This document shows, piece by piece, positions 1 through 64,000 of a stretch of 64,000 bases of DNA. The stretch spans positions 19,825,028-19,889,027 of the forward strand of contig CM082576.2 in assembly GCA_040954595.2 (NCBI GenBank), in the 5' to 3' direction. Position 1 is the first letter of the stretch. Each line of letters opens with the position of its first letter. The notes beneath the pieces are model-generated. The model had not been told where the DNA came from. It searched no databases and was given only the letters and a program-made list of their open reading frames with translations. The position numbers and the translations under genes were made by a program. The DNA comes from Balanoglossus misakiensis. Taxonomy: Eukaryota > Animalia > Hemichordata.

Positions 1-700
1 TACAACTACACATCCGAGAAATAATACTTTACCAACGCTTGTACGTAACATACGCATGACACACCGATCGCCCGAATTCTACACTTCCGGTCACGAGATT
101 CGCTTGCCTAAACCCTTTCCAGTCTAAATAATCATTTGTACATTGACTGCAAAAAGAAGCTTATCTCGTAATTTCAACTTGAATGGAACGCACTAGAAAC
201 TCTGATTTACCCAGCCTCTAATTGTTCTATTTAATCCAGCGAACTCCACCATCTCAACATATATAACATTTGCCAAAACATGCATGCTTACGGTACCATG
301 GATTCTTTACATACAATAAGCAATCTCGACATGTTACGATAGCCGCCATATTGGATTTAGCTCGAGACGAAAATACAAAACATCTTACAAAACTGCCATC
401 GTCTCACAAACAAACAAAATCACACTACCATTGGTTAAACAACAACTTCATAACCAACACCACCAAGTATTATACGTTCAAACCACCGATTCTCTCATTC
501 GTACCACATTTAAAAACTGCATGTAATTGTATACGTGTTACTCACCGGATTCAGGTCAACGCCTCTGCTGGAGTCAGATTCGTTTTCGGATTCAAGTGCG
601 TAGGATGAAGTTGCTTTCAGATTCATACCCCATAGACGTGTTGGGTTAACACTCCGTTTATACAGCTCAATATATTGGTATATCTATACCTGTTGCATCC
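1..700. repeat. Dispersed repeat; uninterrupted inverted paralog of the repeat that hosts the CACTA element
   Basis: Reverse complement aligns by eye with ~41060-41439 and continues at 53448-~53680 (e.g. aaaccaccgattct/agaatcggtggttt; cgatcgcccgaattc/gaattcgggcgatcg). Confidence 0.8.
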
Positions 701-1019
701 TCTTCACAGTTAACAAATGTAATATACAGATCTGTTCACTTAAATAAAGATATGTTTATAGCCAAACAAATACCTCTGTCAAAACTTTCACTGATTGAGA
801 TGAACATTTTCAACTATTTACAACCAATCCACACATCACTAGTGACTAATTAACCAATCACTAATAATGTGTCCATTCTAACTTTGTATTTCACCCTCAA
901 CTACTGCATGTGTAATGATGCATGTGGATTAGTGTGTAATCACAATATTTTGTAGCCTACCTTCTGCCCATCATTTTTGTAATTGGACATTATGCTGTCC
1001 ATATTCCAGTTTTTTTGCC

Positions 1020-3433
1020 ACAATTTTTACTAAGTTTGCCAAGAACATTGTCATTGGTCGAAGATTATGGCGGCCATATTGGATTTTCGAAAAACCATAG
1101 TAAAACTCCAACAATCTTCTCCAGAACCAGCGATAACTGAGTCGCAAGATTCGGGGAGTATGGTCACTACACTGATGTCTATCAAGTATGCAAAGAGCAT
1201 TGTGATTGGTCGAAAAATATGGCGGCCATATTGGATTTTGTAAAAAGCAGTGAAAAATTGAAATTCCTTTTTCTAGTCTAGAAATTGATAGCATGCAAAT
1301 TCTTTTTATGGATATCAATCGTCATATGACTAAATATGTTACAAATTTTTGGCGATTTTTCACATGACCTTTGACCTACTTTTCACAGATTATTATTTCT
1401 GCATATCTATTTCCAGGCTAACCTATAGGGATGCATATATAGCTCATACTACCTGTTCTAAATGTACCAGAGTTCTGATTTTTGTGCACATTGGTATCGC
1501 CCCTGCCAGGACCTACCCCAAATATTTTGGTAATTTTGGCAATGACCTTTGACCTACTTTTGACACATCGTTTTTTTCTGCATATCTAATTCCAGGCTAA
1601 CCTATAGGGCTATCATTTTGGTTTTTGATGTATGTGGATTTGTATGATATAAAAAAAATTCGCTACTTTTCATGACCCCTTTGACCTCTGCTGACCTCAT
1701 TAAATATGCGCATACCTAATTACAGATGAACCGATAGACCTAGAGGTTTGGTTTTTGTTGGACATGGACCAGTATTGGGTCAAAATTTTTTGCCCAAATG
1801 TTGGGTGACCTTGGGTGACCTTTGAGTTACTTTTGCATATGTCGACATCCACAGCAGATACAGCCTTGCCATTTGGAGGTATGGGGCCATAATGAAAAGC
1901 CAAAGTTTTGGGTCACCTGTGACACCTGCTTAACTCATTATTTATGTGCATACCTAATTCTGGGCTAACCAAAAGGCCTAGAGGTTATGATGGACATGGA
2001 CCACTATGGGTCAAAATTTTCTGCCCAAACTGTGGGTGACCTCTGGGTGACCTTTGACCTACTTAACACTATATCAGCACTAAACATAGATATAATCTTG
2101 ATATTTCATGGGATAAAACACAGCATTATGTTTCTACTCATTAATTATGTGCATATCTAAAAATCAGATCAGATAATAGAGCTTGGGCCCGGACAATGCT
2201 GCTTGCAGCTTTAATTCTTCTTTATTCTTCTTCTTCTTCTTCTTCCCCAAAATTCGGCCAGGTAGATCTGGAAAACCGCAGCACCTAGGGGGCTGAAACT
2301 TCATAGGGTGATAGGGGCCAATGAGTAGACGTGCAGTGGCTCGTGAATATTTAATTAGTCACGTGACCTGGCGGCCATATTGGATTTCCTGAAAATCGTT
2401 AAACGAGTCCTTCTCAAAAACTACTGGGCCGATCGAGTTCAAATTTGGTGTGCAGGTAGCCTACCTTCCGTCCATCATTTTACCCAATTGAAATCATGAC
2501 GTCACACAAACCGTTTTTTTTGCTACAACTGTTTTTCTGAAAAACTACTTAAAACTTTAAAAATCTTCTTCTCCAGAACCAGCGATTGCCGAGTCACGGG
2601 ATTCGGGGTATGTGGTCACCTAACCTATGTCTATCAAGTTTGCGAAGCGCACTGTGATTGGTCGATCATTATGGCGGCCATGTTGGATTTTCGTAAAACC
2701 ATTGAAAAATGAAAATTCTGTTTTGTAGCCAAAATGTTGACAGCACGGAAATTCTTTTTTTGGATATGAGTCATCATATGACCGGAAGTTGTCACAATTT
2801 TTCGGGGCAATTTTCACATGACCTTTGACCCAGTTTTAAAACAACTAATTATATATGCATATTCCCCATACCTCCTCTTGTCAAAGCACCACAGTCATGA
2901 ATTTTGTGGACATGGGTACCAATGCTGCCAGGACATGACACAAATATTTTTGTAATTTTGGCAATGACCCTTGACCTATTTCTGAAACATCATTTTTCTG
3001 CATATCTAATTCCAGGCTAACCAATAGGGCTAGAGGTCTGGTTTTAGTTGGACATGGGCCACTCTGGGGTCAAAATTTGATGCCCTAATTTTGGGTGACC
3101 TTGGGTGACCTTTGATCTACTTTCCCATATCTCAGCATCCAGAGCAGTTAGAGCCCTGGCTTTTATGGGTATTGAGCACATAATGGAGTCTTACACAAGA
3201 CCTCATTAATTATGTGCATACCTAATTGCAGGTGAACCAATAGGGCTAGGGGTCTGGTTTTTTGTTGGATCTAGACTAGTATGGGGTCCAATTTTTTGCC
3301 GAAATTTGGGGTGACCTCAGGTGACCTTTGACCTACTTTCCCATATCTTGGTATCTCCAGCAGATACAGCCGTGGCATTTGCTGGTCACCATGGGAACCG
3401 CTTGTGCCCCCCCAACGCTGCTTGCAGCTTTAA
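1020..3433 (+). mobile_element. Two head-to-tail non-autonomous Helentron-like (HINE) elements
   Basis: Both units end in the hairpin GCTGC-TT-GCAGC followed by TTTAAT (2198-2209, 3417-3428). Unit 2 starts with a (CTT)n tract at ~2217. Internal sub-repeats recur (ggcggccatattggatttt; catatctaattccaggctaacc). An inverted copy lies at 33229-35170. The Helentron assignment is inferred from structure only. Confidence 0.6.
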
Positions 3434-3804
3434 TCTGTCTTTGTCTTACCGATACAGTTCTAACCGCGAACACTGAGGCTTCTCTGCTCGTACACAGTAT
3501 AAATCAATGGATGATAAAATGCGCCCTCTTTTGGTGAACTCTTCCTACCGCCCGACCTTCTACCTTACATTAAGGCATGTAGGGCGGTCAGGTAGATGGC
3601 AGTGTATTGCAAGCGTCTCTTGCATATTTTTTTCCGCCAGGAATGGCATACATTCGTTTTTGGCGACACCACAACTGCTGGAACTTCTCGAAAAATTGAG
3701 AGCCGGATTTCATAAATGCTCATGTTTTCCGAAGGGCTGAAAGAAGATCCAGAGTGGAATATTTAAATTTGCCTGTGGCAGACATCATAGTGGCTGCCAG
3801 TTAT

Positions 3805-3995
3805 TCTATTTCTTGTGCAAGAGATAGTATCTTGTTCCAGCGAGATGTTTTCTCGTGTGCACGAGAAACATGCTATCTCGTGCATATCTCGTGCGCACGA
3901 GAAAATTGCGAGCGCACTCGTGTTCACGAGAAAATATCACATGCACACGTAAGTCGTGCGCACGAGATAAAAAAATGTGCCCTGTAGTCTTTCTT
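3805..3995. repeat. Degenerate cluster of CTCGTGCGCACGAG-type palindromic repeats (MITE remnant)
   Basis: Repeated cacgaga/tctcgtg motifs in both orientations. Confidence 0.5.
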
Positions 3996-4994
3996 AGGAC
4001 ATGGTAGCGTGACGTCGCATTGTAATTAACGGACGATCTTGGAAATTCGGCTATTAATGGTGAATGGACTTTCGCCTCCTTCGAACAACAACAGAGACTG
4101 ACGTCGCAACAATGACAGAAAAAGTGAAGCAAATGGCCGACAAAACGAAGAGAATCGGAAAACGGGCAGGATCCTCGGCACAGACATCTGGGAATAATAC
4201 CACCGCATCAAATAGAACGACGAGTAGTGCAGGACAAACCGCCACCAGTGACTATGACAACAAGTCTGAAGGCGATGCTGGTGAACCCTTGCACAATACA
4301 ACTACAGTCCTACAGAGAAATGCAGCCCAGCGCCACTCAAGATTTTCCATTCCTGGTCTGGCAGCAGCCAAAATATGTTGTTGTTTTTTTCACTTAGAAG
4401 CGACCTCAGTCTGAGCTGCATGAAAATAAACTGTAGGTTGGGAATACAACAAAAAAACACGCAGTCGCTGCGGTCAACACGTAGCTATTAGTTTCGGTTT
4501 TATGTTCGCTACAGCTCGGAAACCAAAATGTGGTACAACTTCAAGCTACATAAACTGGAAAGCATAGTACGTGCAGAGCAGACCATGGTGACGAAAGCAG
4601 GTATTCTAGGTCGTAAGATAAAAACACGGCGCTAGAAAAACAGTCATCAAAAGTTGCACGTGTTCCCCGGCCACAAATAATGTAATTGTTGGCGCACAGA
4701 AAGTCCAGTCGATAAACGTTTACGCTATAGAAACTCACTCTCTCAGCAAAAGTCTGACACCCTCGTCAATGACAAAACGCAAACCGAGCTGGGTATGATC
4801 AAGTCAAACATAGGGCCAATCCCCACTCTGTGTTTTATTATTTTCCACATACGATGGTTCTAAATAAAAATGTACCAATTTGAAATGCTTACCGAGGTAA
4901 GATCATTGAAAGTTTTCAAACGTTGATGACAAATGTATAACTGATTTTTTACAAATGAATAATCGCGCACTTGCATATTATTTTCTCTATACCA

Positions 4995-5110
4995 GACACC
5001 GCGCGCGCGCCGTTGGCAAAAAAAAACGCGGAAAATTATTGAGCATGCGCAGTCGATACTTCACATTGTAAACAAGATGGCGTCGCTGCCTATGCTTCTG
5101 GACCGCTGTC
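4995..5110 (+). promoter_or_regulatory. Possible CpG-rich promoter core with NRF1-like and YY1-like sites
   Basis: CpG-rich patch with GAGCATGCGCAG (5041) and CAAGATGGCGTC (~5073). No downstream gene was identified. Confidence 0.25.
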
Positions 5111-7187
5111 GCCTGACTATGTCGGCAAAGAAGAGACGAATTTAACCATGCAACGCCATATCGGAAGACAGAATGATCGCGAGATGAAACCGGGCTATCC
5201 AACGATTAGGCAGCCATGTTGACTGATTGGTATGTCGCCGAAGTAATTATTTGCCATTGATTTGTTTACCAGAAACGGTTTGCCTTTGGAACACATTTGG
5301 CCTCACCGAAATTGATTTCAGAGGTTTTTTCCCAAAAACTAATGACGTTCGTTTTCACCTGAGTGCGAGGATGGATTGAAGGGACACAAGCTTTTGTAGC
5401 CACCAATATTTTGACACTCTTTATATCAATGTTGAGCTGGCATATTTGCTCCAATATGATGTAGTGTACCTGTTGCATTGAAATGAAGCTGTAATAATAT
5501 TACAGTGCAATCTAGTCCTTTGGGTTAATAGGAAAACGAGGTCAATAAATGACAGGTTTATTTAAATACAGGATATATTTATCACAAGCACTTATGCATA
5601 TGTATGAGATACTTATTTATTTTTAATTTATTTTTTATTTTTTATTTATTTTGTACGTTCAGGTAATCATATGGATTTGTATGGAATCACATACACATTA
5701 ATTGAAGACTATCATATCACAGAAGTCGAGCCGCCAGATGTGTAAGGTAACCATTTAGGTTTCATGACTAAGTTTGTTTAAGAATTCATAAAGCTACCCA
5801 ATGAATGAATTTCCTTAAAATTTCACAAATGTGACAGAGTTTGCAGTTGTGCAAGAAAGTGTGTATTATTCACATAAGAATTTTTTCGTATGCATTTTTC
5901 TGATGGCAATGCATTTGACTGTAAACAAATATGGATGTCAGTTAGTAGTGCTATTTTGTCAGTGAAATGGCTTCATCATCATCCCTCCAACCAAAGTTGA
6001 AACAGAGTTGCAAATATTGCACAGCTTGAAATCATAAAATGTTGCAAAATTGAACCAACCCTTTGGTCAACGATTATGTTCTTACAGCTATTATTAGAAC
6101 CAGACAGTCTCAGGGAACAAGAGACATGGGCCTGATTTGCAAGTTGAGTTAGAACTGCCTTTGCCTGCCCACGGACGCCCCAATTTCAGCAAAAATTATT
6201 GCATTAAAATATGAGTATGGAGAACTATGCTCTGTGTTTCTTTTGTTAGCTTACTTAGCTGTTGTCATTCTAGTTTTTCCTCCGTCCTGTGAGCAGAGTT
6301 TCAGTTGCGAAAACCGACAGTTATCAAAGTACAAAAGTACACCTAAATTGCCTCGGTGATGAGCATGCAGAATTTATCTGATGCTTCTTACTGGCAGAAG
6401 GACCCCACCAGTTGCAGATTGTCAATTCCATGGCACAAGGGAATTTACGCTTTGCGTTCAAATATAAATAATTAAATCCTGTAAAATTATTCTATATGTT
6501 ATTTATTGATGATTCAAAAGTGTTATGACTGATTGTGTTAGAGTACCTGTATTCCATATAAGCATGCTGTCAGTGCACATCCGATTGATAACAATTTCAC
6601 ATTTTTAAAAATTTGCTTCTCTGAATAATTATGAATACATAAAACTTCATATGATATAAATTGTCCTGATATCGTAAACATTAAACCCCGATGCGTGGTA
6701 TAAAAGACCCCCCAAATCAGTGGCGAATCTTAATGCCGTTTGACTGACAACAGACAACACCAACGATCTTGGCTCTAACGATCTTGGCTCTATGAAAATC
6801 GGCCCAAACAGATCCAAGCATAAAGAATTACACCACACAACGACAGTGGTTGGCTTTATAAACACACACAACATAAAGTTATCGATGAAAAAGTACACGA
6901 GCTTTTGAAACAACGATGATTTTGGGAGAAATCTGGTTTCAGTGCTTTTCAGAAGCATCCCTGGGAAACAATAACCACGCCATTCAAACAGCTGTCAATC
7001 GCATAGAGGTGTAAAGTGTTCAATTATTTTCTATGTACATGAGATCAATTACACAGTTATTATGCACGGCGACCACTCCCAAATAAACAACTGTACAAAC
7101 ACACGTTAATCCGAACCCCAGTACTTTCCGCACCGGGGTTTAAGGCCTAATGCTAGTGTCACAACATTGATTACCAGACCGTTTCCC

Positions 7188-7300
7188 TATGTATGTATGT
7201 ATGTATGTATGTATGTATGTATGTATGCAGCCATGTATGCATGTGTTTGTGTGTGTGTGTACATGTGTGTATGCATGTTACATGTATATATGGATGTATG
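7188..7300. repeat. (TATG)n/(TG)n microsatellite
   Basis: Read directly from the sequence. Confidence 0.95.
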
Positions 7301-8239
7301 TCTGCCCTGATCCAAAACATGAAACCACGCTTTTTTTATTTTGGTGTGTAGATGGGATTTTGCTTAAATGAAGTTGTCATTGCAAAAATACGCAAATAAC
7401 CTGTGAAATATGTGGAATTGATCAAAACTCAACAACTGGTTAGACTGCTTTGAACATTTGTATGCATGTAGGTAATGTCATCATACCTGATATACTTTGA
7501 GTTTATATCGTGAATTGTCTATTTTTTATGCAATTATTTTGTCTTGTTTTACCATTTGAAAAAAAATCTTTTCCTCTTAAAGAGATTGGCTGATTTCTTT
7601 AGAATTTAGTATGACACTTCCGGTAGGTGATCTTAGTTGGTTTTGTTTAAATTGTCGCAGAATTTGTAATCTGTCATTTTTGGTCAAAATTCATTTTCTG
7701 AGAAACTCCTTAGATTGCTTTTAAATTTTGGTATGCTTGTTCCAAGAGGTAACCCAAGTAATGTTGTATATCATTTTGGTGAAATTTACATATTGTGGTC
7801 TTGGGGCAATTTTTGCAATTTGTATTCTTTGAAACTACTAGTCAGATTGCTTTCAACTTTGGGAGGCGTGGTGATTGAAGTAGATATTATACAATTTGTT
7901 GATAGTTGGATAGATGTGGTTTGAGGCAGTTTTTGTCATTGTTGAATGTTGTTTTCCCTAAAATACTTGTCTGGTTCCTTTGAAATGTTCTTACAGTAGG
8001 TCATATCTGCTTGCCAATGTCACATGATTTTTCCCATGAACACAGACATACCTAATTTTGTGTAATCCCCAGATGGGACCACAGTGTGTAATAACCTGAC
8101 CAACAGTGACTAGTATATCCTGTGTGTTATACAGTACTTCTCACAAGGTTGAAGTACATGTAGACTGTTGATGATTTTTTGCGATTCTTCAGAAACTTAC
8201 AATACAGAGTCTAATGTGGTAACGTCCATGGTCACATTA

Positions 8240-9732
8240 GTCCTGTTTCAAAATGACCTACATTACACGTCCTATACACATGTTTTGAATGTTATGATTG
8301 GTTTATCCGCTTCTCTTAGGTCCACTTGCGGCACGCTGATTGGAGGGACCTTGTAGGTTAGGTCTTATTATTATGTATTATTCACTAGACCTTGTAGGTT
8401 AGGTCTTATTACTATGCATTTTTCGCTTTACAGCTCCCTGATTGGTTAACGTGTCAGTCTGGTCCCCCATGTGTTCACTGCCTCATAATACAGGACCTTG
8501 TAGGTTAGGTCATATTAATATGTATTTATTCACCATACAGCTCCCTGATTGGTTAACGTGTCAGTCTGGTCTCCCAGTGTTCACTGCCTCATTGTGAAAT
8601 GTCCCATGTGCTTCCTGGCTAGCGTTGTGGTAACACATTATTCGGTATGTCCGCAGATCATTCATTAATTTTCTGAGAAATAGCCTGACTGATACTATCT
8701 CCAACATAAACTGCACCCTGGAAAGATTAAATGATTTTTAGATGGACTTTGAAAATCTGATTAACACATCTAAGCATTTTTGCTAACAGTTGTATATTTT
8801 CTTAAATCACCCTCCTACTTCTCATCATCAATATTATTATTGTTGTTTTACTATTTTAAAGTAAATTTGTTTTGACGTAGATGTTGTGAAAAGGAGTACG
8901 TTGTCCGTTTATACATTCGTATATTGTTTTCATAAAAATGGAACTATGACGGTGCAGCTTCGTGAAAGAAGTACAATAAAAGTAATCATACCTGTAAAGC
9001 AACTAATGAGGTATCCCAATTAAAGAAATGCAATGCTATTCTAAACAGTTCTATTGTAAGATATTTTTGGTTTACTCGAATGAATAGCACACACTTCGTA
9101 TTCAGCCAGGTGTTACACGAAGTGATGCGCTGAAAAGCATTACGTAACAAAACACTAGCCCATTTCAACAAACCGCCACTGGAAATAAAATAAAAAAATT
9201 CTCCTGGCAATTTTTATTTCGAGTATCTAGTTCACAGTATCACAAAAAAATGCCATGAATAGTGAAGGAAATGTTAAATCCAATCATTATATGAGTGCCT
9301 TTCTTTATACACTGGGATCGAGCTTCGACAACGCGCAGGCAGCATGCCAGACAGAATACGACAACTGTATTCAGAAAGTACAAAAGACTTTGCATAACGA
9401 GGCAGTGAAAATTGGAGACCTACACATTAACCAATCAGGGAGCTGACAATTGAATAAATGCATGTTAATAAGACCTAACCTACAAGGTCCTGCATAATGA
9501 GGCAGTGAACACTGGAGGACCAGACCTACACATTAACCAATCAGGGAGCTGTAAAGTGAATAATACATAGTAATAAGACCTACCCTACAAGGTCTAGTGA
9601 ATAATACATAATAATAAGACCTAACACATAAGGTCCCTCCAATCACCGTGCCTCAAGTGGACCTAAGATTACCAGATGGACCAATCACAGATGTCGGTAC
9701 ATATGTCATGGACCTGACTTATGAAACAGGAC
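8240..9732. mobile_element. Non-autonomous DNA transposon/foldback with ~350-bp internally repetitive inverted arms
   Basis: Termini GTCCTGTTTCA (8240) and TGAAACAGGAC (9722-9732). Arms 8297-8595 and 9398-9690 are mutually inverted and contain repeats of gaccttgtaggttaggtc and cagctccctgattggttaa. No clear TSD. Confidence 0.7.
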
Positions 9733-10282
9733 CGTTCAGAACTACCTAGTCTATGCCCGGCAGTGTTCTGTCCGCTTTGCTTCCAAAACTAATGTCTGGC
9801 CTCACTCATGCCACTTGCCCAATAAACTAATACCCCTTGCTGGGAATTATGATGTAACTAGCGTCGCTTTGAAGCCTATCACATTACTGAACAGTGTTGA
9901 TTTGGTGTAAGATTATAGTGAAGGCAGGGCTTATTACATTGAAAATGCTACCCAACCTTAATTACACGTATGTATATCCTTTGTCTAATCATTGGAAAAA
10001 CAATGTACATGTACCAAAGACTAAGTAGCTATTTGAAGGTGAATCGCAAGTGGGCACTTTTATTACTTAACCTCAAGCAGTCGGTTAGCTACCGTATACT
10101 AAGACAAACATTCCTGGTGTAATTAACATCACTGTCATTAGTAATATCTATCTCCAATCAGTATCAGTTCTGCCTTTACGTTATTTTAAGTCAATTGTCA
10201 AGGTTCATGTACATATATTACAGCTTAACTGTCTTGTCAAAAACTTACGCATGTACATGTACCTAATTCTAGGCTTACCTGT

Positions 10283-11468
10283 AGGGTTAGAGATACAGTG
10301 TTTTATATTAATATGCATTAATATGAAACTAAAATTTGATGGTTAATTTAAGACCCCCCTGAGCAATGGTAACCTCGTTAAATATGTGCATATCTAATTC
10401 TAGGCTATTCAGCTGAAGTAGAAACCTGGACATGGACAACTTCGGGGTCAAAATCTGTTGACAAACATTTGTGTGATCTTGGGTAAACTTTGACCTACAT
10501 TCCTATATTTTAGCATCCGGAGCAGATACAACCTTGACACTTGGAGTGATGGAACTATTTGATTGAGTATTATGTCTTGCCTCATTAATTATGTACTTAC
10601 CTAATGCCAGCCTAACCAATAGGGCTGGAAGTCTGGCTTTTTGGACATGATAAATTTGAGATCAACATTTTTCTACAGCAGCCAGCCTTCTCTTAAAAAG
10701 AATGGACAATATAAAGGCTTTGATGGTATACTGAACTTTTGACTCCCTCCCTGAGACTGTGTGCCAATGACGGGATAGCCTACTCAGCGTTGGGTAGATC
10801 CTAAGAAGGCCTCAGCCAGGCATCAAATACAAAAAGCGGAAATCCAAGCTTTAATGGTGGGTTACATCGTTAACTTCCCTGCAGAGCTGATTTCTCAGAC
10901 TGTGAGCCAATGACGGGTAAAGCCCCTAGGTAGGGGCCACCTAAGACAGGCCGGTCATGCTTTAATCACAAAGAAGGGCAAGTTTAGTCTTACCACAACT
11001 TTGTCTGCTGTATATGCTTCATAAAGATTGCAGAGTATTTTGAGAATACATTGTGTTAAGGCAGTGTGACCAGCTAAAAAGTACTGGCAAACACAGCCAA
11101 TGTGTAATGAAAAACATCTAATTTGGCTGAATAAAAGACATAAAACACAGCAAAAGCACTGTGACTAGCTGAGACATAATACTCCATTATGCAGTTCCAT
11201 CACTCCAAGTGTCAGGGATGTATCTGTGCCGGATGCCAAGATATAGGAATGTAGGTCAAAGTTTACCCAAGATCACCCAACATTTTGTCAAAAGATTTTG
11301 ACCCCAAAGTTGTCCATGTCCAGGTTTCTACCGCAACTGGATAGCCTAGAATTAGATATGTACATATTTAATGAGGTTACCATGGATCAAGGCAGTCCTA
11401 AGTAAACCATCAAATTTTTAGTTTCATGTTAATTCATGTTAATATAAAACGCTGTATCTCTAACCCTC
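10283..11468. repeat. Inverted repeat pair (~10283-10580 / ~11170-11468) built from HINE-like core sequence
   Basis: agggttagagatacag vs ctgtatctctaaccct; ggacatggacaactt vs aagttgtccatgtcc. Motifs are shared with the 1-3.4 kb elements. Confidence 0.8.
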
Positions 11469-13946
11469 TGGTATGCCATTCTGTGTTTCATGCTACCCAA
11501 TATGGGTAAGTAGGTAAAAAGTCACCCTAGGCCAATTGAAATTTTGCTGAAAAAATCACGTCTCTTACATATGTACATTTGGTAAAAGGGAAATTTTAAT
11601 CACGGAGTAGAACATATTCATAAAAAATATTTGAGGGAAAGAAGGAAGTTTTTCATAGCTTTGGTGCGTCAAATAGTAGAGAGGTTCCCTTGTTATCCTT
11701 AGACTCAAACTCAGAGTTTCCAATCTTTCAGTATTTTCATGATATTACTTTCCATCTTAGATTTGTTCATCTAAACAAACTGACTGATAGGTATACATGA
11801 ACATTTTATTGACTAATGAATGTGCCTGTATGTTGCAATTTAAAGAAGTCAGATATTAAACAAGCGCCACACCTGTTTTAATCAGCCTCCATATGGAGGG
11901 TACACATCGCAGAGAGATGACAAACCCCATGCAAATTCAAGTAATATGTCTCAATGGTGCTGATTTTAAAGGATAGGTGGATGATTTGAAAAATGTTATT
12001 GTGGAAAAAGATGTGTAAAATTTGGCAGCTTGTGAGGCTTTAATTGTAAAATCTTTGAAATGTGTTTTACTCTTTAGGTCCAATTTTGTATATGTCAATA
12101 TACCATTGGGACCAATGTGAAATTGTTCTAAACTCAGAAACTCAAGAAGGTACTGGTCAGATTGCTTTAGAAATTGGTGTGTATTTATGTTATTGAGACT
12201 TTATACAGATTTTATTTTTCATTTTTGAAGTATATTTTGGGGTGATTTTGGTCGTCATATACTCAGAAACCTCTACCCACATTTTTTTTAAAATTTGGTT
12301 TGCATGTTTTTAGGTGTGATTTTATGACAATTTAACAAACCCAGTGATGGAAGTGACAATATTTTTTTTTTTTTTTTTTGGCAATTACTGCCATTTTTGT
12401 CTGATTGCTTTGCAATTTAGTTTGCAGTTTCTAGGGAATTCTTACTGTGGTGCACAAAATTCACAAAGGTGATTTACTATCCTCATGCGCTTTGTTGAAC
12501 TGGCACCCTGTTGCAAAACAGACATTACAACACTCTTTGAATTGAATTCATAGCTACCAATTTTTCGGGGGTGTAGCACCTTTTTTATGCCTAAAACTTT
12601 GATCGAGAACTTCAAATTAAATGCAACCCTCCAAATATTTGCAATATTTCAGGTAAAATGATTTAATTTTAAAGCATAAATTTTGATGTATTCATAATCA
12701 TTAAGAAAAACACATTTTGAAAATAGAATATTAATCACACTAGCAGTCATAATACTTTTGAATCATCACTAAAGAACATATAGAAAAATTAAACAGGTGT
12801 TAATTATTTATATTTGAACGCAAAGCGTAAATTCCCTTGTGCCATGGAATTGACAATCTGCAACTGGTGGGGTCCTTCTGCCAGTAAAAAGCATCAGATA
12901 AATTCTGCATGCTCATCACCGAGGCAATTTAGGTGTACTTTTGTACTTTAAGAACTGTCGGTTTTCGCAACTGAAACTCTGTTCTCAGGACAGAGGAAAA
13001 ACTAGAATGACAACAGCTATGTAAGCTAACAAAATGAACACAGAGCATAGTTCTCCATACTCACATTTTAATGCAATAATTTTTGCTGAAACTGGGGCGT
13101 CCGTGGGCAGGCAAAGGCAGTTCTAACTCGACTTGCAAATAAGGCCCATGTCTCTTGTTCGCTGAGATTGTCTGGTTCTAATAATAGCTGTAAGAACTTG
13201 ATCATTGACCGAACTGTTGGTTCAATTTTGCAACATTTTATGATTTCAAGCTGTGCAATATTTGCAACTCAGTTTCAACTTTGGTTGGAGGGATGATGAT
13301 GAAGCCATTTCACTGACAAAATAGCGCTACTGACTGATGTCAATGTTTGTTTACAGTCAAATGCATTGCCATCATAAAAATACATGTGAGAAATTTCTTA
13401 TGTGTATGATACACACTTTTGTGCATGACTGCAAACTCTGTTACAGTTGTGAAATTCTAAGGGTTGAATTCATTGGGTAGAATTCATGTTTTTGGATTCT
13501 TAAACAACCAGTCACGAAAGCTAAGTGGTTACCTCAGAGAAACTGTGTTAAATTTGGTCATCAATTGCTTTAAATCACACAAGACATTCCCAGAGCTAAA
13601 GTTACTGCAGCAGTCAGTTTCAACTCAGCTTGCAAATTGGGATCATGTCTTGTGTTCATCGAGACTGTCTGTAGTCGAGTTGACAGTCCTATGGGGTCAA
13701 TGATGAACCTACAAATGTTCTTTCCAATGAAATTGTTATAAATCTAATATTCAGGATTTGCATTCATACCTTAAACAATATAACTGTATTGCAAATATGG
13801 CAACTCTTCTAAGTTACATTGGAACACCTTCTCGCCACTGTTTGTGCCAAAATGGTGAATAAGCTTTCATTTTCAAGCCTTAACATAGGCACCCAAAACA
13901 AGACAACAGCATTGCAAATATGGCATTTTTTGTTCAACTCTTCTCA

Positions 13947-14600
13947 TTTGCATAGTCCAAAATGGCCGATAAAATCCTCTAACATGTAAATTTCCTATGG
14001 TCGTCTTAAATAGTGTGTAGTATCGCATTTGAAGGGTTTTCATCAATATGGGTACCTAAAACAATTTCAACGTGGTTGACATTGCAATGTTAGACAGCTG
14101 TTCTAATTTGCATAATCTAGAATGGCCGACAAACTTCTCTAACATGTAAATTTACTATGGTTGTCTTTAATAGTGTGTAATATCGCATTTGCAGGGTTTT
14201 CATCAATATGGGTACCTAAAACAATTTCAACGTCGTTGACATGGCAATATTAGACAGCTGTTCTAATTTGCATAATCCAAAATGGCCACCAAACTCTTCT
14301 TAAATGTAAATTTCCCTGTTTTGTCTTATGTGGTGCCTAAAATCGCATTTGCAGGGTTTTCATCAATATGGGTAACTAAAACAATTTCAGCGTGGTTGAC
14401 ATGGCAATATTAGACAACTGTTCTAATTTGCATAATCCAAAATGGCCGACAAACTTCTCTAACATGTAAATTTCCCTGGTTTGTCTTATATGGTGTGTAA
14501 TATCGCATTTTCACGGTTTTAATTAATATGGGTACCTAAAACAATTTCAATGTGGTTGACATGGCAATATTAGACAACTGTTCTAATTTGCATAATTCGA
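13947..14600. repeat. Tandem array of four 160-bp units
   Basis: tttgcata recurs at about 13947, 14107, 14267, 14427 and 14587; each unit contains aatatggg...aaaacaatttca. Confidence 0.92.
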
Positions 14601-15205
14601 ACACCTGCTGGATAATTTAATTTTTGCCCTTCTTGTCCCATGATTATATGTGTAATATCTCATTTTCAATGTGTTTACATGTATATATGCAGAATCCATT
14701 TCAAACTAAGTGGGCATATTGTAGCGCCAATCTTATTTCTTAATCCGCACCACAGAACTGATGCAAGGTTTAGGACTGGAAATGTATGTGGCCACTGGCC
14801 GACACCCCGGGCGAGTGGTCTCCAATTATTTTCAGCACGTAGTGTGCTTCCCGGTTGATAACATCAATATGTGTAAATGCCAAAAACCCGACCTATTGTA
14901 ATACCAGTCAAATTTTCTTTGTCATTTACCATTTTTCTCTTGCATATGAACGTTTTTCTTAAAGAGTACATACCCATATACACTTGTATGGGAGCACACA
15001 TCCCCACCCCCTGCCAACAATAATTGGACAACTTTATTCTTCTTATACTTCTTTTTAGTCTAAACATTCATATAGAGAAGGCAACATGTTCTTGAAGCTG
15101 CTGACTATGGAAATATGATGAAGTACATTTTCCTAGTTGTACATGTACAGTATGATAGGCCCAATGTACCAATTGGAGATGTGTGCCTTACAGGCAACAT
15201 ACATG

Positions 15206-18010
15206 TAGCTCTGCATGGCCTGGTTAATCAATGTTGACGCAAAGGTTGACCCTACCAAACACTCAAAATTAATGGGCACGACACTGGCCACTAGCTCTGC
15301 ATGGCCTGGTTAATCAATGTTGACGCAAAGGTTGACCCCACCAAACACTCAAAATTGATGGGCACGACACTGGCCACTAGCTCTGCATGGCCTGGTTAAT
15401 CAATGTTGACGCAAAGGTTGACCCCACCAAACACTCAAAATTGATGGGCACGACACTGGCCACTAGCTCTGCATGGCCTGGTTAATCAATGTTGACGCAA
15501 AGGTTGACCCCACCAAACACTCAAAATTGATGGGCACGACACTGGCCACTAGCTCTGCATGGCCTGGTTAATCAATGTTGACGCAAAGGTTGACCCCACC
15601 AAACACTCAAAATTGATGGGCACGACACTGGCCACTAGCTCTGCATGGCCTGGTTAATCAATGTTGACGCCAAGGTTGACCCCACCAAACACTCAAAATT
15701 GATGGGCACGACACTGGCCACTAGCTCTGCATGGCCTGGTTAATCAATGTTGACGCAAAGGTTGACCCCACCAAACACTCAAAATTGATGGGCACGACAC
15801 TGGCCACTACAATGTAGCTCTGCATGGCCTGGTTAATCAATGTTGACGCAAAGGTTGACCCCACCAAACACTCAAAATTGATGGGCACGACACTGGCCAC
15901 TAGCTCTGCATGGCCTGGTTAATCAATGTTGACGCAAAGGTTGACCCCACCAAACACTCAAAATTGATGGGCACGACACTGGCCACTAGCTCTGCATGGC
16001 CTGGTTAATCAAGGTTGACGCAAAGGTTGACCCCTCCAAACACTCAAAATTGATGGGCACGACACTGGCCACTAGCTCTGCATGGCCTGGTTAATCAAGG
16101 TTGACGCAAAGGTTGACCCCACCAAACACTCAAAATTGATGGGCACGACACTGGCCACTAGCTCTGCATGGCCTGGCTAATCAAGGTTGACGCAAAGGTT
16201 GACCCCACCAAACACTCAAAATTGATGGGCACGACACTGGCCACTAGCTCTGCATGGCCTGGCTAATCAAGGTTGACGCAAAGGTTGACCCCACCAAACA
16301 CTCAAAATTGATGGGCACGACACTGGCCACTAGCTCTGCATGGCCTGGCTAATCAAGGTTGACGCAAAGGTTGACCCCACCAAACACTCAAAATTGATGG
16401 GCACGCCACTGGCCCCTAGCTCTGCATGGCCTGGCTAATCAAGGTTGACGCAAAGGTTGACCCCACCAAACACTCAAAATTAATGGGCGCGACACTGGCC
16501 ACTAGCTCTGGCCTGGCTAATCAATGTTGATGCAAGGGTTGACCCCACCAAACACTCAAAATTGATGGGCACGACACTGGCCACTAGCTCTGGCCTGGCT
16601 AATCAAGGTTGACGCAAAGGTTGACCCCACCAAACACTCAAAATTGATGGGCACGACACTGGCCACTAGCTCTGGCCTGGCTAATCAAGGTTGACGCAAG
16701 GGTTGACCCCACCAAACACTCAAAATTAATGGGCGCAACACTGGCCACTAAGCTCTGGCCTGGCTAATCAATGTTGACGCAAGGGTTGACCCCACCAAAC
16801 ACTCATAATTGATGGGCACGACACTGGCCACTAGCTCTGGCCTGGCTAATCAATGTTGACGCAAGGGTTGACCCCACCAAACACTCAAAATTGATGGGCA
16901 CGACACTGGCCACTAAGCTCTGGCCTGGCTAATCAAGGTTGACGCAAGGGTTGACCCCACCAAACACTCATAATTGATGGGCACGACACTGGCCACTAGC
17001 TCTGGCCTGGCTAATCAAGGTTGACGCAAGGGTTGACCCCACCAAACACTCAAAATTGATGGGCACGACACTGGCCACTAGCTCTGGCCTGGCTAATCAA
17101 TGTTGACGCAAGGGTTGACCCCACCAAACACTCAAAATTGATGGGCACGACACTGGCCACTAGCTCTGGCCTGGCTAATCCAGGTTGACGCAAGGGTTGA
17201 CCCCACCAAACACTCAAAATTAATGGGCGCGACACTGGCCACTAAGCTCTGGCCTGGCTAATCAAGGTTGACGCAAGGGTTGACCCCACCAAACACTCAA
17301 AATTGATGGGCACGACACTGGCCACTAAGCTCTGGCCTGGTTAATCAATGTTGACGCAAAGGTTGAACCCACCAAACACTCAAAATTAATGGGAACGACA
17401 CTGGCCACTAGCTCTGCATGGCCTGGTTTATCAATGTTGACGCAAAGGTTGACCCCACCAAACACTCAAAATTAATGGGCACGACACCGGCCACTAGCTC
17501 TGCATGGCCTGGTTAATCAATGTTGACGCAAAGGTTGACCCCACCAAACACTCAAAATTAATGGGCACGACACTGGCCACTAGCTCTGCATGGCCTGGTT
17601 AATCAATGTTGACGCAAAGGTTGACCCCACCAAACACTCAAAATTAATGGGCACGACACTGGCTACTAGCTCTGCATGGCATGGTTAATCAATGTTGACG
17701 CAAAGGTTGACCCCACCAAACACTCAAAATTAATGGGCACGACACTGGCCACTAGCTCTGCATGGCCTGGTTAATCAATGTTGACGCAAAGGTTGACCCC
17801 ACCAAACACTCAAAATTAATGGGCACGACACTGGCCACTAGCTCTGCATGGCCTGGTTAATCAATGTTGACGCAAAGGTTGACCCCACCAAACACTCAAA
17901 ATTAATGGGCACGACACTGGCCACTAGCTCTGCATGGCCTGGTTAATCAATGTTGACGCAAAGGTTGACCCCACCAAACACTCAAAATTAATGGGCACGA
18001 CACTGGCCAC
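15206..18010. repeat. Satellite array, ~33 units of 86 bp (82/83-bp variant in the middle)
   Basis: Unit tagctctgcatggcctggttaatcaatgttgacgcaaaggttgaccccaccaaacactcaaaattgatgggcacgacactggccac; period 15206->15292. Units from 16503 to 17408 lack CATG. Confidence 0.98.
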
Positions 18011-18919
18011 TACATGTATTTGTGATATTTTACATGGTTAACCACGCCTTGAGAAAAGTAATTATAAGAGAACTTTGTTTCCAAAGTTAGGGGAGAATAA
18101 TCTAATGGGAGATGGGAGTACCTCAGGCTACTGAGCTCGTTCCCTTCCTCATGTACTTTACTGGGCGTATTTGATGTACTATAATAATTCCGGACAATAA
18201 ATGAACGTAAATCAGATACGTTTCTCCGTGGATCACGGTTCTCGTCAGAGCCCGTTACCTCATCGCTACAGATTCCCCGATGCATGAAAAATCATGAGAA
18301 ACCAGCGGTAATACAAGTGTCACGATTGAGTTTTAACGATCATAGATCTTGTTTATGATTACGTAAGAAGTCATTCACTTATATGGTTTTAGTCCAGTAT
18401 TGACATTGGTACTTGACCCAGAGTAAACAAGATTGTGTAATTGATACATGTCAGAACGAGATAGAGATATCACGCGCTAAGTTCATGTTTAAGAAATATC
18501 AAGATGACGTGTTCCTTTTATGACTTAATACTTGACTAACGTATTAATAAGGTGTGGTGAAATTTGAGATCACACATTTATCACCGGAGATCCGTGATGG
18601 GAGTCAACGAGCATGGATCGAGTCGTGTAATTCTTACGTGTGACCAGTAATAAACCAGAACTTTGTGTTACTCGGAAAACTTCTTGCAAGTCTCTGTCTA
18701 CGAAAGGTTTACGATCTGCCGGGTACCTCTCTCGGACTTTATGAATATGTTGGGTGGAGAAGGAGATGGAGAGAATGTACGCCGTCAGCTTTCGGACGTG
18801 GCTGATTCCCCACAGAAGCCGATGAGGTAAACGTCCGGAGGACGACCGGCCGTAACAACAAACTGCATGAATTAAAGTTCAACAATCCTTAGAAGACAGG
18901 AACGTCAGAGGTTGAATCT

Positions 18920-19200
18920 TGATGGGAAAAGGCGAGGTATCGCTGGTTATCATCCGCGTACTGATGAAATTGTAGGATGAGGGGACGAATCGGTTTACTA
19001 TAAAGTTGGGCTATATAAATGGTGAACAACAGAGGGGCAGTGGCACCCCGTATACGAGAGGTGACTGTGAACTTGCAGTGTTTTCGATGATTACAGTTTG
19101 ATATCTATATTGAAGGTAAGATGTAAACCATGTTAGTACTGTGTCTGAGATGCCAAGGTTCGATAGTCTACAAAGAAGTATCCCGTGATTCAAATGTACA
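18920..19200 (-). pseudogene. Degenerate L2/CR1 LINE reverse transcriptase fragment
   Basis: NHGILLCRLSNLGISDTVLTWFTSYL...SPLVYGVP, then frameshifted PLLFTIY and FHQYADD (tcatccgcgtactgatgaaa on +, ~18950-18969). Confidence 0.8.
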
Positions 19201-20932
19201 ACTGAAGAAAAAAGGAATCACAAATCTTAAAACTAAGATGCCGTTAAGAATTAAATTTCGCGAAAAGGAAGTGACGAAATACGTACATTTTCAGGTGCTC
19301 TACAACAAGTAGTCTCCCTATCATCCCTATTGGAGCATGCAGCTAAAATTTACCATGACGTCATTGATTCTACGCGAACGTTTTTCTAATGGCGATAAAC
19401 ATATTTTGTATAAATTGTGCTCAAACGCCCGTGAATCTCACTCGCAAAAATTCACAAGTGGCGCATACAACACTAGGAAGAAAATTGTTTAGCAGTCTAT
19501 AGAGTTTGTGACCTGAGATTTAGAAGTAAAAGTTAAACTTAAAAGTTGAGACAGAAGTGATTGAAGAGTAAAGAAACTTTTGAAGTGTTAAGAAAGTTAT
19601 CGCATTCCTGATGAAAAGAAAAGAAAATACAATACATTCATTGTTTTAAGGAACACAAGGAAGACAAGTACTATGCAATCAGAGTATGCATGGATCATTC
19701 ATCTAAAAATATATCTCCGCGTCTTTTGGCGGGTAAAAATAAAATGCTGGAACGGTCTTTTGGATGGCGGACTATTTGTGTCCTTCTTGTCCTCAGAACG
19801 CAAGTGGTCGAGTAGGTTTATTTCATTAAATTCTTATATTCTCAGTTGCTACCATAAATACCCAGTGTTCGTGTCGATGTATCTGGACGTCAGCACGATT
19901 CCATATAGGTACCTCTCAGTATTAGCCAAGCGAGTTATCCCCATCAATAGAGTTTAATTCCCTGTTACATTCCCAACACCAATCCTCCCGCGTGACATTG
20001 AGGTTGAAGGTATACAAACCTTAGGAATCATGCAACCATCCAGAAAGTGTAATAAATTTTGAAGCTATGATGTGAGTTTTCAGTTCGTTTCTTCTTTTGA
20101 TTTGTTGATGTAACATTGTGCGTTTTAAATAAAAGATAAAAAAATGTACAGCAATGACGTCACAAAATTCACTGGTATTGATAAAGCTATATTATATCAT
20201 ATATTATATGTGTTAAATACTACCGTATCTCATTATTGCAGTATTTCGTGCTTTAACACAAAATACGCGAATAGGGTTTAATACAAAACTAAATGACACA
20301 ATTTCTGTTTCTTTGCCAAAATTCTTAATCACAAGATCAACCCATCCTTACGCCTCTACTCTATTGCTAAGAGAAACCAGCGTCCGTAACATGCATTGTG
20401 AAACCCCTCAACAACATGCATGTCAACACTTCATTTTTTCTCCAGCATTGTCAGTTTGGTACCCTGACAACTCACGGGGCATCATGGGACAATATTAAAG
20501 CTGATTCAGTGTTTATGTGCATAAAACACACGGCGGTGGAAACATTCGTTTTAAATTATTGTGGACGCGCGCACGCCCTTGTCTGTGTACAGGTACTTGA
20601 TGCTTGTCTACAGTCACGTGAAACGCTGTTGGTAGTACCCTAGAAGATAGATATCTTTAATCAGAACTTTGGTAAGGAAGGTTTGAGAAGTCCATTCTAT
20701 GTAAAGAAAGTTTAAGAAGTGTGTTACCAAAGGGTGTGGGGGTGGCTGGGGGTCATCAATATATCACTCTGCATCACGTTCACAGAAAAGGTCGCGACAC
20801 GCCCACAAATCCACTCACGACTTGCGTCACCGGTTACAGGAGTTCGTACAAAAGTGTGGTTTATGCACATTTACACTGAATCAGTTTTTTTGGCCCATGA
20901 TGCCCATGGGCCAATACAGGCCACGATGCCTC

Positions 20933-21180
20933 CAGAATGATGATGGCAATGATGGTGATGATGATGATTGTGGTGGTGGTGGTGGTGGTGGTGATTGAGC
21001 TTTAATTTCCCTTTCTTCCTGTCTAACCACTTCCTCTCTCACCTTCACTTATTCGGTCTCTCCCCTCCCCTTCTGTCAAAGTCCTCCCCTCATTCCCTTT
21101 CCATCCTGACATTCTCATTTCCGCCCTCTTGCTTTTCTTCTCCTTTCTCACATTCCTTTTCTCACCTCTCTCCCCCCTCC
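20933..21180. repeat. (GAT)/(GGT) microsatellite followed by a CT-rich low-complexity tract
   Basis: Read directly from the sequence. Confidence 0.85.
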
Positions 21181-21811
21181 GTAACATGTTATGTAATATA
21201 TAAATTAAAAAAGTCCAAAGCATGATGTTATCACAGATGACATTTGGAATGTATTATTGTACTATCTGGTTCAATTTCAAACATAGTGGAGTTATTTATT
21301 GGCCAGTATTTAAGCATGTTTAAAGAAGTCAAACAGCATAATAGGCACATTTCATATCAAACAAAATTGACCAAATAAGCTCAAAAGAGGATTTGAACAA
21401 TTTGTCCCTTTAAGTAATGTTCAATATTGGATTTACACTTGTGATTGTATGTCATCTCCCTTTTGTTAGAAACCTCACAGTCATATAATAAACAGGTGAC
21501 CTGACAATCATTTGAAATACCAAACTTCGGCAGCTATTCCAGTTTGGTCCAAAAACCTAATTTTAACTGGCACCTCAACTTTAGGACTATTATGGATGTT
21601 GCTGAAACTTGAAGTGGGCTGCTTGTGAAGAGGAAGACGTGGAGTGTCTCTCAGACAACGCTGCGCTCAGTCAGAGATAAAGTCAAAATATGGATTTGAC
21701 TTGCAACAGTAATTTGTTAGTTAAGTCAAATTCAACTTAAATATGTCTCTTTGGGTCAGTCTTAACGGGTGTAGCATGCTGGAAGGGTGTGCTTACCCAT
21801 TTCCGACACCT

Positions 21812-22265
21812 AGTACCACAGGGGCTGCAAACATGAAAGTTATAAATGGCGAAGTACGTTCCATTCTGCGTTTTCCCAACCTGTCTTATCATTTGCTAAT
21901 CCAGAATAAAAGCTATCCATTTCCCATTGCTAACGACTTAATATGTGTGCCCCATCCATGGATTAAGTTAATAAAGTAAACATCGGTCAGCGAGTACTGG
22001 GTATTCTCTTACCAAGTGAGAACTGACCGATGTTTACTTAATCCACTAAATCCGTGGATGGGGCACACAGATTAAGTCGTTAGCAGGTGCTTAATGGGAA
22101 ATGCAATAGTTTGTATTCTGGATTAGCAACTGCTAAGACAGGTGGAGGTAACACAGAAAAATAAACAAGCACAAAGACTGTTCATCAATTAATGTTTATT
22201 GGGGGAAAATGCAGGAACTCCGCCTTTTATAACTTTCATGTTTGCAGCCCCCCTGTGCGAGTACT
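21812..22265. mobile_element. Foldback MITE with ~180-bp arms and a ~30-nt loop
   Basis: ggggctgcaaacatgaaagttataaa vs tttataactttcatgtttgcagcccc; aagtaaacatcggtcag vs ctgaccgatgtttactt. Confidence 0.8.
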
Positions 22266-23896
22266 ACCACTTAGCAGTGGTTCAAGATGATCCTGTTGAA
22301 ATTGTAAGTTTTTCTCTTATTTCTTTTTTGAACCTGGACCTGGTAATTAGCTTAGCTTGAGTAATATTGATTATTGGACCTGGTTTGATGTCTTATTATA
22401 ACAACTACAGAAGAATCTCTGGACACAGTGAAATACAATCCAGGGTTATGGTAATGACTGACAAATTGTCAGTTTAAAAAAGTAGACAAAGAACTCAGTT
22501 AAATATTATAATAAAAATATGCTTTTAATATAAGGAAAAGGTACAATTGATATACTTGTAATTAAAACATAAATATAATGATGAAATTCTTCAACTGTTC
22601 TGTAGTTGCACCAGTATTTGTATAAGCTAAAAATGTTGACTTCTGGCAGGACAACTCAAACAGATATTAAACTTATTTATAGTACTTCCACTTCATGACT
22701 TTGTTCAAAAATTTCCCAAACTTATTTCATTGTTGATGAGTTGTCACCTCCGAACAACACAAAAAGGAACAGTTTGTATAAAAAAGTAATTTTGCATGAA
22801 TCTTAAACATACATGCACAAGTTGAGTGAATAACACAATATAATCATATTCTACAATGAATTACAATATCAAGATTAAGGGTTTCACATATGACATTACA
22901 TTGCTACATTTTATATACATGAATTTAATTTGAAAAATTTCCATTGATCTATAACACCATGAATAATATAAAAATATGCGAATAAATACTTTGAATTATT
23001 ATATATACATGTCAGGTCTCAAAGTGAGTAACTATATTTCCATTCACCTATGAACTGGTTATTAACCAAATGAAATGATAGGATCTTTTATTTTGAGGAT
23101 CTTATAATTGTGATCATACACATCCATATTCCAAAATTCGCATGCCAAACAAATATCAGATTTATACGGCCAGTTGTAAAGACAGTACAAGGGACAAAAA
23201 AATTGATAATAGTTAATCATCATCTCCCTTCTTTTACAGTCTTGGAGAATGGTGACGGTTGAAGTCAAATTAAAGAAAAATATCAAGAAAAATATCAAAA
23301 TTTGAAGCACTAATTCAGGAGGATATATATCATCGGGAGGTAGTCACTGAATATATTGAGAGAAATAATTCATAATCTATGCATTTGGATGAAAAGACCT
23401 TCTATCTGATCAAGTTAAGGATAAATGCTGCCTTGTATGAATACAGAAGCAAGTCAGCATGCAAAGGGAGAGCTGAATTGGTACACTGTTAAATTTGTCC
23501 TCCAAATTCAACAAAAATATGTTGTTGTTTAGGAATTCTCGTATTATCATATCTTTTTCATTACACAATACCTTATAATAAGTCATAACAAATTTTTAAG
23601 GAAAATTCTTTAAAATATGTAAAATATATAGCCTTATAACCAACATACTTTAAAGATGATTATTTATGATCATTTCATTCAGATGTTGCTAAGAGTGTAA
23701 TAATAAAGATCTGTTTCACTCCAACCAATTTAATGTGCGCTTATCACAGTACTGTCGTCTGACAAAGCATAACTATTATTGTTATCATTTATGGGATTAT
23801 ACCAAGCTTATCACAGTACTGTGTCAACTCACAAAATGAAAACCATTCTAGTTATCATTTGAATTATACCATACATGTACACACAGAGATGGCACA

Positions 23897-26800
23897 TTAG
23901 AAGTATCTGTCTCCGTGACTCTCATGAAATAGTTCATTTCTACTCTTAAGAGGCCTTGGTCTCCATTCCTCACTTCCACTGGCACTACCACTGTCGCCAC
24001 TATACATGGGATTGTAGTGATAGATTTCTCTGAAGGCTTCCTCATCTTCCACACTTTTCCCTGCCTTGCTATCAACATCATCTGTATCATCAAACCAATG
24101 GATATCCATAGTTGCCTCTTGTTCTTCCCAGCCTGGATGTTTCTTTCCTCCAAGAGCACACCTGAATGTCAAATAGTTGAACATCATCAATGTGGGATTT
24201 GTTGTGATGTTGTTACTACTGTAGAATAACGCAGGTGGTTGTTGGACACTTTGCGGTCTGGTCGCGTGACTTTGCCTTGTTAGCCGCCATGCATGTTGAA
24301 CGCAAATTATACCATGATGCACTGCAGTTACCCTATACGCGAATAGGTCTATGCATGAACTCTTTGAATAAATTTGCTTCCACGATACAGATGTGATTAT
24401 TTTTCACGTTGCCTCATGCATGTATGGAAAGATACAGGTAAATTCCCAGTTTTCTGATGGGCAACATTTCTACAGCTGTCTCGATTCTACTCTGGTAGTA
24501 CTAAATAACTTACCGTTGGTACATGAGTAACATTATTACACCAAGCACTAACACAGCCGCTAAACCTCCCGCAACACCACCAATGATGACAGCTGTGTCA
24601 ACGGAGGAATCTGTAAGAGTTTAAATATTTCTATTTGTCACGGGGGCGATATGCTACGATAAAAGCAAGACAACCATTCATTATGATGCTTAACTATTGT
24701 AAAATGGTTAGTTGACCAAAAATCTAGTTATACTGCAGATGTTGCAGTTTCACCATTTTCACAAATATTTTCAAGACAACGTAAACTGTAATCATGTAGA
24801 TCAAACAAATGTGTAAACTTTAGTGAATATTGTTTTTCAATCTTGAGTTATTAAAAGACAAAGAAATGTATACACACCTTTAACTTGCATTGGTATTCTC
24901 TGGCGGCAAGTTTCACCTTGATATTCATCAGTACATTCACAAACAGGATTGCCATCACTGTCCTTGATGCAAACAGCATTGTTTGAGCAGAACCCTTCAC
25001 ATTTATCTAGACACAAGAATAAAATCACATCACATTATTCTACCTGACGAACCATTTGTATTAGACAAGAACTAAACCCACTTGCAGATTCATTTCTTAC
25101 AAACGGAATGGAAGTTGTGTGCTGTCGAACGTTGATTCACTATATATCCACATGTACCGGGTGAATAACATAAACAGTGTCTTGTATCAAACATAATTAA
25201 TGGAAAAAGGGCAGCAAGAGAGATACTAAATCAACAGTAGTTTCTACGTTTTAGCTGTACATATTTCTGTTGACATTTCAGTTGTAGATAGTTACATACC
25301 TGTACAAGTTATTCCATCACCAGTGAAACCAGTTTTGCAAGTGCATTCATATCCTGGTACAAGATTCCTGCAAGTGGCATTTGGGTGACAGTCATCCAGA
25401 CCAAGACGACATTCATGTGCATCTAGAAAACAAAAATTCTTGCAATGTCTTTAACTGACCACCAAATAAAACTATGGGATCTTCATACATATCACCAGTT
25501 AAAGGTATACGGTCACCTATGGAAAATTAGCTATAGTTACCATGGCAAAAGGAGATCTAGCCAATCACAGATTTTCAGTGGGTGGCACATGCAAAAAAGA
25601 GCGCCACCATATGTTCTTTAGAACTCTCATATACTCCATTTCAGCCATATATGGGCGTTTGTAAATTGGAGGTGACTGTATACCTTTAAGTTAGATGACT
25701 ACCCAGATGCAGTGCATGGTTATCACATTCCATAGCCTAACATGTAGAATTCTGAGAAAACAGTATTACAATATTGTTATTTCCGTGAAATTTTCAGAAA
25801 AGGTGTTAAAAGAGGAGCATTATTAAATTATATAAAAATATTGGATCACACAACATATCAAATGATACTCTAAATAAAGAAGAAAATTTCTTATAATGAA
25901 GTGTTTGTGTCAGATTGAACAGTTAAGGTTGATCTCCACAAGCACTTCATGCATGTTATCAGTTCTATGATTATGAAAAATTTATTCCTACCATCACATT
26001 CTGTTTCATATAGGGCACCCTCTCTGCCTGTAGTGTAGCCAGTTGGGCATGGTTGACAAGCATCCTGGTTGAATTCAAAGTTATATGTTCCAACAGGGCA
26101 TTTCTCACATCTATAGGACTCCTGATTCAAGTACCAACCAACATTGCAGTAAGCTGTTGATGGAATGGAAAAAGAGCATAGAATAAAATTGGAGGACTAT
26201 CATTATTTTGAACAACTGAGGCACAATAATACAACCTTCAGTTCAGTACAGTTGAGATACAACATGAAAAGTTGTATACATAATACTTACAAACATTACA
26301 ATCTTCACTTAAGGTTGAACCGACTGTTCTTGTGGTGAAGCCAAATGGGCACGGCATACAAGATGGCTGAAGTTCAGCATTTGATCGATAGGTTCCCATG
26401 GGACACGACTCACAAGACCCATTGACACTAAGTTGGACTCCCACTGATTTACATACCTCTGTAATTGAGAAGATTAATTTTTTGATATTCACGATTATCT
26501 GCTTTTCACTCACGTGAATTTGTTAAACTGTTGAATATGTTACATATCTGGCGGTTCTAAAGTAAAAACCTACTCGGAAAAAAGTTTACTGGATGCCGAA
26601 ATATTGCTTGCCTGTCACTTACAAATGATAACGCCATGGGTACGTCACATGGCCAGATCATGTGATTGATAGTCAAGAATAGCAAATAACACAAGTACCT
26701 ACCCTGACATTGTGACTCATCAGTAGCTCCTTCAACTAATGTAAGCATTCCCTTTGGGCAAGTATTACACACAAACTTTCCTTCTTCTGATTGCCAGAAT

Positions 26801-29800
26801 CCAATGGGGCAGCTTTGGCACTGAGAAGTCCCGTTGTCAAAGTAGTGACCAACATCGCACCTCTCTGCAATAGACATCATTGTTGAAAAATTATTTTTTC
26901 AACCAAAGAGATGAACATTCCAATTGTCATTCTTTCCATATTGGATCACACCACAATAATTTGATATATACGTCACAATTCCCGGTTTTATCGGGCCAGT
27001 GGCATGAGTGAGGCTAGACGCTAGTTTTGGAATACGGCTAGATACTAGGCTATGGCTGTGGACGAGGAGGAGATATTGCCTTCTGTTATACATACCAAAA
27101 CACTGCAAGATGGATAATGATCTCTTTCCCCTGGTGACTCCATTATTTGGACAGGCATTGCATGCTGTTTGTCCTTCAAGGGGTTGATAATATCCAATTG
27201 CACAAGGATGGCACTGACTCAGCTCAGTGTCATGGTACGACCCTTCAGGACACAATACTGTGGAAATACAAAATGTTGAAGGCAGATGTATACATTGTTC
27301 ATGTACTGATCATTATGCATTAATGGTTTAAAACACAACTACAATTGTAACACACAGCATTCATTTTGGCTAGTTTTTCACTCTTGTGTCTACAAGTGGG
27401 ATTGCAGTTGTGTGTGGTTGAATGTTGATTCACTATATATCCACATGTAGAATAACATTAACTGTGTCTTCTATCAAACATAATTAATGGAAAAAGGGCA
27501 GCGAGAAAGAGACTTTGTCCCTCCTTGGTATGAGCATATCAAATCAATTATTTCCTTATATCACCTCTTGGTTGGGTTGTATTTACCACTCACACTTGTC
27601 TTTAATTTGTACACTGCGACTCACAACCACACTCGCAGCTATACGGCCCACCTAACAGGTCATATCAGGCGATATAAACATATTAACATCTACACCTTTT
27701 TATAATATTAATTTTGGACACAGTTTTAATCCTTTCACCACCATGGTTCAGTCCAAACCAATTGTTTTCTATGGTAAGGTTTGACCTCTATAGAGGAAAC
27801 TGGGAGTGAAAGGGTTAAAGTACATAACAACTGAGGAGTATAGGCACTCACCACATTCTTCTCCAACAAGAACACTACCATTGGAACAGAATATTGTACT
27901 TTCAACTTGTAATGTCTCAGCGTCGACCGAATATTCAGCTGTATCAAAAGGACCATTCTTGACTGCATCTTCAATAACTACAACTGCAGCATCAGCAGAG
28001 CTAATGGATAAAACAACAGGCAAAAAATTCTTACATATGCCACATTACAATACCAACCAGAAGTGTGTACTGTAAACTGAATTGTTTTCACGACAGGAAA
28101 TTTTCGCGATATTAAAAGAGGCGACTGTTACGTGAGGACGAATTTTCGAGTTCTCGTATTTCACTAACTGCATCATTATCTCCAAAAACATTTTACACAA
28201 CTTTTTATTTTAAGGTTTTTTTGACCAGCACATGTTTTGCAGAAATTTACTGCTCGCGAAAATAACACGTTTTGCAGTATATTTCGAATGCATGAATCTT
28301 TAGAATACAGGATGCCGCAACATGAAGGAAGGTGGGCAGAAATGATGGGGTTGCCAAAAACTGAAAATGTTTGAGTGTTAAGACACAAAATAATTTGTTT
28401 TCACTTGCATGAATGGACTATTTTGCAATAATGCAAACACCAGCTGTATAGGGAATACAGAGCTGGTCCTCACACAGCCTGGGATCAGTACCCTAGACAT
28501 GTCACCAAAGTCATTTCAATAGAACAGAAGGGGAATGAAATACTCGAAAAATAACAATTACTACTCACGCATTGGTTGTGAAACTGAACTGAACCACAAG
28601 CTGAGTATCAGCCTGTCTCTTTCTTCGGTTTGAGGCGCCGCGGGTTATTTCAAGGTCATCAAAGTTGCATTCACCGCCACAAATACCAAACAAATCATTC
28701 AGATAGTTGATAGTGTTCATAAAACTGATCCTCAATTGCTGGATGACACCATTGTTACATGTACCAGCCTGTGAATTGTATGACACGCCACAATTCACTC
28801 CACGTTGAGTCTTCCCAGGAGCTGCAGTAGAACAATACAAACAAACAAATTTTGTTAAAGATGCAATTTTCAATCTAGCGAACGATGTATTGACTTAGAC
28901 TGCGAAACCGCTTAGCCAATCAGGAAAGTTACAGCTGCTTACCCAGAACAAAATATTAAGAAAATAGCTCAAATGTACTGGAGCTTTATATTGGGGTAAG
29001 CAGATATGATGTTAACAAATTATCTACCTGTAATCACAACCTTGACATACTGTAAAGCAAGAATTTGCATTACTCATATTTCTCTTTTCATTTATAACTA
29101 AAAGAAAATTGTCTCAATGCTGGAATACCCCCTCTCACAACTCTCTCTCTTTGGAGAATTTTCTGAATGTGCATGTGCCACCTGATTATATTTCTTTACT
29201 GATACCAAATCATTTTTTTCTCACCTGAACATCCAGGGAAGGTGAATTCCTCGTCTGGATTCTCAGGATTAAAAGATCCTTCACTATGGCAGAGATAGTA
29301 AGGTGCTGGCAGGCTTGCAAACTTGTATCCTGGTAAACAATCCACCTGACAGAACACACCCGACTCAAACTCATTACAGATGGAAATACCTTTAACTGGT
29401 GGTGCTGGCTTTTCACAATCAAATGATGTAAAAGAAAGGAGAACACAGTTTATTTGTCTATATATATATTTTTAATTTTATTTCATCTATCATCCAACAG
29501 GCAAATACTACCCAAATGTCTGTGTCTCATATATCATCCAACAGGCAAATACTACCCAAATGTCCAGGTCTAGGTAACGAACCCACAACCCTAGCCACTA
29601 GGGCACAATGCCTCTTTTACCAGGTTCACACAGGGTAAAATTTGAGACACTATTTGCCAGTGCTAACCACAGAGCATTAATCCTTTGAGTCATGTTGTGT
29701 CCACACACACAAAGTTTATGTATGGGTGCTGAGGCTCGGCCCCATAGACAATGGGTTGCGGAGAGGTGTTAATCCTTACACCGGCTCAGGTCTGGCTGGC

Positions 29801-32800
29801 AGAGCCGTCTAAAATCTGAGACGTTTCAGGACCACTTACACCGTCCACACATGTTTTTTTAAGACAGTATCAATTCTGAGATGCTTCAGAACTGTCTTAA
29901 TGGTGTATGTGTGACACCCATATTTATTACACAGTCAAATCTTTTAAACAGAACACCAACACATTAACATGTTTCTATGTAAAAGGGACTAGGAAAAGCT
30001 GTTGGTTGAAGAGAGGTTTCCCGATTAGACAGGGTTTGTTTTAGACGGGTTTGAGTGTCCTTGTATGTTCTGAATGATGTTGTTATAATTTTTGATAGTT
30101 ACATAGGGACAAAAGTGATAATGATGCAATCATATTACTGTAAAACGGCAAATTTTCCCAAACTTCGGCAAAAAAAAAGAAGAAAATAAAGTCGCATAAA
30201 ATGTTTTTCAGAGATAACAGAGTAGTTAGTAAAATACTAGAATGCGGAAATTTAATTCTCGTGTCACAGTTGCCTCTTTTGATATATTGCAAAATATTTT
30301 CTGTCACGAAAATGTCCCGTTTTACAGTATGTGACAAGACATAACAAGGGGTAGAGATGACAATTTGTCAAGATATTAATTAATTTGTAAAGTTTATGTA
30401 TGAATGATAAAAAAATTCACTCACGCAGTACATAGAGTAAAAAGTTGCACTGTGCATTGTTGCCAGCTGTATCTGAAGCAACATAGCTGATCTGGTAGGT
30501 TCCCCAGGAAAAGGTGTCACCTGTAAGAACAAAATTATGCACATCATTACAGGCATGGGTGCTAAAGCCAAAATAGCTTCCGTTTCTTGAATGTTTTTCA
30601 TGATTTTCTTTTCAAACTTAGAATGGTCCATTTAAGTGAGCTATCTGGTGGGTATACACAGGCATATTATCAACTCCTGATTGTGACTGTACATATAAAC
30701 ATGAACAAGATATGTATACTAAACAGATATGGTGCCGCACACGTTTATTCAACTGCCCATTGTAAGAGAACACAACATTTGTGGTATGGGTATCCCCAGT
30801 AGTAGTGGAGAATATTAAGTACTTTACTGATTAAAGGCCTTGCTCAACAGTTGGTCAAATCTTTTGTTTCCAATAAACAATTACGTGCAAACACAAATGC
30901 TTTCGAGTTTTAACTTCATTGTACTGCCCTGGGATCGAGGAAAGGGCCTATAAACATATGGTAATAGTATCAGCAATTGAGGCTTTAATACTTGGAAGCA
31001 AGATCATCTGTCGCACATAGGATGTGCTAGCCATATATGAGTAACGGCCACAAGAATAAACTGTACCAGTATGCTTCATACTGACCATAATCTTAGGAAA
31101 GTTGTCTCAGCTTGTTGGTTTCTGTTTAGATCAACTCCCCACCCCACCCCGATAAAAAAAACTTAGTTAGTGTGAATGTTATATATTATCTATAATCAGA
31201 AATGATATTTTATAGGAAACTTACCCATTGTGTAGGTTTGTGTCACATTGGCAATGGCGACATAATCTGTAAATATAGGCTCCTGCCATACTCCTGTTGT
31301 CAAGCTATTAGGACTAATTATACGGGTCGTATTGGGACAGTTAATGACTTCAGGAGCGTGTTTATCTGAAGAAAAAAAAATGAAAGAATAACAAATGTTT
31401 GTAAATTAAACAACTGGTCCACACCCCCTATGCATACACTGGTACATTTAGGTAAATGCACTACTAGATGTTAATATCTGTCACATATTCATGAGAAATC
31501 CAGATATTGTTAAGTGCTTGTTTTCTGATACATGTGAATAGACTAGATCACTGTCAAGAAACACTACAAGATAGGACAGGAGTCATGAGATGGTATCCAT
31601 AGGCATAATAACTGATATGATCAATTACACTCATGATAAGCCTAGTTCTTGGAACAGCAGAAACTGATGATGATGATGGTGATGATGATGACGATGATGA
31701 TGATGATGGTGGTGGTGGTGGTGGTGATGATGATTATGATGATGATGATGGTGATGGTGGTTGTGAATAGTATCATTACATTCAGTGTTAAATACATGTA
31801 CGGTAGAAACAAAAAGAGTGAGCGATACAGGCATGGGCAGATGATGATTCCCTATACTTCCTAAAGTAGGGAGATTGCAGGCTGTGTGATTGGAGTACAA
31901 CACACAGCAGCTAGGGGCTGGTGAATGTACACAGGAAAAACTACTCAAAATTTCACACAGTTTTCCCTGGACAGACACAACATTACAAGGAGAGCTGTGT
32001 TAAAGTAAGGATTTAGGATTAATCAACTCTGTGAATATGACCCAATTTCTCCTCGTCAGATTATGCATAAAATTGTTTGATAGTAATGAATAAGGCTATT
32101 TACCAACAGGTGTGCATGGTGAACCAGAGTAACCAATTGGGCACCTGGTACTTCCACAAGCTGATGGCTGGATTTTGACCACACTACCCAATAACTCTTG
32201 ATCCATTTCAACCCACATGACATGATTGCCAAGTGGACTTTGTGAACAGTTCAAAGCCAGACTCTGGATTTCAACAGGAGTCAATACATAATCGTATACA
32301 TTCATCTGTGTAACATCACCATGGAAGCTAAAATAGTTGTCAAGGAGTCCATTTTCGTCATAGCTTTGACCAAGAATTACCATACAGCTGTTGAAAAACA
32401 AGAGAATAATGAATTCATTAAAAGTGCTGGTAAGAAGTTGTCAAAAATAAACTGTGAAAATCAGTATCGTTCCGCATAAGTTTGAATTTGAAAGTGCCAC
32501 GAAGATAGCTTTGCTGATGTCCATAGTTTGCTCCCTCGATTTTTTTGGCCAGTTTTGTTGTAAGTCGCAACATGTTATGATGATATTGTATTGTCATGTA
32601 GGAGTAAGACAAGCTACCTAGCAGATAAGTTATAAACAAGATAACTGCTTCACAAATAAATGGTTCACTTCTCTTGAGGCTTGGGAAAACTTGACAGTAT
32701 AGGAAAATATAGAATTTTAACATGTGATGATGACAATTTTCTATGGCTTTGTAGGAGTTAAAAATGTTCGGAGTTCCACTAGCAACTTACTTTTCTGAGT

Positions 32801-32991
32801 CATCGATACCTGTCCAGGATGGAAGGGGTGATGTTACTGCAACACCATTCAAGTAAACTGCCACAATGCCTTCTTCAATTACCATGACAACATTATGCCA
32901 CGAGTTGTCATCTACTGATACGGTTACACCATTTGTACTGACAGATAGACTTCTGTCCAGGACAAGAAGGGTACTATCAACTTGGGTTAAG
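23897..32991 (-). CDS. 3' portion of a SVEP1/Uninflatable-like multidomain type I transmembrane protein (5' end not seen)
   Basis: Phase-compatible exons: 32991-32791 and 32387-32104 (pentraxin/LamG: WHNVVMV, ILGQ, FHGDVTQMNVYDYVLT); 31365-31225 and 30520-30425 (HYR: DKHAPEVINCP...YVASDTAGNNAQCNF); 29425-29226 (sushi-like); 28821-28569 and 28000-27852 (RRKR furin site); 27257-27096, 26864-26703, 26458-26291, 26153-25992 (GCC2_GCC3/ephrin-receptor-like Cys repeats); 25422-25300 (Ca-binding EGF); 25006-24878 (EGF); 24610-24514 (TM AVIIGGVAGGLAAVLVLGVIMLLMY); 24161-23897 (tail with YNPMY, stop). All junctions are GT-AG except the acceptor at 29426. Confidence 0.88.
25503..25685. mobile_element. 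Kolobok-type MITE in an intron
   Basis: TTAA|AGGTATACGGTCACCT ... AGGTGACTGTATACCT|TTAA: 16-bp TIR with one mismatch and a TTAA TSD. Confidence 0.8.
28070..28277. mobile_element. Degenerate TA-flanked MITE (Tc1/mariner-like)
   Basis: TA|CTGTAAAC ... TTTTGCAG|TA; resembles the element at 30138-30327. Confidence 0.5.
30138..30327. mobile_element. TA-flanked MITE (Tc1/mariner-like)
   Basis: TA|CTGTAAAACGG ... CCGTTTTACAG|TA: perfect 11-bp TIR. Confidence 0.7.
31665..31765. repeat. (GAT)n/(GGT)n intronic microsatellite
   Basis: Read directly; it explains the poly-His and poly-Met ORFs in the track. Confidence 0.95.
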
Positions 32992-33228
32992 CTGCCAAGA
33001 AATTCAAAACAGAGATTAGACATAAATCGGTGCATCAGCTGGTACTTTTGGGAAATTATCACACTTTTTTCAAACTGCACCACCTTTAGCCCATACAGAA
33101 GTATGCACTGAACTATGTACAAGTATTATGAACCCTAAGTATGAGTGCATATGCAAGTTTAAACCAGACAAATAATAAATCTTCGCCGCAAAGGAATATG
33201 GTCGCCACCGTGAGAAAATGCAAAATAC

Positions 33229-35170
33229 AATTAAAGTTGCAAGCAGCGTTGGCGGGGCACAAGCGGTTCCCATGGTAACAAGCAAATGCCAAGGCTGTAT
33301 CTGCTGTGGATACCAAGATATTGGAAAGTAGGTCAAAGGTCACCTGAGGTCACCCCAAATTTGGGCAAAAAAATCGGACCCCATACTAGTCTAGGTCCAA
33401 CAAAAACCAAACACCTAGCTCTATTGGTTCGCCTAGAATTAGGTATGCGCATAATTAATGAGGTATTGTGTAAGACTCCATATCTGCTCCATCGGCCCTC
33501 CAAAAGCCAGGACTCTAACTGCTGTGGATGCTGAGATATGGGAAATTAGATCAAAGGTCATCCAAGGTCACCCAAAATTTGGGCATAAAATTTTGACCCC
33601 AGAGTGGGCCATGTCCAACTAAAACCAGACCTCTAGCCCTATTGGTTAGCCTGGAATTAGATATGCAGAAAAATGATGTTTCAGAAATAGGTCAAGGGTC
33701 ATTGCCAAAATTACCAAAATAGTTGTGTCATGTCCTGGCAGCATTGGTACCCATGTCCACAAAATTCATGACTGTGGTGCTTTTACAAGAGGAGGTATGG
33801 GGATATGCATATATAATTAGTTGTTTTAAAACTGGGTCAAAGGTCATGTCAAAATTGCCCCGAAAAATTGTAACAACTTCCGGTCATATGATGACTCATA
33901 TCCAAAAAAAGAATTTACGTGCTGTCAACATTTTGGCTACAAAACAGAATTTTCATTTTTCAATGGTTTTCCGAAAATCCAACATGGCCGCCATAATGAT
34001 CGACCAATCACAGTGCGCTTCGCAAACTTGATAAACATAGGTTAGGTGACCACATACCCCGAATCCTGTGACTCGGCAATCGCTGGTTCTGGAGAAGAAG
34101 ATTTTTAAAGTTTTAAGTAGTTTTACAGAAAATCAATTGTAGCAAAAAAACTTTATGTGTGACGTCATGATTTCAATGGGGTAAAATGATGGACAGAAGG
34201 TAGGCTACCTGTACACCAAATTTGAACTCGATCGGCCCAGTAGTTTTTGAGAAGGACTCGTTTAACGATTGTCAGGAAATGCAATATGGCCGCCAGGTCA
34301 CGTGACTAATTAAATATTCACGAGCCACTGCACGTCTACTCATTGGCCCCTATCACCCTACCAAGTTTCAGCCCCCAAGGTGCAGCGGTTTTCCAGATCT
34401 ACCTGGCCGAATTTCTCGGAAGAAGAAGAAGAAGAAGAAGAATTAAAGCTGCGAGCAGCATTGTTGGGCCCAAGCGCTGATCTTGAATTATATATGCAAA
34501 GTATGAATGAGAAGAAACAGAATTTTCTATCGGATGTATTATCTCATGACATAACAATGATGTGTGTATTTTTGCTGCTGAAATAGGGTGAAGTAGGTCA
34601 AAGGTCACCTGAGGTCACCCAACATTTGGGCAATTTTTTTTTACCCATACTGGTCCATGTCCAACAAAAACCAAAACTCTAGCTCTATTGGTTCGCCTGT
34701 AATTAGGTATGTGCATAATTAATGAGGTCAGCAGAGGTCAAAGGGGTCATGAAAAGTAGCAAAATATTTTGATCACACACTAATCCACATTCATCAAAAA
34801 CCAAACCTCTAGCCCTATAGGTTAGCCTGGAATTAGATATGCAGAAATAATAACGCGTGATAATTAGGTCAAAGGTCATGTGAAAAATCGCCAAAAAATT
34901 GTTATATATTTTAGTCACATGACAATTGATATCCATAAAAAGAATTTGTATGCTATCAATTTTTGGACTAGAAAAAGGAATTTCAATTTTTCTCTGTTTT
35001 TTACAAAATCCAATATGGCCACCATAATCTTCGACCAATCACAATGCTCTTTGCAAACTTGATAGACATCAGTGTAGTGACCATACTCCCCGAATCTTGC
35101 GACTCAGTCATCGCTCGTTCTGGAGAAGAAGATTTTTGGAGTTTAACTATGGTTTTACAAAAAAACAATA
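33229..35170 (-). mobile_element. Inverted copy of the head-to-tail HINE-like dimer, truncated at 35170
   Basis: 33229-34440 is the reverse complement of ~2216-3433; 34441-35170 resembles the upstream unit (~1077-1830). Hairpins at 33236-33247 and 34448-34459. Confidence 0.7.
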
Positions 35171-35171
35171 A

Positions 35172-37040
35172 ACCCGCTGTACCTCCGCATGTCTCCACAA
35201 GAGCTAGGAGCTCAAAATCGGTCGGACGCAGACCAGCGGTCTGTCAGGTGTAGTAACCGTAACACCAATAAAGGTAGGTTTTCATTGATTCTAATAGGTC
35301 TCCGTTCATCAACATTTCAAATATTCTCCATAATCCAGTAGTTGCCACTGTACTTGAATGAAATATTTCCTTTCAAACTTCCAAATGGTAACCGAATCTC
35401 AAATCGCAAATCTTTCCATTTTAATAACGAAGTCGGATGCCGAAATTACCAACTCACTTTTTCTATCGGACTCCATCATTCTAATACTTTACTTCAATGT
35501 TCAACAATTGTGTAAAACAATATCCACTCTCAATCTATATTTCAGGTTTAACGGCGTAATGGCATCCCCGGCCTTTGCTCTATCATAGAGGCAAATGGTA
35601 TTATCTCTTCCAGTGGAAAAGTTGCGGAGCTGTACGTATTCTCCCTTCTATAATCTGTTCAGCCACTTCGGATTTTCTTTCCAGAATTTAAGTTCCAGAA
35701 CGTTGCCATCGTGCTGCATACAAGGCACGCTAAACAGTTTCCCGTTGGCGGAATTCCGGATCTCGACATCCTCCATGACGCGCAATTTCACAGCCATGCC
35801 TTGGCTGGTTGCAGATGATGGAGCTAAGGTACGTAACAATCGCACCCCGAAACGCCTGGGCCCTTTTTTGTGTGTAGTCATTGTGGGTATGTTAACCTCC
35901 CATGTCCTTCCTTTTTAGAAATTTAGTATACAAAACTGGATGACCGATTATGTTTTAGAGACCTTTCCCGAATCCACCTGAAGCCCAGTCGGAATGTCTT
36001 GGGATGTAACCTAAATTCAATATTGCCGCCTCCATGCGTTCACTTGCATTTGAAAATACGTTGATTTTATCGTCGATTAGCGGTGTTTATTCTCAGTATC
36101 AATTTAAACGCGGCACTCGCTCACAAGTCATATTCTAGAAAGAAAGAAAAAATGATAGTTTCGAGTACAGATTACATGTATTTTAAAACGAGGTTTGGTA
36201 ACAATGGTATCACTACTAAATGACTTACAATCGATGTTTTTAATTGTCTTTGCACCACAGTATGAATCCGGTGATGGTAAATCGCATTCAACTTAGAAGG
36301 CATGGAGAAAGCGCAACTGATGGTAACTGGGATGCCAAACTGAAACTTTTGGGAGAGAAAACCTTGCCATGTACGGACGTGGGTGTCACAGTTAAACTTG
36401 GGTTAAATACTACAGCGACAACCGAAGTCCCGTTGAGATATGATATGTGGTAGTGCATGTCCACATGAGTGCCGTGTACTAGCCTCTCTCTCTGTAAATC
36501 CATCCAGGCTACTGCTTTCTGTACATTGGAGAGAAATGAGAACAAGATGGTTAAATCATATTTTGTATAAGATGGTGTTGACGAAAATAAGATGCATGTG
36601 AATTGTAGGACTGAAATGTTTCTGTAATGAATACTAAATTAAAAGTTCACAACTTGCATGCAGATAGTAAGTGCTGGGGAAGTTGCAGGGTGGAGATTGC
36701 TTTGGTTTAGTTAACTTACTCAATCTTTGTGACTGTTGCATTTCTTGATTGATAGAGTAGTGTACATGCATTGGTAGGTTTTCTAATATGGCCTCCTCTG
36801 TACCCAAGGTCTGGCATAAGGTGGGACACTGTAAGTATTTGCCGTCTGACACAGAAGATGCCACTTCTAGAAAAAAATAAGAAGGACAGAATGTGATTGG
36901 TAAGACACAGAGACGTGAACATGTACACAAAATGATAGGAAATTGGTGGAAGCAAGTACTGCAGTTAATACTTACTCATCTATGTCTATTCCCTCAAATA
37001 TCCCTTCTACCATATCATCACCATTTGGTTCTTTTAACAC
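35172..37040. pseudogene. Scrambled pseudogene copy X of the tandem OB-fold gene
   Basis: Leader exon (+, donor aaag|gtagg ~35273); ATGGCATCCCCG at ~35559; exon A inverted (35572-35812, -); exon C (+, 36261-36432, donor mutated to TT); exons D (37040-36976, -) and E (36866-36720, -). Confidence 0.65.
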
Positions 37041-38228
37041 CTTAGGGAAAAATTGAGAGTTACATTAGAAGCACCGACAATAGGAGGGGGGGGGGTAAGG
37101 TTTGCAGAGAACAAGTTTTTTTTATGAACATTTGTGAAAATCAGAAATTAGTGACATGTAGGATTTCAATTTTATGATGTAACATTGTTTTCTTTTCAAC
37201 ATCAGTTCTCTGAGTAAAAAGATGGCCATGTAAATTTTCTCTAAGTTTGTTAGAGAAATAAAGTACATGTACAACTTTAATGTTTCACTAATTGAGTTTC
37301 AGTGTTCTTGTATTGTCTCCTTTGCCCCATGTCAACCTCAAAGTAAATATCAAATTTGCCATTTTTGACTTATTTGTCCTTGTAGTGGGCCACATAGCAT
37401 TTTAGTGCAACTTATGAAAATCTGAAGAACCAAATGCCTAATTTACCCACTCTGCACAGATTTATGTCAATGGTACTGACTTGATGATCGGTATAGCGCC
37501 CTCTGTGGTAGGGGGTGGGGGGTTAACCTAGCCTTTATATGTTTAGCCCTGTCCGGTTCCATTCCAATTGTATCTATGGTAACCTTATTATCAGCAGTAA
37601 ATGCCACAATTGTAAAACAGCAATAATTTTAGTATCAAGCACTCTGTGGAATTAAATATACCCTGTGTATTCTTTGTTTCCCATTAGTAATCATGCAACT
37701 TTGCCATTTTGGGCCTTCTGATTTGCTGTATGTGCTCACTAGTCCTTCCCAACGTCTCTGAATTAGAAGGCCATTGTCATTTGTATAGTGTAGACACATT
37801 TCATTTTAGTACAACTGATGAAAGTCTCGTGAAAAACCAAATGCTTAATTTACCCACTGTGCAAAGATTATCTGAATGATATTGTGTTGATCGTCATATA
37901 GTATAGCGCCCTCTGCGATAGTATTTGGATGATTGTGCCAGGGAGAAGGGGGTACTGAGGGAGCAGATGCAGATGACAGCAAGGCATATCCACTGAACAA
38001 TGAGACGGTACGTGTTGTCAGCATTCAGGGAGAGTAAAAAGGGGAGCGCAAGAGACCAGGATGAAGAGACGAGCAGTATTGCATCATCTGTGGAAATAAA
38101 TGCCAAGAGAAGGTAAGTGTGGAAGACAAGCACTTAGGGGTTATAAACAAATGTTTTTTTGTGGACAGTTTTAGTATCAAGCATTGTGGAATTAAATATA
38201 CACAGTGTGTGTTGTGTGTTAGATAGGT

Positions 38229-38259
38229 ACATACATACATACATACATACATACATACA

Positions 38260-38293
<34 letters not shown>

Positions 38294-38503
38294 CATACAT
38301 ACATACATACATACATACATGCATGCATACATAGATACATAGATACATAGATACATACATACATACATACATACATACATGCATACATACATGCATACAT
38401 ACATACATACATACATGCATGCATGCATGCATGCATGCATACATACATACATACATACATACATACATACATACATACATACATACATACATACATACAT
38501 ACA
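38229..38503. repeat. (TACA)n microsatellite
   Basis: Read directly; source of the MYVC/HTYI ORFs. Confidence 0.98.
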
Positions 38504-38538
38504 TGGAAAACACACAGCAAATGGACTCCTTTTTTATC

Positions 38539-38611
38539 ATCCTCACCAGGAATCGAACCAGGATCCCTTATCACAAAGTGACAAGTGCGTTAACCATTAC
38601 ACCATGAGGAT
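38539..38611 (-). ncRNA. tRNA-Gln(TTG)-like sequence (SINE head or tRNA pseudogene)
   Basis: 73 nt: acceptor stem ATCCTCA/TGAGGAT, A box TGGTGTAATGG, central stem CTTGTCA-CTTTG-TGATAAG, B box GGTTCGATTCC. The anticodon arm is non-canonical and the T stem has a mismatch. Confidence 0.65.
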
Positions 38612-40371
38612 TGTTTTATCTCCACTAACTGCCAACACACTGTCCAATTGCACATTCACTCACTGACATATTCAACACACCAGTTTTTTTATTTCAATAA
38701 AAATTCACAAATGCATGTGAGAAATAACAGAGAGTCAGAAATTGGCATCCACAGGAGTTACTGCATTGCTATATGGTATTATAGAGCAGCCAATGCAGTC
38801 TAACACTTTTATTAGCTTATTAAAGGCAGAAAGTCTCTTTGCTGCCCTTTTTTAATAATTATGTGTGATACAAGAGACTGTTAATGTGGATATATAGTGA
38901 ATCAACGTTCGACCACACACAGCTTCCATCCCGTTTGTAGGATATGACAGTAAAAACTCGCCCAAAATGAATAAATGGTAAAGACCAATTATTCATTTTG
39001 GCAAGATTTTTCACTCTCGTGTCTACAAGCAGTGTGTGTTGTTGAATGTTGATTCACTATATATCCACATGTACATTAACATAAATGGTGTCTTGCATCA
39101 AACATAATTAATGGAAAAGGGTCCCTTTAATTTATATACTTATCAAATTGTAAGCTAACCAATATGGTTAGAAGTCCGATTTGCTTGGACGTGAACCAAT
39201 ATGATCTATCAAAATTTTCTGGTAAAAGTTTGAGTAACTATAACGTGTGCTTTCACCTTTTTTCATCATGTTGCTTGGGCCCTGATGCTTTATAGCTACT
39301 ACAGGATTAGATTACTTCCATTTGGCAGTAGCATATAAGTGTAATGGTGTAGAAAGTTTATCCTGTTTACTGAAAGAGGAATTGCAAGAGAAACCATGTG
39401 TTATAAAAAAAAAATAGAAGATATTAAATAGCCTTAGTAAACATTTCCCAGAAACATTTCAATGAACAGTTACCATAATGTACTTTACATTAGAGTCAGA
39501 GGTGACTAAAAGGCTAATATTGTCATTTGTGAAATGTACACAATTGTATTTATATTGTCGGTGAACTGTTTAGCTGTGTTGTCAGTTATGTTGAGCTTAT
39601 TAGATTGGGTGATTGTCTTATTGGGTGAGTGGTGTCACTGTCTGTCACTTTTCTTTACTGAAACCACGGGGCCAATTACTTTGAAATTTAGTATGCAGGT
39701 TCCTAGGGTGAAGTTGGTAGAGTTTATGTAAATTGTGGTGAAATGTGTAATTTTTGATCAATTTTAGTTGTGTTTAGTTAAATTCTTTGTACAATTACTT
39801 TGAAATTTAGTGTGTAGGTCCTTGGGGTTGATTTTACTGGAATTTGCTCAATTTGTGACAGAATGTGGAATATGTTATTTCGGAAGCAATTGCTTGTTTG
39901 GTCTTTTTTATTTCATAAACCAGATACTGTGATTGTTTTTCTGTTCTTTTTTGTATGTGTGTCTATTTTCACAATTGAAATAAATTAATATAAGGCTATA
40001 TAAAATAAATTGGTGTTTTATGCTTTTTGTGTAAGTATGAATGTATGTATGTGTGTAAGAAGATTGATATTGTTTGTATGGTTGATATCAGATATCATAT
40101 GTCTTATAGTGAGAAAGAAACCACTACACAATCCCTAGTAGTATTTGTGGTAATATATCTGTTTTGAGAATATAGCCCATTAGTATATTGTAGTCTTTGT
40201 ACAACTTTTCTTCAAAATGTGTTATATGAACAAATAAAATATGGCAAGAAGATGAATTGTTTCGAAGAATGAATCATAATAAACAGTAGAATTTGGTCAA
40301 TTTTTGTTCAGGCATAATGAAATAGCTTGTACATGAGCTTGCACGACGGTATTTGGTCAATACAGGGCGCA

Positions 40372-40510
40372 TGCATGTATGTATGTATGTATGTATGTAT
40401 GTATGTATGTATGTATGTATGTATGTATGTATGTATGTATGCATGTATGTATGTATGTATGTATGTATGTATGTATGTATGTATGTATGTATGTATGTAT
40501 GTATGTATGT
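40372..40510. repeat. (TATG)n microsatellite
   Basis: Read directly from the sequence. Confidence 0.98.
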
Positions 40511-42285
40511 ACCTATCTAACACACAACACACACTGTGTATATTTGTTGGGCATTTTGGTTTTCTACCACATATCTCAGTAGTTTCCATGCCATAGTGAC
40601 TCTTCAGTTTTACATAATGATATCCAATATAACCCAATCTACTATTAATGCGATTTTTTTTTTCATTTTGATTGTGGAAATGGTTAAAAATGAAAAACAT
40701 CTGAATTTGTACTTTAATAAATATAAGCTATATAGTATTTTAAAATGGTCATAAATTTATGTTAACATGGCAAAACATGTTTTAGTGTTTATGTATACTT
40801 GTTTAATATAGAGAAATAATTGTACAAATAAAATGACAACTTACTTTTGCTTTTAAAAATAATTAAAAATGGTAATGTTTCTTGAGATATACCAGGGTTT
40901 CTAGAATATAGAGGGCGCTGGCACGGGAACATTTGATGGTTGTCCCCAATACAACATTCTGGTATCATGTTTTATCATCTGTGGACATTTGGCAGCGATA
41001 TCCAACAGGATGTGCATAAAATCCCGAGAAGGTCTTCTCGTTGTATTGCTTCTTGAGATATTGAAACTGTCTTGAATCCCAACGCGAATGTGATGGTGAT
41101 GCGTATGTTGTTGCACGTAGTCACATCCGAAAACGAATCAAGTGCTCTTGTTGTTCAGCAGCTGAATATAGGTTAGTGGGATATGTGTATATTCTCGTGG
41201 TTATTTTTAATGAGTATAAATGACAGAATCGGTGGTTTGAACGTGTAAGAGTTGATGGTATTGGTTATGTAGTTGTGTTTTATCCAATGGTAGTGTGATT
41301 TTAATTGTGTATGAGGCGATGGCAGTTTTGTCAGGCTTTTTTTATTTTCGTGTCAAGCGACATCCAATATGGCGGTTGTCGTTATATACTGAAAGGGTTT
41401 CGTTTGTATGCATGTTTTGGCAAATTGTATATATGTTAACACTGGGCAAAAAGGTTGATATACATTCAGTATTTTTACGTATATGGACACGTAGATCAGG
41501 AATATGCGCAAGTATACAATAGTCTGCACAGTTGTACATCTACAATCTGCACGACGTATATGTGACGTATATTCACGTATATGGAACATACCAATGTGTT
41601 AGTATACGTGCACGTATATCTATGAAGATCACGGGTGTGCACAACGCAGACTATTGCAGATTAAGTGCACACCATAAACATTCTAACGTATTTGTACATA
41701 TTCTTAGTGCATATCTTCCTTGCTATTTGCATATCTGTGTTATTAGCATACGTTACATCATCATCACAGACATTTACATTTGCATAGTTGAGTTTACGTT
41801 TCTGGTATTTTTACGTATATTTATTGCAGACCCTTCCGGAAATTACCATACATTATGTCATCATTGAGGCCAAATATTTGCATATATTAACTGGGGGGGG
41901 GGGGGGGGGTCATATGTAAATTATTCCCAAGGTCGCAATACAGGGGTCATCCTTTATGGTCAGGATTAGGCCTTGCCTTTTTTATTCACTGTTCCTTTGC
42001 AAATTTGATGCTATGTATCTGTTTTGAAAGGCTACTGCATTTCAAGCAAATAAATAGCAACAAATCAGTAAAGGCAGTGATAGATTGACAGAGAAAACAA
42101 AAACCAACACAGTTCAAGCCAACACACTTTCTCCATCATGCATCAACACAAAACTGCCCACATATAACTCTGATTAATAACACCATAAATCAATGAACTT
42201 CACTTAAAGGTAATTTTAATGTAAAAACTGAAAAAAGGAAAATAATACAATGTATAAACACAAATAAATTCTTAGAAGATAAAAT

Positions 42286-44999
42286 TTAAACCCTCGACTC
42301 ATTTAACAATTCTGAAAGGCAGTTTTTTGGTGGGTCCCTAAAACATGGGGGGCCACCAACTCTCTTCAACCGTAAGGTTGGTTGAACCTCAATCAATTTG
42401 TTATCTAATTTTACAATAAGGTCATTAAGGGCCTGCGATCTAAAGGCAGGCGATCTGATGATTAGTCCATCTTGACCATCTTCTTCATCTGACATCATCA
42501 GATCGCCTGCTTTGACTACTTTTTCCCACAATAACTTGTCGCCTTCTTCCACCATTTTTCCACGACTCTGTAGAAGCTGTTAAAAGAACAAAAGAAAAGT
42601 ATTTAGTTTGACGATCTTAAGCACTTATCTTTGACTATGCTGCCTATTTAAAGGGACAGAGTCACTCTCGCTGCACTTTTTCCATTAATTATGTTTGATA
42701 CAAGACACTGTTTATGTTATTCTACATGTGGACATGTATTGAATGAGCATTCAACCACACACACCATCCATCATGCTTGTAGACAGGCTTGTAGGGCGAG
42801 TTTCAACTCTCCTATCCTACAAACAGAATAGAAGTTGTGTATGTCTAGTACTTCATCAGCAGCTGAAATGTTGTCAATGTATTTTACTGTTGTAGACAAA
42901 GATAGCATTCACCAATCAGCATCTAACTTACCCTTCTCCTCCTTGATCTCAGTTTATTCTTCATGGCAGTGTTTGCTTTTCTTTCCTGATTCTTTTCCAT
43001 GTTGTCAACAAATTTCCGTCTCTCCGTTTGCCATTTTCTATAAACTGCAACTGAATCAAAAAAAGGATTTCATAGTAGTGTACAAGTGACTCACCATCAT
43101 ATAACAATATCAGAAAATTTAATAATTATGTACAACTGGTCATTGGTGTGAGCATTTTGCCAATTCTTCAAAACTGGGTAGCCTTGAAGAAATTGTTTGA
43201 AATGCATAAGATGTTGATGGGCACACAAAACAGATGTTTTCTTAAATTTCTCTGTAATTTACTATACAATGCTGACCTACAAAATGGGTAAGTCATCGGA
43301 TAACTGTATGCACCGTACAAGTTCAGTAAAAAGCTGCCTATAGTACATATAAAGACACTGCTTAGTGCTAGAATGATTTAAAACTAATCATATCACAAAT
43401 CATATTAGGTTGTAAAGTGTTCAAATAAATTTTAGATTTCTTACATTCCATCTCTTCCTCCTTGTATTCATCAGCATATTTTGCTTTTAACTGGTCAACC
43501 AGTCCTTTGAAGACAGTCTGGTTATGGGCACTCCTTAGCCTCCCTGTATGAAGAGTAAATGAACACAAAAAAACATTTAATTAAGTTAAAACTGAAGTTT
43601 TTCTGTGGGGTTGAACTGAACATGCAAACCACACAAAATATGCCATTGACAAATGAAATATTTCACCTTGAAAGATTCAATACATGGTATGACAATGGTC
43701 AGAACTCAAATGCAAATAATGCTTGAATGTTACAATGAGCAAAAATGGTCAGGATCAACTTGGAAAATGAGATCATTGCCCACCTCTTGCTAGCAGTAGC
43801 ATATTTGTCTGTTACGAAACTTACTGTTCCTACATGTATGTGTGAGTTCTGGGCAAGGTCAATTATTTTTACTTGTGATTTTCTTTTGCATACATTATCA
43901 CATGATAATCAACAATAATCCCTATTGTACACTGGGCAGGCTCCCCAATAAACTAACCCAAAGACTGGTGTGTTTACATTTTTTGTCCAAGTTAATTATC
44001 ATGCAAAAATCATGGACGCATCAGAACACCCCGTAAACGACGAGAAAAAGGCGACATGGTCATGGTTATGCTATTTTACCAATCACAAACAACAGGCATT
44101 GCAACATCTCTTGTCTGACGGGGTATTTGACCACTTTAACGCACAGAGACAGAGTGGTTGACTTCCTGTTGTCGTCAACCATACATTGTTTACACATTGT
44201 TCGTGATAATCCCTAATGCCTCTACGCCGAAGTTCCGCGTCCTTTCTCTCTGGGGGCTATAACTTATAAATCTTCACACACTACACCAAAAAGATTACAG
44301 TGAGAAAAAAAGAGATATACTTACTCATTGTCTACTTCAAAAGCATCTTCAAGGCCTGCATACAGCCGTTTTACCTGCCGCTGCAAGGTAAAACAATGGA
44401 TATTTGGATTAACAACAAATATGTTTGGCGAGAAATATCATTGTACCTAGCCCCTATGCACAAACGACTGAACAAAAAACACATTATCATAATATGGCAA
44501 TCCAACCATTTCCAAATAGCTAAAATGCAATCGAGCAGAGTGTAAAACGAAACACATGAGGGGCGCGGATATAGACCAAGGCGCGTTTACATTGACTTAC
44601 AAATATCATGGGATCCACCTTCTTTGTACTGCTGCCGCCGCCGCCGCCGTTCTGTTGTTTTTCTCTGAGGGCTTTGACCTCGGTCTCCAGACTGTCCAGT
44701 TTCTGTAACAGTTCCTCTCTCGTGTCGTCTGTTGTCGACACGAACTTGTCGTGTACCCGGTTGACGGCATTCAGTAGCATCCGCATGCTACTAGTATTCG
44801 GGTTCTCTGATGATGAGCTGCTACTGCCAGGGGTGCTTGATGAGAGGCCTGCAGCTGATGAGGAGGTCGATCGTCTTTTCAAAAAAGGGGACGGGGACGG
44901 GGACGACGTCGACGGTGAGGCTCGCGAGGAACCGAACGAGTCATCACCCAGAACTTCGGCCAAAACTTCAGGTTCAGCTCGTCTGTAGAATCTTGACAT
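42286..44999 (-). CDS. Transposon-borne C14orf93/DUF4616-like protein (~319 aa, 5 exons)
   Basis: Exons 44999-44601 (Ser-rich plus coiled coil), 44380-44325, ~43539-43445, 43050-42932, 42576-42286. Spliced C-terminal half: RQVKRLYAGLEDAFEVDNELRSAHNQTVFKGLVDQLK...FAVYRKWQTERRK...KLRSRRRRLLQSRGKM...LLWEKV...LMMSDEEDGQDGLIIRSPAFRSQALNDLIVKLD...KRVGGPP. The exon 2/3 junction is in frame only via the weaker AG at 43541-43540. Family call rests on recalled motifs, not a search. Confidence 0.72.
42648..42830. mobile_element. Kolobok-like MITE fragment, with related pieces at ~25080-25225, ~27370-27520 and ~38830-39130
   Basis: TTAA|AGGGACA terminus; the shared core gtgtcttgtatcaaacataattaatggaaaa occurs in either orientation at these sites. 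Confidence 0.55.
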
Positions 45000-45396
45000 C
45001 GCGAAAACGTTTGAGAAATCTTGGAGGTATATATTGAAATGAACATGTACGCCGCATTCGAGAATGGGTATAAACTGAGTCCTGAAAACGTCCCCATTTT
45101 AAACTGCGCGCCCTGTTCACACTTCATGCACTTGTAAAAGTCAAAGGTGAATGTTTCATCCTTCAAAATGATTGGACACATTTAAAAGTCAAAGGTTACG
45201 TCGGAAGAGACCATTAATGAAGGGGTGGGTAAATATGGCTGGCACGTTGCCTTACGTACAAATAGCAATAAAATACGTAGCTAAAATACCCCTTCATATG
45301 TGTAAAGATCCTACGGCCCCCACAGTGCAGTCATTTACACAATACGCGTCTGTATTTCCACTATATTCTTCTGTGGTTGTAGAAAACCGTAGTACA

Positions 45397-48300
45397 ATGC
45401 CTTTGAGAAAGTACGCGACGAAAATTTGCCCTTACTGTAAGGCAAGCCTTTCAAAGTCTGGCTACTATGAACACAAAAACCGAAAGGGTGCCTGCGTCAA
45501 GTCGGATGATTTGACAGTATCTGAAAGAACCTCCACAGTTCCAGAGTTTGTCGTCTCCGGTGACGATAATGCAGAGCTTCCGGGTAGTGGTATGGTCGGC
45601 TGTGAAGTCAATGACGATGATGTCAGTTTCACCTCTTCAACGAGGGATCTCACGGAAAGTGACGCAGATTCAATTTCATCAAATGAACCGGAAAGTGAAG
45701 AATCTTCACAACGAGAGCAAATGGTAAGTTTACAGTGTGACTGCAGTGTTTCACGCCCATCTCTCTGCTATTTGTCAATGAGTCATGTGTATGTGTACCG
45801 ACCACTGTTTAACTATTATGCATTCAAGACCGGACTTTTTCTGATATTATTTGAAATCCAGAGCAAACCCTGTAAATGCCAAAGGTAAAGGTGAGGGAAA
45901 TTTCAGAGGTGAATTGCGATCCTCTCAGCTGCCACAGCAAATGTCAAATTTATTTTTACATAAGTCATAACTCATTTACATTCCATGAACCATGAAGTTC
46001 TCTTGTTTGGTTTTATTTCCAGTACTGTATTTTTATTCTGTGTTACCCAGTGTTCTCATTGTCAACATAGCCTATATCTGTGTAACAACCATTGTTTTTT
46101 GTTGACAAATGGGAAATGAAATCTCGTCTGGACATGGATTCAATTTTGCAAATAACAATGCTTTACCGTACACATACATGTATATGTATATGTCGAAGTT
46201 TGGTAGATAATTTTTTGAAATTGAACACGAAACTGTACTATATATACACTTACAAAAATACTGAAACCATTATGTCTTGCAATATGATAAACTATTTACT
46301 TTATTCAAACTGTCTATTTAGACCATCAACGTGCAACTGATGCATTGACATTTTAATTTAAGTCCTGCCTCTGTATCTCCAATTGCTTGCAATTCTAAGG
46401 TTTTTTTCACTTTTTTGTTGCAGACTAGTGAAATATGGAACGAGAATGAACTACATGAAGCAGCAGACTTTGAAAGTTCAGCTGGTGCATCAGCTGAGCA
46501 ATCACAATTTAAAGGGCAGCTAAAGGGGTTTTTCCTGCTTCTCCTGCACTGGCAGTATGTCAACTACGTTTCTGATAAAGCCATGGCTGTCTTGTTTAAG
46601 ATTCTTTTCAAACTACTGCTGCTGCTTGGGATCATATTGAAAAGTAAGAAATTAGAAGAATTTTCCAGCCAGTTTCCACATACTTTTCATGGCATCAGAA
46701 CATTGTTGGGACTGGAAATAGATAACTTCAAGAAATTTGTGATGTGCCCAAAATGTCATACCAGGTACGACTACAGTGAAGCATTTGAAGAGAATAGCAG
46801 AGGAAAGAAAAAGTCTAAGACCTGCACGCATGTTGAATTTCCAAGTCATCCACACAGAAAACAGCGTAGACCATGTGGTGCATTCCTGATGAAGACTGTA
46901 AGGGGAAAGAACAGTGCTGAATATTTGTATCCAAAACGACTGTACTGTTACAAAAGCATCAAAGCGTCACTTCAGGAACTTATCAAAAGGCCAGACTTTT
47001 TACAGAAATGCCAAGAATGGAAGCAAAGGGAAGTTCCTGATGGAATTTTATCCGATGTTTATGATGGGAGAGTGTGGAGAGAGTTCATGCTAAAAGACAG
47101 TAGTGATGAACATACTTTTGCAGCAATGTTGAATGTAGACTGGTTTCAGCCATACAAACATACAAATGACTCAGTGGGAGTCATATATCTGATTTTGCAG
47201 AATCTGCCACGTACTGAACGATTTAAACCTGAAAACATTATATTGGTAGGAATCATACCTGGTCCTACAGAACCGAAACGGGACATAAATCCTTACTTGG
47301 ATCCATTAGTGGATGAATTACTTGAGATGTGGAATGGTGTTGAACTAAAGGATTCTTCCTTCTGTGGATTTAATATCTATAGCATGATGCTCCTATGCCT
47401 GTCTTGTGACATACCAGCTTGTCGGAAATGTGGAGGTTTTTTGGGACATTCAGCTGAAAAAGGTAGGGTGTCAGTCCTTACATTTTATTAAAGCTTAATT
47501 AGTTATAAATTTGCCATTTTTTCTGTACTTTATTTTTTCCTGTGTTTCAATTGCAATTCTTTCTGTTTAACGCAAAATATGGCTTTTGAGTACATGTATA
47601 TTGTAATGATCACACCCCTTCATTGGAAGTATTTGGGGATGAAAATAATGTTTTACCAAATCAAACTGGTGTAACAGTAGAGATACAAAATTGTTAATTG
47701 CATTTCTTGTCTTTAAAGTCGATTAGGTATAGGAACCAATTTGTGAACTTCACTCTCTGAAGAGACCTTAATAACTTTGACTCAATTATTCTTTTTAGGT
47801 TGCAATAAGTGTTTGCGGAGTTTCCAGCGTGATGGTTTTGGGAGTAAAGCTGATTATTCTGGTTTCAATCCAGAAGACTGGGAGGAACGTACCAATGAAG
47901 AACATCAACTTTATGCAGGTATTTATTGAATACCATAGTTTTTCCAATATTCAAACTGCTGAAATAGTTCAACCAACAATCATTTCCTGGAATGTATATT
48001 ATTTTTTGAACTGCATTACTTCGTGCAATATGTAAAAAGATGCACATTTCCTCTACTGTTTCTCTTTACTGTGAAAAAGGGACATATTATAATCGTCGTA
48101 AAGTGACATCATGTAAATATGACAAGCATCTACATGTACACTGGTTTACACATTGCTATATCAGTACGCGTATTTTTCTTTTTTTCTAGGAATGGCCAAG
48201 CAAGCAAAGACAAAAGCAGAACGTCAGCAAATTGAATCAAAGTATGGAGCAAGATATTCAAGTCTTTACCGTCTTCCATACTACAATGCTGTGCGCTTCA

Positions 48301-49647
48301 GTGTCATAGATCCAATGCATAATCTCTTACTGGGTACTGCAAAACACGTCCTCAAGGTTTGGAAAGAATGCAAGGTTGTTAGTGATGAAGATATGGAAGA
48401 AATTCAGAGAAGAGTCAATGAGATGAAAACTCCCAGTGATGTTGGAAGGATTCCTAGCAAAATAACCTCTGGATTTTCTGGTTTTACAGCAGACCAGTGG
48501 AGAAACTGGACATGTATATACTCTTTGTATGCTATCCAGGGTTTTGTAACTGGTGAACATCTTGACTGTTGGAAACAGTTTGTGTATGCATGCAAATTGT
48601 TGTGTAGTAGAAGTATTTCTGTAGAGAAGGTATCAACTGTCCACACATATTTAAGATTATTTTGTAAGAAATTTGAAAAGTTATATGGACCTGAGATGTG
48701 TACTCCAAATATGCATTTACATTTACATCTGAAAGAATGCCTACTGGACTATGGTCCTGCATATTCTTTCTGGTTGTTCTCATGTGAACGATACAACGGT
48801 ATCTTAGGTAATTTTCCTACCAATAATCGTGCTGTCGAAGTGCAATTAATGAGAAAATTCATGCAGGGTTTTCAAGTTTACTCTATGCAATGTAATAGCT
48901 CTGACAATTTCTTTCATGATATCTGGTCCACCTTTCAGGAGAACTGTACAGGCTCATTAGCTATAAATGAAAGTGAAAATAACTACTATGAAAGTCATAG
49001 GAGGAAAACTTCTCAAAGTTTTGAGGATGTAAATTTTTCAGAATCTGAGTCTCAGATTGTCCTACCTCCTATTGTGCAATCGGCTCTTGACTCTGAAGAT
49101 ATAGAAATGTTGGATAACATGTATTCATATTTATATGCAAGTAAGCGTGTTAAAGTGATTGTTGCACTAACAGAACAATTCAGTAGAGTTTGGCAAGATG
49201 GCCAACTGTACAATGTAGCCATCGCCAAAGAACGAAGGCAGTGCATATGTGGTAGCATGCTGGTGTGAATAGGACCAGCAGTCAGGCCTCTTGACTATAG
49301 ATCCAAAGTGTCAGACAGAGAGAGCTGGTATAATTAAAGAACTTTTTCGCAGTGAAGTAATTTTGCAAGCTAATGAAGGGAAGTTGAAAAAAATTTCCCA
49401 TATAAGAGCCAAAGTTGAGTGGTTGACAGATCACCCTTTCCATAATTATTTTGGTGGTGATGTAACTGTTTGGGGAACCACAACTGAATGCACAACAAGT
49501 GCACAGTTCATACCCTTAGAGAGAATTAGATGTAGGTGTGCAGTATCTGTTACCAAGGTGAAGTTTCAATATCAAAGTGGAAATAGGACAAGAATTTTAG
49601 AGAAAACTGTCACAATCACTGTCCCTTTGAAAAGTATGAGTATTTAA
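45397..49647 (+). CDS. CACTA/EnSpm transposase (Transposase_21/TnpD-like), C-terminus disrupted
   Basis: Exons 45397-45723 (CPYC...YYEH zinc-finger-like), 46424-47462, 47799-47918, 48190-49268; all GT-AG and in phase, 854 aa to the first stop. Motifs: SDVYDGRVW, LNVDWFQPY, ENIILVGIIPGPTEP, CDIPACRK, GCNKC, IDPMHNLLLG, TPNMHLHLHL, YSFWLFSCERYNGILG. Coding-like sequence continues in another frame to 49647. Confidence 0.9.
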
Positions 49648-52412
49648 AGGCATGTAAGCTGCAACTTGAAACTCTATAAACAAAGCATAATTTCATTCAC
49701 TTGAACTCTGGAAGTAAATGTACTCTCAGAGACATAACATTTTCATTTTTCATTGCACTATTGCACTTGTTAAAAAATGCAGGAATTGCATTACTGATAT
49801 TTCTTTACTTTTTTGGCCATTTTGTCATAAGTGTTGATCTTGATATACTACATTAAGAAATTTCATTTAATAGACATATTTAAAAAGCATATCTGATTTT
49901 TTTTAAAGCTTAAATTTTCTTATCCAGTTGTAGCTCATGTGCCAAGAAGGAAGGTGTTATGTATTGGTATTAACTGTTATGTATAATTTGTTGTGTACGA
50001 GGCTGAACACATGAGCATGCACAGTTGGTAATAAAGAAGCAGCATCGCTGTCTAGTTTGAACACACATGTCCAATTCTGTGTTGTCTAATTTCTCTGGTA
50101 TGAGCCCACAATAAAATAGCAATATATTACAATATGTTTCTGTGGAAAATCCAAAAAAATTTCAACCACACTTATTAGTTTTTAAAAATTTAGCAAAATT
50201 GAAAATCACTCCCCAAAATCCTGGAGAAATTATTCAACTTCCTATAGCCCCTTCCATCACTGACTGCATCCTGAAACAATAATTCTGGAAAATCACTGAA
50301 ATATTCCTGCTACATCCCTAAATTTCAGTGAGTTTGAGCTGTGACCACCCATGTGTGTACATTATCATCTCTGACATCAAGTTTCTGCAACAACTCTTCT
50401 TATGCTTCGCATGGTGTTGAAACAAACTTATCATACACATGGTTGACGGCGTTCAGTAACTTGCGCATACCAATTGAATAGTTTGCCAGGGGTGCTCCTT
50501 TGTGGCTTGTGTTTCTGCTTAAGGGGAACGTCGTCGATCTTGAAACGACGTTTTGCGGCATATAGGGGCCCTCTAGTGACCAAATGTGGGGAGTGTAGTA
50601 TTGTATTACATGTGTGCCGTAAAACGGCTTCTACCTGTACAGCGTAAGTTGGCCGTGAGATGCCAAACATAGCGCGTGTAGGTTTCCTTTTATGTACAAC
50701 AAAATTTTGAGCTTATCATTTTTACGCAAACTTGAGTACCTTATGTTTACCAAGTTCTATTCATTTGTTCGGAAATTATGGCATGTATTGAAGTATATTG
50801 ACTCATTCGTATAACCAAAGTTACATCGATACAACTATTAGTGCGAATATTTCCCTCAATTGGTATTCAAGTTCTTGATTGATCCCTATAATTTAACAGT
50901 CTGGATATCGTGTGATCGCGCCCAAAGCAAAATGATCCTTGATTCGCACAGCACTCAATAAAACACGTACGATTCGCGATGAGATATTCGGTCAACAGCA
51001 ATACCTACCTTAAATTCAGTTCGTCAGTTTGATAATGGGCCGCGGCCATAGCCTATATATATTAGGCCTATATCAGTTTAATTTAACGTAACTTGTAAAT
51101 TTCTTGCTGCACTAGGAGGCCTATAGTTCAAAATGACAAATAATTCGGACTGGTTAAAGGACAGCTGTTAACCGCGACTAGGCTGGAAACATCAGAGAAC
51201 TACCGGAATACGTAAACTGTCAAAAAAACCCCGCCTGCGCTGTTGTTCGCAATTACTTCCCCATCCATCTCTCCCCATCGCAATTGCATAGTGGCAGAGA
51301 CAGGGATACGTTCGACTAATTATGATGTTTGCACTTTATGTCAATCGAACAGATGACATTGGAACTCTTGGAAAATGTTTTGTTAATTTTGTGCAAGAAA
51401 TGGGGTTCAGAGCAAGTCGTTCGCTGTTGCTGTATCATGTGCTGCTCTAGGCCCTAATTCCTCGAAACTCGCGTTAAAGGCCGCCGCAGACGAGAGAAAT
51501 AATAGCTGTCATTCGAGGAATTTTAATTTGCTCAGCAATATTTCCTTCCATGTACGGGCGACTTTTCCTTATCTTTTTACTTTTGCGCCGCGGATCATAT
51601 CGACATATATCAGTCAGCATGACCGTGTCTCGGTCAAGAGACTAGAACGTCGTTAGCTGCTGTCCATGCCAGAATCCATATCGGTGTCGCAGTTTGCAAC
51701 ATGATCATATCTGTGCCTAAGGTTATTTGCAACCAATTAATTTTGTGGCAATTCACTATCGTATTTGTGACTGTCACAAATGGTATTTGGTAAAGTGAAT
51801 TAAGAGGTGCCAGTCTAATTTCTTTATGTCTGACGTGACCAAAACCTGGGCTCGGGCCAGCCCTGGTCGAGAGCCGCCAGAGGCAGCAGCTCCCATCGCT
51901 TGTGGCGTAAGCGCCGCCGCCGCCGCGCGGCGCCGGTACGCGTCGTTGGGGTGACCGCATGTATCGAAGGCCTTTATCATGTTTATACGGGACTGTAAAT
52001 ATTTATTACACATATAGCTACACAACTTGCGTTTTCGTCAAGGAAGTAGTCCCCCCCCCCCGTCCACCCAGTTCGCAACACGGTTAAAACCAGTGCCGTT
52101 GGCGGTAAACAAGTCGATCAGGCGGCCGCGGGGGCTCATGGCCGGTTGAACTGTAGAAACTTAGTGTCAAGACGGAATTTCAATGTTGAGATCTTATCTA
52201 CGATAACTGAAGAAAATGTCATTTTCCTGTAGGTCTATGCTCTAGTAGTGCCTGTAAGTCTGTGTGTTCCTGGCATGGCGATACGTGTAACCACGGTGTA
52301 GTTGTAAGGAAACGGGGCCGTGTACAAGGCAAGGAACACAAAGACCGTATAGCCCTGCGTACATTGAGTGTTCCCTGCGTTACACGGCCTCCACTAGCTC
52401 TGCGTGGCAGGG

Positions 52413-52510
52413 TAGCTCCGCGTACAGGTCTGTGTGTTCCCGGCGTTACACGGCCTCCTCCGGTGGAGGCCATGTAACGCCGGGAACACACAGACCTGTA
52501 CGCAGAGCTA
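52413..52510. repeat. Near-perfect ~46-bp-stem palindrome (MITE-like), with degenerate copies over 52230-52570
   Basis: tagctccgcgtacaggtctgtgtgttcccggcgttacacggcctcc-tccggt-ggaggccatgtaacgccgggaacacacagacctgtacgcagagcta. Confidence 0.9.
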
Positions 52511-54967
52511 GGCCTCCACGTGTAATGTCGGGAACACAGGGCTAAAAGACCTACAGGTACGCATAGCTAGCTCCAAGTCCAATGTTGACAGAGCTACTTG
52601 ACCCAGAGTAATCATATCATGATTGTGTAATATTGATACATGGCTGGTCGAGATGGCCCTATACGTCGATCTACACACATCTCTAATTTCATTAGTCAGC
52701 AGAGAGACGACATCGGCCTGCGTTTATGAGCTGTGATTGCCGATTTCTCCATCGTCCAAACCGCGCGCACGTCTCTGTTTAAGCGTGAGTCAAGTTTGGC
52801 AGTTTTCCTGCAGTTACCTCCGCACATGGCCATGCCGCGCCCACGTACCAGCAAACACCACGAGGCGCTGGTCATTCATCGTATTGTTTAGAATTCAGGC
52901 AAGATGCTTCATGTGAAATGTCGGCTGTAGCCGACACTCTCGCCAAACTCGTCGTCGTAGTCTTACTCGTAGGGCTACTGCTCTGCTTACAATTACGGTA
53001 CATGGCCACAAAAGTCGGAAGAGCCGAGGTAAAAAACAACGAGGGAAACCAAAGACGTTTGATAGAAAATAAATTAACGCCTACAACCACAAGTACTGAT
53101 CAGTCTGTAGTCTTTTAAATAGGCTTACTTTGTCCACCAACAGTCTCCACACATTTGTTCATGAATATGGAGTGGCCCATTAAACTGCAAATTAGCATGA
53201 ATATACGTAGCTATACATGGGCGTATACTATAAGCACACTAAAGGTAGAAAATGCATACAAATACATAGGTCTGCGGAACGTATATCTAAGAGAACGTGT
53301 GCATGATGTATACTTCACGTATTTGTACACATATCTATCAGATTGTATTTGTTACGTAAATGCACGTATATGCAACGTATATGTCAAATATACAAACTTA
53401 GTAGTTTTACGTATATTGTCGTATATCAAGCATTTTGCCCAGTGTAAGATGGTGAAGTTTGCTTGAAGGAATAGAAACATCAGAGGCTGGGTACATCGGA
53501 GTTTCTATTTCATTCCATACAAGTTGAAATTAAGCTTATTTTTGGAGTGTATACAGGTACATATGATTATTTAGAAACGGTTTTAGGCAAGTGAATCTGC
53601 TGAATTCGGGCGATCGGTCTTGTATCGTGTGTATGAAACGTACAAGCAGTGGTAGGATATTATTTTGGGATGTGTACTTCAATAGTTTCCATGTCTCTTA
53701 TATGTATTTGTCAAAAAATAAACAGTAGTAAAAATGGATTGTATTTTCCATTATTTTTTCTGTTAATATTGTATGTTTACATGACCAAAAGCCTTAAGGT
53801 TTTCATTGGAATTTATATCAGGGTAATCAATTTGTTTTTGATAATTATTTGCTTCAAATATGGAACAATCTGTGTGAGTACAAAACAGAAACATTGCTAG
53901 ATAATTTGACATTTGAATTGTTCGTAAGAATGTGAGGACAAGCATAGAATTGGCCAAATTATGCTGGTGACCACTCTGTTTAGTGTGTATGCTTTCTAGT
54001 CGTGACAGGCATGTTAAAAACATAGACAATGAAATCTGGTTGGAGCATGAAAAGTAGAGTTGACTTGTTAACATATTTTGATGCCATGAAACCATTTTGT
54101 GGACAGGACAATTTATGTGACCAAGAATTGATTTTCTGAATATCACAAGGTTGATAGTGAATTCATTGTAATTTGTTGTCCTGTTTAAGTAGTGGGGTTA
54201 TTGTAAAAAAATCATCATTCGCTATCTTGTACTTGGAGTGATGTCATCTCGACATTGATACATTATGGCTATTGAGAGGTGCGTGTTATGCAGGCAAGTG
54301 TATATCTTGATGTACTTGTTTAAATACACAATTATACTTAATGATTTAATTTAAAAGTTTTGTTTATTTTCTTGACAGTTTTGGCTACCAAAGAGTTCTC
54401 AAGGTGAGTGTTGGTGTACATCAGTGCAAAGTATCATGTACAAACTAAGAGATCAACACACTCAAATGTGTATTGTGTCGTGTACGAATTAGTTTCGTAA
54501 ATCATTTGTAGATAACGTGTTTAGTTTTGTGGTAAGTGACACTGAGGTTTCAGATCGGATAGGATGATTGTCCAGTGCCATGCATTGTGTGTTAACATGT
54601 GAAAGCACTAGCCTAATTTGTTTGAAATTTGGTATTCAGGGATGATGTAAGAAAAAATAATTTTAACAGTTCATAGAATCAGTGTTTATTAATACTTCAA
54701 AAAGGTATGTGACTTGAATGTGTGCAGTACATCATTGTGCTATGTGGTGTTAACACCATTGAATAGTGCCATTACTTACAGCAATCTTACAGCAATGGCT
54801 TCAGTAAAAATTTGAGTATGATTTGTGTGATTCCTGATACCCCTGTCTTGTCATTTGTGATGTTTTACTGTGTACTTTTTGAAATAAAGAAACTGGTGTG
54901 TTAGTTGAATATGTCAGTGAGTGAATGTGCAATTGGACAGTGTGTTGGCAGTTAGTGGAGATAAAAA

Positions 54968-55040
54968 ATCCTCATGGTGTAATGGTTAACACACTTGTCA
55001 CTTTGTGATAAGAGATCCAGGTTCGATAACTGGTGGGGAT
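54968..55040 (+). ncRNA. Second tRNA-Gln-like copy (inverted paralog of 38539-38611)
   Basis: atcctcatggtgtaatggttaacacacttgtcactttgtgataagagatccaggttcgataactggtggggat; flanks also match ~38500-38700. Confidence 0.6.
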
Positions 55041-55310
55041 GATGAAAAAAAGAGTCCATTAGCTGTGTGTTTGAGTATGAGTGTAATATATGTATGTACG
55101 TATTTATGCATGTATGTAGCCAGCAAACACACAAAACATATTGTGTATATTCAATTCCATACAGTGTTTGATAATAAATATGTTGCTGTTTTACAATTTG
55201 GCATTCACTGCTGATAATTAGGTTTCCATAGATACAAGCGGAATGCAATAGAAGAGGGATAACCATATACATGTATAGAAAAGGTAGGTTACCCCTTCCC
55301 CTATCATCCA

Positions 55311-58020
55311 AATACTACCACAGAGGGTGCTATACTATATGACCATCAACTGAGTATCATTCAAATACTCTGTGCACAGTGGGTAAATACACATTTGTTT
55401 TTTTTAGGAGACTTTCATCAGTTGCAGTAAAATACAACGTGACTACACTATATACACCAATGAGAATGGCCATGTAATTCAGAGAGTGCTTGATATTAAA
55501 ACTGTATCATAGTTGTGGCCTTTACTGCTGATAATTAGTTTACCATAGATACAAGCCCAATGCAACAGGACAGGGATAAACATATGCAAAGACAAGATTA
55601 AACCCCACCTCCATAATCAAAATACTACCGCAGAGGGCGCTATACTATATGACCATCAACTGAGTATCATTCAAATACTCTGTGCACAGTGGGTAAAGAC
55701 ACATTTGTTTTTTTAGGAGACTTTCATCAGTTGCAGTAAAATACAACGTGACTACACTATATACACCAATGAGAATGGCCGTGTAATTCAGAGAGTGCTT
55801 GATATTAAAACTGTTTCATAGTTGTGGCCTTTACTGCTGATAATAGGTTACCATAGATACAAGCCCAATGCAACAGGACAGGGATAAACATATGCAAAGG
55901 CAAGATTAAACCCCACCTCTGTAATCAAAATAATAATAATAATAATAATTTATTTGTATAGTGTCAGTATCCACAAAAATGTGATCAATGACGCTTAAAG
56001 CAAAAGTACAATACAACAAATGGCTAAAAAACAGATTTAAAAAGTAAAGTTTTAACATTTGATTTAAAAACAGATAAGTCTGGTGCCTGGCGAATGGTAA
56101 GTGGAAGATTATTCCAAAGAATTGGAGCAGCAACAGTAAAAGCACGATCACCATAACTCTTGGTGCGTGATCGAACAAGGCAGAGTTTGAACTGATCAGC
56201 TGACCTTAAATTGCGACACGGAACATATAGATTAGTCATGCTAGAAAGATAGATTGGACCAAGTTTATGAATGGATTTAAAAATGTGAACTAACATCTTA
56301 AAAACAATACGCTGTGTAACAGGTAGCCAGTGCAACTGATACAAAATTGGAGTGATGTGACAGGTGATTTTTGAATGAGTAACAATTCTAGCAGCAATAT
56401 TCTGAACGCGTTGGATACGGTTGATTGAATACTTCGGGAGCCCAAATAAAAGTGAATTACATGAATCAATTCGAGAAGTAATGAATGCATGAACTAATTG
56501 CTCTGTAGCAGAATGAGATAAATATTTGCGGATAAGCGCAATGCGACGTAAATGAAAAGTGGCAGAGCGGCAGATCTGTCCAATATGTGGCTTCATTGTC
56601 AGACAAGAGTCAAGGATCACACCAAGGCTCTTAGCCTGACAATGGACAGGAATCAGAGAATCGCCAACACGAATTTCTGAAATCCCTCTAGCAGACAGAT
56701 CACCTGAAATACCAAAGAAAATAACAAATTCAGTCTTATCATCGTATAAGCACAAGAAGTTTTCAGACATCCAAAACCTAACATCGGATATACAAAGTTC
56801 AAGATTTGAAACAGTTCTTGCTGCGTTGTCTTTACTAAAAGACATATAAAGTGAAGAGTCATCTGCATAAAAACTATAAAGACAACCATGACTTTGAACT
56901 AATTCACCAAATGGAGACGGGTACATATTGAAAAGTATGGGACCAAGAACTGATCCCTGTGGTACCCCAGTGTCGAGCCGATAGAAAGGTGATTGGGTGG
57001 AAATTACAAGTACACACTGACTACGATTGGAAAGGTATGACTTAAACCACATGAGAACAGTATCTGAGAGACCAAAATACTACCACAGAGGGTGCTATAC
57101 TATATGACCATCAACTGAGTATCATTCAAATACTCTGTGCACAGTGGGTAAACACACATTTGGTTTTTTAGGAGACTTTCATCAGTTGTAGTAAAATACA
57201 ACGTGACTACACTATATACACCAATGAGAATGGCCATGTAATTCAGAGAGTGCTTGATATTAAAACTGTATCATAGTTGTGGCCTTTACTGCTGATAATT
57301 AGGTTACCATAGATACAAGCCCAATGCAACATGACAGGGATAAACATATGCAAAGACAAGATTAAACCCCACCTCCATAATCAAAATACTACCACAGAGG
57401 GCGCTATACTATATGACCATCAACTGAGTATCATTCAAATACTCTGTGCACAGTGGGTAAAGACACATTTGGTTTTTTAGGAGACTTTCATCAGTTGTAG
57501 TAAAATACAACGTGACTACACTATATACACCAATGAGAATGGCCATGTAATTCAGAGAGTGCTTGATATTAAAACTGTTTCATAGTTGTGGCCTTTACTG
57601 CTGATAATTAGGTTACCATAGATACAAGCCCAATGCAACATGACAGGGATAAACATATGCAAAGACAAGATTTAACCCCACCTCCATAATCAAAATACTA
57701 CCACAGAGGGCGCTATACTATATGACCATCAACTGAGTATCATTCAAATACTCTGTGCACAGTGGGTAAAGACACATTTGGTTTTTAGGAGACTTTCACC
57801 AGTTGCAGTAAAATACAACGTGACTACACTATATGCACCAATGAGAATGGCCGTGTAATTCAGAGTGCTTGATATTAAAACTGTTTCAAAGCTGTGGCCT
57901 TTACTGCTGATAATTAGGTTACCATAGATACAAGTGGAATGGAACCGGACAGGGATAAACATACAAAGGCTAGGTTAACCCCCCCCCCCCCAATACTACC
58001 ACAGAGGGCGCTATACTGAT
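55311..58020. repeat. Tandem array of ~309-bp units interrupted by a LINE
   Basis: aatactacc(a/g)cagaggg(t/c)gctatac at 55311, 55621, [55929/57076], 57385, 57694 and 57992. Confidence 0.93.
55933..57072 (-). mobile_element. 5'-truncated L2/CR1-group LINE with an uninterrupted 342-aa RT C-terminal ORF (57052-56024)
   Basis: WFKSYLSNRSQ, GVPQGSVLGPILF, YADD, HITPILYQLHWLPV, YGDRAF...LWNNLP; short 3' UTR, (TTA)n tail, CAAAATA on both sides (55926-55932, 57073-57079). Confidence 0.93.
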
Positions 58021-59399
58021 CATCAAGTCTGTACCATTGAAATAAATCTGTGCAGATTGGGTAAATTAGGCATTTGGTTCTTCAGATTTTCATAAGTTGC
58101 ACTAAAATGCTATGTGGCCCACTACAAGGACAAATAAGTCAAAAATGGCAAATTTGACGTTTACTTTGAGGTTGGCATGGGGCAAACGAGACAATACAAG
58201 AACACTGAAACTCAATTAGTGAAACACTAAAGTTGTACTTTATTTCTCTAACAAACTTAGAGAAAATTTACATGGCCATCTTTTTACTCAGAGACCTGAT
58301 GTTGAATAGAAATGTGGTAGTGCAGGTCCACATGAGTGCCGTGTACTAGCCTCTCTCTCTGCAAATCCATCCACAACTTGCATGCAGATAGTGGGAGTCT
58401 GATGTAAGCAACTACTGCAGTTACAGTCAGGACGTAAGTGGGATAATTAAACAGCAGGGGATCATGCAATGCAAACACTTGAACTGGCCAGTAACGTTTG
58501 AATTGCTCATTTGCATACAGTTTTTCAACTTTTTTCACAACGAAAGTTAAGCAACTAGCAACCCATTTCTGACAATTATTTCACCCCAGGCACATTACTG
58601 GTACTATGAGTGTACTACATGTGATTTTTCATGAAGTTTTATCGAGAAGAATTTCTTTACTTCCACTGACAAAATTGTGATCACGAAATTCAAAGTGACC
58701 TTGAAGTTACAAAAAAAAAATATCAGCCATACCCACACAAAAATTAACCCCCTCAGGTTTTAGAAACATTATTAAACTCCTCTATTCATAATTTTGACAT
58801 GAATATATCCATGCCGAGAGTCAAGGACCACAATTTACTGTGCCATAGGTCAGTCCTGAGAAGTCAGTCAGCGTGAATAGTGTATAGACTCCGTATGTAA
58901 TATGCTAATGAGAGATAACGACGCGTTGAAAAGGAAGCCATTACGTCATGGGTTAACATGCGTTGACCTACTTCAATGCATACACATATGGCAAACACGG
59001 CTGTACTCGTCGATGGCGAAGGCAATTTTTACACCGTCATTACCCCACAACGGAGCGGCTCACACTATTATAATTTCACGGTAACTTAGTTCAATATCTT
59101 CCTAACCTACCCAATTTTTTTCAAGACAAGAAATCTTTGCCGAGAGTCAAGGACCACAATTTAAACCAACATACCGAAACTGTCTTTCTCGGGAAAGCGT
59201 CGTTAAAACTTCACGAAAAATCATCCTATCATTGACTATGGTGTTTCATACACGTCTTAGAAAAAACGGGTGCACTACGATCACTTGTAGTACCGAAAAT
59301 CTCCGTTTGAAAATTTTTCGAACTGGCCGTAACTGCCACTCAGCGACTTTCACATTCAAATAGATCTCTTTGATCTCACCGCCGTAATTACCCCACTTA

Positions 59400-61600
59400 C
59401 GTCCTGACTGGTTAATACTTAGAAAGTGTATTACCTCCAACACCCCATGGACGGTATCATGTCATCACCAGTAGCTATAGGTTCTTTTAACACCTTGAGA
59501 GAAAAAAATGGATTGTTACTGATAGATTACAAAGCACTGACAATACAAGAGGGGGAGGGGTAAGGTTTGTTGAGAGCAGTTGTTTTTTGCTAAACATTAG
59601 TGAAAATATGAAATTATTGACATGTAGGATTTCAATTTTATGATGTAAGAGTATTTTATAATATCTCACCGGGACTTCAGTTGTCGCTGTAGTATTTAAC
59701 CCAAGTTTAACTGTGCCACCCACGTCCATGCATGGCAAGGTTTTCTCTCCCAAAAGTTTCAGTTTGGTATCCCAGTTACCATCAGTTGCACTTACTCCAC
59801 GCCTTCTAAGTTGAATGCGATTTACCATCACAGGATTCATACTGTGGTGCAAAGACAATTAAAAACATCGATTGTAAGTCATTTAGTAGTGATACCATTG
59901 TGACCAAACCTCGTTTTAAAATACATGTAATCTGTACTCGAAACTATCATTTTTTTCTTTCTAGAATATTAGAACGCGCTCAAAAATAAAAATGCGACCT
60001 GTAAGCGAGTGCCGCGTTTCAATTGGTACTGACGATAAACACCGCCACTCGGAGATAAAATCAACGTTTTTTTTTTTGTAATGCAAGTGAACGCATGGAG
60101 GCGGCCATATTGAATTTAGGTTACATCCCAAGACATTCCGACTGGTCTTCAGGTGGATTCGGGAAAGGTCTCTAAAACATAATCGGTCATCCAATTTTGT
60201 ATACTAAATTTCTAAAAATGTAGGACATGGGAGGTTAACATACCCACAATGACTACACACAAAAAAAGGCCCAGGCGTTTCGGGGTGCGATTGTTACGTA
60301 CCTTAGCTCCATCATCTGCAACCATGCAGCCAAGGCGTGGCAGTGAAATTGTGCCTCATTGAGGATACAGTCTAGATCCGGAATTCAGCCAACGGCAAAC
60401 TGTTTAGCGTGCCTTGTATGCAGCAGGATGGCAACGTTCTAGAACTTAAATTCTGGAAAGAAAATCCGAAATAGCTGAACAGATAACAGAAGAGAGAATA
60501 CATACAGCTCCGCAACTTTTCCACTGGAAGATATAACACCATTTGCCTCTATGATAGAGCAAAGGTATGTTATAATCGCACCCCGAAACTTATGGGCCTT
60601 TTTTTTGACGTAGTCATTTCGGGTATCTTAACCTCCCATCTTCTACATTTTTAGAAATTTACTCTACAAAATTGAATGACCCATTACATTTTAGAGACCT
60701 TTCCCGAATTCAACCGAAGCCTAATCGGAAGGTCTTCGGATGTAATCCAATATGGCAGCCTCCATGCGATCACGTACATTGAAAATCCATTGATTTCATC
60801 GCCGATTACCGATGTTTATCGTCAATACCGATTCAAACGCGGCACTCGTTTACAAGTCGCATTTATTTTTGATCGCGTTCCAATATTTTAAACAAACTAG
60901 ATTACTGATAAAAATGCTCAAAATTTTTCCTCCAAATGCCACCTTTACGGATTCAGTCACACAACTTACAGACTACGCCAAACTTTTTTCCAGATCATAC
61001 CTTGCGGACGTAAAGCGATGGATATACCTGAAAAATTGGTAACAGAATTGTATCATCCGCCACAAATAATGATATCAGAAGTCGAGATATCTCCACAGAA
61101 GAAGAGGGTGTGCGTTGTAGGAAAAGTCCATGATGTGAGTACTGTCAAATGTTGCACAAATAGCCGTTAAACCTGAAATATAGATTGAAAGTGGATATTG
61201 TTTTACACAATTTTTGAACAATGAAGTAAAGTATTAGAATGATGGAATCCGATAAAAAAAGTGAGTTGGTAATTTCGGCATCCGACTTCGTTATTAAAAA
61301 TGGAAAGGTTTGCGATTCGGTTCAAGTAGTATTTGCAAGTTTGAAAGGAAATATTTCATTGAAGTACAGTGGCAACAACTGCATTATTGAGAATCTTTGA
61401 AATGTTGATGAACGGAGACTTATAATCGAATAAATGAAAACCTACCTTTAACGGTGTTAGGGTTACTACACCTGACAGACCGCTGGTCTGCGTCCGACCG
61501 ATTCTGAGCTCCTAGCTCTTGTGGAGACATGCGGAGGTACAGCGGGTTAACGGTTAGGAAGTGTTGATGAAAGGAATGATTAATTACATAGGCCAATCAG
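59400..61600. pseudogene. Scrambled pseudogene copy Y of the tandem OB-fold gene
   Basis: Leader exon (-, ~61560-61446); exon A on + (~60330-60564, TGG>TAG at ~60472 and indels); intact exon B on + (60994-61134); exons C (59841-59670) and D (from 59493) on -. Confidence 0.7.
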
Positions 61601-63565
61601 GATCCTGGAGTTAGATATTCGAGTGAAATGGTGGAAAAACGGGAATGCCGATTGGTTCAATTTAACCGGAGGGAAATTGCTACATTGTATGACGTCAGTT
61701 GCGAACGATAATGCATATATTAAGCTAAGGTTGAATCCGGTTTTTCCATCAAGCACAAGCATATTTCAGTCATAAAAAAAACGAAGAGAATAACACTAAA
61801 AAAATATTTCCTTTTTAAAAACTTCACTATAGCATTATTATAATGATGTACGTCGTACATAAAATGATACACGTGACATCGACTTGTTCAGAGTTTTAAA
61901 ACAGGTAGAGAGTGCCCATGGGTAACCCGAAAACACACAAACCGGGTAAAAAATGAAAGTCCTGCGAAGGCCAGGAGTATACACTGAAAAATTACAATAA
62001 ATCTAGTACAAAGGTTTGTATCCTCACGAATAATTAACTCTGATTGCATAAGTTTATTTCCGTCTCATTACCTTCTGAAAGCAAATCACTCACTTGCCGG
62101 TAAAAGTTGAGTAAAATACTACATCTAAACTGCATAGCGATGGCGGCCCATAAAAATAATTGCCCAGTGTCCCACTCGCAATGCACAACTTTTTAGGCCA
62201 AGTGCTAATGATATTCGAATTTTCGAAGGTTACGCAATATACACATACATGTATAAATATTAATTTATGAACAATTTCCAGTGTTCACGCTGGGATTTCT
62301 TTCGTTCTAGTTTACTCGTTATATAATGTACCAATTCCCTCCGGTAAGTTGAGCCGATTCCCATCACTTTGAGCCAATCGATATTCATGGTTTTTCAGCA
62401 TTTCAGTCGACTATATTTACACCTGTTGCATGTCTTTGCAGTTTTTGACTTGACGCTTACAACCGAGTCGCACCGCACGCAGTACTATCTTGTTGTCTTC
62501 ATGTTTAGTTGTTGTTTTGCGCACACTATTTGCACAAAAATATCTGCTCGTTTTGTTATCAACGATCGAGTATATGTTAGGAAGTCCGACATAGAGAACT
62601 TTGTTCTAAATATTCAATGCCCCACAAATGATATACTACACTGCTCGACACAACACACCCCAGCCATACTCCATTAGTACACGCCACAAACACCGTATTT
62701 ATACAGCCTGAGGGATTTCAGCTTCGAACTTATTGCCCAATCATATTCGACTATTTCCAACCAATCCCCTTCTGACTAATTGACCAATCACACGCTTCGA
62801 GCATAATTTCCAAAAAAGGGAAAACTAACGAATTTGCTACATCTTTCCGGTTTCATCTTCAACAGTTTCTAACATTTTTTTGGACCCCCCCCCCCTCGAT
62901 AAACACCCATACTCAAGGGGTAACTTCATTTAATTGTCAGTAAATAAAATCAATTCACAGTCTTATTACATGTACTATTTATAATATACTCAAATTTCCA
63001 CTACAAAATATCTGTATATGTGCGTTAAATTCTGAAATCTTTCCACCCAAACCTCTAGTTATGCAAATTTAAATTGCTGTCTGTTGCGTTCGCCTACGGT
63101 TTCTCATTTTCGGACATTCGAATCTAACTCCTGATTGGCCTATAAACTTATTTCTTTCATCAACACTTTCTAACCGTTAACCCGCTGTACCTCCGCATGT
63201 CTCCACAAGAGCTAGGAGCTCAGAATCGGATGAACGAGACAAGCGGTCTCTCACGTTTAGTAACCGTAACACCGTTAAAGGTAGGTTTTCATTGATTCTA
63301 ATAAGTCTCCGTTCATCAACATTTCAAAAATTCTCCATAACCCAGTAGTTGCCACTGTGCTTCAATGAAATATTTCCTTTCAAACTTGCAAATGGTAACC
63401 GAATCTCAAATCGCAAATCTTTCCATTTTTAATAACGAAGTCGGATGCCGCAATCACCAACTCACTTTTTTATCGGACTCCATCATTCTAATACTTTACT
63501 TCAATGTTCAAAAATTGTGTAAAACAATATCCACTCTCAATCTATTTTTCAGGTTTAACGGCGTT

Positions 63566-63835
63566 ATGGCATCCCCGGCTCCCGGTCCCTCATCCCCAAC
63601 CAGCCAAGGCGTGGCACTGAAATTGCGCCTCATGGAGGATGTCGAGATCCGGAATTCCGCCAACGGGAAACTGTTTAGCGTGCCTTGTATGCAGCAGGAT
63701 GGCAACGTTCTGGAACTTAAATTCTGGAAAGAAAATCCGAAGTGGCTGAACAGATTACAGAAGGGAGAATACGTACAGCTCCGCAACTTTTCCACTGGAA
63801 GAGATAATACCATTTGCCTCTATGATAGAGCAAAG
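63566..63835 (+). CDS. First coding exon (A) of a tandem OB-fold (RPA/SSB-like) protein, copy Z; gene continues past the window end
   Basis: Acceptor tttttcag at 63552, ATG 63566, 90 codons MASPAPG...LKLRLMEDVEIRNSANGKLFSVPCMQQDGNVLELKFWKENPKWLNRLQKGEYVQLRNFSTGRDNTICLYDRAK|gtacgt. Upstream leader-exon donor aaag|gtaggt at 63281 and a reverse CCAAT box at ~63135. OB fold inferred from the beta-strand pattern. Confidence 0.62.
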
Positions 63836-64000
63836 GTACGTTATAATCGCACCCCGTAACTTATGGGCCTGACTTTTTTTTTGCCGTAGTCATTTTGGGT
63901 ATCTTAACCTCCCATCTTCTACATTTTTAGAAATTTACTCTACAAAATTGAATGACCCATTACATTTTAGAGACCTTTCCCGAATTCAACCGAAGCCCAA

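Follow-up and report, generated by a model that had tools for sequence, protein, structure and literature searches.

The window analysed here is a 64,000-nt stretch of the genome of the hemichordate Balanoglossus misakiensis (contig CM082576.2, positions 19,825,028 to 19,889,027). Between positions 41440 and 53444 lies a CACTA/EnSpm element of 12,005 nt that carries two genes. It starts at 41440 with CACTGGGCAAAA, the reverse complement of which closes the element at 53444. The terminal inverted repeats (TIRs; the left arm, with its CACTGGGCAAAA core, at 41440-41463 on the plus strand and the right arm at 53421-53444 on the minus strand) run over 25 nt with 92% complementarity, and the core letters match at 12 of 12 positions. 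The termini read CACTG, not CACTA, and the TIRs are short and of the CAC(T) type. A 3-bp target-site duplication (TSD), TAA, flanks the element on the left (41437-41439, plus strand) and on the right (53445-53447, plus strand). Just inside the ends lie ACGTAT(AT) repeats, at 41477-41820 on the left and 53201-53416 on the right, both given on the plus strand. ACGTAT is the best shared subterminal 6-mer, with 15 copies, a count matched in none of 500 shuffles; ACGTATAT has 11 copies no more than 400 nt from an end and 1 copy in the remaining 63 kb. The locus therefore has what defines a CACTA/EnSpm (CMC) element, namely CAC(T) TIRs, a 3-bp TSD, a Transposase_21 gene and subterminal repeats at both ends. 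An Rfam search gave no match.

What the site looks like without the element can be read from contigs of two of three sequencing runs, all from one sample that may be the source of the assembly, in which 41436 is joined to 53445 with a single TAA and 3 ambiguous letters. The flanks of the element match a repeat at 4-515 of the window, and since that repeat spans the junction without a gap, the element must have inserted into a copy of it. The element-free joint has a contig depth of 1840 and 12528, against about 200 and 600 for the interior of the element, so that it is 9 to 20 times deeper. With a joint so much deeper than the element, and a repetitive flank, these joints are probably paralogous empty sites rather than proof of polymorphism. 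The left end of the element is also covered by a deeper, diverged contig, which suggests more numerous relatives with common ends.

The transposase gene is on the plus strand and is modelled as 4 exons with GT-AG introns (45397-49268; 854 aa). Its product matches Transposase_21 (PF02992) with E 1.7e-16, and its Asp, CxxC, His and Glu motifs are found at residues 346, 437, 456, 536, 670 and 694. Exon 1 (45397-45723) encodes the N-terminal Cys/His zinc-finger-like motif of the lineage, exon 2 (46424-47462) the Transposase_21 match with the first and second catalytic-type Asp motifs, exon 3 (47799-47918) the CxxC, and exon 4 (48190-49268) the H motifs and the catalytic-type Glu motif, after which the 854-aa frame stops early at a TGA. 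The rest of the C-terminal domain can be recognized by tblastn with the proteins of loci L011 and L148 in another frame of the plus strand, at 49225-49647 (the start is approximate), with a stop at 49270-49272. The last ~130 aa, which relatives have kept, are thus frameshifted and interrupted by a stop, and the contigs show the same letters. For this reason, we do not class the window element as an intact, autonomous copy; it is likely non-autonomous now and looks damaged.

The second, accessory gene is on the minus strand, head-to-head with the transposase gene, the two start codons being separated by a gap of 397 nt (45000-45396) that is likely a shared divergent promoter. It has 5 exons with GT-AG introns and encodes 319 aa without stops. 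Exon 1 (44601-44999) encodes a Ser-rich stretch followed by a predicted coiled coil. Exon 2 (44325-44380) and exon 3 (43445-43539) lead to exon 4 (42932-43050), which encodes a long basic helix, and exon 5 (42286-42576) encodes the C-terminal DUF4616 module and the stop (72% identical to the record P0001). In the window sequence, only a weak GAG acceptor keeps exon 3 in frame; use of the CAG acceptor further upstream gives a stop at codon 159. The exon 3 acceptor has 4 more letters here, at 43539, than in the contigs of two runs, and because both runs are without them an ordinary acceptor is probable for the sequenced allele. The splicing of both genes is predicted from homology and splice signals. 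A preliminary description of this DNA had proposed a CACTA transposon at 41440-53444 in which a spliced 5-exon gene sits head-to-head with a Transposase_21 gene, and both proposals stand: the transposon through its CACT-type TIRs (with CACTG termini), its TAA duplication and the pre-insertion site, the gene through the 319-aa GT-AG model and through tblastn matches to all 5 exons from P0014, a relative in the acorn worm Ptychodera flava. The motifs it had listed also appear in the order given, KLRSRRRRLL, LW, LMMSDEED, RSPAFRS, LD and RVGGPP beginning at residues 216, 239, 249, 264, 280 and 295.

A few further things in the window deserve a mention. A decayed partial copy of the coiled-coil stretch of accessory exon 1 lies at 50376-50460 on the minus strand, downstream of the transposase gene and convergent with it, an arrangement that resembles the convergent layout of loci L127 and L141-143. 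The last intron of the accessory gene holds a very high-copy short repeat (42648-42840; contig depth >100,000), with further copies at 25108, 27387 and 39020. In the non-coding right part of the element, at 52365-52520, a perfect-spaced palindrome of 59 nt is accompanied by part of a third arm; it is high in copy in the runs and likely a nested miniature element. Outside the element, both on the minus strand, are an RVT_1 reverse-transcriptase fragment (56024-57079) and a host exon that encodes a cysteine repeat of the ephrin-receptor-like type (26899-27309).

The obvious comparison is with maize En/Spm and its two proteins, TnpD and TnpA. Both systems have CACT ends, a 3-bp duplication, subterminal repeats and a Transposase_21 (tnp2) protein accompanied by a second protein (PMC2613891). 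They differ in that TnpA is made from the same transcript by splicing (PMC2613891), whereas the DUF4616 gene of the animal elements is a separate gene; none of the plant TnpA-type Pfam families is matched by the animal element, and the window copy ends in CACTG. Within the CMC/CMCT clade, EnSpm elements have 5'-CAC..GTG-3' ends and a 3-bp TSD (Kojima 2025, PMC12730594), and the termini and TSD of the window element agree with EnSpm as described there and in PMC6004678. A further point in common with the EnSpm elements of PMC12730594 is that C(2)C and H motifs follow the second Asp and precede the Glu; that paper deals with fungal TET/JBP cargo, and its section 3.1 names no second gene of the DUF4616 type.

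A match to DUF4616 (PF15394), the family of vertebrate C14orf93, had been set beforehand as the test of the accessory gene. The last exon alone scores 26.7 bits against the Pfam model (E 3.7e-6), where the cut-off is 27. The best match in an HMMER search against 1.84 billion representatives is a 314-aa protein that RefSeq names 'C14orf93 homolog' in P. flava; P0014 is an isoform of it, is 59% identical to the window protein over the whole length, and at full length reaches 67.3 bits (E 1.9e-18), above the gathering cut-off of 27, covering profile positions 198-474 of 524. The test thus came out in favour of membership, and from these profile matches we assign the window gene to the DUF4616/C14orf93 family. 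It is a homologue and not an orthologue-type host locus of vertebrate C14orf93, because it sits inside a transposon. Relatives were found with unequal ease. The HMMER search produced 13 matches, two of which (P0005 and P0013) were dropped as unrelated repeats. A word-based homologue search returned 0 proteins with exon 5 and 1 with P0014, and an Atlas search with exon 5 alone returned nothing. Look-alike clusters in the Atlas come from Mucoromycota (where 29-33% of members carry DUF4616), Cnidaria, Mollusca, Porifera and Basidiomycota. The Pfam model matches 37 of the 51 rows of the family alignment built here and none of 17 exon pieces taken from the second genes of other loci; the membership of distant relatives is defined by our own profiles and by a common S-[DS]-EE, WRS, L-x-x-LD pattern.

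How regularly the two genes occur together was examined from both directions. In the forward direction, a transposase motif yielded 120 metagenome loci, 80 of them with flanks, which were scanned with a profile of 60 family proteins. At E <1e-3, a relative was present in 8 of the 80, in every case upstream and on the opposite strand, and reversed-sequence controls gave nothing at E <1. The 8 loci represent three families, in one of which two copies with differing flanks begin to be homologous exactly at a CACTG just beyond the gene. Most misses are short contigs, and the misses L069 and L076 are copies of an accessory-carrying family whose homology ends before the gene. Within the animal-type clade, a list chosen by hand from the transposase tree plus two loci too short for it, the accessory gene is present in 9 and absent from 7 of the 16 loci with at least 5 kb upstream; with 7 kb, it is present in 8 of 12. 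A held-out set of 8 further loci (from genome_contigs), scanned with the profiles built earlier, contained a relative in 5. Viral contigs and phages had no such transposase match. In the reverse direction, the family alignment matched five of the assemblies behind the held-out set 12 times in 11 places, two of which had originally been picked via the transposase. Of the 9 places not so selected, which represent 6 families, 7 (4 families) have a transposase within 3 kb, a count in which L145 and L146 may stand for the same locus; three known copies were missed by this search. As to background, assemblies of 20 and 16 Mb have only 16 and 14 transposase matches. No transposase lies closer than 10 kb to the accessory relatives at L147 and L149.

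Altogether, an accessory relative accompanies 13 transposase families that are 30-57% identical, in a layout that is head-to-head in 10, convergent in 2 and tandem in 1. In 7 families, CACT[AG] ends flanked by a 3-bp duplication enclose both genes, the complete elements being those of the window (12 kb), L123 (7.9 kb), L124 (6.1 kb), L143 (14.1 kb), L144 (7.9 kb), L145/146 (6.0 kb) and L148 (6.7 kb); the scan for ends also returned weaker chance pairs, and the best pair was taken. For L026/L021 (left CACTG only), the L035 family (>20 kb), L061, L125, L126 and L127, no full pair of ends was found. Accessory-carrying families are scattered over a starred clade that comprises 34 of the 43 rows of the transposase tree. 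The accessory tree correlates with the transposase tree (rho 0.42 with p 0.003; for raw identity, rho 0.26 with p 0.03), the calculation being made with the first accessory tree, which included the wrongly cut P0050 and the long branch L126; many loci come from few host assemblies, and common host history can inflate such a correlation. The preliminary description had claimed DUF4616 as the accessory protein of an animal CACTA lineage, and had named a one-off capture as the outcome that would tell against it. The claim is borne out by the 13 families, 7 of them within complete CACT ends. The RefSeq name of the 59%-identical P. flava protein is what one might expect if the window element alone had captured a host C14orf93 orthologue, an account that, provided the distant relatives are truly homologous, is scarcely credible when relatives stand beside Transposase_21 in 13 families, 7 times within complete ends and mostly head-to-head. 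Because of this recurrence in complete elements, the reverse test and the tree correlation, DUF4616 is, as judged from sequence comparison, a native, inherited accessory family of a widespread animal CACTA lineage.

What might such an accessory protein do? A fold prediction from the single sequence was poor (pLDDT 50); the accessory model has a coiled coil and a basic helical domain with pLDDT mostly >90. Residues 118-245 of P0014 contain 30 K/R against 18 D/E and are net basic, and the conserved core of the protein is an acidic hairpin with a basic helix. Family-specific subterminal motifs are present in 4 of the 7 complete elements (reached in at most 1 of 500 shuffles) and are not significant or marginal in the other 3. 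From the coiled coil and basic helical domain, the repeated end motifs, the precedent of TnpA and the nuclear location of mouse Rtfc, we predict that the accessory protein likely binds DNA. The transposase would cut at the CACT ends, leaving the 3-bp duplication. The accessory protein would oligomerize through its coiled coil, likely as maize TnpA does, and we lean slightly towards a scheme in which it loads on the ACGTAT arrays and either assists in end pairing or acts as a regulator of the element. A different division of labour would leave the reading of the ends to the zinc finger of the transposase and make the accessory protein, still native to the element, either a transposase partner or a chromatin or anti-silencing factor. 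The transposases do have a conserved N-terminal Cys/His motif, the acidic hairpin and basic helix could equally serve protein contacts, and no known DNA-binding fold (BEN and Myb-MADF among those compared) stood out in structure searches. Against solved structures, a sequence search gave weak coiled-coil matches, and fold searches with the confident model gave no clear match. Set against this, the combination of a net basic helical domain, a coiled coil and end motifs in repeated copies agrees with the layout of TnpA (PMC2613891), and we regard the partner or chromatin role as possible, if rather doubtful.

The vertebrate gene of PF15394 is C14orf93 (RTFC; mouse 4931414P19Rik). P0014 scores above the DUF4616 cut-off and the mouse protein has been reported as nuclear; the vertebrate model differs in having about 200 more N-terminal positions. 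Mouse Rtfc has been seen in the nucleus and has also been reported to be secreted (PMC10163356), and the descriptions of the protein in PMC5322522 and PMC10163356 report no recognizable domain. A profile search brought in 40 proteins, many of them teleost 'C14orf93-like' records, including three halibut paralogues on three separate contigs. When 62 proteins were scanned with a profile of the transposase N terminus only, the fish proteins P0043, P0048, P0058 and P0039 scored 38.5, 35.3, 34.5 and 21.2 bits, the best shuffle reaching 7.7. P0034 and P0062, also from fish, fit the zinc-finger pattern yet score only 8.8 bits. No Pfam family covers the Cys/His motif of these six proteins in the 4 that were scanned singly. 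The genes of the four higher-scoring proteins thus open with a transposase-type first exon, a sign of transposon origin. In the tandem element L144, alternative splicing that would join the zinc-finger exon to the DUF4616 gene was sought and not established. The record closest to the Pfam model is P0004 (197.6 bits over two ~87-aa repeats; 34% identical to window exon 5), labelled as sturgeon and flagged UNVERIFIED_CONTAM.

In an unrooted tree of 41 rows and 103 columns, from which L126 was left out, a single starred group (98/93) gathers the 12 fish rows together with P0004. It stands beside the acorn-worm group with weak support (82/68), and the root may lie on the vertebrate branch. The vertebrate rows are tight and the invertebrate rows far more diverse. 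From the transposase-type N termini and dispersed paralogues of fish and from the tightness of the vertebrate rows, we think it probable that vertebrate C14orf93/RTFC is a domesticated copy of a CACTA accessory gene; a copy would have become fixed in the vertebrate lineage and its transposase partner lost, a course of events that we likewise consider likely. One could instead suppose that C14orf93 is an ancient host gene, captured once and very early by the CACTA ancestor, and that the vertebrate gene was never borne by a transposon. A starred branch sets the vertebrate rows apart and could carry the root, L147 and L149 are solitary relatives, and the Atlas extends the family to fungi, all of which would suit such a history. 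It sits badly with fish paralogues that are multiple, dispersed and equipped with a transposase-type first exon, with transposon-borne copies that are only 16-45% identical to one another, a range far wider than that of the vertebrate group, and with the searches, insensitive as they were, in which no conserved set of single-copy invertebrate orthologues surfaced. Early host capture is, in our judgement, unlikely. We are fairly confident of the preferred reading as a whole: a two-gene animal CACTA/EnSpm element with a native DUF4616 gene, a likely TnpA-like role for its product and vertebrate C14orf93 as its likely domesticated descendant. There is a bolder version, in which human C14orf93/RTFC comes from an EnSpm/CACTA accessory gene, the DUF4616 domain, with a fold so far undescribed, binds DNA sequence-specifically and still reads motifs like those of transposon ends, and the teleost zinc-finger fusions from the transposase first exon are a second recruitment. 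Taken jointly, that is something we doubt a little more than we believe.

C14orf93 would resemble RAG1/RAG2 and HARBI1 as a host gene drawn from the protein set of a DNA transposon, and would differ from them in that only the accessory gene would be kept. NAIF1 is the accessory gene of Harbinger. RAG1/RAG2 from Transib and HARBI1 from Harbinger are domesticated transposon products (PMC5753468), and the human DNA-transposon section of the same review, by Kojima, lists no EnSpm/CACTA repeat or EnSpm-derived gene. Among papers outside subscription journals, Repbase entries and supplements, judged from titles and abstract openings, our literature search found none that links C14orf93, DUF4616, RTFC or 4931414P19Rik to transposons, and C14orf93 is likely a new case of domestication. 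The proposal offers an origin and a testable molecular function for a conserved vertebrate gene linked to thyroid cancer, and it gives an identity to the second gene in a broad animal CACTA lineage, where helper proteins are poorly described. Since each element comes with a DUF4616 protein and an end motif of its own, the elements are ready protein/site pairs for binding assays and for a two-component transposition test.

Some observations on the wider collection of loci remain. Contigs filed under bacterial genome bins (L121-L128 and G001-G005) carry eukaryotic transposons, and because these bear introns the bins likely contain host animal DNA. Three GC-rich, fungal-looking Transposase_21 loci (L009, L028 and L036) have a convergent second gene that resembles the DUF4616 gene; at L009:9300-11200 and L028:1000-2900, it is conserved and spliced, with a coiled coil and a similar order of motifs, and profile comparison of the fungal-looking genes with the DUF4616 family was weak (probability 13.5% and 0.7%). 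Finally, L035, L051, L053 and L055 belong to a giant family (>20 kb) of the same transposon lineage as the window element, in which a multi-kilobase array of 72-nt tandem repeats lies just past the DUF4616-like gene.
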